From: Leptospirales bacterium
Lineage (GTDB): Bacteria; Spirochaetota; Leptospiria; Turneriellales; JAOUFE01
Assembly (NCBI GenBank): GCA_040326155.1
Contig: JBEQLE010000030.1
Span: 1 to 44,507 of the forward strand
Length of the DNA stretch: 44,507 bases
Direction: 5' to 3'
A program made the position numbers and the translations under genes. Numbering within the stretch: position 1 is the first letter of the stretch; each line of letters begins with the position of its first letter. Under the pieces are notes generated by a model. That model saw only the letters and a list, made by a program, of their open reading frames with translations. It searched no databases and was not told the DNA's origin. Below, one piece after another: positions 1-44,507 of the stretch.

Positions 1-3000
1 CTTCCAGACTTGGCCTTTGGCGTTATACTCTACCCTGCTTATAGAAACATCGTCGGCGTTTACTTCTGTCTCTTCTCTATAAACTCTGCCGAGTCCGTCG
101 AAGTACCTTCGGCTAATCGACATCTGGTTATCTGCTGATTCATCGTTTGTCTGTACTTCTACAAACTGTTTTGCCCCGTTGACTAACCAGAGGTCGTCGT
201 CGTGGTAGTCGATGCGTTTGAGCCACACTCCGTCGGGGCCAACTTCTTCGGTGAGTCGTCCATAGTTATCGTAGTTTTTTGTAAAAACAGAGCCGTTGTA
301 ATCAGTTTCGGTTTTTACTTTTCCAAATTTAAAATTATAGGTGCGAGTGATCTTCTGCGTCAAAGCATTGGTTATACTTACCGGATACGTATTGTAGTCC
401 AGGTCATAACTTATTGTGGTTGTATTACCCCCGGGGTCTGTCTGGCTAATTAGCAACCCGTAAGTTGTATCATATTCAAATTTCGAAGTAACAGGAGGAC
501 TTCCAGCGTTGGAATAGTTATCTTTTGCGGTAAGTTTATAGCCTGTGTAACCAAACTCTGTATGGGAAACCTGCATTCCCCCTGCATAAGTTTTTTGCCA
601 CAAAGGATGTCCGGCTTTGGCAAAGGTATTGTATTCGTACAAGGAAGATTTTTCACTGATTATATCACCTGTATTTGTTGTAACAACCTGTTTGCTTTGT
701 ATCGGATTGGATTTTCCGTATATTTCGTTGTCGTCATATTGAACGTAAGAGCTGGCTTCTTGTAATGTTACGGTGCCCCCGGTTCCCGGTTCATAACTGC
801 TGGCATGCTCTGCAAACACATTGGAATTTATAGCATTTGACGCGGGTCGTACAACAAACGTTACCACTTCAGGTACTCCATCGTTATTGTTGTCGTTTTC
901 AAATACATTTTTACTTTCAAAGTTTTTTTCTACAAACTGTACAATTGAACCGTCTTCTGCGTAACTTTCACTTTTTTCGGGAGATCCGGCCAGGCGGTAA
1001 TCGTCTAGTCCGTCATTCGACCAGGTTGTTGAAAAAGCCCCCGTCTGTTCGTTTACGGTGGTTACACTCTCAAAACCTGCGTTAGCTGATCGTTCGGGAA
1101 CTCCCACGAGTATTCTTCCGTTGTTATATTCATACCTTGTAGAATAAGAAACTTCACTCATTGAATCGGTTTGGGTGGTACGAACAACTAACTTTCGCGG
1201 TGAGCGGTTTGAAATAATGGATCCACCGTTTGCGGATGGTGTTCCTGGCTCAGCCAGAATTGCTCCGTCAAGATGCGTAGCAGACTCATACTCAATGTCG
1301 CTGACTCCACCAATGCCATTATCGACTTGAATCAACCGGTCAGCCATTACCGTTGTGTTCTGGTTTTTCAGGCTCCATATTTTGATATTGCTTTTAGAAT
1401 CGTAAGCCTGCACCCACTCGGGCATTCCATCGGCGCTAATATCGGCAAACTGTCCATAGTTATATGTAAAGCTATATTCATATCCTGTAATTTGGTTTGT
1501 ATCAGAATCTTTAACCGGTTCATACTGGTGTCGGTTAAAAACTCCAGGGTAAGCAAAAGAGTCATCTCGTTGCCAACCCGATCCGGTGTTTAACCAGGCT
1601 CTTCGAACAGTTTTGTTGGTTCCTGTAGGGTTGTGTCTATAAGCCTCTACCCAGTCAGGCAGACCATCAGAATTCACATCGATTAGCTGCCCATAAACAA
1701 TGGGCTTATTTCGACCATAATCATAATCAATAAGAGCGTTTGGTAATCTATACGAAGAAGCAGCCTTCTTCCACCCTTTTCCACTATTTAGCCAGACGTC
1801 GCGGTGAAGACCACCCTGGGGATTTCTGTAAGATTGAACCCAGTCAACCAGACCGTCCCCGTTTATATCGATGAAACGCCCCTGTGTCATAACTTTTCCA
1901 CCACTATTGGTGCTGTATATAGTCGTTGGTAGTTTATATTTCCCGGAGGTTTTCCACCCTTTTCCGGTATTTATATAGGTTGTTATACGGGTTTTTCCGT
2001 CAAAAGCATTATTTGCTCTAACCCAGTCAGGCAAACCGTCTCCATTTACGTCGGCAAACTGGCCCAGTGGTTGGGCAATACTCTTACCTCGACCATAATC
2101 AAGAATCGGTGTTGGCAAAGCGTAACTTCCCTTGGCTGCCCAGCCCGACGTTGTATTTAAATATGTCACCAGTTTTGTTGTACCACTGATTGGCTTAATA
2201 GCCCTGACCCAATCTACACGAGAGTCTCCGTTTACGTCGATAAAACGGCCCTGCCATTTGGGGTATCTTTTTCCAGAGCTATAGCTGACCATTGCCACTG
2301 GCAGGTCATATTTGGCGGCCCCGGTTCTGGTCCAGCCGGTACCGGTATTTAAATATGTGGCAATGTTACTCCTTCCTTCGGGGGTTGTATAAGCGCGTAC
2401 CCAGTCGGGTAGACCGTCAGCGTTTACATCGACAAATTGTCCTCTTACCATCGGGGCCTCGTGACCACGATTATAGTCTATAATAACATCGGGAAGGTTA
2501 TAGGGCGCTCTTACCCAGCCCGCGACGGTATTTAGCCAGATCGCTTTATAATCAATTCCGTTTTTACCCCGGTAAGCGCGAACCCAGTCGACCCTTCCGT
2601 CGCCGTTTACGTCGACAAACTGTCCGATAGAAATGGGAAACTCAGGATGGCTTCCGTTATAGTACAGAATGTCTGGCATACTTAGAGAAGATTGCTTGCT
2701 CCAGCCGGGAGTAAAATCAGAGTAAGTGAAGGTTTGCCCTGGCAATCCAACAACTTCGTTTGAACCTGCCTCTTCTACTTTTACCAGCAAAGACTTTTTA
2801 CTGGCAAAGCCATATTGGTAGCTAAGCCTGTACTCTCTTATCAGATTGCCGCTGCATCCTAAAAGTCCACTTAAAATTCCACATGAAATATCGGAGTAAA
2901 CGGTGACTCTGTCTAACCGCTGGGCGAGTCTATTTTCTACCCCAAAGGAGTACCCGGACGAAACATCTTCACGGTTTACGTAGTGAAACTCTACTCCATA

Positions 3001-3645
3001 AAGTTTATAGCTTTTATCTGGGTGCGTTGTGTACTCCACCATTTTAGGGTAAGCTACGTTATCTATAATTTCATATGTTAAACGGTATCCATTTTTATAA
3101 ACATCTTCCACACGACTGAGAAGCCATGCATAGGTTTTTCCAGAACTATCTAGCAGTATATGGTCGGCGCCTTCTCCGTAGTAGACTCTGCTGCCATTGG
3201 CTAAAGTTTCTACCCAACAACCCAGACCCCCGTTACAGGTGGAATCAAATGAAATTTCTGAATAATTTTCTCGTTCATAATGGTATACCCCTGGTAATCC
3301 TGCTCGGTCGATCTCTACCAAACGACCACCTGGACCGGCAAATTGTTGAACACCAGCTGAGCGTTCGGAAACTCTATCTGAATAAAATCGGTTGTCTTTT
3401 GTAATCGCCCCACCAAAACCAGAAATGCTCCATCCGGCTCCGGCAATACCGTTTGCTCCATTTGAATTATATACTAAAGAGAGTGAAGGCTGTATCCCGT
3501 TTCTTCCTGGTGGAATTTCGATACCAACCTGTTTCGAAAAAGAGCCATCGGGAGAGACGGAAGCGTTTAATCCAGAGGTCTGAGATAAGACCATTATGAG
3601 AGTTATGACTACAGCAAGGGGAAAAACTTTTAATATATTTCTCAT
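1..3645 (-). CDS. Partial (3' end outside window) secreted SpvB / FG-GAP beta-propeller / RHS-YD repeat protein (TcB/TcC-like toxin shell architecture)
   Basis: Not in the ORF track because there is no stop in the window. Read manually: ATG at 3645 after GAGGAAAGAAGA, 1215 codons with no stop. N-terminus MRNILKVFPLAVVITLIMVLSQTSGLNA (signal peptide), then SpvB-like IEIPPGRNGIQPSLSLVYNSNGANGIAGAGWSISG, seven GxFxDxNGDGxxDWV repeats, then RHS-type motifs such as NYDNYGRLTEE and RRYFDGLGRVYREE. Confidence 0.88.
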   Translation of the reverse strand, partial: MRNILKVFPLAVVITLIMVLSQTSGLNASVSPDGSFSKQVGIEIPPGRNGIQPSLSLVYNSNGANGIAGAGWSISGFGGAITKDNRFYSDRVSERSAGVQQFAGPGGRLVEIDRAGLPGVYHYERENYSEISFDSTCNGGLGCWVETLANGSRVYYGEGADHILLDSSGKTYAWLLSRVEDVYKNGYRLTYEIIDNVAYPKMVEYTTHPDKSYKLYGVEFHYVNREDVSSGYSFGVENRLAQRLDRVTVYSDISCGILSGLLGCSGNLIREYRLSYQYGFASKKSLLVKVEEAGSNEVVGLPGQTFTYSDFTPGWSKQSSLSMPDILYYNGSHPEFPISIGQFVDVNGDGRVDWVRAYRGKNGIDYKAIWLNTVAGWVRAPYNLPDVIIDYNRGHEAPMVRGQFVDVNADGLPDWVRAYTTPEGRSNIATYLNTGTGWTRTGAAKYDLPVAMVSYSSGKRYPKWQGRFIDVNGDSRVDWVRAIKPISGTTKLVTYLNTTSGWAAKGSYALPTPILDYGRGKSIAQPLGQFADVNGDGLPDWVRANNAFDGKTRITTYINTGKGWKTSGKYKLPTTIYSTNSGGKVMTQGRFIDINGDGLVDWVQSYRNPQGGLHRDVWLNSGKGWKKAASSYRLPNALIDYDYGRNKPIVYGQLIDVNSDGLPDWVEAYRHNPTGTNKTVRRAWLNTGSGWQRDDSFAYPGVFNRHQYEPVKDSDTNQITGYEYSFTYNYGQFADISADGMPEWVQAYDSKSNIKIWSLKNQNTTVMADRLIQVDNGIGGVSDIEYESATHLDGAILAEPGTPSANGGSIISNRSPRKLVVRTTQTDSMSEVSYSTRYEYNNGRILVGVPERSANAGFESVTTVNEQTGAFSTTWSNDGLDDYRLAGSPEKSESYAEDGSIVQFVEKNFESKNVFENDNNNDGVPEVVTFVVRPASNAINSNVFAEHASSYEPGTGGTVTLQEASSYVQYDDNEIYGKSNPIQSKQVVTTNTGDIISEKSSLYEYNTFAKAGHPLWQKTYAGGMQVSHTEFGYTGYKLTAKDNYSNAGSPPVTSKFEYDTTYGLLISQTDPGGNTTTISYDLDYNTYPVSITNALTQKITRTYNFKFGKVKTETDYNGSVFTKNYDNYGRLTEEVGPDGVWLKRIDYHDDDLWLVNGAKQFVEVQTNDESADNQMSISRRYFDGLGRVYREETEVNADDVSISRVEYNAKGQVWK
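1400..2630 (-). repeat. Seven ~60-aa FG-GAP/VCBS-like coding repeats
   Basis: FVDVNGDGRVDWV, FVDVNADGLPDWV, FIDVNGDSRVDWV, FADVNGDGLPDWV, FIDINGDGLVDWV, LIDVNSDGLPDWV and FADISADGMPEWV; most are followed by (Y/W)(L/I)N(T/S)xxGW and usually YxLP. Confidence 0.85.
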
Positions 3646-3656
3646 TCTTCTTTCCT

Positions 3657-4598
3657 CTACTGTATTTCGTCAAAAGGACCAAAAGCGATGCGGCTTGCGA
3701 AATTCATAATTTCGCCTGTAGAAATAATTTTCATCAAGATCGTATTTTCTGTATAGTCCAGAAGTTCAAAATCTGTCCATTTCGGGTCAATGACAAAATC
3801 GGTAATGGGTAAAATATTTAGAATATCACATGTCTCGCAGTTCGGATTTACTTCAAGAACTTCGTTATATGTGACATGAATCAGATTCGTTATCGTGTTA
3901 TAGGTATAGGTTCCATTAAAAATATATCGGGGGTCGCTCGAACTTACGTATCGTATGTTCCCGTCTGTATCAAATTGAGCAACGTAAGCATCCGTCCCAT
4001 AAACACCCTGCATGTTATAGGTATTAACAATCTGATCGGTGGCTCCAACCAGGTGTATAACCGGTTTTAAAATATAACGGTCTGGCCCGGGATTATACAC
4101 AATAGAATCGGCAGGAATAAAATCGAGAACCAGAGTAACTGTTGCCCCGGTTTCGATGGTAAAGCAACCGTTAATTTTGAAACCCGAACGCCACTCTGTC
4201 GCGCTGGGGGTCATTAAAGGTTTATTCACCCCACCAATCACAACCGAACTATTTTCAGCAAAGTGTAAACGTATCTGGCAGTACTCTCCGCTCTCGATCT
4301 CCTGGTCAAAAATCAGAAGAGGTCTATCCGGGGTAAGAGTTAAAAGATCAAAACTATAAATATTATTCGAAATAGCGCTCACGTTGCCCGAGGCGTCTAC
4401 AATATCGGTCTGGGTTATTGTTACATTTACTTCTTCTATCGGCCCCGGAAGCGGTGCATCGTGTAGAAAAATCTCTAAATTACCACCGGAACCTGAATCG
4501 CTACTAGAACCGTCTGTACCAGGATCATTCTGGCAAGAAACCCCTGCAAAGAAAAATATTGAAAAACTAAAATATACTATAAGACGAATATGTTTCAT
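3657..4598 (-). CDS. DUF4382-domain lipoprotein
   Basis: Lipobox GVS-C, then LEIFLHDAP...EVNVTI...FDLLTL...GEYCQIRL...VLDF...YILKPVI, which matches DUF4382. Ends 11 bp upstream of the RHS gene. Confidence 0.8.
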   Translation of the reverse strand: MKHIRLIVYFSFSIFFFAGVSCQNDPGTDGSSSDSGSGGNLEIFLHDAPLPGPIEEVNVTITQTDIVDASGNVSAISNNIYSFDLLTLTPDRPLLIFDQEIESGEYCQIRLHFAENSSVVIGGVNKPLMTPSATEWRSGFKINGCFTIETGATVTLVLDFIPADSIVYNPGPDRYILKPVIHLVGATDQIVNTYNMQGVYGTDAYVAQFDTDGNIRYVSSSDPRYIFNGTYTYNTITNLIHVTYNEVLEVNPNCETCDILNILPITDFVIDPKWTDFELLDYTENTILMKIISTGEIMNFASRIAFGPFDEIQ

Positions 4599-4905
4599 TT
4601 ATACCCCTTCGAATTCTTCTGCGTCAGTCGAAACGTATTCATTTCTTTTTATAGATTTATTAAATTTTGACATAATATACTATTCATAACTAAAATGATA
4701 TGCCAGCATGTCAAACATTTTTACCAAAATCGGAAAGAATGTAGCAGAGAAACTCTGTAGTACCTACGAATTAAAAAAATCTCCGCTTTTGTAATGTCGT
4801 TGCAACCCACTGGGTTGGCGATAGACAACCGGGGGGTTGGCGAAGTATATTTGGTTGTCAATGTGAACCCAAAAATTGTTATATCTTTTAAAGGAATATT
4901 ATACA

Positions 4906-5796
4906 ATGAAGCGATATTTTATCTGGGGAATGGGTCTATTAGGAGCGTCTCTGGGGCTTGACCTTAAACGCCGGGGGCATTACGTAAGCGGCTGTGTTCG
5001 TTCCGATAAGAACAGACAAATTTTGAACGATGGTCGTTTTGATGCGATTTTTACCGCAGGCGAAGAATCGATGTGGGACGATATTCTATTGGCCGACGGA
5101 CTTATTATTGGTACTCCGATTGAACAGATATTTGGAATACTGGAGCAATGCTCTGCAAAAGGAATTTCAACCAATACCTGGATAACCGATATGGCCTCAA
5201 CAAAAAGCGACCTTATGAACTGGGTAGATGCGTTTTCAGAGCCCATCGGCTTTGTTGGCTCCCACCCTATGGCTGGTTCCGATTTGAATGGTCCTGAACA
5301 CGCCCGGGAACACTTGTTTCAAAAAGCCACCATATACATTACCCCGTCGATCACTCAGAAAGATGCAGTTACACCGGAAATATACGATAAAATAGTTCAA
5401 GACGTGGAAGACTTCTGGAAATCCATAGAATCTATTCCCTATGTAATTTCACATAAAGCGCACGACAAATGGGCTGCTTATTTAAGCCACGGGCTTCACC
5501 TGGTGTCCTGCATGGTCTCTCACCTGTTGTATGACATACCCGATGTGTTGGAAATGCCAACTCCCCCTGCTGCAGGAAGCTTTCGCGATATTACGCGCGT
5601 GGCCGGTTCAAACCCCGCCCTCTGGGATGGTATTATCGATTCTAATTCAACGGAAGTAACAAACTATCTGGAAAGCCTTGAAAACCTTGTACGAAAATGG
5701 CGTCTGGATCTGATTGATGGTAAACTACCGATACAGGATATATTTAAAAAATCGGGTGAAATACGAAATATAATGATAAATAAAAACGAAAATTAA
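4906..5796 (+). CDS. tyrA: Prephenate/arogenate dehydrogenase
   Basis: GMGLLGASLG Rossmann motif, DMASTK, FVGSHPMAGS, HD...SH, SFRDITRVA. ATG at 4906 follows AAAGGA. Confidence 0.9.
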   Translation: MKRYFIWGMGLLGASLGLDLKRRGHYVSGCVRSDKNRQILNDGRFDAIFTAGEESMWDDILLADGLIIGTPIEQIFGILEQCSAKGISTNTWITDMASTKSDLMNWVDAFSEPIGFVGSHPMAGSDLNGPEHAREHLFQKATIYITPSITQKDAVTPEIYDKIVQDVEDFWKSIESIPYVISHKAHDKWAAYLSHGLHLVSCMVSHLLYDIPDVLEMPTPPAAGSFRDITRVAGSNPALWDGIIDSNSTEVTNYLESLENLVRKWRLDLIDGKLPIQDIFKKSGEIRNIMINKNEN

Positions 5797-5798
5797 AC

Positions 5799-7112
5799 AT
5801 GAGCAATAACAATAAAACTTACCACCGTGTATCGGGAATACTGAATTTTTCCGGTGATAAATCGCTATCTCACCGCGCTGCAATTTTATCTTCCATAGCC
5901 AAGGGTAGTTCGGCCATTGAAAATTTTTTACAAGCCGAAGATACAAAAAATACCATGCTTGCCATGGAGAGTATGGGTGTTCAACGAACCGGAGAATTTA
6001 CGGAAACATTCAAAGTCGACTCCCCCGGCCTGTCCGGCTACAGTCAAAACAGTGCAAACATTGATGTCGGTAATTCCGGCACGGGAGCCCGCCTGTTACT
6101 GGGACTGTTTTCCGGTCTGCCTGACACTTCTGTCACGATTGACGGGGACGACAGCCTGCGGAAAAGACCAATGGGTCGAATTGCTGAACCGCTTGCCCGC
6201 TTTGGCGCACACTTTGAGCCTTCTGATAAATTGCCTATACAGGTTATGGGGAAAAAACTTCTGCCTATTATTCATCATGAAACCCTTGGTTCAGCCCAGG
6301 TAAAATCTGCTCTCATGCTGGCCGCGATAGCCTCCAATGTTCCCCTGCGACTTGAAGAGAGCAAACCCTCCCGAGACCATACTGAAAATATGCTCGAATA
6401 TTGCGGTATCGATATTTTGCGAGAAACCCTCGATACTGGTGGAAATATTATTGAAATGGAACCTCCTTATGAAGTGCAACCGCGCGAATTTAATATCTGG
6501 GGTGATATTTCATCGGCTTCGTTCTTTATAATACTTGGTCTGCTCGCCAAAGAAGGCGAAATACGAGTAAATGATGTACTTTTAAACCCCTTTCGAGATC
6601 GTTTTATAAAAATTCTACGCGAAATGGGCGGTGATCTTGAAGTCATTGAAAAAGAGACCCGGTGCGGAGAAAAAGGGGGCGATATTATAGCGCGACCTTC
6701 CAAACTTGTGGGTATCGCTATTGACCCCAAAGATATACCCGGAATTATTGATGAGCTACCCATTTTGACTATTGCGGGAGTTTTTGCAACGGGTGAATTT
6801 ACCTTTCGCAACGCAAAAGAACTTCGTTTTAAAGAATCTGATAGAATTGCCGTAATGGTAGAAAATCTGAAACGTTGTGGCGTTGCCGTTGAAGAGTTTC
6901 CCGACGGATTAAAAGTATCCGGTGACCCTTCTCGTAAATTAACCGGTGAAGTTGAAACGTTTATGGATCATCGCATTGTTATGTCATTTGAAATTGCCAA
7001 TATTATATCGAGGGCAAACGGAGAAACTCAAGATCTGACAATTAAAGGGCGTGAGTGGGTCTCTACCAGCTTTCCCGATTTTTTTAATAAACTCGATCAG
7101 GTTGTTTTTTAA
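5799..7112 (+). CDS. aroA: 3-phosphoshikimate 1-carboxyvinyltransferase
   Basis: GDKSLSHRA, DVGNSGT, LRKRPMGR, SAQVKSA, SRDHTE, ELRFKESDRI, DHRIVM. Confidence 0.97.
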   Translation: MSNNNKTYHRVSGILNFSGDKSLSHRAAILSSIAKGSSAIENFLQAEDTKNTMLAMESMGVQRTGEFTETFKVDSPGLSGYSQNSANIDVGNSGTGARLLLGLFSGLPDTSVTIDGDDSLRKRPMGRIAEPLARFGAHFEPSDKLPIQVMGKKLLPIIHHETLGSAQVKSALMLAAIASNVPLRLEESKPSRDHTENMLEYCGIDILRETLDTGGNIIEMEPPYEVQPREFNIWGDISSASFFIILGLLAKEGEIRVNDVLLNPFRDRFIKILREMGGDLEVIEKETRCGEKGGDIIARPSKLVGIAIDPKDIPGIIDELPILTIAGVFATGEFTFRNAKELRFKESDRIAVMVENLKRCGVAVEEFPDGLKVSGDPSRKLTGEVETFMDHRIVMSFEIANIISRANGETQDLTIKGREWVSTSFPDFFNKLDQVVF

Positions 7113-7113
7113 T

Positions 7114-7812
7114 ATGAGTTTAACTGACGTTATAACGCTCGATGGTCCCGCAGGTTCGGGAAAATCAACCGTGGCAAAAACTATTTCTGAAACATTGCAC
7201 AGAAGGCAAATTGACTCTGGGGCTATGTACCGGACAATCACCTATTTAGCAATTCAATATGCCAGCTCTACCGCTTCAAAAATTTCTAATATTGTCAATG
7301 ATGACAAGTTTTTCGATTACCTCGAAAAAAATCGCCCTGTAATAGAATTTACCGATAACCAACAGCAAATAAGGGTTCATAAAGAAGATATGGAAAATTA
7401 TATCCGAAAACCGGAAATAACGGAGCAAATTAAATACATTGCTGACAATATTAAAATAAGAAAAACCATAAACTCCTGGATTCAAGAACTTGCGACGAAT
7501 TACCCCGTTATCGCTGATGGACGTGACATGGGTACGGTTGTATTTCCCGACGCTAAATATAAATTCTTCCTTGAAGCGTCCCCTGAAATTCGCGCAGAAA
7601 GACGATTTAACGAATTTATAAGTAAAAACCCTAACATTACGAAAGATGAAGTTCTAAAACAAATTCAAAACAGGGACGCACAAGACATGGCGAGAAAATT
7701 TGGTGGGTTGAAAGCTGCTAATAATGCCATTATCATTGACACCTCGAATCAAGAAATAAAAGCTGTCGTACAATTTATTATTACCAGTATTCGTAAAATC
7801 GATTCAAACTAA
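7114..7812 (+). CDS. cmk: Cytidylate kinase
   Basis: ITLDGPAGSGKST, DSGAMYR, DGRDMGTVVFPDA. The ATG at 7114, just after the aroA stop, is preferred over the track start. Confidence 0.96.
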   Translation: MSLTDVITLDGPAGSGKSTVAKTISETLHRRQIDSGAMYRTITYLAIQYASSTASKISNIVNDDKFFDYLEKNRPVIEFTDNQQQIRVHKEDMENYIRKPEITEQIKYIADNIKIRKTINSWIQELATNYPVIADGRDMGTVVFPDAKYKFFLEASPEIRAERRFNEFISKNPNITKDEVLKQIQNRDAQDMARKFGGLKAANNAIIIDTSNQEIKAVVQFIITSIRKIDSN

Positions 7813-7854
7813 AACTTATACAACTATTAACGATCGTATAAATAAGAGGTATTT

Positions 7855-9576
7855 ATGGCAGCTTCACCGATTTCCTTCCAGGACAGTAACATGACTATGG
7901 AAGAGCTTTTAAACAATAACGACTTATCAGTCACTCCCGTTAAATCTGGAGATATTATCCAGGGTAAAATTATTGGATTTGATTCTGAGCAAGATCGCAA
8001 ATACATCATTGTTTCAATGGGCACTAAGTCTGAAGGGCGAATTTCGCAAGACGAATTCGACCAAAAACCTCAGGTTGGTGATGACATTGAAGCTATTGTT
8101 AAAGCAACTGATAAAGAGACCGGCATTGTGTTTCTCTCACAAAGAGAGCTTGAAATGCGTCGAGGCTGGGAAGTCGTCGAAGAGTCTTTTGATAAGAACC
8201 TACCGATAAGCGGTGTAGTGAAAAGACAGGTACAACGCGGTTACGGTGTTAACGTATGCGGTGTGAATATGTTTTTACCACACTCCCATGTTGGCAGTTT
8301 GCTGAACCCAGGTGAAAGAGGGAAAAAACCTCCTGTTGTTAATAACACTTTTATGTTTCAGATTCTGGAACTTGATCGTAGAAAGAAAACCGGAATTATA
8401 TCAAGAAAAGCATTCCTTGATGGTGAAAATGCTGAAAAATGGGAAGCAGCCATTGAAAAAATTCGCATTGGCGAGATTGTCGACGGCAAAGTGGTTAAAC
8501 ACATCAAAATCGGCGCCTTTGTTGAAGTCATGGGTGTTCTGGGTTTTCTTCATAAAAGTAACATCAGCTGGGAAAGAGACGCTGGAGAAATTTCTGCAAA
8601 ACTACCTGTTGATACTGAACTACAATGTAGAGTTTTAGAAATTGATCCTGAAAATCATAGATTATCTCTGGGCTTAAAACAAATGACTGACGACCCATGG
8701 ACTAACATTGGCGACAAATTCAAGGCTCGTGAAACCGTAGCCGGGACTGTCTCTTTTGTAGCTAACTATGGCGCCTTTATCGATCTAGGTGAAGGAATCG
8801 AGGGTTTACTGCACGTATCCGAAATGAGTTGGACACGTAAGATAAATCACGCTGCTGAAATAATTAAGAAGAACCAGGAAATTCAATGTATGGTTCTTGA
8901 AGTCAACCCGGGCGAAAAACGTATCGCGCTTGGCCTCAAACAATTACACGAAAACCCATGGGATGAAATTCGAGACACCATTAAAGTTGGTGAGCAAATT
9001 GACGGAAAAGTGAAAGATGTAACTCACTTTGGTGTATTTGTTGCAATCTCTTCCGATATCGATGGACTCGTTCGTAAAGAAGACATCAACTGGGATGAGC
9101 CCGCTCCGGACCCGCGAAAGATGTACAAATCAGGGGACGATATTGGGTTTAAAATTATTGAAATTAATCTAGAAGAGCAAAAAATTGGGTGTAGCGTTCG
9201 ACACACCTTGCCTAACCCATATAAAGAGCTACGACAAAGGCACAAACGAGGTTCCATTGTTGACGGTATAATTTCCGGCGTTGTTGAATTTGGTATTTTT
9301 GTACGCTTTGAAGACAGGTACGAAGGCCTGGTTCACAAAAGCGCCATGACCAGAGACGATTCTGACAACATTAAAAAAGTTTACAAAAAGGGCGATAAAA
9401 TTCAAGTTGTTGTGCGCAGTATTGACCCCGAGTCCAGAAAAATTTCTCTCTCTACTCGAGACGTGCAATATGCAATGGAGCGATTGGAAATTGACGCTTA
9501 TATTGATAAAAACGATAAAAACGAAATTCCAACTTCTAACCCTTTTGGAGATTTAAAGTCTGTGGTCATAAAATAG
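7855..9576 (+). CDS. rpsA: 30S ribosomal protein S1
   Basis: Six S1 repeats (YGAFIDLGEGIEGLLHVSEMSW, RIALGLKQ); lies after cmk; SD GAGGT. Confidence 0.96.
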   Translation: MAASPISFQDSNMTMEELLNNNDLSVTPVKSGDIIQGKIIGFDSEQDRKYIIVSMGTKSEGRISQDEFDQKPQVGDDIEAIVKATDKETGIVFLSQRELEMRRGWEVVEESFDKNLPISGVVKRQVQRGYGVNVCGVNMFLPHSHVGSLLNPGERGKKPPVVNNTFMFQILELDRRKKTGIISRKAFLDGENAEKWEAAIEKIRIGEIVDGKVVKHIKIGAFVEVMGVLGFLHKSNISWERDAGEISAKLPVDTELQCRVLEIDPENHRLSLGLKQMTDDPWTNIGDKFKARETVAGTVSFVANYGAFIDLGEGIEGLLHVSEMSWTRKINHAAEIIKKNQEIQCMVLEVNPGEKRIALGLKQLHENPWDEIRDTIKVGEQIDGKVKDVTHFGVFVAISSDIDGLVRKEDINWDEPAPDPRKMYKSGDDIGFKIIEINLEEQKIGCSVRHTLPNPYKELRQRHKRGSIVDGIISGVVEFGIFVRFEDRYEGLVHKSAMTRDDSDNIKKVYKKGDKIQVVVRSIDPESRKISLSTRDVQYAMERLEIDAYIDKNDKNEIPTSNPFGDLKSVVIK

Positions 9577-9667
9577 GTTTGGTAAATTAAATGGAAATTG
9601 ATTGACAAGTGCAGGCAATTCCCTATACCACCTATATAGTAACAAAATGAATTTGGCGGTCAAGTAA

Positions 9668-10012
9668 ATGGATAATATCGAAGTAAAAACTTTAGAAAAT
9701 AACAAAGCAATAGCATACCCTGTTGGTCGACTCGACGTTGCAGTTTCTGCAGAGCTTGAAGAGCAACTTTTACAAGCGGTTGAAACAAATGGTTTAGACG
9801 GTCTAATCTTAAACATGGAGAATGTCGAATATATGTCCTCTTCAGGTTTTCGAGTAGCCATTGCCTTATTAAGAAAATTATCTGACAAAGGTGGCTCTCT
9901 TCGAATTTGTTCCCTGAAACCGGCAGTAAAACGAATTTTTGATGTCATTGAATTAACATCTTTGTTTGAAATCTTTGACTCAGAAGAAGAGGCTGTGGCT
10001 TCGCTTGGCTAA
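9668..10012 (+). CDS. STAS-domain anti-sigma factor antagonist
   Basis: GRLD...LNMENVEYMSSSGFRV...VKRIFDVIELTSLFEIFDSEEEA. Confidence 0.92.
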   Translation: MDNIEVKTLENNKAIAYPVGRLDVAVSAELEEQLLQAVETNGLDGLILNMENVEYMSSSGFRVAIALLRKLSDKGGSLRICSLKPAVKRIFDVIELTSLFEIFDSEEEAVASLG

Positions 10013-10769
10013 AAGCTTAGCTTATTTCGCCATATTATTCTGTCCGGCGGTGTTGCTCTCTAGTTCGAGTAATCCAGATTTTAATTTTTTAACAGGAAAA
10101 TTTGAACCTAAAGAACACACCGAATTTATACAAGTACCGCAATCGAACGGAACCCGAGCCGGGTTATATCTTCAAAAACAAACTCTTGACGCTTTTCTGA
10201 AAATGGCCAATGCGGCCAAAAAAGAACATGTTTCGTTATATGTTCTATCGGCAACGCGCAATTTTAACCAGCAAAAGTCGATCTGGGAAGCGAAGTATCT
10301 TGGCAAACGACGTGTGGGTGGTGAATTACTGCCTGAAGCCTATCCCGACGGACGTTCACGGGCTCTGGTTATATTAAAATACTCTTCCATGCCTGGCACC
10401 AGCCGTCACCATTGGGGCACGGACCTCGATATCTCCTATCTTCACGAAAATGTTGGTCCAATGCTTAGCAACTCCGCGTGGGAACAAGGAGAAGGGCTAA
10501 AAGCATATTACTGGATGCGCAAAAATGCTTATAAATACGGGTTTTGCCAACCTTACCAGGGAACTCCCCGGGAACGTTCAAATGGTTCTTACGAACATGG
10601 CTACCTTGAAGAAAAATGGCACTGGTCCTACTATCCATTAGCCCGCAAGCTTACGGAACAATACTCTAAATACAAAGATTCTATGCAGCCTTCGGGTTTC
10701 GCCGGCAGCGAATTCGGAATAGAGTTCTATCTACAATATGTATTAAATGTTGCCGCTGAATGTAAATAA
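10005..10769 (+). CDS. M15B (VanY-like) D-Ala-D-Ala carboxypeptidase
   Basis: SATRNF, SSMPGTSRHHWGTDLD, EEKWHWSY; signal-like N-terminus. Start is uncertain (TTG at 10005 or 9966). Confidence 0.88.
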   Translation: MAKSLAYFAILFCPAVLLSSSSNPDFNFLTGKFEPKEHTEFIQVPQSNGTRAGLYLQKQTLDAFLKMANAAKKEHVSLYVLSATRNFNQQKSIWEAKYLGKRRVGGELLPEAYPDGRSRALVILKYSSMPGTSRHHWGTDLDISYLHENVGPMLSNSAWEQGEGLKAYYWMRKNAYKYGFCQPYQGTPRERSNGSYEHGYLEEKWHWSYYPLARKLTEQYSKYKDSMQPSGFAGSEFGIEFYLQYVLNVAAECK

Positions 10770-10794
10770 CGAAACCGATCTGTTTCGTAGCCAA

Positions 10795-12342
10795 TTACTT
10801 TTCTGGTTTTTTTATCCAAACCGTGGTATTCTTTCGGTCAATAAATGTTTTTTGTACAATCGCTTGAATATCTTCAGATTTAACATTTTGTATTCTATCG
10901 ATATAATCGAAGAAGACATTATAGTCATTTAGCATTAATTCATAATACGATAATGTGTCGGCCATTCCCCCGTTTGAAGAAAGCTCGCCTAAAAGTTCCA
11001 CCATTACATTGTTCTTTACTTTATCAAGTTCGGCGTCGGTCACACCATTCTCGGCAATTTTTGAGAGTTCCTCTTGAGTGGCCTTCCAAATTTGTTCATA
11101 ACTGTCCTCAGAATATGCCCCGACAAAAATAGCAAAGTGGTTGGGTAATTTTCCACCAGGAATTCCATTGTAGGCACCCACAAACGTCGCAATTCTTTCG
11201 CGTATAACAAGCCTGTGAATTAAACGAGAAGTTTTTCCTTCGGTTAATACCCTTTCCAACACGTCATAAGCTGCGTCGTCGGGATGAGACATGGAGGGTT
11301 TTACCCACCCTGTAATCATGTATGGTGTGTGATCAGCTTCGAGCGTCGCCGTTTTTCGTCCAAGCGGCTCTTCATACTCAATGGGTGGAAAATCGGGTTC
11401 TTCACCGGCAGGTAACCGGGAAAAATATTTATGCAACGTTTTATACGCCTCATCAAATTCAATATCACCGACAATGGCAATAACCATACGCGAAGGAATA
11501 TAATTTCGATTGAAAAAATCACGGGTATTTTTTTCAGTCAATTTTTGTATGTTGCTTTCAAAACCGATGACAGGTTTACCGTAAGGGGACATACCATATG
11601 CGGTTTTATTAAACAGCTCATATAATAAGGAAGCCGGTTTCGAGTCATAACGCATTCGGCGTTCCTCAAGAATAACATCTCGCTCCTGATAAAATTCCCG
11701 AAAAACCGGATTCAGAAATCTTTCCGATTCAAGATAAGCCCAGAGTTCAAGTCGATTTCGAGGAAGTTTAATTTGATAATTTGTTACATCGCTGCTTGTA
11801 TATGCATTATAACCGACCTGACCCGCCAGAGAGTAAATTTTAGAATCTTCTTCGCTTATAATCAGGCCTTCACTGAACTTTTGCATCATAACCAGCCGTT
11901 TTTCCAGTTCAGATAACTTTCGCTCGTATTCTATGCGTTTTACCGATGATAGCAAAGGATCTTTTAACTTGTTTTTTATAGAATCAATTTTTGTTCCATA
12001 GATTTCAATTTGAATTAAATATTTCTCTTCTTTTGCAAAATCTCGTGTCCCGAGAGTTTCCGTTCCTTTGAATAAAAGATGCTCTAAAAAGTGGGCTGTA
12101 CCGGCCTGGTCAAATGGTTCATTGCTCGAACCCACCCCGATTTTCAAATAACAAGCAATAACCGGGCTGGTTTTATTTTGCATTAAAATAATGCGCAAAC
12201 CGTTATCAAGAGTATATTTTCGAATTCTGGATTGAAACTCTTGCCGAATTTTTTTTGATTCGACAGCCTCTGCCCATGCTGAACCGACTACGGGAATAAA
12301 TATTAATAAAAAAAACAGAACCTTTCTAGTAAGTAATTTCAT
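10795..12342 (-). CDS. M16 family (insulinase-like) zinc peptidase, exported
   Basis: Signal peptide, LDNGL, GTAHFLEHLLFKGT (HxxEH), YNAYTS, ERDVILEERRMR. Confidence 0.92.
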   Translation of the reverse strand: MKLLTRKVLFFLLIFIPVVGSAWAEAVESKKIRQEFQSRIRKYTLDNGLRIILMQNKTSPVIACYLKIGVGSSNEPFDQAGTAHFLEHLLFKGTETLGTRDFAKEEKYLIQIEIYGTKIDSIKNKLKDPLLSSVKRIEYERKLSELEKRLVMMQKFSEGLIISEEDSKIYSLAGQVGYNAYTSSDVTNYQIKLPRNRLELWAYLESERFLNPVFREFYQERDVILEERRMRYDSKPASLLYELFNKTAYGMSPYGKPVIGFESNIQKLTEKNTRDFFNRNYIPSRMVIAIVGDIEFDEAYKTLHKYFSRLPAGEEPDFPPIEYEEPLGRKTATLEADHTPYMITGWVKPSMSHPDDAAYDVLERVLTEGKTSRLIHRLVIRERIATFVGAYNGIPGGKLPNHFAIFVGAYSEDSYEQIWKATQEELSKIAENGVTDAELDKVKNNVMVELLGELSSNGGMADTLSYYELMLNDYNVFFDYIDRIQNVKSEDIQAIVQKTFIDRKNTTVWIKKPEK

Positions 12343-12419
12343 ATTGGAACAAAAACAGTTTAGTTCCTGACATGCAAATCAAAAATTATATTTGTGTTGC
12401 CCCGTTTGACGCGGTTCGG

Positions 12420-13328
12420 TCAATTTCGAATGTGAAAATCGTATTTAATCTTTTTTCCGTTACGATCAAGCAATATCTGTATACGGTTCATCGTAGCTAC
12501 ATTATTCCAGAGTTCCAGCATTCGCTCGGTATTTGACAACTCAAAACCATTGACCGATTTAATTACATCGCCCGAACGAGCGCCAAGAGCGTAAAATATA
12601 TGATTACCGCTTAAACGGAATATTTTAAAACCAACAATTTTCTTGTTCTCAAAGAGAGGTCCCCATTTTGCACCCCTGTACATATCTTCCCGGTTGCCTT
12701 TTAATTTTTCGTTTACTTCCTGCCGAAGTAAAACCCGGGTAATGAGGGTTACATCGCCCTCTTCAGCGACAGTTTGCTTGCCTCCAGCCTGGTTTTGGGC
12801 CAATTTGCCAGGGTCTTCCCCTACCCTTACAACTTTTTTTTCACCGTTTATACGAACCCAGATTTTTTCCCTGCCGATTCCGATAATCTTGGCTATACCA
12901 ATGCTCTGGCCAATCGCATATTCACGCGCCATCTCATTCGAGCCTATCACCTGAATTACAGCTCTGGCAAAAGACCAATGACCCTCAAGTGTCCCCAGCA
13001 AAATAAAATTTTTTACTTCTACAGTGGGAGTATCTTCGGCAGCCTCCATGCTTGAAATAGTAATAACATCGGCAAACAAGTTCCCACCAACAAGAGACTG
13101 TGGATTAATACGATTTGATTGCGGTGCTCGTGAGGGACTATTTGACCCACTGTTTTGAGCAGTGGGAGCGGAGGGTGGTTTAATTAAAATTGAAAACGTT
13201 GCAGCGTATGAAAAGCGGGCTACACCAAGTCCGCTGATAAATACAGCAAGAAAAGTCAGCGCTTTTTTACTGTGTAATATTCTGTCTAAAAAAGCGGAAA
13301 ACATAGATTGAAGAGATGACCAATTCAT
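12420..13328 (-). CDS. gspC: Type II secretion protein C (TM + HR + PDZ)
   Basis: N-terminal TM helix, LLGT...ARAVIQ...YAIGQ HR domain, C-terminal PDZ (GFKIFRL...ALGARSGDVIKSVNG). Confidence 0.78.
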   Translation of the reverse strand: MNWSSLQSMFSAFLDRILHSKKALTFLAVFISGLGVARFSYAATFSILIKPPSAPTAQNSGSNSPSRAPQSNRINPQSLVGGNLFADVITISSMEAAEDTPTVEVKNFILLGTLEGHWSFARAVIQVIGSNEMAREYAIGQSIGIAKIIGIGREKIWVRINGEKKVVRVGEDPGKLAQNQAGGKQTVAEEGDVTLITRVLLRQEVNEKLKGNREDMYRGAKWGPLFENKKIVGFKIFRLSGNHIFYALGARSGDVIKSVNGFELSNTERMLELWNNVATMNRIQILLDRNGKKIKYDFHIRN

Positions 13329-13334
13329 ACTATG

Positions 13335-13362
13335 AATATATCATTTTGAATGGTTCTGTCAA
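13335..13362 (-). promoter_or_regulatory. Sigma70-like promoter for gspC, probably leaderless
   Basis: Minus strand TTGACA-N16-TATATT with extended TGn; ATG lies 6 nt downstream with no SD. Confidence 0.55.
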
Positions 13363-13414
13363 TCAAATTATTGATAAATTAGCAAGTTGAATCAAAGTTG
13401 TTATTTAAATCGCG

Positions 13415-14137
13415 TTAGTCGCCTTGCCTGATAATTTGTTTTATTGCGAAATCTTCCAGAGTCGGGGTTAAAACCGGTTTTACATCCTTGTAATCGAGTT
13501 TAAATTCACTGGAGACTTTTTGCAAAGCTTCTTTTGCAGAAAACCGACTACAAAGGCTGAAAAAATGGACTAAAAAAGGGGTCACCTCATGAAAATGAAC
13601 TTCGTTGTCTAAAAAATCATAATATAAGACAATAGGAAAATTACCCAGAGTTTCAAACTCACCCAGGTGTATGCCATAGACCATTTTACGCAAATTCGCA
13701 GACTCATGTATAATCCACTGCTTTTCCCAAGTAAACGGAACCAATTCAGTTTTCCGGTAATTTTTCATAAACAATTCCACTTCTATCCATTCATACCAGA
13801 GCAAATCTTCAACATATGGAAAATCGTCCCTCATATTCTTACCGATTACAAAGTTACGAAATTCATCGGGCATTTGCCAGATATAGGGAGTTGAAGGTTT
13901 CGTAAGTATAAATTCAGCGATCAACCTTTGAAAAAGTTCATTACCGATTTTTTGAGCAAAAACAGGAAAACTATTTTGCAGAACTTCCCTGAATCGATAT
14001 TGCACCAGGTCACGATAAAGATGGAGACGGTTTTCATTGCCACCCGAAATTTCTGTTTCACCGGTTATATGCGATATAAACCGTTTTTGTATCTCATGCT
14101 CCAGCAAAAGCCCTTTAGGTTTATGGTCAAGGTTCAT
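13415..14137 (-). CDS. DUF2063-type MNIO partner protein (HvfC/BufC-like)
   Basis: RLHLYRDLV...LQNSFPV...STPYIWQMPDEF...DLLWYEWIE; overlaps the end of the DUF692 gene by 11 nt. Confidence 0.85.
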   Translation of the reverse strand: MNLDHKPKGLLLEHEIQKRFISHITGETEISGGNENRLHLYRDLVQYRFREVLQNSFPVFAQKIGNELFQRLIAEFILTKPSTPYIWQMPDEFRNFVIGKNMRDDFPYVEDLLWYEWIEVELFMKNYRKTELVPFTWEKQWIIHESANLRKMVYGIHLGEFETLGNFPIVLYYDFLDNEVHFHEVTPFLVHFFSLCSRFSAKEALQKVSSEFKLDYKDVKPVLTPTLEDFAIKQIIRQGD

Positions 14138-14957
14138 AATATGTGTTCGTAATTCCTTTTAACAATGCGTACTCTTTTTCGATCTCGCCCAGAGGGGGAA
14201 TATTATTGTCCCGCTCCAATAAAACAGGAGCGCGAACCAAATTTAGAGTAAATTTCAACAGTTCCCATACCTCATCGATCACGGGTTTTCCATGGGTGTC
14301 CACATAGATTTCCTCCTGCTCAAACCAGGAATGCCCGGCAACATGAAGATAAGCGACTCGATCAAGCGATAGATTTTTTATAAAAAGTTTCGGGTCAAAT
14401 CCGTGATTCACCGAATTTACATAGACATTATTAACATCGAGAAGCATTGGCATTCCAGATTTTTCAAGCACAAGGTTAATAAATTCAGATTCCGGCATTT
14501 CAGCATAAGGAACATGATAATAAGTGGCATTTTCCATAATGACAGGCATACCGAGAAAATCAGCCGCTTTTTTCAGTTTATCTGCTATAAAATTAGCCAT
14601 GGCCACTGTCATGGGCACAGGCAAAAGTTCATAGGTCTGCCCCCCCGAAAAAGCAGAAAAACTAAGGTGCTCGGAATAGTGTTTTATGTTAAAAAGTTCG
14701 AAAAAGGTTTTTACCTCACTCAGAAAATTCAGGTTGAGTGGGTCAACAGAACCAATGGAAAGTGAAAGGCCGTGCGCGACTAAAGGTATACCTTCAATGA
14801 CCTTTTCAAAATAATCGCGAAACTCAAAGGGCATTGAAATCCAGTTTTCGGGAACAATTTCATACCAATCTGGTCTAAAATCGGAGTTTTGCAGGCTACG
14901 TAAAAATTCACGCCGCAGACCTACCCCACACCCGGAAATCCCCTCAAGAGTTACCAT
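14127..14957 (-). CDS. DUF692 multinuclear non-heme iron oxidase (MNIO; HvfB/BufB/MbnB/TglH family)
   Basis: GVGLRR, EIVPENW, HGLSLSIGS, YSEHLS, MEN, LLDVNNVYVN, YLHVAGH, DTHG, LLERD. Confidence 0.95.
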   Translation of the reverse strand: MVTLEGISGCGVGLRREFLRSLQNSDFRPDWYEIVPENWISMPFEFRDYFEKVIEGIPLVAHGLSLSIGSVDPLNLNFLSEVKTFFELFNIKHYSEHLSFSAFSGGQTYELLPVPMTVAMANFIADKLKKAADFLGMPVIMENATYYHVPYAEMPESEFINLVLEKSGMPMLLDVNNVYVNSVNHGFDPKLFIKNLSLDRVAYLHVAGHSWFEQEEIYVDTHGKPVIDEVWELLKFTLNLVRAPVLLERDNNIPPLGEIEKEYALLKGITNTYYEP

Positions 14958-14990
14958 TCCTTTAAAATTTGTACTTCTGACTAATGTGTA

Positions 14991-15299
14991 CTAATTACCG
15001 GTTGTATCTTTCTCGGTTTTGCCCGATTCAGGTGTTTCACCCTTTTCAACATCATATAAAGACGCATCGTCTTTATGTGCACCGTCTTTATGTGCACCGT
15101 CTTTATGCGCATCGTCTTTATGTGCATCTGGACACTCTTTCATAGAACCACATTTGCCGGCTCCACATTTCATCTCTTCGCATTTTTTATCTGAGGCTTC
15201 TTTATCTTTTGATTCTGCGGTTTTATCACTACAAGCGACCGAACCACTTATTGCTGTACCCAGCACAAGCGCTAGTAACATTTTTTTATCGTTTTTCAT
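14991..15299 (-). CDS. Oxazolin/bufferin-like RiPP precursor with lipoprotein signal and His repeats
   Basis: Hydrophobic leader ending SVA-C23; KKCEEMKCGAGKCG core (HvfA-like KCG motifs); (AHKDx)4; lies directly upstream of the MNIO. Confidence 0.85.
   Translation of the reverse strand: MKNDKKMLLALVLGTAISGSVACSDKTAESKDKEASDKKCEEMKCGAGKCGSMKECPDAHKDDAHKDGAHKDGAHKDDASLYDVEKGETPESGKTEKDTTGN
15064..15128. repeat. 15-bp tandem repeat, about 4.3 copies, encoding AHKD(D/G)
   Basis: gca(t/c)cgtctttatg(t/c) x4 plus gcatc. Confidence 0.95.
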
Positions 15300-15343
15300 G
15301 TTAAGGAGTAAAACAAAAAGAAAAGAGGTATCGTCCAGCTTTT

Positions 15344-16117
15344 TTATAATACTTTTTCTGCGGGGACGGGTCGAATCGGAATTCCCTTATCATCTAAATA
15401 CTCTTTTAGTTCACCGATTCCAATTTCGCGAAAATGAAAAATAGACGCCGCCAGAGCCGCTTCAGCGCCTGCTTCGAAAGCTTCGTACATATGCTCTTTT
15501 GTTCCAGCGCCACCAGAAGCAATAACAGGAATACTTACAGCGCTTGAAACACCGCTTGTAAGTTCAAGGTCGAAGCCCTTTTTTGTGCCATCGCGGTTCA
15601 TGCTGGTAAGCAAAATCTCTCCGGCTCCCAGTTTTTCAGCCTCTTTAGCCCACTCAATGGCATTTTTACCGGTCGCGGTTCTTCCACCGTGTAAAAAAAC
15701 CTCATAGAACTCACCGTTAAAACGCGCATCTATGGCACAGACAATACACTGGCTACCAAAATGCTCTGCACCCTCGGTAATCAGCCCAGGGTTCTCAAAA
15801 GCCGCCGTATTAATGGCAACTTTATCAGCTCCCTCACCTAAAATCATCCTCATATCTTCGAGTGTTCGAATTCCACCACCGACCAGATAAGGTATAAAAA
15901 GATGCTCTGAGACCTCTTTTACTAAATTAAGTATAATACTTCTACGATCAGAAGATGCGGTAATGTCCAGAAATACGAGTTCATCGGCCCCTTCATTTTC
16001 ATACGCAACTGCGTTTTCAACCGGATCGCCCGCATCTGTAAGGTTAAGAAACTCAACCCCTTTAACAACCCTTCCGTCTTTAACATCAAGACAGGGTACA
16101 ATACGCTTTGTGTGCAT
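15344..16117 (-). CDS. hisF: Imidazole glycerol phosphate synthase cyclase subunit
   Basis: [60 protein letters not shown]. Confidence 0.98.
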
Positions 16118-16830
16118 TAACGATATTCTCTTCTTCTTCTAGGTTTTAACTCTATCATTTTTGCGTTTGCTGTTTCTGACTCTTCAATTAAATATTTCAC
16201 TGTACGAGCAACATCTTCGGGCATTAATATAAACTCAGAATCACTTTTATCATGCTGGTGGTCTTCTCCGAAATCAGTTAAAACAGAACCGGGGCAAAGT
16301 GCTGTTACAGCAATGCCAAACTCCTTCAAATCTTCACGAAGGGACTCTGTAAACCCGACCACAGCAAACTTCGAAGCCGCGTACGCTGTACCGGTTTTAA
16401 AACCGTTAAGCCCGGCTACGGAGGCAATATTAATAATTTGTCCCTTCTTTTGTGCAATTAAATGAGGAGTTACATGCTTGGTAAATAAAAAAGTTCCGTA
16501 TACATTGACTTTTTGTATTTCCAGGAATTCTTCGGGAGTAAACTCATCCACTCTTTTAAAAGCGCCTATACCGGCGTTGTTAATCAAGACGTCAATTCGT
16601 CCATACCTATCCAATGTTTTTTCAATACACATGGTAACGTTACTCTCAACAGTAACATCACAACGAACAGGAAACGCGTCCCCCCCCTGCTTTTTAATAC
16701 CGGAAGCCAGATTCAATATAGCCGTTTCATTACGAGATGCCAGCACGACTTGGTAATCCAGTAGGGATTCAGCAATTGCTCTGCCAATGCCTCTAGAAGC
16801 GCCTGTTATTATTACGACTTTTTTTTCCAT
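16117..16830 (-). CDS. Short-chain dehydrogenase/reductase
   Basis: [17 protein letters not shown]. The ATG at 16830 is preferred. Confidence 0.93.
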
Positions 16831-16837
16831 ATGGTTC

Positions 16838-16865
16838 AATATACAAAACTATGACAAAGTGTCAA
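16838..16865 (-). promoter_or_regulatory. Sigma70-like promoter for SDR-hisF, probably leaderless
   Basis: Minus strand TTGACA-N16-TATATT; ATG lies 7 nt downstream with no SD. Confidence 0.55.
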
Positions 16866-16984
16866 TAAAAGTTGCAAAATTTCCATATTTTTTATTTACA
16901 CCGTGTTTACCTCTATTTACCCAAACAAGATAAAATATTAAATTAGATGATTAACAATTAAACTAACGTCAAAAGGATATTTAA

Positions 16985-17164
16985 ATGGAAGCAAGTGAAA
17001 AGAAAGTATATGACGCCATAAAAGCAGCCAAAGAACCGGTAAAATCCGCTCAAGTGGCCGATGCAACAGGTATCGACAAAAAAGATATAGCTAAAATCAT
17101 AAAAAAGTTGAAAACTGACGGAAAAGTAATCTCACCCAAAAACTGCTATTATAGCGCAAACTAA
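16985..17164 (+). CDS. Small winged-helix protein (59 aa)
   Basis: Below the track cutoff. MEASEKKVYDAIKAAKEPVKSAQVADATGIDKKDIAKIIKKLKTDGKVISPKNCYYSAN; SD AAAGGA; HTH-plus-wing pattern. Confidence 0.8.
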   Translation: MEASEKKVYDAIKAAKEPVKSAQVADATGIDKKDIAKIIKKLKTDGKVISPKNCYYSAN

Positions 17165-17253
17165 TTAGACACACAATTTTTCCGAAAAACGAGTAAAAGA
17201 TCAAGATTTGCTCCATTTTATCCCGATAATGTAATATAAACGGGAGTAGAATT

Positions 17254-17436
17254 ATGCAAATAGGATCAACTACAAACGTCGCAATGCAATCTGCCCATGA
17301 AATGGGAAACCTTCTCAAGGACATGACGGCAAAGACAGAGAATTTTCAAGACAAAATGCTGGATACAGTCGTACACCACAAAGTACAAACCCAGGAAGCA
17401 CGCGCAAAAGCGCAAATGCTAGACGTATTCGCATAA
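17254..17436 (+). CDS. Small hypothetical protein, possibly YjfB-like (motility-associated)
   Basis: SD GGGAG, 60 aa, C-terminal LDVFA; upstream TCAAG...CCCGATAA resembles a sigma28 promoter; followed by hairpins. Confidence 0.55.
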   Translation: MQIGSTTNVAMQSAHEMGNLLKDMTAKTENFQDKMLDTVVHHKVQTQEARAKAQMLDVFA

Positions 17437-17498
17437 GCGTTTAAAAGGGGGGCTTTAGTATTTACGACCTTATGTAAATATCTGCCCCCCCTCGCGCC

Positions 17499-17533
17499 AA
17501 CCCGGGCGGGGCACAAGCCCCGCCCGGGTTTTT
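17499..17533 (+). terminator. Strong GC-rich hairpin, likely an intrinsic terminator
   Basis: AACCCGGGCGGGGC-ACAA-GCCCCGCCCGGGTT, a perfect 14-bp stem followed by Ts. A second, weaker hairpin lies at about 17447-17491. Confidence 0.7.
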
Positions 17534-17898
17534 GCTACCCCCCGATTCCATATCTATTCTATAGATTTAAACAAAACGGTATTTTTCTGTAAAAACCCGA
17601 AAAACCATCGCGGCTATCGGGGCTCAAGCCAAAAACCGCTAAAATTTTTTTGTGCAACCATAGAAGAAATTTGACGAAAGATCAAAAATCCAATGTGCTG
17701 AACTCTATATCGGATTTACTTGGAAGCCCGAAAAAATTTGAATATAGTTTAAATATCTGAGATGTCGTAAGAAGTTGAAATATACCATTTACAGATACAT
17801 AATCATGACAAAAAATGATTTTACATGATTATTGGGTTTTATATACTCACTATGAAATTAAGGCGACCTGATAGGCACTTTTTTCACGGAGGTAGATT

Positions 17899-18804
17899 AT
17901 GAGTTATGACGACATGGAATTCAGAAAATTTACATACAAAAGTGAGTTTGATAAGTCAATCCATACTTTAGAAGGAATATTAACGGGAATATCGCTCGAT
18001 AGACAGATAAATGAAGTTGAAGTTTCAGAGTTGCAAATTTGGTTATCTGCTCATTCTGAATTTAATCATAAACAGCCGTTCAAAGAATTAATACCAATTA
18101 TTAGTGAAGCAATTTCAGATAATTATTTAGATGAGGAAGAGAAAAAAAACATTCTTTGGTTTTGCGAAAATTACCATGCAGATAATAAGTTTTACGATTC
18201 AATCACACATGATATTCAAGTTTTACACGGAATATTACATGGCATCATTTCCGATAATATTATTTCAGATGGAGAAGTTATTAATCTGCAGAAATGGTTA
18301 AGTGATAGAGAACATTTATCTGGGTGCTATCCTTATGACGAATTAAATGGTTTGCTGCTTGAAATTTTAAAGGATGGTATAATTGACGATAATGAACGGA
18401 AGGTATTGCAAAAATTTTTTAGTGAATTCGCTTTAATCTTTGTTGATAGCAAAATTAATGTCAGTTTAACTGATACATATGAAACACCAATATCTATATC
18501 TGGCATTTGTGCCGCGGACCCAAATATATATTTTTCTGAAAAAGTCTTTTGTTTTACTGGCAAATCCTCTCGCACTAAGCGAAGTGATTTGATCGATATT
18601 GTGAATAGTTTAGGTGGTGTTTATGTAAACAGTATTTCCAAAAACACTGATTATTTAATCGTGGGCGATGGAGGTAATCCTGCATGGGCATATTCTTGCT
18701 ATGGACGAAAAGTTGAGGAAGCAATGGAGATCAGAAAAAACGGGTCAAAAGTGATTGTAGCACATGAAAATGATTTTTGGGATGCAGTTCAAGACCAGAA
18801 TTAA
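17899..18804 (+). CDS. Tandem TerB-like helical repeats plus C-terminal BRCT domain
   Basis: Four D-x-x-(I/L)-x-x-x-E motifs (DRQINEVE, DNYLDEEE, DNIISDGE, DGIIDDNE); BRCT FCFTG...GG...TDYLIVG...YGRKVEEA...HENDFW; SD GGAGG. Confidence 0.82.
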   Translation: MSYDDMEFRKFTYKSEFDKSIHTLEGILTGISLDRQINEVEVSELQIWLSAHSEFNHKQPFKELIPIISEAISDNYLDEEEKKNILWFCENYHADNKFYDSITHDIQVLHGILHGIISDNIISDGEVINLQKWLSDREHLSGCYPYDELNGLLLEILKDGIIDDNERKVLQKFFSEFALIFVDSKINVSLTDTYETPISISGICAADPNIYFSEKVFCFTGKSSRTKRSDLIDIVNSLGGVYVNSISKNTDYLIVGDGGNPAWAYSCYGRKVEEAMEIRKNGSKVIVAHENDFWDAVQDQN

Positions 18805-18892
18805 TTCTTTAAAAAGCATTGACACCATAAATTTACTATGTCTTTTATGAAACAATTTCCTACATTGGAAAAGTAATAAATGGTGGTAACAC

Positions 18893-21082
18893 ATGGGCTT
18901 TTTTATCTTTCTTTCAGCTATTGTCATAATAATTTTTGTAAAAAGGGCTAAAAAATCTTCAAACCAAAAGAAGAATGTACGAGTTAGATATACAGATGAA
19001 GGCAAAAGTTACCTTTCAGATTCAAGTATTTTCAATACTGGATACTCAAGTTACAAACGGCAAGCCGCAAAAACGACATTTTACGGAGAGTGTACTTCAA
19101 TAAGTGTAAATGGGTTACTATTAGTTAGCCCCTTTGTCTACGTCTCGAGTGATTCACCGCATAAGACATCTGCGCTGCCGCATATTATATTTGAAAAAAG
19201 TAAAATAATACAATCAGATGCGGAAGTACAATTACACTATTGGCCAAGTTACTCAGACATTCAAGGCGAAGCCAGATATCAATTACTAAAATGGTTGTCT
19301 GATGGAAAAAATAGTGCAGACTTGAATATCGGTCTTCTGTTTATTTATTTTTACAATTTAGAATATCGGGCGATTAAAGAGGGAAAAGACCTTCTGCCTA
19401 TTTTGAAAGAACTCATTAGACTCTACAATTTATTCAGTTTTAATGGTTCCTTTTGTGGTTATGCTGGTGCACTAATTGGATATATTATATTTGCATTGCC
19501 CATTGAGGAGGTGACGCCAAATATAAAAAGTACGGTCATGGACATTATTAAGAGTTCAACTAACTATTCAACACTAAAAACATCTGGTATTAATTTTTAC
19601 TTGAACAAGCAAACAGTGCCAACGAAAGAAAACCTTTTAGAATATGTAATTAGCCAGCCGCGGAGTAAGAACTCCGTGATACCAGACAAAGTAGGGCAAA
19701 TATTTAAAGACTATTTTATTGAATTAACTATCAGGAAAATACCTGATATAATGGATAATTTTACATTGCAGAAGTGTGATTTAAATTACCATTGGGCGTC
19801 TTCCGCCGGATACGCCGAAAGAGATAAAATTATCAAAGGGATGAATCCGGTGATGCCCTCAAAACATCGGAACCGATTAATCAAACTATGGGACAAATGC
19901 ATTGAAGATTTCAGGCCATACAGCAGGAAAATTAACAAAGGAACAGAGGTAGAGCTATTTGACCTATTGCCAAGTGATGCTAAAGATATTCTGCCAAATA
20001 AACTTGCAAATAATTTACATAGCTTTTTCAATGACAATAAAAATACGCCGGTTACTATAAGCGATTTTTTAGAAAGCATCAACTCTGAAGAAAAGCTTAC
20101 TTTGAATTTTTCTAAGAGGTTATCAAGAATAGTCAATGATATAGGATATGCAATCGAACCGGATGTTTCACATACAAATAGATCATATAAGACCGACGAT
20201 TTTATAGTTCTTTTTGAAAAGTCCGGGGAACTGAAAAATTCCTCCGATTATTTTACCGCAACATTAATTTTTGATCTGGGGATGATGATATCTCAGGCAG
20301 ACGATGAAATTCATATTAAGGAAGTTGATACCATTGAGAACTTTGTTATTTCAAATTTGTGCAAAAATAATATTGCAAAAAACAGAATTAGCAAAAGGCG
20401 CCTACTGGCAACAACGGGGAAATTAAATTTTTCTGGTGTCGCAAAAAGTATTGCTACCCGACTAAAGCCTAAAGATATTGAACCAATTGCAGAATATTTA
20501 TACTCGGTTGCTGCTGCTGATGGGAAAATATTGTATGCAGAAATTAAGGCAATTCGCAAGATTGTTAAAGGATTCGGCCTATCTCAAAGTTTTATTGATA
20601 CAATTGAAACGAAATTGGGGATAGCTGAACCAATAACTTCTGCGATATTACAAAGTAAATCGGGAGTAAGAAAAAAAGGGAGCGCAATACCCCCGAAACC
20701 AAACATTGCACCAGAAGTTACTGTTAATATCAATGTAAAGAAACTCGAACAATTGAAAATAGAAACGAGCGCAGTTCAAAATACCTTAAAAAATGTATTT
20801 ACAGAAGATGAAGCTGAAGTGGAAGCCATTATAACACAAGAGATAAAACAGGAAGCGGCAAATGATGTTACTGTGTTAGAAACTAAATTCTTACCATTTT
20901 ATAATCATATAATAACAGAAGAAGCCTGGGAGAAACCTGCATTACGTAAAATAGCTTTAGAGCATGGGTTTATGGTAGATGAAGCTATTGAATCTATAAA
21001 CGAATGGTCGGACGAGAACCTGGGTGATTTTCTCGTTGTTGAAAAAGATAAATATCATGTTAGTTTGGAATTGTTAAAATAA
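18893..21082 (+). CDS. TerB_N-TerB-TerB_C membrane-anchored protein
   Basis: N-terminal TM helix; TerB_N motifs LHYWPSYS...RYQLLKWL and IGLLFIYFYNLEYR; TerB motifs QADDEI..KE and AAADGKI..AE; TerB_C motif IESINEWSDENLGD. Confidence 0.87.
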   Translation: MGFFIFLSAIVIIIFVKRAKKSSNQKKNVRVRYTDEGKSYLSDSSIFNTGYSSYKRQAAKTTFYGECTSISVNGLLLVSPFVYVSSDSPHKTSALPHIIFEKSKIIQSDAEVQLHYWPSYSDIQGEARYQLLKWLSDGKNSADLNIGLLFIYFYNLEYRAIKEGKDLLPILKELIRLYNLFSFNGSFCGYAGALIGYIIFALPIEEVTPNIKSTVMDIIKSSTNYSTLKTSGINFYLNKQTVPTKENLLEYVISQPRSKNSVIPDKVGQIFKDYFIELTIRKIPDIMDNFTLQKCDLNYHWASSAGYAERDKIIKGMNPVMPSKHRNRLIKLWDKCIEDFRPYSRKINKGTEVELFDLLPSDAKDILPNKLANNLHSFFNDNKNTPVTISDFLESINSEEKLTLNFSKRLSRIVNDIGYAIEPDVSHTNRSYKTDDFIVLFEKSGELKNSSDYFTATLIFDLGMMISQADDEIHIKEVDTIENFVISNLCKNNIAKNRISKRRLLATTGKLNFSGVAKSIATRLKPKDIEPIAEYLYSVAAADGKILYAEIKAIRKIVKGFGLSQSFIDTIETKLGIAEPITSAILQSKSGVRKKGSAIPPKPNIAPEVTVNINVKKLEQLKIETSAVQNTLKNVFTEDEAEVEAIITQEIKQEAANDVTVLETKFLPFYNHIITEEAWEKPALRKIALEHGFMVDEAIESINEWSDENLGDFLVVEKDKYHVSLELLK

Positions 21083-21092
21083 AGGAGTAAAC

Positions 21093-22364
21093 ATGTCTAA
21101 ATTGAAAGAGAGAGAGCGTACGGCAATAATCAACTCGTTAAGATCAGGAGTTGTCCCACGAATTGGTCTCCATCATATTCAGGTTGGAAGAAATGATGAA
21201 GTGTCTGAAATTATAAAAGACATAGAAAAATTGTCAAAGCAATCGTCCAGTATTCGTTTAATTATTGGCGATTACGGATCAGGAAAATCATTTTTTCTTA
21301 ATTTATCAAATACAATTGCACATACATACAATGCGATTACAAGTATAGCTGATATCTCAATGGAAAAAACTTTATACTCTCGGGACGGGAAAGCCAGGGC
21401 ATTATACACGGAAATTATTAAAGGTTTATCGACAAAGTCCAGACCTGACGGCAATGCATTGCGAACTATAATTGATTCATGGATTTCGAAAACGATTGGT
21501 ATTGAAGAAGATGTTCCTAAAGAAAAAATATACAAAGAATTAGCCCACCTTAGAGAGCTGGTTTCTGGTTACGATTTTAGCGATATTATTTGCCAGTATT
21601 ATGATGGATATATTAATGACGATGAAATATTATGTGAAAACTGTCTTCGATGGTTACGCGGCGAGTATGCAACCAAGACGGATGCCAAAAAAGATTTACC
21701 CGTTACTGGCATAGTAGATGATCGAAACTATTATGATTATTTGAAAATTATTGCAGAATTTGTCAGGATGGCCGGTTACTCAGGGCTTGTTATTTGTATA
21801 GACGAATTGGCTGTTTTAACCAGATTGCAAAGCAATGTTCGTGCAAAAAATTATGAAACTATTCTCAAGATGCTAAATGATATTTTGCAAGGCAATGTGA
21901 ATGGAATTAGTTTGGTTTTAAGCGGAACACCTGAATTTTTGAAAGATAAAAGAAAGGGATTATATAGTTATGGAGCTCTGGAGTCTCGTTTAAGTTCTAA
22001 CTCTTTTTCACGCGGAGAATTTAAAGATCTGTCAGGCCCTGTAATCGAACTTGATAATCTCTCACAAGAGGAATTATTTCTTGTATTTGGGAATATTCGC
22101 AATGTATTTGCATACCATGATACTGCTAAGCACTTAATAGATGATAAAGGAATTGTCATCTTTATGGAGAAACTGTTCAGCCGAATGGGCGCCGCAAGCT
22201 ACCTATCGCCGCGTGAAGCCATTAAGGATTTTGTTCACGTATTGAATCTTGCCGAGTCACATCCAGACAAAGGGTGGGAGTTCTTTTTAACAGAAGCAAA
22301 CAGCGATGCTTTGGAACAGACCACGCAGGCCGGCACGAACGACCTGAACAGTTTCAAGCTTTAA
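21093..22364 (+). CDS. DUF2791 / BrxD-like P-loop ATPase
   Basis: IINSLRSGVVPRIGL..IQVGR, Walker A GDYGSGKS, RWLRGE, Walker B VICIDE, GLYSYGALESRL. Confidence 0.9.
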   Translation: MSKLKERERTAIINSLRSGVVPRIGLHHIQVGRNDEVSEIIKDIEKLSKQSSSIRLIIGDYGSGKSFFLNLSNTIAHTYNAITSIADISMEKTLYSRDGKARALYTEIIKGLSTKSRPDGNALRTIIDSWISKTIGIEEDVPKEKIYKELAHLRELVSGYDFSDIICQYYDGYINDDEILCENCLRWLRGEYATKTDAKKDLPVTGIVDDRNYYDYLKIIAEFVRMAGYSGLVICIDELAVLTRLQSNVRAKNYETILKMLNDILQGNVNGISLVLSGTPEFLKDKRKGLYSYGALESRLSSNSFSRGEFKDLSGPVIELDNLSQEELFLVFGNIRNVFAYHDTAKHLIDDKGIVIFMEKLFSRMGAASYLSPREAIKDFVHVLNLAESHPDKGWEFFLTEANSDALEQTTQAGTNDLNSFKL

Positions 22365-22368
22365 GAAA

Positions 22369-24489
22369 ATGGATACATTTTCCAAACTTCATGAGGGAGT
22401 TCAAAAAGCAATTTGGAGATTAAATTGGGAGAATTTTAGACCCATACAGGATAAAGCGATCGATTGCATAATTAATTCCAATAATGATTTGATTATCTCC
22501 TCGCCAACAGCGAGTGGCAAAACGGAGGCCGCTTTCTTACCTGCAATTTCGGAAACTGCAAATGAGCTGCACGAAAGTGTTTGTATTCTGTATGTATCAC
22601 CATTGAAAGCGTTGATAAATGACCAGTTTGATAGAGTGGAAAATTTATGCTCCGAATTACAGATAACCGTTACAAAATGGCACGGCGACGCATCCAATAC
22701 TGCGAAACGCAAAATAACCAAGAATCCTAAAGGAATTATACTTATCACCCCGGAGTCGATAGAAGCTCTACTGATACGCAAATCAAATGAAACGAGAAAT
22801 ATATTCAAAAATCTCAAATTTATTATAATTGATGAATTGCATTCTTTTTTAGCGAAAGAAAGAGGTGATCAGCTCCGTTCGCAGATTGAAAGAATTAAAA
22901 ACATAATACCAACAACACCAAGAATAATAGGTTTATCTGCTACAATTGGCGATGAATTAAATGCAAAATTGTGGATTCAAGATAATCCAAATAGTGTTGA
23001 ATTTATAAAGGAAAATCAAGATGGCTTACGTAAAGAAAAACACGGTTCGGTGCATTGCTTTGATCAGTACGACCAAGATATTATAAACTATCAAAAATAT
23101 TTATATGAAGAAACCAGAATTGGTGTCAATTTGATCTTTGCGAACTCAAAAAAGATTTTAGAAAAGCAGTGTTCGAATCTGAAACAGATTGCAAAACTTA
23201 GAAACCATTCAGATAATTATTCTATTCACCATGGTTCTCTCTCGAAAGAAATTCGTGAAGATGTTGAGGAAAACCTGAAGGATACAAAAATTAGAAACAT
23301 TTCTGTATTTTGTACAAATACGCTGGAGCTGGGGATTGATATAGGTAATATAGATAAGGTATTCTTAATTGAACCTATAAATTCAGTATCATCGTTTATT
23401 CAGAGAATTGGACGAAGCGGAAGATTGGATGATATGCCAATTAATTTTAGTTTTTTGATTTATATTGAAAAGCTTGAAAGCAATAGTCTTGAATATGATA
23501 AAGTTAGATTAGATATTATAAAATGTATCGCAATAACATTGCTGATGCTGGAAGAATGGTGTGAACCGAATCCGCCATCATTAAGGGAACCCTCTGTGCT
23601 TGCTCACCAATTGCTTTCACATATTGCGCAATACGGAGAAGCCAAAACATCTAATACCTATGATTTAATAGTCGATAATTCATTTAGGAAATATCTGAAT
23701 ATTGAAGAATTTAAGGAATTATTGATTTTCTTAAACGATCAAGATTATATTTATCAAGATACAGAAATGAACTTACGTTTGTCTTCTAAGGGCGAGGTAT
23801 TAACAGAGCATTACGAGTTTTATGCAGTTTTTAGCAGTCCGGATGAATGGCGTGTATTATATACCGGCAAAGAAATTGGGAAAATACCAATTCTTGCAAG
23901 CTATCAAATTGACGATAAGATACTTTTAGCGGGAAGAATGTGGAAAATTATTGATATTCAAGAAGAGGTCAAGTCGATTTTGGTTTTACCTGCTGGCGGA
24001 GGCAAGCCTGCTTCATTTGGCAATGTTTCCTTCGAAATTCATAAAAAGGTACACGAAAAAATGGTCGAGATATTGAATTCAGAGGACATCCCGGTTTTTT
24101 TGACTGAGAATAGTGTCAATGCCTTAGCAGAAGGTCGATTGAATTTTAATAATATGAAACAAGAACTAGGTACATTTTTTTCCGTTTTTCAGGGTTCCAG
24201 AATTCAGTCTACATTAGCATTATTTTTTAAAAGAATAAAGATTATCTCAGAATCACAAGAAGCCTTTTTTATTTTGAAAAAGATTACCAAGGAGGAAGCT
24301 ATAAAGAAAATGAAAATACAATCTGAAAAACTTTCCACGTTAGCAGATTATATTTTGAATGAGGTTCGATATAAGGATAAACTTATGTATAAATATGATT
24401 ATCTTTTGCCAAATAGTATTCTTTCTCGAGCGTACGTAGACAGGTTTTTGGATATAGAGGGTGCATTATCATTTTTGAAAAATTTGTGA
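22369..24489 (+). CDS. Lhr-like DEAD/DEAH-box helicase (BrxHI-like)
   Basis: PTASGKTEAA, SPLKALINDQ, TPES, DELH, SAT, HHGSLS, TLELGIDIG, QRIGRSGR. Confidence 0.92.
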   Translation: MDTFSKLHEGVQKAIWRLNWENFRPIQDKAIDCIINSNNDLIISSPTASGKTEAAFLPAISETANELHESVCILYVSPLKALINDQFDRVENLCSELQITVTKWHGDASNTAKRKITKNPKGIILITPESIEALLIRKSNETRNIFKNLKFIIIDELHSFLAKERGDQLRSQIERIKNIIPTTPRIIGLSATIGDELNAKLWIQDNPNSVEFIKENQDGLRKEKHGSVHCFDQYDQDIINYQKYLYEETRIGVNLIFANSKKILEKQCSNLKQIAKLRNHSDNYSIHHGSLSKEIREDVEENLKDTKIRNISVFCTNTLELGIDIGNIDKVFLIEPINSVSSFIQRIGRSGRLDDMPINFSFLIYIEKLESNSLEYDKVRLDIIKCIAITLLMLEEWCEPNPPSLREPSVLAHQLLSHIAQYGEAKTSNTYDLIVDNSFRKYLNIEEFKELLIFLNDQDYIYQDTEMNLRLSSKGEVLTEHYEFYAVFSSPDEWRVLYTGKEIGKIPILASYQIDDKILLAGRMWKIIDIQEEVKSILVLPAGGGKPASFGNVSFEIHKKVHEKMVEILNSEDIPVFLTENSVNALAEGRLNFNNMKQELGTFFSVFQGSRIQSTLALFFKRIKIISESQEAFFILKKITKEEAIKKMKIQSEKLSTLADYILNEVRYKDKLMYKYDYLLPNSILSRAYVDRFLDIEGALSFLKNL

Positions 24490-24631
24490 TCCAAGAAGTT
24501 TTGTTGAATAAAACGATTTCTATCACTACTACAAACACAACTCGAACGAAGCAACTTCGCCGGGCTCCCGTGCCAAAAGCCGTAGGATTTTTTTGTGCAA
24601 TAAATATGAAATATTTGCCGAAAAAGTTAGT

Positions 24632-25372
24632 ATGATCATTCAAACCGGTATTTCCGACTATTCAAGTCAAAAATTACGGTGGGCTCAATACGCAGCAAAT
24701 TCGCAGAGTGAAAATAATACCGATTCCACATCAGAAAAAGTCAAAACTACGAATATGCAGGTAGATAAGGCTGATATTTCCGTACACGGAAGAATGAAAG
24801 CCAGACTAATGAGTCTTCGGGAAGTGCGCAATAATATTAAAAGTGGAATCGAAATGCTGGAAACTGCTGACAAAGGCGTAAGGACAATTCTGACCATTCT
24901 CGAGAAAATCAAGGACCTGGCGGTGCAATCCATAAACGGTATTTACTCTAAAGATCACCGTCAACTGATTCAAGTCCAGGTTTCAGAGCTCATTGACGAA
25001 GTAGACCGAATTGTAGAGAGTACCGAATATAACTCAAAAACATTATTAGATGGAGATTACTCTCGACACTCGCGTAAAGCTTCCATGTGGATGCAAATAG
25101 GTCCGAATATGCATGAACGAGAGCGAATTTTCATAAGTACAATGAGCGCTCTAAACCTCCGCCTCTCGAATGTGAAGGGAGAAATAGCAAGTGTCTCTAC
25201 CCCGAAATCAGCACAAGAGACTCTCGATACGCTGGAGTATTCGTTATACCGCGTAAAGAAACAGTTGGCCGATATTGAAGGGTACAACGAACGGTTTAAA
25301 GAAACTCAAATAAAAGTAAACGCCGAGATCGAGTTGCTCGAAAAAAACCTCGGTGAAACAGAAAAACGGTAA
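24632..25372 (+). CDS. Flagellin (FlaB)-derived protein lacking canonical D0 termini
   Basis: D1 motifs LAVQSINGIYS..RQLIQVQVSELIDEVDRI, ASMWMQIGPN..ERERI and QLADIEGYNERF; no LSSGxRIN and no RIRDADxA...QAN. The ATG at 24632 is preferred. Confidence 0.85.
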   Translation: MIIQTGISDYSSQKLRWAQYAANSQSENNTDSTSEKVKTTNMQVDKADISVHGRMKARLMSLREVRNNIKSGIEMLETADKGVRTILTILEKIKDLAVQSINGIYSKDHRQLIQVQVSELIDEVDRIVESTEYNSKTLLDGDYSRHSRKASMWMQIGPNMHERERIFISTMSALNLRLSNVKGEIASVSTPKSAQETLDTLEYSLYRVKKQLADIEGYNERFKETQIKVNAEIELLEKNLGETEKR

Positions 25373-25376
25373 AACT

Positions 25377-26171
25377 ATGATCATTCAAACCAATATAGAC
25401 AGAATCAATCAAAATAAAATAAATCTGGCGGCAAACCATACGGAAAACAAAAGCCGAGTAAATGGCAATGTAGTTAATACAAACTCAACCAATAAAATTG
25501 TGACCGATGCGACCAAGCCGACCGATAAAAGCGAAATTTCCGTTCGCGGCAAAATGACGACTCGTCTAATGAGCCTGCGCCAGGCAAGACAAAATGTAAC
25601 CTACGGAATGAATTTACTAGAAACAGCCGATCTCGCTCTAAAATCTATGCAAAGAATATTGCAAAAAATACGAGTGCTTGCAGTTAAGTCGTCCAACGGA
25701 ACATATACCGAAACGGACAGACAAGGTTTTCAAGTTCAGGTTTCCCAATTGATTGATGAAATCGACCGCATTTCCTCACAAAGTGAATTTAATTCTATGA
25801 AACTGCTTCAGGGTGATTTAGCGCGCGGTTCAAGATTAGCTTCCATGTGGATACAAATGGGCCCCAATATGCACGAGCGCGAAAGAGTTTTCCTGTCGAC
25901 TATGACCGCCGGAGCTTTGCGGATGAGAAGTTATAACGGTGGTATTCTCACAATATCTACGGCAGGTTTAGCGAATGATGCAATTGGAGTAATTGATGAT
26001 GCGCTTGAAAGGGTATATCAAACACGGGGCGATGTCAAAGGGTATACGATCAGGTTCGAAGAGGCCATAGAAAAAACTGATGACGAAATAGAATTACTCG
26101 AGAAATCTTTAGAAGCTGAGTTCGAAGAACCGGACATAGAGAAAGAGCTGAAAAAGAATAAACAAAGATAA
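25377..26171 (+). CDS. Flagellin (FlaB)-derived protein lacking canonical D0 termini
   Basis: LRQARQN..GMNLLETA, IRVLAVKSSNGTY..DRQ..QVQVSQLIDEIDRISSQSEFN, ARGSRLASMWIQMGPN; a charged tail replaces the C-terminal D0. Confidence 0.87.
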   Translation: MIIQTNIDRINQNKINLAANHTENKSRVNGNVVNTNSTNKIVTDATKPTDKSEISVRGKMTTRLMSLRQARQNVTYGMNLLETADLALKSMQRILQKIRVLAVKSSNGTYTETDRQGFQVQVSQLIDEIDRISSQSEFNSMKLLQGDLARGSRLASMWIQMGPNMHERERVFLSTMTAGALRMRSYNGGILTISTAGLANDAIGVIDDALERVYQTRGDVKGYTIRFEEAIEKTDDEIELLEKSLEAEFEEPDIEKELKKNKQR

Positions 26172-26177
26172 TTTTAA

Positions 26178-26798
26178 ATGAAGATGAAAACAACGATATT
26201 ATTAATCCTGGTTTTTACCCAGCTCGACTACGTTTCATCGCTAACATTGAGCACTCAAAACGGTGTAGACAACGGCAAAAAAATAACTATAAACAACTCT
26301 GACAAAATGACCGAGCTGTTAAAATATGTCGAACAAAACCTTGTGGTATTATATGAAATCTTACAAAGAAACAGAGTCCTTGCAGTAAAGGCGGCAAATG
26401 GAATATACACGCCACGCCAGAGAGGGAATTTTAACCAGTCGTTCCAGGAGATGTTCAAAGAGGCGGCGCGTACAATACGAAGGGCAAAATATAATAATTA
26501 TCCATTGCTTGAGTTCACAAACCAAAAATGGGCAGCGCACCTCGTATTAAAACTCGATAGAAAGGATGAACCGGTTGTCTATTCACTTCCCAGAATCTAC
26601 TCCCAAAACTACGGGTACGATAGCTGGTCTCACAACGAAAAAATAGGATGGCCAAATGTAAAAACCACCTGGGAGGCAAGCGCAGCTCTGGGCGATATTG
26701 ATAAAGCATTGGGACAGCTTGATAGCGAACTTACCCTCGTCAGGGCGGTTATACAACGGTTAAACATAGCTAAAAAAGTAGACCATAAAATTAAGTAA
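26178..26798 (+). CDS. Divergent flagellin-D1-like protein with signal-peptide-like N-terminus
   Basis: MKMKTTILLILVF...; ILQRNRVLAVKAANGIYT..QR; AKYNNYPLL; ALGDIDKALGQL...QRL. Confidence 0.72.
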   Translation: MKMKTTILLILVFTQLDYVSSLTLSTQNGVDNGKKITINNSDKMTELLKYVEQNLVVLYEILQRNRVLAVKAANGIYTPRQRGNFNQSFQEMFKEAARTIRRAKYNNYPLLEFTNQKWAAHLVLKLDRKDEPVVYSLPRIYSQNYGYDSWSHNEKIGWPNVKTTWEASAALGDIDKALGQLDSELTLVRAVIQRLNIAKKVDHKIK

Positions 26799-26803
26799 CG
26801 CCA

Positions 26804-27916
26804 TTATTTTTGTTCAGGCATGAGCCTCGCATTTCCTGTATCAATATAATAATTATAATCAAAATTGTCCGAAGAGAAACTTTTCGGGTCCGCGCCCGTT
26901 ATCAGATCGTTATTTACATATACATGCTTTTTATCTTTGGCAAAACTAAAATCAACATCTATTAAAATAATTTCAAAAGTTTCCGGGTCAGCTTTATCAA
27001 TTTTCATCTCATTCTTTGGATGTGCACAATCTGTATATAAGTAATACACTCCGTCGCTATCTTTCGCATAAAAAAAGTTAAAAGGGTAAAAACTCATTAT
27101 ATTATAATCTGTCTTTTTTCCGGAGCAATAAATATAATGTTTATCTTTTCCATAATTATATTTTACAACCGAAAATGAATTCGGATGCGCTCCAGAAATG
27201 ACATCAGCTCCATAGAACACTCTTAAACTGTCTTTTGCATAATCGGACTGTGCATCTAAAATTTGAAAATCTGCAGTATTTGCGTAATAAATTTTCCTGC
27301 CTCTATAAAATACAGATGTATTGTCCCTGGCAAAATTCGTAGATTGAGTGAACAAAGAAAAACTATCGGGGTCGGCGTCGTCTATTTGTAAACCATGATA
27401 ATATACATTGCGTTTATCGAAAGCGTACTCATTTGAATTTTCAGCAACTTGAAAAGTTTGCAGGTCGGCCAATTTAAAATCATTTTCCCATTCATAATAG
27501 TAATACACCCGATTTTTATCTTTTGCATAATCATCATTTAAAGCGATAAAACTCTCCAGGTCGGGACCATCAAAACTCTTTCTCCCTCGATAAATAGCCT
27601 TTTTATCGCGAGCAAATAAAGTCCGGTTTAAAACGTAAAAAGATTCGGCATGGGCCCCGGGTAGATCGTACCCCAGAAAATAAACTCCGTTTTCATCTTT
27701 TGAATATCCAGAATAGAGGACAATAAAAGAGTCATAGTCAGATTTTTTCATATGGTTAAGTCCGTGCTCATCTGCGGCATAAATAAAAGCGTCATCTTTA
27801 TAATAATTATAACCCAGAAATGTTTTACCTTCAATTATTGGTATCGTATCCGGCTTATGACATATTGATATAAACAGCGTAAGACAGATTACTGTATACT
27901 TCGAAAAATTCAACAC
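26804..27916 (-). CDS. DKNYY-family repeat protein, probably exported or lipoprotein
   Basis: Repeated YAKDKNRVYY / ADPxSF units; hydrophobic N-terminus with Cys. Confidence 0.88.
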   Translation of the reverse strand: MLNFSKYTVICLTLFISICHKPDTIPIIEGKTFLGYNYYKDDAFIYAADEHGLNHMKKSDYDSFIVLYSGYSKDENGVYFLGYDLPGAHAESFYVLNRTLFARDKKAIYRGRKSFDGPDLESFIALNDDYAKDKNRVYYYYEWENDFKLADLQTFQVAENSNEYAFDKRNVYYHGLQIDDADPDSFSLFTQSTNFARDNTSVFYRGRKIYYANTADFQILDAQSDYAKDSLRVFYGADVISGAHPNSFSVVKYNYGKDKHYIYCSGKKTDYNIMSFYPFNFFYAKDSDGVYYLYTDCAHPKNEMKIDKADPETFEIILIDVDFSFAKDKKHVYVNNDLITGADPKSFSSDNFDYNYYIDTGNARLMPEQK

Positions 27917-28045
27917 AGTCTGGCGATCTTAGCGCAAACGGCACAACCGGCAATCAGTTTTTGCTCGACATGGCATTCCATAATGCAAAAATCGCTTTCT
28001 GAAAAATTGATTTCAAGATATACATTATAAGAAGGAATTCAGACA

Positions 28046-29206
28046 ATGAATAATTTTACATATCATAACCCGGTCAAAATAATATTTGGTAAAGCGGCAG
28101 TCGATAAATTGCCAACGCTACTGAGTAAAGATCGAAAAATTATGCTGGCATACGGTATGGGCTCCATTAAAAAAACCGGGCTCTACGATAAGATCTTGAA
28201 AACCCTGGAAGGTTATAAAGTTGTAGAGTTCGCAGGAATAGAAGCAAACCCGGACTATGCAACTTGCATGAAAGCGATTGCGTTAGCGAAAACAGAAGGA
28301 GTAGACTTTATACTTTCTGTCGGCGGTGGTTCGGTACTCGACGCAGTCAAGTTTATTGCTGCAGGGGTAAACTACGACGGGGACGATCCATGGGAATTAC
28401 TGACAGAAAAAAAATCGATTAAAGTAAAATCGGCATTGCCAATCGGCTGCATCCTTACATTGGCCGCCACCGGCTCCGAAGGTAACGGATTTTCAGTAAT
28501 CTCGCGAAGGGAGACAGGTGAAAAGCTGGCTTTCGGCAGTCCTCTTTTATATCCTCTGTTTTCAATATTAGACCCCCAGCTTACATTCACTCTAAATAAA
28601 ACACAAACAGTCAATGGAATTGTCGATGCATTTGTACATGTATTCGAACAATACTGTACGTACGATGTAAACTCACCGCTGCAAGATCGCCAATCGGAGG
28701 CAATTCTAAAAACGCTTATTGAAGAAGGACCAAAAGTAATAAATGACCCTGAAAATTACGAAGCCCGCGCGAACGTTATGTGGTGCGCTACGCACGCATT
28801 AAACGGAATGTCCAGTTGTGGAATTGTACAAGACTGGTCGACACATATGATCGGACACGAACTAACCGCAATCTATGGACTGGACCATGCCAGGAGTCTG
28901 GCGGCGATACTGCCCGCTTTAATCGAGTACAAAAAAAACAAAAAGTTCGACAAGTTTGTTCAATATGGAAAACGGGTGTGGCATAGCGTTCAAGGCGATG
29001 ACGAAACTATTTTCAACAAATCGATGGAAAAAACTCTGAAGTTTTTCGAAAGCCTTGAAATGCCAACACGCCTCAGCGCATACGATATTACAAATGAAAA
29101 GTTTGGCGAAATCGGCCAACGCTTCGAAGATCGCAATATGAAGATCGGCGAACGCCAGGACATTGGAAAAAACGAAGTCATTGAAATTCTAAACAAAGCT
29201 TTATAG
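28046..29206 (+). CDS. Iron-containing alcohol dehydrogenase (YqhD/BdhA-like)
   Basis: GIEANP, VGGGSVLD, TLAATGSE, DAFVH, WSTHMIGHELTA..GLDHA. Confidence 0.94.
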   Translation: MNNFTYHNPVKIIFGKAAVDKLPTLLSKDRKIMLAYGMGSIKKTGLYDKILKTLEGYKVVEFAGIEANPDYATCMKAIALAKTEGVDFILSVGGGSVLDAVKFIAAGVNYDGDDPWELLTEKKSIKVKSALPIGCILTLAATGSEGNGFSVISRRETGEKLAFGSPLLYPLFSILDPQLTFTLNKTQTVNGIVDAFVHVFEQYCTYDVNSPLQDRQSEAILKTLIEEGPKVINDPENYEARANVMWCATHALNGMSSCGIVQDWSTHMIGHELTAIYGLDHARSLAAILPALIEYKKNKKFDKFVQYGKRVWHSVQGDDETIFNKSMEKTLKFFESLEMPTRLSAYDITNEKFGEIGQRFEDRNMKIGERQDIGKNEVIEILNKAL

Positions 29207-29298
29207 CTCTTAGCAAAGGGATGCTTTATAAGAAAATATGTACTCATAAATACAAAGGAATATTTCGGTCGAATACCGCAAAACGAACCTGGGTCTGC

Positions 29299-29336
29299 GT
29301 TTCGTAACCGACACCAATTGGTGTCGGTTACGAAAC
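29299..29336. repeat. Perfect 38-bp palindrome
   Basis: GTTTCGTAACCGACACCAA|TTGGTGTCGGTTACGAAAC. Confidence 0.95.
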
Positions 29337-29343
29337 CCTTTAC

Positions 29344-29383
29344 GCGCCGGCAAAACACGGGGCTTCGTCGGCCTGATTTTTAA
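29344..29383 (+). repeat. Dispersed ~40-bp REP-like element, copy 1
   Basis: GCGCCGGCAAAACACGGGGCTTCGTCGGCCTGATTTTTAA; near-identical to 35140-35180. Confidence 0.8.
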
Positions 29384-29566
29384 CAGTACATTGTCGATGA
29401 CGTTGCAGCAGCTTGAGTAGTTGCTCGCGTGAGCCGAAATGTATAACGCCAAAAATATGAATTAAATTATATAAGCTATTGACAGATTGGACGCCATTTA
29501 TATATCAATTTTGGTTATGTCTTAAAGACAAAAACGTATAATCAATATGAGGGATGAGGTGGAGTT

Positions 29567-32500
29567 ATGTGGAACAATAAAAACAATATAAGGACTTTAT
29601 ACGCTATAGTTGCAACAATTTTCATGTTTATCGGTTGTAACCAGGCAGTCCAGGTAGACGATTCTTTAGAAAGCAGCGCCGCTGAGCCATTTATTTTAGC
29701 GACCGTACCTATGGACGGCTATGCACTGCAATTTCATAACGCCGGTGCGATGGTTGCCTTTAACAAAGACATGGTTGCGCTCGATTTAACCGACCCGACA
29801 CTGGGCAATGTCCTGGTACAAGATATTACCGACCCGGCCAACCCCGTTCCTGTTATCGCAGATTTTTCTTATTCCGATCTGGGTAAAGCACTTATTATAC
29901 AACCGGTTATACCAACCGGGGGTGGCAAACCCGTAAATTTGAACGGATCGACATTTTCTGTAACGTTGCTTGCGGGTAACTCTACAAATGGCATACGCGC
30001 CCTCGACGGAACGAATCTGCAAAACGATTATACTTTTACATATACCTATCTGGCGTACAACACTGTTGACGCACGTAGCCAGGACAAAATTGCTCCTATG
30101 GTTACATTTAAGTATCCCGTGCCAGCTTCGGTGGGCATAAGTACCGAAACTGCCATAACGATTACTTTTAATGAACCTGTAAACCCCGCTTTACTTAGCG
30201 GTTCTTCTTTAATCATTACGGACGACCCTGTAAACGGAACGCCTGTCAGTGGAGTCTTGAGATATGTGGTTCCAGCGAACACACTTATGTTTTTTCCCAC
30301 CCAGAAAATGAAAAATAATACTGTATATACAGCCACCCTTGTGCCGGGTATACGAGACCTGACAGATGCGCTGCAAAACGCAACCGCTACAGAAGTAAGC
30401 TGGACTTTTACTACCGAGAAAGATAAAATTCCACCGAGCGTACTGGCAACCACACCTGCTGATGGAAGTATTGGAGTGGGCACAAACGCTGCGGTAAGTA
30501 TCACGATGTCCGAATTAATTAATCCGGTGACGTTAAACAATACTTCTATTACTGTTGTTGACGCTGCTCAAGTGCAGGTTGCGGGAATTTATTCCTTCGA
30601 TGCAAACTCGAATACGATAAATTTTTCACCATCTGCAAATTTGGCCACCAACATGGACTTTACTGTAAATGTTACAGCCGGGTTAATGGATATGGCTGGC
30701 AACGCGGCAACCCCGTATGCATTCACCTTTACCAGCGGCGCGGGAATAGACTCCATTGCACCAACGGTGTCAGCGACGTCACCTTTAGACACTGCAACTT
30801 CCGTCAGTTTAAACGCAAGCATTTCTATTCAGTTCAGCGAAGCTATGGACCCTTCCACCATTACTTTATTTGACGGTATATCGGGTTCGGTCTCCGTATT
30901 GGACGGTGTTGGAACGCCGGCTTTGGGAAATCTCTATTACGATGGACCCAGTAACAGTGCCATATTTATACCTTCGGCGGATTATAATGCTTTAAGTGCA
31001 TACCAGATTACCGTCACAAGCGGAGCAGCCGGAGTGAAAGATTTATCGGGGAATTCCCTGGTTGCCGATTATATCGTAAGTTTTACGACCGGTAACCAAA
31101 GCGATAAAACAGCTCCTTTGGTAATTGTAACCTCGCCTGTTCACGGGACAACAAATATGTTGCCGGACACACCGATTTCGGTCTCGTTTAACGAGCCTCT
31201 GAATGCATCCACGATCAACAACCAGACGTTCGTTGTCTCTGATGGTGCAACCGACTTGGCAGGAACTGTTTCCTATATTTATAACGCAGCTTCGGCAATA
31301 AACACAGCGACATTCACTTTACAAACGGGGGTTGTCTTAGACCCCGCAAAAATTTATACGGCGCGGCTAAGCACCTTAATTAAAGACCTGGCTGGTAATC
31401 CTCTTACAACCGACTACCATTGGTCCTTTACCGTAAAATCTACCCAGGGAAGTTCCCTAATTTCATCGATTTTCCCCGCAAATGGGAGCCTGGCTGTACC
31501 GGTTACATTAGGCGAAATTCAGGTTACTTTTACAAATAGCTTGAGTCCTCTGAGTCAGGGTATGCTTTCATCGTACATTTCTGCAACTGTAAATAATTTA
31601 ACTACGGGCGCCGTAACAAGTTTAACGCCAACGTCCGTAACGTATGACTCCCTGACTAAAAAGGCGATTATTACACTGCCGCCTTTAGCAGGTAATAGTA
31701 TTCATACCTTTAATTTGGCCGGTACAATTACCGACATTTACGGAACCACATCACCGACCGATTACTCCTGGTCGATGATTACAGAGAAGGTGTATTATCC
31801 TGTTTCCGTTACAGCCACCGGCGTAAGTGGAACCGGTTTAATATTGCAAAACAACGGTGGCGATAATCTTGCTATTAATGCCAATAGTACGTTTGTTTTT
31901 GCAACCAGTGTTTTAGATAATACCACATACAATGTAACTTTGGCTTCAAACCCGACTATGCCTTATCAAGAATGTTCCCTAACCAACGCGAGTGGAACTA
32001 TAAACGCAGCAGGTGTCTCCAATGTCGCAGTAAACTGTGTAACGAAACCGATCTGCCCCACACAAGCCAATATCGTAAAAACACCAGGGGTCGACTGGAC
32101 AATGCGAACTCCACCAACTGCAGCTATTACCGGAACCGGTTCTTGTCTCGTCGCTGTGGGCGATTGGGGAAAAGTTGTCAGTTCCCCCGATGGAGTAAAC
32201 TGGGAGACGCAAAAAACAGGACTAAACGACCATTTTGCCGATATTACCTGGGGTGGTACAAAATTTGTAGCCGTAGGTGCCATGGGCGCTGTAGTTACTG
32301 TAGAAGATGGTGAAACCTGGGTAAAACAAAACAGCGGGCTGCCCACAAACATACATTTGCAATCCATCGCCTGGACAGGCAACCTCTTTGTAGCTGTAGG
32401 GTCAGCAGGAACTATTATTACATCACCTGATGGCATAAACTGGACAACACAAAATTCCGGTACCACCAGCGAATTAACATCAGTAAAAGCTTTCTCTAAT

Positions 32501-34030
32501 ATTATCGCCGCAGTAGGTGGTAGTAACATACTGTATTCCATAGACGGCGTTAACTGGCAGGTTGTGAACATGGGCTTAAGTACAACATTAAAAGATGTAG
32601 CATGGTCAGGCAGTGAATACATGGCGCTCGATGCTTCTGGCTATATTTATAGTTCACCTGACGGGATGAGCTGGAGCCTGGTATCCGTGCTCTCAACAAG
32701 TTATGGCGGAACCCCTGTATCGAATGACGGTAGACTTATTGTCAAAGCAATAGAGCAGGCTCTAGTATATTATTCAAAAATAGAGTGGGACGGGAATCAA
32801 TTTATCGTTCTTAGCAAAGCGCACGGATTAGAATATTTCCTTACTACTGCTACCGGGTATATATTTACTTCCACGGATGGAGCTTCCTGGGCTGTAAAAG
32901 CTTTACCTACAAGTACGGCGCCTTCTGATATTTACATCGACAATAGCAAAACTTACCTGAGCGATTGGTATGGCAACATGCTTGTTTCCTATAATAATGC
33001 GGTAGACTGGGGTTATGCGATGGAGTCATTTGAATACAGTGATCTAAAGTTAGTAGAATGGGCAGATGGCAATGGTTTGAACTGGTTAAACGGGGAGTAT
33101 TGGATGGTAACGGACCGCAGGATGCCTGTACTGGATCCGAATACGGGGGGAACTTTGTATGTGAACTCCGGAATTCTTCTACGATCTGTAGATGGTATCC
33201 ACTGGCATAAACAAGTTTTTACGCCACCCATTGCTTCGAATCCTTTTGCTTTTCAAGAGCAATACTATTTCCGAACAATGAGATATTTTAATGGGCAATA
33301 TATTGTGACCGGTTCTATATACCAAAATGGATTTACACGAGCAATGACCATGGTCTCTTTTGATGGAACAACCTGGAGCGCCCCTACTGCAATTAATAAT
33401 GTAGCAGCTTTTTACGATATAGACCACAGTTCAGCAGAGTTGGTCGCCGTAGGTGTGGATGCCACCAATCACTTGCCTTACTTTTATACTTCTGCTAATG
33501 GGGTAACGTGGAAACAATCCATTACCCGGCAAATTCCCGGAACGAATCTCTTCAGCGTATCTTGTTCCAAGATCAATTTAGGCACAGATTGTGTTGCCGT
33601 TGGAAGAGGCGGGGCTATTTTCTGGCTGACCGGCGGAGTTGGCGATGGCATAAGTGTGGGAGCTGAAACAATGACCGATGTAGTCTGGAGTAACTCAAAC
33701 ATTGTCGTTGTCGGGGCGAACGGAACTGTTTACGAATCTACGGATATGCAAAACTGGACTGGCGTGGTGCTGTCTCCGAATCCATATAGTAGCGATGGAG
33801 GTACTTACTTTGAGTCTATTACATGGGACGGAGCAAACTTTATTGCAGTCGGTTACCAGACAATTCAAACCTCGAAAGATGGAATCTCCTGGCAATACCA
33901 AAATCACGTAATGGGAACCTGGCAATACGAAGCATTTTTAACGGTTGGTGCAAAACCCGCATTGTCTAAAGGAGAGGCATCGCAGTATGTAATATTCGAT
34001 TACAATATGCGTTTATTTACTTCGCCGTAA
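29567..34030 (+). CDS. Large surface lipoprotein: six SbsA/Big_5 Ig-like domains, one Cys-paired repeat, beta-propeller region
   Basis: Lipobox FIG-C; repeated D..AP.V....P...I.FxEP...DLxGN; many SxDGxxW (Asp-box-like) motifs in the C-terminal half; SD GAGGTGGAG. Confidence 0.88.
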   Translation: MWNNKNNIRTLYAIVATIFMFIGCNQAVQVDDSLESSAAEPFILATVPMDGYALQFHNAGAMVAFNKDMVALDLTDPTLGNVLVQDITDPANPVPVIADFSYSDLGKALIIQPVIPTGGGKPVNLNGSTFSVTLLAGNSTNGIRALDGTNLQNDYTFTYTYLAYNTVDARSQDKIAPMVTFKYPVPASVGISTETAITITFNEPVNPALLSGSSLIITDDPVNGTPVSGVLRYVVPANTLMFFPTQKMKNNTVYTATLVPGIRDLTDALQNATATEVSWTFTTEKDKIPPSVLATTPADGSIGVGTNAAVSITMSELINPVTLNNTSITVVDAAQVQVAGIYSFDANSNTINFSPSANLATNMDFTVNVTAGLMDMAGNAATPYAFTFTSGAGIDSIAPTVSATSPLDTATSVSLNASISIQFSEAMDPSTITLFDGISGSVSVLDGVGTPALGNLYYDGPSNSAIFIPSADYNALSAYQITVTSGAAGVKDLSGNSLVADYIVSFTTGNQSDKTAPLVIVTSPVHGTTNMLPDTPISVSFNEPLNASTINNQTFVVSDGATDLAGTVSYIYNAASAINTATFTLQTGVVLDPAKIYTARLSTLIKDLAGNPLTTDYHWSFTVKSTQGSSLISSIFPANGSLAVPVTLGEIQVTFTNSLSPLSQGMLSSYISATVNNLTTGAVTSLTPTSVTYDSLTKKAIITLPPLAGNSIHTFNLAGTITDIYGTTSPTDYSWSMITEKVYYPVSVTATGVSGTGLILQNNGGDNLAINANSTFVFATSVLDNTTYNVTLASNPTMPYQECSLTNASGTINAAGVSNVAVNCVTKPICPTQANIVKTPGVDWTMRTPPTAAITGTGSCLVAVGDWGKVVSSPDGVNWETQKTGLNDHFADITWGGTKFVAVGAMGAVVTVEDGETWVKQNSGLPTNIHLQSIAWTGNLFVAVGSAGTIITSPDGINWTTQNSGTTSELTSVKAFSNIIAAVGGSNILYSIDGVNWQVVNMGLSTTLKDVAWSGSEYMALDASGYIYSSPDGMSWSLVSVLSTSYGGTPVSNDGRLIVKAIEQALVYYSKIEWDGNQFIVLSKAHGLEYFLTTATGYIFTSTDGASWAVKALPTSTAPSDIYIDNSKTYLSDWYGNMLVSYNNAVDWGYAMESFEYSDLKLVEWADGNGLNWLNGEYWMVTDRRMPVLDPNTGGTLYVNSGILLRSVDGIHWHKQVFTPPIASNPFAFQEQYYFRTMRYFNGQYIVTGSIYQNGFTRAMTMVSFDGTTWSAPTAINNVAAFYDIDHSSAELVAVGVDATNHLPYFYTSANGVTWKQSITRQIPGTNLFSVSCSKINLGTDCVAVGRGGAIFWLTGGVGDGISVGAETMTDVVWSNSNIVVVGANGTVYESTDMQNWTGVVLSPNPYSSDGGTYFESITWDGANFIAVGYQTIQTSKDGISWQYQNHVMGTWQYEAFLTVGAKPALSKGEASQYVIFDYNMRLFTSP

Positions 34031-34043
34031 TTAAAGCACAACT

Positions 34044-34100
34044 GCTTGAGACTGTCTTCTGTCTTTCAATAAATCATAAAGACAAAAGATAGTCTCAAGT
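34044..34100 (+). terminator. Long hairpin after the lipoprotein gene
   Basis: CTTGAGACTGTCTTCTGTCTTT...AAAGACAAAAGATAGTCTCAAG, a ~22-bp stem with 2 mismatches. Confidence 0.6.
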
Positions 34101-34174
34101 AAAATTTACGCAATTTTAAAAACCAGCCTTCAAAGACCAAAATAAGAAACTAATATAACATAATAAAATTTTCA

Positions 34175-34202
34175 TTGACTATAACAATACATCTTGCATA
34201 AT
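34175..34202 (+). promoter_or_regulatory. Sigma70-like promoter for the lipase
   Basis: TTGACT-N16-CATAAT. Confidence 0.45.
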
Positions 34203-34254
34203 CATCCCAGAAGACGAATGTAGTAATCAAATATAACATCATTTGGGGGGCAAT

Positions 34255-35133
34255 ATGGATCATGATAATACTTTGAAGTCTCTTTTATTTCCTGGAGAAA
34301 CAAACAAATTTTTCGATATAGAAAGTCTACCACCGATGGAAATTGAAGCAAAAGGTTTTAGTAAAGTAAATGCATGGTGGCTGGCTGAAGTATCACGTCT
34401 TATCTATAAACAAGAATCAGATGAGATCGGCAATAAGGCTACAAGTACTACCAGAAATGAGATACTGAATCGTCTCAATCTCAACGAACGAAAGTTTTAC
34501 AACAAATCCGGTACCCAATGCGCAATTATAGAATCTAATGACAAAAAATTCGCTATTTTAGTATTCCGGGGTTCCCACGAACTAAAAGATTGGCTGGCAA
34601 ACGCCAATGTACCGCCAACAAAAATAAGCAATGGTTGTCGTATTCATAGTGGATTTAAAAGAGCGCTAGATCTCGTCTGGAAAAAAGTACGAACTGAGCT
34701 AGATAAAATGGATTGTCCTGTGTTTTATACGGGACACAGCCTCGGAGCAGCACTGGCTACCATTGCAGCTTATAGAAAAAGTCCGCATAGTCTTTATACA
34801 TTTGGCAGTCCACTAGTTGGCAACGGTAAGTTTAAAAAATCTTTCAAAGGTAAAAAAGCATATAGAATTGTCAACAATAGAGACATTGTTGCCACGGTGC
34901 CCCGTATGTTCAAATACCAGCATACAGGACAGTGCCATTATATCTCAAATGATAACAGTATTCTGATCAATCCACGGAATAAAATAATAAAGTTTGATAA
35001 AAAGATAATAGATGAGTCTTTAAGTGATACGACGAACGAAAGTCAGCCATTCAAAGATCTACCGGAATTTTTAGGCGATCACTCCCCCATAAACTATGTA
35101 GCACATATGCAAAGACAGTTAAGCAATACATAA
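34255..35133 (+). CDS. Class 3 lipase
   Basis: VFRGS..DWL, HSGF, YTGHSLGAALA, YTFGSPLVG, NNRDIV..VP, DHSP..Y. Confidence 0.92.
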   Translation: MDHDNTLKSLLFPGETNKFFDIESLPPMEIEAKGFSKVNAWWLAEVSRLIYKQESDEIGNKATSTTRNEILNRLNLNERKFYNKSGTQCAIIESNDKKFAILVFRGSHELKDWLANANVPPTKISNGCRIHSGFKRALDLVWKKVRTELDKMDCPVFYTGHSLGAALATIAAYRKSPHSLYTFGSPLVGNGKFKKSFKGKKAYRIVNNRDIVATVPRMFKYQHTGQCHYISNDNSILINPRNKIIKFDKKIIDESLSDTTNESQPFKDLPEFLGDHSPINYVAHMQRQLSNT

Positions 35134-35139
35134 TTACCT

Positions 35140-35180
35140 GCGCCGACAAAACCCGAGGGCTTCGTCGGCCTGATTCTTAA
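35140..35180 (+). repeat. Dispersed ~40-bp REP-like element, copy 2 (between convergent genes)
   Basis: GCGCCGACAAAACCCGAGGGCTTCGTCGGCCTGATTCTTAA; imperfect hairpin. Confidence 0.8.
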
Positions 35181-35185
35181 ATTAA

Positions 35186-38100
35186 TTAATAGCCAGTTAC
35201 CATGACATTGTCGATGGCGCCGTAATAGTTCCACCCACCGGCATCGTTAAACTTAAACTTAACTTTCACGGAAGTTTTTCCTTTGGCGATAAGGCTTATA
35301 TCGAGTACCGGATGTTCATCAACCATAGAAATAGCATAAGTATCAACAATTTGCCAGCCTCCGCCAGCATCGACTTCTACCGTGAATACGTCCCCGGTGA
35401 GAAATCTGTATGTCAGATCAAATTCAAGAAACACTGAATTAAACGAAGAACAACTGAATGAATCGGAAACTAATTCCGTAAACAACGTCATACCGCTACC
35501 CGCAGCATCGGAATCAAAAGCAACATATTTACCATCGGATAAAAATGGCACCCAGTTTGTGTAACCCACTACCGAGTCAATATCTGTAGCTCCCGGAGCC
35601 GTATTGGGAAACCATGTTTTAAATGGAGGTAGTATGGCCCCTGAACTTCCGAGGTCAATACTTGTAAACTGCCCAAAACCGAACGCAAAATCTTCATAGA
35701 ATATTGGCGCCATTGTAGTGGCTTTAATGCTATATTCATATGCCGTGGCTAAATACGCTTCATATACCTCAATATAATATATTCCGGGTACCGGAAATTT
35801 ATAATTTATTTTAGCACAATCTCCAATTCCCCCACCAAAGTTTTGTACAAGTTGTACATTTGAATTGGCATCCGTATCGTATAAAATCATAATCGTTGAT
35901 ACGAGAGCGCATCCCACTCCGGTATTATCAAAGGTTTCAAAAGAATACACAAGATCTGTTGAGGTTACGTTTACCATCATCACATCAAAATCAGTCGCAC
36001 CGTTATGTAATGTCCGGTATTGTGGATTGCCATCTATGGCAAGAATACTGGGCTTGGCGATTGCATCTGCAATTGTATCATCTAACTCAAAAGAGTCCGC
36101 AGCTATGCCTGTTCCACAGGATACGTCGATGGTTACATTGGTTCCGTTAATGAATCCATTTCGAACCAGAGGCGCGCTACAGGTTATGCCTCCGCCGTCT
36201 GTTATGGTGACTGTAAAGGCTGTCTGGTCGGGTACTGTTTGTGCAAAAGTAATGGAGTCAAGACCTGAACCGCCGCCAACTATTGGCACTGCTCCATTGG
36301 CATCTAGTTCCACATTTATCGTTTTAACTCCAAGTCCAAGAGCGTTAATTGTTACGTTATAGTTTACAATTGCCGTACAGTTCACCACGATGCTCGTTAC
36401 GTTTGCAAAACCAACGATACCGGTCTGGGTTGAATTATCTACGGTACATATATTACCGGCTGAAGTATAACTAAAGATAGTCGCATAATAACTATCTCCG
36501 GTTACTTTAGACACGCTATATGTAAACACAATCGGGTCGGCTACCGCACCGGGAACCACAACCTGATCTGCTCCATTTTGCATGGTCATTGTATCGCCTG
36601 CATTCAGACCATAGATGTTACCGCCCACAGTATAAGAACTTTCAATCTGGCAGATTGACGAACACCCGTCCAGGCTATCCGTGTTTCCGTCGTCGCAGGT
36701 TTCCCCGACTTCTGTAGTCGAATTTCCACAAATGATAGAAGAATCGAACACACGCACATTATAATCTGTGCCAAAACCGCTTACATCGACTACGCTGATA
36801 TAGTAGGCCGTGTTACCTGCTGCAGAGCAAAATTCATCAACCGGCCCCGGGCCTGTCGAAGAGCATAAAAGCGCTGTATAACCCGAATCGCTATACACAT
36901 AAATGTTTGCATTACTCGATAAATTTGTGGCTTCAAAATCATATGTTGTTCCAACAGTAAGACCTGTTATACTATAATAGTCCGTTCCACCAGCTGACGC
37001 AGAACCAGGCGTTGGCGTGCCGAGTGTTAATACTGTAGGGGTTGGTCCCCCGCCACCAGAACAACTGATATTCACAGCTACCCCGGCCGCCGGATTCGGT
37101 ATATTACCTATGGCATTCGCCGTTGTTACCCCGCAAGTTAAACCTCCGGGTTGTGATGAAATCGAAATATTATAGGAGCTGTCTTCGGGTTGCGCCGTAT
37201 ACACAAATGCCCCGTCTGCGGTAAAATCGTTTTGCTGGGAGCCCAGGTTCGTACTGTTGACTACCGAGAGAGTACCTGATGTTAAACCACTCACGTTTAC
37301 CGTAACCGATGCTGTCGGTAACACAACACAGGTTATGTCTTGGTTTACTACATTAGCTCCAGAAATGACCAGAGGAGAAATGACCTGAAGGCCATTTAAA
37401 TCGAATGTACAACCTTTTCCATAAGGAGACTCTACTATTTGCAGATCTGAACTGGTGCCGTCATTAAATTGTGGCATCTGGTAAGCCGGAGTATCGCCAT
37501 CAATAAGTTTAGCAACCCCATTATACAATAGAATGGTTTGTTCAAGCGGTCCCGGTACAGTAGCGACTAAACCTACTACCGTCCCGCTGATATAATACGA
37601 GTTTGTAGTACATATTATGTTCACATTGACAATATTAGCTGCTGCAATATTACCGCCAGCGTTAACCACGCTACAGGTTTGCGCCGGAGTATTTGGATTG
37701 GTTTTTACGGTTACCGAATACGCCTTTGAATCATTTAACGCGGTAGCAAACGAGTAAGCTCCGTCTGCAGCAATTACAAGGTCATCGCCTGCATTATTCT
37801 GTAACACCAGTCCGGTTCCAACCAGACCCAAGACTGTACCGCCAACGGTGAACGTAGCTGTCGAAGAGCATGTAATATTCACATTGACGACATTCGCCCC
37901 ATCGACTGTTCCGGTTCCGGCTCCAACCGGGCAGGTTGTACCTGCCGGAGGCGTTTGGACGGTTACATTATACGTTGTCAAATCATCTTGAGCCGAAAAT
38001 ACAATCGCTCCGTCAACAGATGATACCTGCGCATCGACGCCATTATTTAATATTGTTATTGAACCGGGTGGTATCCCGCTTACAGTAGCTGTTACCGTGT

Positions 38101-40870
38101 ATTGAGTTGTCGTACAGTTAATAGCTACATTGGCTACATCTGCTGTAGGAATTGTTCCACCACCGTTCGTTACCAGACAAGTCTGGTTTGGGCTGGCAGG
38201 ATTTTGCAGGACTGTTACGCCATAACCTGCGCCATCAAGCAGAGTTGTTGGAAAAGTAAAAGCGCCATTTCCACCGATCGCCAGGTTATCACCTGCGTTA
38301 TTTTGCAGTATAAGCCCAAGGCCGGTAAACCCGGCTACGGTACCGCCTACACTATATTTTGGAATTGACGTACAACTTACTGTTACGTTGTTTATATTGG
38401 ACCCGGCCAGAGTTCCCACACCCGCGCCAACCGTACAGGTTTTACCCGCAGGGCTGGTTAATACAGTGACATTATAACCGGTTCCATCTGTAATATTCGT
38501 TGCAAAGGAGAATGGGTCAATTGTAGTTCCTCCGCCTGTGACATTGAGATTATCAGCGCCATTGTTTTGCAGAGTTACCACTTCACCATTTAGCAGCCCG
38601 TTTACGGAGCCACTTGTCGAATACTGGTTTGTAATACAAGTAATAGAAATATTAGTTACATTTGCTGTTGCTACCGCACCTGCTCCGTTTGTGACCGTAC
38701 AAGCCTGATTTGGCGCACCCGGTTGCTGGCTGACAACTACGCTATATGCTGAAGAATCCAGTTGTGTTGCACCAAAAGTAAACCCACCATTGGCTGTTAC
38801 GGAGAGGCTATCTGTTCCATTGTTTACCAACACTAAAGAAGATGATGTTATATCATACCCCGCTACGGAACCCCCGATCGAATATGTCGGGGTAGCGCTA
38901 CAGGTGACCGTTACCGTTGTAACATTACTACCGCTTACAGTACCAGCTCCGGTACCAACCGTACACGTTTTTCCAGCCGGGGGAGTTACGACTGTAATGG
39001 CATAAGCGCTCTGGTCATTTACCGGGGCCGACACAAACGGATCGGTCGAGGTGCCGCCGCCGATTATCGTAATATTATCAGCGGCATTATTTTGCAACAA
39101 TACCTGTTCGCTTGCGGCAAGTCCGGTCACATTACCACCAACCGTAAAACTGGCCGTGGTACAAATTACATTAATATTATTTATATTTGCTGCTGCTATA
39201 ATACCGCCTCCGTTTGTTATTGTACACGCTTGAATCGGATTGGTTGGCTGGGTTAATACGGTTACCGCATATGGCAAACCCGTTGCCAGAGCAGTTGCAA
39301 ACGTATAGGAACCGTTTGCCGTAATACTTATATCGTCTACGCCGTTATTTTGTAGAACAACTGTTCCGTTTATTCCATTTACCGTCGCTGTAACGGTGTA
39401 ATTGGAGCTTACCGAACACGTTACATTAATACCGGTAATATTTGCGCCTGGTATTGTTCCCGTTCCGGCACCAACAATACAGGTTTGTCCTAATGATGAT
39501 GAAGCTGACGTTACATTATAATAGGAACCATCATTTCTAGCGGTGGCGAAGGTAAAAGGGTCAGTTAATGTCCCGCCCCCGGTAACAATTTTGGTTTCGC
39601 CGTAGTTATTTGTCAAAGTAACGGTTTCTCCGTTCGCCAAACCGCCTACGCTTCCCCCAAGGGTATAGGTACTGGTTGAACATACAACCGTAATCGTTGT
39701 AACATTGCCCGCGCTTACATTACCAGAAGGACTGCTTACAACACAAGTCTGGTTCGGTCCTGTAGGCTGGGATAATATGGTAGCATTATATGCTGCGCCA
39801 TCTAAGATCGGAACTGAAAAAGAGAAAGCTCCGTCTGCGGCCAATACCAAATTATCACCGCCGTTATTTTGTAAAGTTACACTGCCAATGACACCAATCA
39901 AGTTACCCCCGACCGTATAGGATGGTATAGCACTACAAGCTACAGTTATAGCATTTACATTCGCCCCGGCAAGATTGCCCGAACTCCCTCCTCCCACAGT
40001 ACATGTCTTTCCTGCGGGTTCTGTCAGCACGGTAATGGCATACGGTGAGCCATCATCGAGCGCAGTCGGCATGGTATAAGGATCGGCACCCCCACCTGCT
40101 CCATTGATAATAAGATTATCGCCACCATTGTTTTGCAGGGTTACAGATTCTACCCCGGTAAGTCCGGTTACAGACCCACCTATAGTATACTGGCTGGTAA
40201 CACAGTTAATTGCAACTGTGGTTAAATTTCCCGCTGGCATAACTCCAGCTCCCCCGGTAACTGTACAAATCTGAATTGGGTTTGAGGGTTGGGTTGCTAC
40301 TGTTACGCTATATGGATCACCAGTATTCAACGTGCCGCCAAATTGAAATGGGATTGCTCCAATACCTGCAATTACCCTGTTATCAAATAAGTTATTTGTT
40401 ATTATTAAACCACTTCCAGCTAAACCAGTGACATTTCCACCCACCGTCAACGTTCCACCGCCGCCTCCGGCGCCATTACAATTAACTTCAATAGTTGAAA
40501 TATTCGTATCACCAACTGTACCGAATGCGCCACCAACCGAGCAAGTCTTGCCTGCCGGTTGAACGAGTACAGCGACAAAATAGGTGTCGTCTGTATCGAC
40601 TGTCTGGGTAAAAGTAAACTCATCAGTTCCTGTACCCCCGCCGGTAATCAAAATTACTTCGCTACCGTTATTTATGAGCTGTATAGTTTCAGCTCCCGCC
40701 ATACCGGTAATCGTTCCGCCAATGGTGGCTGAAAAAGAAGTCCCGCTGGAGGTATCGCCAAAATTAATATCACCATTAAAGGTAGCTTTACAGTTAAATA
40801 AAAACGTTCCAATTAATATTCCAATAAAATAATGAGTGATCTTGATAAATGCGGTTTTTTGAGTAATCAT
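35186..40870 (-). CDS. Giant repeat surface lipoprotein / adhesin-like protein (1894 aa)
   Basis: Lipobox LFN-C; about 16 ~85-aa repeats YTVGGxVxGL...LQNNGxDxL...YxVTV..P...C...C; a Myxococcus-type Cys-rich repeat CGN....GETCDDGN....DGCSSICQIE; PPC-like modules; C-terminal EDF...IDNV beta-sandwich. Confidence 0.88.
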   Translation of the reverse strand: MITQKTAFIKITHYFIGILIGTFLFNCKATFNGDINFGDTSSGTSFSATIGGTITGMAGAETIQLINNGSEVILITGGGTGTDEFTFTQTVDTDDTYFVAVLVQPAGKTCSVGGAFGTVGDTNISTIEVNCNGAGGGGGTLTVGGNVTGLAGSGLIITNNLFDNRVIAGIGAIPFQFGGTLNTGDPYSVTVATQPSNPIQICTVTGGAGVMPAGNLTTVAINCVTSQYTIGGSVTGLTGVESVTLQNNGGDNLIINGAGGGADPYTMPTALDDGSPYAITVLTEPAGKTCTVGGGSSGNLAGANVNAITVACSAIPSYTVGGNLIGVIGSVTLQNNGGDNLVLAADGAFSFSVPILDGAAYNATILSQPTGPNQTCVVSSPSGNVSAGNVTTITVVCSTSTYTLGGSVGGLANGETVTLTNNYGETKIVTGGGTLTDPFTFATARNDGSYYNVTSASSSLGQTCIVGAGTGTIPGANITGINVTCSVSSNYTVTATVNGINGTVVLQNNGVDDISITANGSYTFATALATGLPYAVTVLTQPTNPIQACTITNGGGIIAAANINNINVICTTASFTVGGNVTGLAASEQVLLQNNAADNITIIGGGTSTDPFVSAPVNDQSAYAITVVTPPAGKTCTVGTGAGTVSGSNVTTVTVTCSATPTYSIGGSVAGYDITSSSLVLVNNGTDSLSVTANGGFTFGATQLDSSAYSVVVSQQPGAPNQACTVTNGAGAVATANVTNISITCITNQYSTSGSVNGLLNGEVVTLQNNGADNLNVTGGGTTIDPFSFATNITDGTGYNVTVLTSPAGKTCTVGAGVGTLAGSNINNVTVSCTSIPKYSVGGTVAGFTGLGLILQNNAGDNLAIGGNGAFTFPTTLLDGAGYGVTVLQNPASPNQTCLVTNGGGTIPTADVANVAINCTTTQYTVTATVSGIPPGSITILNNGVDAQVSSVDGAIVFSAQDDLTTYNVTVQTPPAGTTCPVGAGTGTVDGANVVNVNITCSSTATFTVGGTVLGLVGTGLVLQNNAGDDLVIAADGAYSFATALNDSKAYSVTVKTNPNTPAQTCSVVNAGGNIAAANIVNVNIICTTNSYYISGTVVGLVATVPGPLEQTILLYNGVAKLIDGDTPAYQMPQFNDGTSSDLQIVESPYGKGCTFDLNGLQVISPLVISGANVVNQDITCVVLPTASVTVNVSGLTSGTLSVVNSTNLGSQQNDFTADGAFVYTAQPEDSSYNISISSQPGGLTCGVTTANAIGNIPNPAAGVAVNISCSGGGGPTPTVLTLGTPTPGSASAGGTDYYSITGLTVGTTYDFEATNLSSNANIYVYSDSGYTALLCSSTGPGPVDEFCSAAGNTAYYISVVDVSGFGTDYNVRVFDSSIICGNSTTEVGETCDDGNTDSLDGCSSICQIESSYTVGGNIYGLNAGDTMTMQNGADQVVVPGAVADPIVFTYSVSKVTGDSYYATIFSYTSAGNICTVDNSTQTGIVGFANVTSIVVNCTAIVNYNVTINALGLGVKTINVELDANGAVPIVGGGSGLDSITFAQTVPDQTAFTVTITDGGGITCSAPLVRNGFINGTNVTIDVSCGTGIAADSFELDDTIADAIAKPSILAIDGNPQYRTLHNGATDFDVMMVNVTSTDLVYSFETFDNTGVGCALVSTIMILYDTDANSNVQLVQNFGGGIGDCAKINYKFPVPGIYYIEVYEAYLATAYEYSIKATTMAPIFYEDFAFGFGQFTSIDLGSSGAILPPFKTWFPNTAPGATDIDSVVGYTNWVPFLSDGKYVAFDSDAAGSGMTLFTELVSDSFSCSSFNSVFLEFDLTYRFLTGDVFTVEVDAGGGWQIVDTYAISMVDEHPVLDISLIAKGKTSVKVKFKFNDAGGWNYYGAIDNVMVTGY

Positions 40871-41349
40871 AGCTGTGCTTCCCTGGTTTTATTTTAATTT
40901 GTCGTTATATTTCTTGTTTTCGACAAACCCCTATTTATTTGGACGTTGTTTTTTATAAAATAAAAACTCTCTAATGTAGTATATACAAACAGAGGGGGCT
41001 TGTCCATAGTTTTTCCTTCTTTAATAGGTGTATTGTATGCAAAAAGATCAGCCTCTTTCACTACTGAAACCGAAACCGGTTGCACTTCAGATTCATTCAT
41101 TCAAGCAAAAATCATTAAAAAAAGCGTCGATCTTTCATCCAGAAAACCCAATGTCCATATATTTGTATTATTATCGACATTTCAGCGATTATTATATCTG
41201 TTCTGAATGCTTTATAAGAATTAAATGGTTTACTCTATAAAAAGCTTTTATTAACTATATAATTCCCGATCATCATCAATACAGGGCCCCGTGAAATTAA
41301 CGTAAAACAAAAATGAGACTAAAATAAAACTAAGCGATATCAAAATTAA

Positions 41350-43707
41350 ATGAAATTTTCTATACATTACTTACGCCGTCTCGTTAGACGCCTTATGTCC
41401 CATAACAGCAGAAAACCGCTCACTGGTATTTTAATCGCCTTTTTCATCGTCTTTTTTGCCACTGCTTTTGCCCGAGAAGACGCCAGAAAAGACCTGTCTG
41501 TATTTAAACCTTATGTGCCGGTTTTACTGAAAAAACAGTATGACACCGCCCTGAATACCATACGTCAGAAAAAGAATCCCGAATATGGAGAGTCATTTTT
41601 AGCCGGTTATCTATATAAACGAAAAAAATCATATGGATCTGCCACATGGTGGTATGCCCGAGCCGCATATGAAGGCAGAAAGGGACCAAAAAGTTCAAAA
41701 ACAGAAGATTTAACAGCTTATTTGAATTCTACATCGGGACGTTCCCCACTTTATGGCGAAGCAATTCTTGAAATTTCTAAAATCTATTTGCGCAAATATG
41801 GAGTCAAAGCGGCAAACCAGATTCTCTCCCTGATGCCCGAAAAAAGGAACAAAGCGCTTGAATCAGGTATACTCGACCTAAGCGCCGACATTATCGCTCA
41901 TTATAACTCATCGTTGGCTATACAACTTTACCTTGACCTTCTTACAAAAAAAGAAGACCCTTATTATTATTTAAGAATCGCTGGTTTTTTATACACGTCC
42001 CGCCAATACGAACGTTCCCTGAAATTTTATTTCAAAGTGCTTGAATTTCCCAAAACCGATTGGACATACACAACCGCAACATCCATGATATTGCGCATTT
42101 TAAAGAAATCACCGAAAATGAATGAAAATATCAATGATTACAGGAAAGTAAAACTGGCCGAGGGTCTCCGAATTAAAAAGAAATACCCGGACTCCCTTGC
42201 AATGTGGAAAACCATTGAAATAAAAAAGCTGAGTAAAAAAGGACTCTATTATTATACCCAGAATTACTCCCGACTATTGGTAAACCTGGGACAATACGAC
42301 TCTTTAAAGAAGATACTCGTTGCGAATTCCCCAAAACTTAACCCGGCAGACCGGGAAAAAGTCTATGCAGACGCCGCTAAACGACTTTTGAAAAAACGAA
42401 AATACTATCATGTAAAAGCCTTAATACCAAAAGATGCGGGTGAGTCCGTAAAATACAGGTTGCAGGCGCTTGAAAGAATTTCTGACCCCGCCAGAGTTCC
42501 GGAAGCTGCCTCTTATTTACAAAATGTTGATTCTACATCTAAAGACGCCGAAAGAGCCTATTTCAGCTACTGTCTTGAACTCATAGAGAAAGGGCATAAC
42601 ACAAAAGCGCAAAATTGCCTGCAAGAACTTCGCACTTTGACAACGGGTTCCGAGAATGGGGGTCGTTCCAGATACTTTCTGGCTGCCCTGGTCGAGAAAA
42701 ATGGTGAAACAGAAAAAGCCCGCTCCCTATACCGAGAAGTTTACACCAATTCTCCCACCCATTACCTCTCCTATAAAGCGCTACAAAAAAAAGGTCCATC
42801 GAATGCCTCCCCCCTGCCCGAACAAAACGCGGCTGACAATTCTACCGGGCAAAGCTCTAACGCAATATATCGTAACTGGGTAGCTGAAAATTTCAGCAAT
42901 GTGGCCTCCATAAAATCATTTTTTGACAAGAAAAAATCGACACCAGGTTACGGCATTGACCCTGCCTGGAAATCCTGGGAAACTAAAATGAACCGGATGT
43001 CATCCACTCTCGATGAGGTTGAATTTCGCGCTGCGCTTTTTGTAGCGATGGGTGAGTACAAACTCGCCGCCAAATATTTAGAGCAAATACCGGATAAAGT
43101 TCGCAGGTACTCGGTCGCGACATTTGCCGCTAAGTCTGTCGGCAATGACCATCTCGCCTACAGATATATTCGAGCCGTACTCTCTTCCTCTGAAGAACTT
43201 CAAGCAGATATCTTTTTAATGCCGGCTGCAGCCATTGAAAGCCTATACCCTGTCCCTTTTTTAGCATCGGTTCAAAAATCGAGCAGCCAATACAACCTGG
43301 ACGAAGCTTTTATCTATGCCTTAATGAAACAGGAGTCGGCTTTTCACCCCGGTGTCACAAGCCACGCTGGCGCTCGCGGTTTAATGCAAATTATGCCCGC
43401 TACCGCCCGTGACTTAAACAGAAGGATGAAAATACAAAACCTCGATTTGTATAACCCCGAACACTCCATTCAGCTTGCGGCAAAATTTTTCTCGTATATC
43501 TACAAACGCCACCACGGTGAATTCGAGCTATCAGCAATTTCATATAATGCAGGGCCCGCCCGTGTATCGCGCTGGCTCAAAGAGTATAAAGGCGCCGACA
43601 CCCAGTTATTTTTAGAACAGATTCCCATTCGAGAAACCTATTATTATGTAAAGCGCACATCGGGATACTACCACCGATACAAAGTATTGCTCGAAAATTT
43701 TTATTAG
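41350..43707 (+). CDS. Soluble lytic transglycosylase (TPR-like helical region + SLT domain)
   Basis: MKQESAF, SHAGARGLMQIMPATA, SYNAGP, EQIPIRETYYYVK. Start may be 41395. Confidence 0.92.
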   Translation: MKFSIHYLRRLVRRLMSHNSRKPLTGILIAFFIVFFATAFAREDARKDLSVFKPYVPVLLKKQYDTALNTIRQKKNPEYGESFLAGYLYKRKKSYGSATWWYARAAYEGRKGPKSSKTEDLTAYLNSTSGRSPLYGEAILEISKIYLRKYGVKAANQILSLMPEKRNKALESGILDLSADIIAHYNSSLAIQLYLDLLTKKEDPYYYLRIAGFLYTSRQYERSLKFYFKVLEFPKTDWTYTTATSMILRILKKSPKMNENINDYRKVKLAEGLRIKKKYPDSLAMWKTIEIKKLSKKGLYYYTQNYSRLLVNLGQYDSLKKILVANSPKLNPADREKVYADAAKRLLKKRKYYHVKALIPKDAGESVKYRLQALERISDPARVPEAASYLQNVDSTSKDAERAYFSYCLELIEKGHNTKAQNCLQELRTLTTGSENGGRSRYFLAALVEKNGETEKARSLYREVYTNSPTHYLSYKALQKKGPSNASPLPEQNAADNSTGQSSNAIYRNWVAENFSNVASIKSFFDKKKSTPGYGIDPAWKSWETKMNRMSSTLDEVEFRAALFVAMGEYKLAAKYLEQIPDKVRRYSVATFAAKSVGNDHLAYRYIRAVLSSSEELQADIFLMPAAAIESLYPVPFLASVQKSSSQYNLDEAFIYALMKQESAFHPGVTSHAGARGLMQIMPATARDLNRRMKIQNLDLYNPEHSIQLAAKFFSYIYKRHHGEFELSAISYNAGPARVSRWLKEYKGADTQLFLEQIPIRETYYYVKRTSGYYHRYKVLLENFY

Positions 43708-43736
43708 TTTTGTATTCGTTTTTTATCATTCTATAA

Positions 43737-44069
43737 TCAAGCAATCTCTTTCCATTGCCTGGTAAAACCCCGGTTGTTCCGAATCGTTTTACACTTTCGT
43801 AGAATCATAAGTTCAATAAACCTGGCAAGGTCCCGTTTTAAATTATATTCGTAAAATACAGAAAGCCACCCCTGGCTCTTTCGACAATTTAGTGTCAACA
43901 CTCTGGGCAAACGATCATTATTCACATTTAAGGAAACCTGCCAGAAAAACCTGGGAAGGGTAATTTCAAAATCCATCCAGTTGGAAAGATACTTCTCCCA
44001 GAGAACGCGATCGCTCCCCCATAACTCTACCAACATCCGTGCAACCGGTTTTCGCAATATAATATCCAT
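43737..44069 (-). CDS. Hypothetical protein (110 aa)
   Basis: ATG-initiated ORF converging on the SLT gene; its upstream motif is shared with the divergent ORF at 44457. Confidence 0.55.
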   Translation of the reverse strand: MDIILRKPVARMLVELWGSDRVLWEKYLSNWMDFEITLPRFFWQVSLNVNNDRLPRVLTLNCRKSQGWLSVFYEYNLKRDLARFIELMILRKCKTIRNNRGFTRQWKEIA

Positions 44070-44456
44070 ATAGGTGTAATAGCCAAAATCTTCAATTTAT
44101 TTCACTAATTTCAAATAAAAAGAAAAAAAGCGAAGGGGGAGATTGGGTAAGACCTCATTTTGCATTTTCCATTCTCCCCTCGTTCCAAATTTTTTACTTC
44201 CCGCGCCTTGAATGCGCTGAAAATAAAAAGATTTTCCACTACCCCTCTTATACTCTGAGCCACCAAAAATCGCAGGATTTTTTGTAACTTATATACCACG
44301 AAGCAGTTGAAAAAAAACGACGTTTTTTTTTCAAACCAACTTTAAACAATAATCGAACGAAGCGACACAAAATAACCGAAGGATTATTTTGTGCACTAAA
44401 AAAGAAAAAATCACCAATATCTGAAAAAATTTCCAACTTTTGCCTATTACACTTAT

Positions 44457-44507
44457 ATGAAGAATATAACTACGTATCGAAAATTGAAGACTCCCATTGA
44501 CAATGTT
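44457..44507 (+). CDS. Probable 5' end of a gene running off the window
   Basis: MKNITTYRKLKTPIDNV is open to the edge and is preceded by the same 38-bp motif as 43737-44069. Confidence 0.4.
   Translation, partial: MKNITTYRKLKTPIDNV

Follow-up and report, generated by a model that had tools for sequence, protein, structure and literature searches.

The window, i.e. the whole stretch of DNA analysed here, spans 44,507 nucleotides (positions 1 to 44,507 of contig JBEQLE010000030.1, Leptospirales bacterium assembly GCA_040326155.1) and contains a block of four co-oriented open reading frames (Table 1). The intergenic gaps between genes 1 and 2, 2 and 3, and 3 and 4 are 88, 10 and 4 bp. The GC content of the block is 0.344 vs. 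0.396 genome-wide, and equally low values are found in 0.5% of 3358 equal-sized genome windows. The original prediction had described the block as AT-rich and co-oriented, with the 10 and 4 bp gaps, and as free of methylase, PglZ and obvious nuclease. Both descriptions are confirmed; none of these domains is found among 28 window proteins with Pfam or among 14 with PADLOC.

Table 1. Coordinates of the four-gene block and of other features of the window
Feature	Position	Strand	Description
Putative RiPP genes	13415-15299	-	MbnB/TglH/ChrH-family enzyme and DUF2063 partner, with a 102-aa open reading frame upstream
Small open reading frame	16985-17164	+	59 aa
Hairpin	17499-17530		Perfect 14-bp GC-rich hairpin
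Direct repeat, upstream copy	17632-17657		26 nt
gene 1	17899-18804	+	301 aa; two helical repeats and C-terminal BRCT; PHROG 3989 / K139 Orf2 family
sngA (gene 2)	18893-21082	+	729 aa; predicted N-terminal membrane anchor, TerB_N, TerB, TerB_C
sngB (gene 3)	21093-22364	+	423 aa; DUF2791 / BrxC_BrxD-family ATPase
sngC (gene 4)	22369-24489	+	706 aa; SF2 DEAH helicase
Direct repeat, downstream copy	24575-24600		26 nt
Flagellin genes	24593-26798		Three genes with flagellin N domain
Further copy of dispersed motif	~44371-44407		Motif of ~23-30 nt

The block is flanked by housekeeping-type and flagellin-like genes, as assigned by Pfam. Strong PADLOC matches among the 14 window proteins are confined to the four genes; thus the block is a lone cassette rather than a large defence island. 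A promoter/terminator scan, which reports consensus matches only, places promoter-like sites in front of gene 1, whereas the stretch between genes 1 and 2 shows neither a terminator nor a promoter.

The small open reading frame approximately 730 bp upstream of gene 1 has the appearance, by eye, of a small winged helix-turn-helix protein and gives no Pfam match. The minus strand genes further upstream likely represent a RiPP cluster. The three flagellin genes lie immediately 3′ of the block.

Genes 2-4 and the Shango system

The gene 2 product matches the PADLOC model for SngA (E-value = 3.8e-40), which is its sole PADLOC match, and its TerB_N, TerB and TerB_C domains are all above Pfam cut-offs. 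There is a hydrophobic helix at the N-terminus (19-residue hydropathy 2.2). The gene 3 product matches SngB with an E-value = 2.4e-142 (473 bits) vs. 6.2e-58 (195 bits) for BrxD, and its NCBIfam BREX_BrxD score of 189 bits is below the cut-off of 350. It shows an intact Walker A motif at position 59 and Walker B at position 234, and yields no solved-structure relative at E <= 0.01. The gene 4 product matches SngC with an E-value = 4.2e-200 (665 bits) vs. 9.2e-115 (382 bits) for BrxHI. Its helicase motifs are intact (motif I at 46, DELH at 155, SAT at 190, motif VI at 345) and no nuclease domain is found in it. The catalytic motifs that had been called intact are thus all located, and the resemblance of the ATPase and helicase to BrxD/BrxHI noted in the original prediction is present as secondary matches.

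In a quick tree of 33 helicases, consisting of 29 Shango rows and four BrxHI-like rows, the window SngC is situated inside the Shango clade with a support of 100, separate from the BrxHI-like rows. The available text of PMC12278908 places SngC and BrxHI together in a single clade of defence helicases. The gene order, TerB protein, ATPase and helicase, all adjacent and co-oriented, matches the order reported for PA14.

Shango was named by Millman et al. (10.1101/2022.05.11.491447), whose text, as far as available, reports anti-phage protection and suggests membrane surveillance. Johnson et al. (10.1101/2022.11.11.516204 = PMC10250203), in the portion available, describe a three-gene Shango giving 10-100-fold phage protection in P. 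aeruginosa. Judged by sequence, genes 2-4 are a complete, intact copy of this named anti-phage system, for which protection is shown with other members. The copy shares with Shango the three families, their order, the tight coupling and the intact motifs; however it is divergent, the best SngA relative being 27% identical in one search and 34% in locus L112, and it bears an extra upstream BRCT gene, of which there is no mention in the accessible parts of the published descriptions. The proposal of an anti-phage cassette thus agrees with the match of genes 2-4 to an experimentally tested system. The original prediction had also held the block to be a candidate stand-alone system, with a match to an already named one as the finding that would remove its novelty; PADLOC finds such a system in genes 2-4 and the novelty is therefore lost.

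Shango is widespread, since 686 plasmid records contain an SngB relative at E <= 1e-40. A metagenome scan with SngB gave four loci only.

The gene 1 protein

Gene 1 matches PHROG 3989, a family annotated as being of unknown function, with an E-value = 1.2e-81 over residues 8-299. It shares 30% identity with Orf2 of Vibrio phage K139 over 292 aa (E-value = 9e-34). The homology is full-length, and the proteins have equal length and the same domain layout. The family consists of 686 proteins, and its conserved motifs are intact in gene 1.

The two repeats of gene 1 extend over positions ~13-95 and ~100-180, with an internal repeat score of 107 vs. 27 +/- 5 for shuffled sequences. The BRCT domain (positions ~210-301) is a Pfam match, and its fold aligns with that of the DNA-binding BRCT of RFC p140 (Z = 9.4, rmsd 2.3, 78 aligned), which is one among many BRCT domains that score similarly. 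Pfam gives the BRCT domain alone; TerB and catalytic domains are not found by it.

A TerB identity of the repeats is plausible but tentative. Pfam TerB matches, themselves weak, are found in 35 of 80 family members, the best with an E-value = 3.8e-5. The N-terminal half aligns with the TerB structure 2ou3 (Z = 6.2, rmsd 4.2, 128 aligned) at rank 11; the best Z, 7.5, belongs to an unrelated helical protein, and Foldseek gives no match to this half at E <= 0.001. A sequence search of solved structures gives four weak rows. The profile match of gene 1 to the TerB region of SngA has a probability of 12%, with both acidic DG-I-E motifs in register. Thus the TerB label given by the original prediction holds for gene 2, with its three Pfam domains, and is weak for gene 1, where there is no direct TerB match. 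TerB-BRCT architectures may have been described already by Anantharaman in 2012.

Gene 1 also shows a weak PADLOC match (E-value = 1.1e-4) to the candidate system PDC-S48, in which a DEDDh exonuclease is followed by a BRCT-like part at the C-terminal end. The match covers the BRCT region only and the N-terminal exonuclease of PDC-S48 is absent from gene 1, whereas gene 1 relatives fused to an exonuclease match more widely.

Genomic settings of the gene 1 family

The family is usually found in prophage immunity regions, between repressor and integrase. In the 80 best of 135 viral loci, a repressor-like or ImmA gene lies no more than three genes upstream in 51 cases and an integrase no more than four genes downstream in 42; Shango is present in none of the 80. 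K139 Orf2 itself is situated in the lysogenic operon cI-orf2-glo-int. In contrast, gene 1 leads a Shango cassette, and Pfam shows no repressor or integrase domain near it among the 28 window proteins. Orf2 was reportedly described by Nesper et al. in 1999 as helping to prevent superinfection. A passage that cites Nesper 1999, in the part of its source available, names Glo and not Orf2 as the exclusion protein.

By hand count, 27 of 150 immediate neighbours of the gene 1 family match PADLOC models at E <= 1e-15, compared with five of 106 control genes more than 6.5 kb distant. The Fisher p value is 0.002, or 0.007 without one generic helicase and three sngA rows that are redundant, and is overstated because kin are not independent and the PADLOC matches include generic ATPases and helicases. 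The matching neighbours include Mokosh, Old, Lamassu, AbiD, SoFic and Hhe-like. An enrichment of homologues beside defence genes, proposed as a check by the original prediction, is thus observed for gene 1.

Other associations are also found. In Flavobacterium (L095:10990-15402, L131 and L132), a gene 1 family member leads a 1460-1610-aa SF1 helicase, which displays a C-terminal restriction-type nuclease domain (PDC-S37/Hhe-like). The proteins P0163, P0165 and P0166 (570-1070 aa) start with the gene 1 repeat pair, and the large region that follows matches nothing in Pfam or PADLOC.

Pairing of gene 1 with Shango

Twenty-four Shango-type loci were retrieved through SngB or SngC and thus independently of gene 1. 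Gene 1 is present in two and absent from 22; 19 of the 24 locus maps, which were read by eye, extend far enough to show whichever gene precedes sngA. A search of 301 Flavobacterium genomes finds SngB in 11 and the gene 1 family in eight, and the two are adjacent in two genomes, one of which is the seed genome. Among 401 genomes of the class of Flavobacterium, a full SngC is present in five and gene 1 in eight, again adjacent in two with the seed included. A search of 401 genomes of the window's own phylum showed an SngB-family match in 10, and gene 1 is not found within the stretches retrieved for the other nine loci.

When genome loci of the gene 1 family are considered (best 80 of 258), six carry sngB and sngC and a seventh ends inside sngA. 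Four Flavobacterium loci keep the gene order of the window with gaps of 6-35 bp. Gene 1 is directly upstream of sngA in the window and in the Bacteroidota loci L057, L067, L078, L085, L122 and L220, with L086 partial. In L040 it is located 81 bp behind sngC, and in another locus two genes behind. The pairing therefore recurs in three phyla, spirochaetes, Bacteroidota and Bacillota. No description of it was found in the literature searched.

A quick tree of gene 1 (85 rows, L050 left out) does not place the Shango-linked copies in one clade and forces at least four changes. This tree (AU test on 35 of the 85 rows, p = 8e-25) and the SngC tree (p = 5e-11) both reject the idea that the pairing arose once. 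The window gene 1 clusters with four homologues from spirochaetes, none of which has Shango in its vicinity. With so few of the 24 loci carrying gene 1, and with the trees rejecting a single origin, gene 1 is a facultative neighbour of Shango and not an obligatory part of it. The four-gene unit of the original prediction is consequently not a fixed one.

SngC fusions and DNA-end modules

A 1029-aa protein consists of SngC fused in frame to an entire gene 1 module. A second fusion, 98% identical, is present on a separate contig, so a single assembly error is unlikely, although the two still represent one lineage. No second lineage with the full fusion is found in the best 150 representatives at 50% identity, where clustering could hide some. 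The natural fusion gives some support to the proposal of the original prediction in which DNA ends would be sensed by the BRCT protein on behalf of the helicase. Complex prediction with SngC and gene 1 gave a score of 0.00 twice, which is evidence in neither direction.

Seventeen of the SngC-like matches are longer than 800 aa, and 15 of them were scanned for domains. Seven of the 15 carry a DEDDh exonuclease at the C-terminal end, two of these with WYL and one with BRCT in addition. SngC is the best-scoring model for each of the seven, and the whole of PDC-S48 is present in two. These are candidate nuclease-bearing Shango variants. The same exonuclease family is fused in 16 of 52 longer gene 1 relatives, and in L121 an exonuclease-BRCT gene comes after the Shango locus. 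The helicase, the exonuclease and the BRCT module thus occur in several combinations, which would fit action at DNA ends. Thus the pairing and fusion of gene 1 hint that Shango may act on free DNA ends.

The C-terminally fused SngC helicases are P0252, P0264, P0265, P0294, P0312, P0335, P0337 and P0296; one of them shows a weak metallo-beta-lactamase-fold match.

Proposed function and alternatives

The explanation favoured here, with moderate confidence, is a complete Shango cassette together with an optional gene 1 of a prophage family, likely blocking phages largely alone. Gene 1 is likely an optional anti-phage add-on because members of a prophage family have repeatedly moved beside Shango and, in a single lineage, are joined to its helicase. 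SngA would be anchored in the inner membrane via its N-terminal helix, where it likely detects phage entry, and would then engage the SngB ATPase. On phage DNA that enters the cell, SngB would load the SngC helicase or activate it, and SngC would stall phage DNA replication without cutting, a step proposed because no nuclease is encoded here. The BRCT domain of gene 1 likely binds free DNA ends, e.g. those of an injected linear genome, and the gene would have been collected in front of Shango, as often happens with defence genes. Against a gene 1 that acts by itself, the pairing is commoner than chance placement and the operon layout is kept, and the SngC fusion suggests a real coupling.

The core of the locus is an ordinary Shango. 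Of importance, the repeated association of gene 1 with Shango and its natural fusion to SngC bear on two questions: what PHROG 3989 does, and how TerB-type defence proteins protect, the latter stated to be unclear in the available part of a 2025 preprint (10.1101/2025.09.30.679545).

A possible but more doubtful explanation makes gene 1 a genuine accessory subunit in a Shango variant of four genes, with the BRCT domain binding phage DNA ends and recruiting or activating SngC, and gene 1 being one of several exchangeable end modules. The in-frame fusion on two contigs argues for this, as do the positions of gene 1 directly upstream of sngA or, in L040, behind sngC, and the DEDDh exonuclease that recurs at the end of long SngC-like proteins, in the gene that follows Shango in L121 and in longer gene 1 relatives. 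However, the great majority of Shango-type loci are without gene 1, the trees give the partners no shared history, the full fusion was recovered from one lineage, and a fusion can arise when the stop codon that separates two adjacent genes is lost. In addition, the validated Shango functions with three genes according to the available text of Johnson et al. (PMC10250203). If gene 1 were a subunit, Shango would target free DNA ends via exchangeable modules at the helicase tail, and the large K139 Orf2 family would be tied to a defined defence motor. The BRCT module would then have been taken up from prophage immunity regions on several occasions, docking on SngC.

It is unlikely that gene 1 has no defence role and is a passenger of prophage origin, with a DNA-repair or regulatory function, in an insertion hotspot. 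BRCT domains typically occur in repair proteins, gene 1 is without a catalytic domain, most copies are found in prophage immunity regions, and 123 of the 150 immediate neighbours show no strong defence match. But defence genes are enriched among these neighbours, the pairing with Shango occurs in three phyla, the conserved motifs are intact, and Orf2 reportedly has a role in superinfection.

Type 2 BREX is defined by the presence, next to BrxD/BrxHI, of Pgl core genes for a kinase, a methylase and PglZ, and its ATPase and helicase are homologous to those of the block. That the block is a type 2 BREX remnant or a tellurite/stress operon instead of Shango is highly improbable: the secondary BrxD and BrxHI matches and the TerB domains point that way, but the Sng models score far higher, the NCBIfam BrxD score is below its cut-off, the helicase falls with Shango in the tree, a TerB protein is in front, and there are no Pgl genes among the 28 (Pfam) or 14 (PADLOC) window proteins and no other ter genes among the 28. 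PADLOC scoring can separate Shango from BREX, because another ATPase-helicase pair of this genome (G000:C97, L116:7722-12757, minus strand) scores better as BrxD/BrxHI. This second pair is preceded by a 522-aa protein that has no PADLOC match at E <= 1e-15.

Origin of the cassette and repeat elements

A joint arrival of the four genes as a single AT-rich cassette is probable; codon use and the negative searches of related genomes fit it without proving it. The codon use of gene 1 fits that of the sng genes better than does 98.9% of 1974 genome genes, which may reflect just a shared low GC3. Neither sngB nor gene 1 is found in three genomes of the same family (93-94% complete), in which no positive control was detected either. 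No empty insertion site could be delimited, as the 30 relatives compared are not syntenic across the block.

The block is flanked by the two copies of a 26-nt direct repeat. This repeat was considered as an insertion scar and rejected; it belongs to an intergenic motif dispersed over the genome, with 86 copies (up to 3 mismatches) vs. none in one mononucleotide shuffle. The dispersed motif, of which another copy is found near the end of the window, is part of longer REP-like repeats. The hairpin upstream of gene 1 also recurs elsewhere.

Follow-up and report, generated by a model that had tools for sequence, protein, structure and literature searches.

A selectively maintained operon of D0-less flagellin derivatives in a Leptospirales bacterium and its possible action on periplasmic FlaB

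Introduction

The D0 termini of flagellin are regarded as indispensable for its role, and the flagella of spirochaetes lie in the periplasm. A spirochaete operon encoding three flagellin derivatives without recognizable D0 motifs raises the question of whether such genes are maintained and what their products could do. The operon lies in a stretch of 44,507 nucleotides of a Leptospirales bacterium (contig JBEQLE010000030.1), which was analysed as a whole and is referred to as the window. A preliminary description, made from the DNA letters, had regarded the three genes as repurposed, non-polymerising flagellins that keep D1 motifs and lack both D0 segments, and had offered filament modifiers or caps, regulatory sinks and decoys for flagellin receptors as possible roles. 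The features considered are the following:

24614-24625, forward strand: motif TTTGCCGA[A/G]AAA, 7-18 nt upstream of the g1 start codon
24632-25372, forward strand: g1, ORF of 246 aa, D0-less FlaB paralogue
25377-26171, forward strand: g2, ORF of 264 aa, D0-less FlaB paralogue
25377-25526, forward strand: N-terminal region of g2 (vestigial ND0), residues 1-50, from alignment, AF2 and NCBIfam
26178-26798, forward strand: g3, ORF of 206 aa, putatively Sec-exported half-D1 derivative
26178-26240, forward strand: putative signal peptide of g3, residues ~1-21, read from the translation

Results

The three genes are co-oriented, their reading frames are intact, and the gaps between them amount to 4 bp (g1-g2) and 6 bp (g2-g3); the tight packing reported earlier was confirmed by the ORF calls. 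The first 15 nt (ATGATCATTCAAACC) are common to g1 and g2, which had been taken as a mark of duplication. The sharing is real, but the codons of the related operon described below differ at synonymous sites, and the shared stretch therefore reflects a conserved M-[IV]-I-Q-T peptide and not a nucleic-acid signal. Upstream of g1, the motif TTTGCCGA[A/G]AAA is conserved in the relative and, in the two sequences compared, resembles a sigma-28 -10 element. A regular expression for sigma-28-type promoters matched once ahead of g1, imperfectly and with a 12-nt spacer; it had no match ahead of the relative's g1 or any of the four FlaB genes. No Shine-Dalgarno sequence was found before g1, g2 or g3, and no recognizable promoter emerged from the sigma-70 scan, which returned 7 sites against 8.2 expected.

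The HMM scan suggested in the preliminary description bore out the loss of domain content. Pfam Flagellin_N was matched in part by g1 (9.3e-17, profile positions 42-137 of 139), g2 (1.1e-16, positions 39-136 of 139) and g3 (4.8e-6, positions 62-135, with 27.1 bits against a cut-off of 26.6), and no Flagellin_C match was found in any of the three at E values up to 1. Genome-wide, there were eight matches to Flagellin_N and five to Flagellin_C, none of the latter on the contig of the operon; the same genome encodes four full-length FlaB genes and FlgL. The best scores against the NCBIfam flagellin models were 71, 80 and 35 bits for g1, g2 and g3, below cut-offs of at least 332. Filament-forming flagellin was rejected as an assignment on these scores, on the missing Flagellin_C and on the missing N-terminal D0 motif. 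Proteins that have lost these two D0 elements, the C-terminal helix and the N-terminal motif, cannot form the inner tube of a filament.

Alignment with the FlaB proteins of the same genome showed that LSSGxRINxAxDD and SRIRDxDMA...AQAN are absent from g1, g2 and g3, that D1 motifs are retained, and that the C-termini stop approximately 35-50 residues early. In g1 and g2, an N-terminal region of about 50 aa is colinear with that of FlaB, diverged and of low complexity, with a flagellin-like M-I-I-Q-T start, and the true truncation is that of the C-terminal D0 only. The claim that both D0 segments are absent thus holds for the motifs in all three proteins, but the N-terminal region of g1 and g2 has diverged rather than been deleted. 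In g1, five flagellin-like residues are followed by ~45 diverged, polar residues and a complete D1, and the C-terminal D0 is replaced by a short tail. In g2, residues 1-50 comprise a conserved M-I-I-Q-T-N start and an N/T/S/K-rich stretch predicted to be disordered, the NCBIfam flagellin profiles align from profile position 1-6 on, and the C-terminal tail is acidic/lysine-rich and conserved.

The AF2 model of g2 reached pLDDT above 85 at residues ~55-245 and fell below 50 at residues 1-9 and 20-50. Its top Foldseek matches were Leptospira FlaB proteins, indicating that the D1 fold (ND1a, ND1b, beta-hairpin, CD1) is present, and the best PDB match was Leptospira FlaB1 (6pwb; query 49-242 against chain residues 34-227). 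The D1 fold of g1 follows from alignment and from 46-47% identity to g2. The search of the ESM Atlas returned generic flagellin clusters only. Spirochaete FlaB (FlaB1, 6pwb; the core filament of L. biflexa, 9lrz/9ls0) shares 44-51% identity over D1 and matches in D1 fold, and the spirochaete-specific hairpin/loop motifs and the flagellin-like extreme N-terminus are common to it and the operon proteins. However, FlaB possesses the C-terminal D0, the N-terminal D0 motif and the FliW-dependent asparagine, all of which g1 and g2 lack.

The flagellin superfamily also includes FlgL (HAP3), which has a D1 helical bundle and gave weak profile matches to g1-g3. FlgL retains the D0 termini. Assignment to this family, which the preliminary description had named as a possible objection, was not supported: against TIGR02550 the three proteins scored 27.5, 36.8 and 24.6 bits, with a cut-off of 127.2. 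The genome's own FlgL gene lies on contig C100 and adjoins a FliW-like gene.

The g3 protein is more deeply reduced. Besides D0, the protein has lost the end of CD1 and the initial half of helix ND1a; what remains of D1 is the C-terminal half of that helix, ND1b, the hairpin region and the shortened CD1. This layout rests on sequence alignment, since AF2 of g3 alone gave a poor model (pLDDT 47.9, 8 aligned rows). The earlier statement that D1 motifs are kept stands, but of D1 itself g3 has only the upper half. The start of g3 has the appearance of a signal peptide: a basic beginning leads to a hydrophobic core of ~10 residues, and the likely cleavage site is preceded by small residues. Similar putative signal peptides are read in P0027 and P0028, which are 60% and 55% identical to g3, and in two proteins of another, distant spirochaete family (genus g107).

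The closest named relatives of g3 are Leptospira proteins annotated as 'endoflagellar protein' or 'flagellin N-terminal helical domain-containing protein', e.g. AAS71498.1 of L. interrogans; they come from pathogenic species. The 'endoflagellar protein' (207-227 aa) is 24-30% identical to g3 in BLASTP over 77-96% of g3 and resembles it in the truncated D1 layout and the N-terminal export signal. It differs in that its signal ends in a cysteine-containing, lipobox-like box, which g3 does not have, and in that the Leptospira genes stand alone, with no D0-less neighbour in the two flanks inspected by ORF. In the genome search, five Leptospira ORFs of 214-233 aa matched g3 at 5e-23 to 1e-18, and judged by sequence they appear to combine the traits of a g3-like family, i.e. 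an export signal, D1 from mid-ND1a on, a shortened CD1 and a length of ~200-230 aa. All full-length g3-like matches in the sampled genomes fell in Leptospira genus code g19, and a scan of contigs with the g3 profile gave two loci, both of Leptospira. No functional study of the 'endoflagellar protein' was found in the literature.

The metagenome locus scan returned one locus, and on metagenome contig L024 all three genes recur as an operon, again with 4 nt between g1 and g2, the synteny in relatives that had been proposed as a check. The orthologues on L024 are 62% identical to g1 and 72% identical to g2, and the conservation extends to the tail of g2 and to the M-I-I-Q-T start. The dN/dS values were 0.146 for g1 (244 codons), 0.133 for g2 (258 codons) and 0.190 for g3 (136 codons); these are rough, as dS was 1.2-1.9 and near saturation, but they indicate intact genes under selection and not pseudogenes. 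In a tree built on D1 columns only, with rows hand-chosen from searches and sampled loci, the 23 D0-less rows formed one side of a branch nested among spirochaete FlaBs (UFboot 82, SH-aLRT 99), which was recovered in 79% of 200 bootstrap trees. The D0-less proteins thus group apart from the canonical FlaBs in the comparison called for earlier, and g3 is further set off from FlaB by its putative signal peptide and half D1. At least 18 D0-less clusters (50% identity; 235-264 aa) were present among the best 150 matches of 1.84 billion representatives, and three of the 401 sampled genomes lay above the FlaB score plateau for this family. A short flagellin ORF (G002:C157) was discarded as a D0-less gene since it is cut by a contig end.

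The D0-less proteins are, accordingly, an old, selectively maintained offshoot of spirochaete FlaB, and the earlier view of repurposed, non-polymerising flagellins is upheld in so far as it concerns selected derivatives forming one ancient group; of the roles offered with it, that of a regulatory sink is weakened by the data given below. Functionless, decaying flagellin paralogues would agree with the lack of a Shine-Dalgarno sequence or recognizable promoter and with the Leptospira g3-like copy in G059, which is broken by stop codons. This reading is already disfavoured and is hardly credible in view of the intact frames, the dN/dS of 0.13-0.19 at dS 1.2-1.9, the conserved operon order and spacing, and the age and monophyly of a family found in many lineages.

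Three genes upstream of the operon match SngA, SngB and SngC of the Shango defence system (PADLOC), and no PADLOC family was assigned to g1, g2 or g3. In the relative, hisF and an SDR gene stand directly upstream of the operon and Shango genes are absent, and the G+C content of the inserted block is 0.32-0.36 against 0.40-0.42. The Shango block is therefore an unrelated insertion, and a functional link to the operon was rejected. No flagellar genes were found near the D0-less loci in the window or at L024, L046/L045 and L051. Together with the patchy distribution of the family, this would be compatible with recruitment to a non-flagellar binding or scaffold job in the periplasm or envelope, in which the stable D1 helical bundle is reused. 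A precedent is given by the bacterial cell-surface flagellin homologues of Sphingomonas (2zbi, 3k8v, 3k8w), which were among the structural matches and combine a flagellin fold with non-filament use; they are distant, however, with ~21% identity in the fold alignment and an inserted outer domain, and they presumably have full termini. Against such a job speak the flagellin-like N-terminus, conserved at the peptide level, and the nature of the best-kept residues, which are those of the subunit-contact/TLR5 site and the hairpin and which suggest that the partner is of flagellin type. According to the abstract of PMC5578693, the site in D1 that TLR5 recognises is crucial for the interaction of subunits in the flagellum. 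A non-flagellar job appears rather unlikely.

D0-less and g3-like genes also stand together outside the window. In both g107 genomes of the sample (G194 and G395), a D0-less gene of 258-260 aa is followed after ~75 nt by a 201-aa g3-like gene with a putative signal peptide. In G018, the D0-less gene is solitary, and no g3-like ORF was found within its 8-kb locus. The pairing is thus recurrent but not obligatory. Prediction of the g2-g3 complex gave an ipSAE of 0.72 (runs 0.74, 0.72 and 0.70) against 0.00 for the best of three controls, with partner pLDDT of at least 82 and at least 93% of contacts common to the runs. In calibration, 116 of 157 solved complexes scored at least this high, as against 2 of 215 mismatched pairs, and predictions from own alignments, such as this one, fall outside that calibration. 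The score may reflect the model's memory of flagellin contacts in solved filaments, that is, likeness and not binding; the binding of g2 to g3 is predicted only.

FliW binding depends on a conserved flagellin asparagine, according to PMC12327847. This position, located by its distance from the C-terminus (49 residues), is occupied by N in all 28 full-length flagellins and in a single one of the 23 D0-less rows, and it is L in both g1 and g2. At the asparagine of the YxNRLE motif, 19 of 20 FlaB rows have N, as do 5 of 23 D0-less rows. Were g1 and g2, which have no Sec signal, to stay in the cytoplasm, they could compete with FlaB for FliS, FliW/CsrA or the export gate and so regulate the synthesis or the export of flagellin. 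Borrelia FlaB that lacks one or the other half of D0 still co-precipitates with FliS and FliW (PMC12327847), and a D1-only protein could thus bind them. Nevertheless, the loss of the FliW-dependent asparagine weakens the regulatory sink. A common compartment is favoured by the close packing of the operon, by the interface predicted between g2 and g3, and by the repeated association with a putatively Sec-exported protein. Cytoplasmic competition is considered quite improbable. The Borrelia data equally allow that a D0-less protein could still be chaperoned by FliS for export.

Discussion

The reading preferred here, plausible but held tentatively, is that the operon encodes a periplasmic, non-polymerising complex that mimics flagellin and acts on FlaB or its filament. 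The g1 and g2 proteins would be exported into the periplasm by the flagellar type III apparatus, and g3, to judge from its signal peptide, would enter the same compartment via Sec. In Salmonella, the flagellin export signal has been mapped to residues 26-47; the sequence of the matching region of g1 and g2 is not conserved. According to the model, the 'LQRxRVLAV' face of g3 and its CD1 helix may dock on the lower ND1a helix and the beta-hairpin of g2, and this contact would be of the end-to-end D1-D1 type made along a protofilament. The residues expected at the interface are about 59-81 and 164-189 in g3 and 52-80 and 156-168 in g2. The module could then occupy the D1 contact surfaces of FlaB monomers or of filament ends, and the assembly of periplasmic flagellin would be modulated, capped or buffered.

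The proteins might instead be structural accessories, i.e. sheath-like or surface components placed outside the FlaB core and not on monomers or ends. In g1 and g2, the FlaB motifs of the outer-surface loop and of the hairpin are strongly retained, g3 and its relatives are probably exported to the periplasm, and the NCBI name of the Leptospira relatives is 'endoflagellar protein', although this name is an annotation and not a test. Spirochaete filaments carry many lineage-specific, species-variable sheath proteins, and one density in the Leptospira filament is left uninterpreted, according to PMC13518957 and its preprint. The passages considered from that cryo-EM report list 11 sheath proteins and FlaB1-4 and mention no flagellin-like extra component, sheath or other, and supplementary data 3 counts FlaB1-4 only (PMC13518957). 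Moreover, the presence of the family in only three of 401 sampled genomes would be odd for a core structural part, and linkage to flagellar genes was lacking at the inspected loci. An accessory of this kind is therefore rather unlikely.

The suggestion of a decoy or antagonist role towards the flagellin receptors of a host, such as TLR5, draws on the D1 contact site for TLR5, conserved in all three proteins, and on the occurrence of full-length g3-like matches in the Leptospira group g19, with named relatives in pathogenic species. The window and its closest relatives derive from metagenomes of uncultured lineages, in which nothing points to a host, and the proteins would be periplasmic at best. 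For the source organism this suggestion found no support, and it is highly improbable.

An extension of the preferred periplasmic reading, itself frankly unlikely, is that the type III-exported D0-less flagellins are captured by the Sec-exported half-D1 protein as a 'receiver', giving a short, capped, D1-only pseudo-protofilament, and that the receiver alone binds FlaB. In spirochaetes, the flagellin D1 contact would then have a second use, one that does not depend on the filament. The receiver would show the protofilament/TLR5 face without the opposite face, and in pathogenic Leptospira it would be lipid-anchored. Where a lineage has the receiver alone, as is the case in pathogenic Leptospira, the direct targets of the receiver would be filament ends or free monomers of FlaB. 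If true, the receiver would control periplasmic flagellin homeostasis and, possibly, the flagellin available to host sensors.

Literature searches found no description of such a D0-less flagellin module, in line with the earlier statement that no system of this form had been described. A natural, conserved and apparently ancient family that has discarded D0, has given up the FliW checkpoint residue and has a putatively secreted half-domain partner would be a new flagellin-derived class. D1 without D0, as in g1 and g2, also characterizes the engineered D0-deleted flagellins of TLR5 studies, but those are laboratory constructs, whereas the genes described here are natural and conserved. The operon proteins may therefore serve as a natural tool to separate the D1-D1 contact from polymerisation, and the operon may encode a regulator or an accessory of the periplasmic flagellum, which is still poorly understood. 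The comparison further points to an unstudied, lipoprotein-like gene with a flagellin domain, which among the sampled genomes occurs only in the Leptospira group that holds named pathogenic species.

Domain content of the operon genes

The three genes of the operon are separated by 4 bp (g1-g2) and 6 bp (g2-g3):
24632-25372, plus strand, g1, ORF of 246 aa
25377-26171, plus strand, g2, ORF of 264 aa
26178-26798, plus strand, g3, ORF of 206 aa

The preliminary description regarded these genes as flagellins that lack D0 but keep D1, and their domain content bears this out. The sole Pfam match in each protein was the later part of Flagellin_N, at profile positions 42-137 of 139 in g1 (9.3e-17), 39-136 of 139 in g2 (1.1e-16) and 62-135 in g3 (4.8e-6, barely above the cut-off), and Flagellin_C was matched by none of them in the Pfam scan. 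In an alignment with the FlaBs of the same genome (G000; 4.26 Mb, 171 contigs, 94.7% complete), LSSGxRINxAxDD and SRIRDxDMA...AQAN were absent from g1-g3, while the D1 motifs were kept. This genome also encodes four full-length FlaB genes, one end fragment and FlgL, and none of its five Flagellin_C matches lies on the operon's contig. The best NCBIfam flagellin models reached 71-80 bits for the operon (cut-offs of at least 332). FlgL identity was rejected, as the scores of 24.6-36.8 bits are far under the NCBIfam cut-off of 127.2.

The proposed loss of both terminal segments holds for the C-terminal D0 of g1 and g2, which is genuinely absent; a short charged tail takes its place, and that of g2 is nearly identical in the orthologue on L024, a metagenome contig of a relative. 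It does not hold for their N-terminal part, which is diverged rather than deleted: about 50 residues remain colinear with FlaB as an N/T/S/K-rich stretch. In the AF2 model of g2, residues 1-9 and 20-50 are disordered (pLDDT <50) and D1 is confident. The start M-I-I-Q-T of g1 and g2 resembles the FlaB start M-I-I-N-H-N and is retained in the orthologues with different codons, which indicates conservation at the peptide level. The g3 protein carries a Sec-type signal peptide, begins midway along helix ND1a and stops early in CD1; therefore, it corresponds roughly to the D1 half away from D0.

Genomic context and selection

The genes flanking the operon are the following:
17899-18804, BRCT-domain gene, upstream of the operon and before the Shango genes
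18893-21082, SngA (3.8e-40)
21093-22364, SngB (2.4e-142)
22369-24489, SngC (4.2e-200)
26804-27916, minus strand, DKNYY-family gene, convergent with g3

A complete Shango anti-phage system thus lies directly upstream of the operon and forms, with the BRCT gene, a block at 17899-24489. Its G+C content is 0.32-0.36 versus 0.40-0.42 in the flanks, and it separates the operon from hisF and an SDR gene (15344-16839), which in the L024 relative adjoin the operon on the upstream side, the Shango block being absent there. Therefore, the defence genes are an insertion, the block looks like an inserted defence island, and the Shango genes were rejected as part of the operon. PADLOC models gave no match for g1-g3. 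In the relative, a 60-aa ORF (L024:1498-1680) separates the SDR gene from the operon and has no Pfam match.

Only 5 bp separate the stop codons of g3 and the DKNYY-family gene (26798-26804), which leaves no room for an intervening terminator. A Shine-Dalgarno sequence is absent before g1, g2 and g3; the FlaB genes of G000 carry AGGAG-type sites. A sigma-70 promoter scan stayed at chance level, and the window and the relative share a 12-nt motif immediately before g1. Further downstream, 29567-34030 encodes a secreted-looking protein of 1487 aa that contains five Big_5 Ig-like repeats; after these, its long C-terminal region is repetitive and gave no Pfam match.

The order g1-g2-g3 and the 4-nt g1-g2 spacing are the same on L024. 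Nei-Gojobori dN/dS against this relative was 0.146 for g1 (244 codons), 0.133 for g2 (258) and 0.190 for g3 (136), values that are rough because dS (1.2-1.9) is near saturation. Ratios of 0.13-0.19 in an operon conserved in a relative do not fit neutral decay, and that the genes are decaying paralogues can hardly be entertained. Orthologues share 62% (g1) and 72% (g2) identity versus 46-47% between g1 and g2; therefore, the duplication predates the split of the two organisms.

Distribution of D0-less and g3-like proteins

A word-indexed search with g2 returned 25 proteins, comprising 20 ordinary FlaBs of ~281 aa and five with Flagellin_N only, namely g1, g2, P0002, P0003 and P0010 (recorded as 'MAG: flagellin [Spirochaetia bacterium]'). 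Searching 1.84 billion representatives with a profile gave 24,410 flagellin relatives, and the best 150 of these matches included 18 clusters of 235-264 aa with neither D0 signature. The tree with canonical FlaBs proposed earlier was built on D1 columns only (g2 residues 52-236) from 51 rows of our choosing (23 D0-less, 20 FlaB-like, 8 other short flagellins). A single branch separated all 23 D0-less rows from the rest (SH-aLRT 99, UFboot 82; present in 79% of 200 bootstrap trees), and their group was nested within the spirochaete FlaBs.

Members of the family are rare, and their distribution is patchy. Only G000 exceeded the FlaB score plateau among 34 genomes of the window's order, and in the phylum sample 3/401 genomes did so with a broad profile (G000, G194 and G395) and 1/401 with a narrow one (E <=1e-85), although more diverged members could sit inside the plateau and escape these counts. 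G018, of the window's order, holds a more diverged solo copy (244 aa, L051:3699-4433) that is close to cluster P0065; the 8-kb stretch containing it has no g3-like ORF. Another FlaB-derived family that lacks D0 signatures was also observed (P0075, P0077 and 11 more clusters of 335-362 aa, plus P0097 of 293 aa); each of its proteins matches the D0-less profile in two stretches. In the two sequences inspected, a hairpin-like segment comes before a second D1; starts take the form MK[IL]xxNP.

The g3 protein has two close relatives in metagenomes and more distant ones in Leptospira (ORFs of 207-233 aa), found in 5/14 genomes of genus code g19 in a first search and, intact, in 6/19 g19 genomes of the phylum sample, plus one stop-broken copy. 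At L044 (G059:C3:254453-254818), a Leptospira g3-like gene is broken by TGA and TAA stops, so the gene is losable within the genus. In NCBI, the Leptospira proteins (12/16 hits of one search) are called 'endoflagellar protein' or 'flagellin N-terminal helical domain-containing protein'; they come from interrogans, kirschneri, noguchii, weilii, alexanderi, mayottensis, alstonii and santarosai, species which we take to be pathogenic. The signal of the Leptospira proteins ends in a cysteine-containing, lipoprotein-like box, and no D0-less neighbour was present in the two flanks examined by ORF. In both sampled genomes of g107 (G194 and G395), a genus of far higher G+C content in a different spirochaete family, a D0-less gene of 258-260 aa is followed after ~75 nt by a g3-like gene whose 201-aa product carries a signal peptide. 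Therefore, the pairing recurs over a large phylogenetic distance, but it is not universal, since solo copies of either partner occur.

The flagellin fold and superfamily are already known. Full-text literature searches yielded no description of natural D0-less flagellin paralogues or of a Leptospira g3-like protein, and matches on 'lacking the D0' were engineered truncations. In agreement with the preliminary description, these searches found no described system of this type: neither the D0 loss nor a secreted half-domain partner nor the recurrence of the pairing.

Predicted g2-g3 complex and possible function

The complex prediction used a 21-row alignment of g2 residues 48-264 and a 14-row alignment of g3 residues 23-206. 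It scored 0.72 (0.74, 0.72 and 0.70 in the individual runs; best of three controls 0.00), a mark reached by 116/157 solved complexes and 2/215 mismatched pairs in the tool's calibration, outside which our own alignments fall. The runs agreed in at least 93% of contacts, with a partner pLDDT of 82 or more. The predicted interface comprises g2 residues 52-80 (lower ND1a), 138-141 and 156-168 (hairpin) and g3 residues 59-81 and 164-189, that is, the LQRxRVLAV site plus CD1. This site corresponds to the D1 patch recognised by TLR5, described in the available part of PMC5578693 as crucial for flagellar subunit interaction; therefore, we infer a protofilament-type, end-to-end contact, although the passing score may just mirror the model's memory of filament structures. 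A decoy for host receptors, to which the TLR5 patch might also speak, is very improbable.

The reading that we tentatively prefer, while rating it somewhat below even, is a periplasmic module of non-polymerising flagellin mimics. In such a module g1 and g2 would be exported via the flagellar apparatus and g3, judging by its signal peptide, via Sec; g3 is predicted to dock onto g2 by a flagellin-type D1 contact, and the complex may act on FlaB monomers or filament ends. Counted against it are the solo copies of either partner and the absence of flagellar genes near D0-less or g3-like genes at any locus inspected. The Leptospira filament structures, in the part of PMC13518957 available, comprise FlaB1-4 and 11 sheath proteins and name no flagellin-like extra, which also counts against the mimic module. 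A sheath-like structural accessory and a periplasmic role unrelated to the flagellum are both unlikely.

Loss of the FliW asparagine

FliW-flagellin binding needs an asparagine that is conserved (N237 in T. pallidum, N255 in B. subtilis and N287 in B. burgdorferi); in Borrelia, FlaB missing one or the other D0 half was still co-precipitated by both FliS and FliW, and in other bacteria FliS targets the C-terminal D0 (available part of PMC12327847). The corresponding column holds N in 28/28 full-length rows and in 1/23 D0-less rows, with L in both g1 and g2. By protein lengths that we assume, the three asparagines each lie 49 residues from the C-terminus. The D0-less family, as read from its sequences, would thus have escaped the FliW checkpoint. 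This makes the regulatory sink suggested earlier less likely, and a regulator acting in the cytoplasm appears distinctly unlikely. FliS-assisted export of D0-less proteins is conceivable. On contig C100 of G000, a 153-aa ORF after FlgL (L005:2742-3203) was taken as FliW from its sequence; if so, the FliW-CsrA checkpoint is probably present in this genome.
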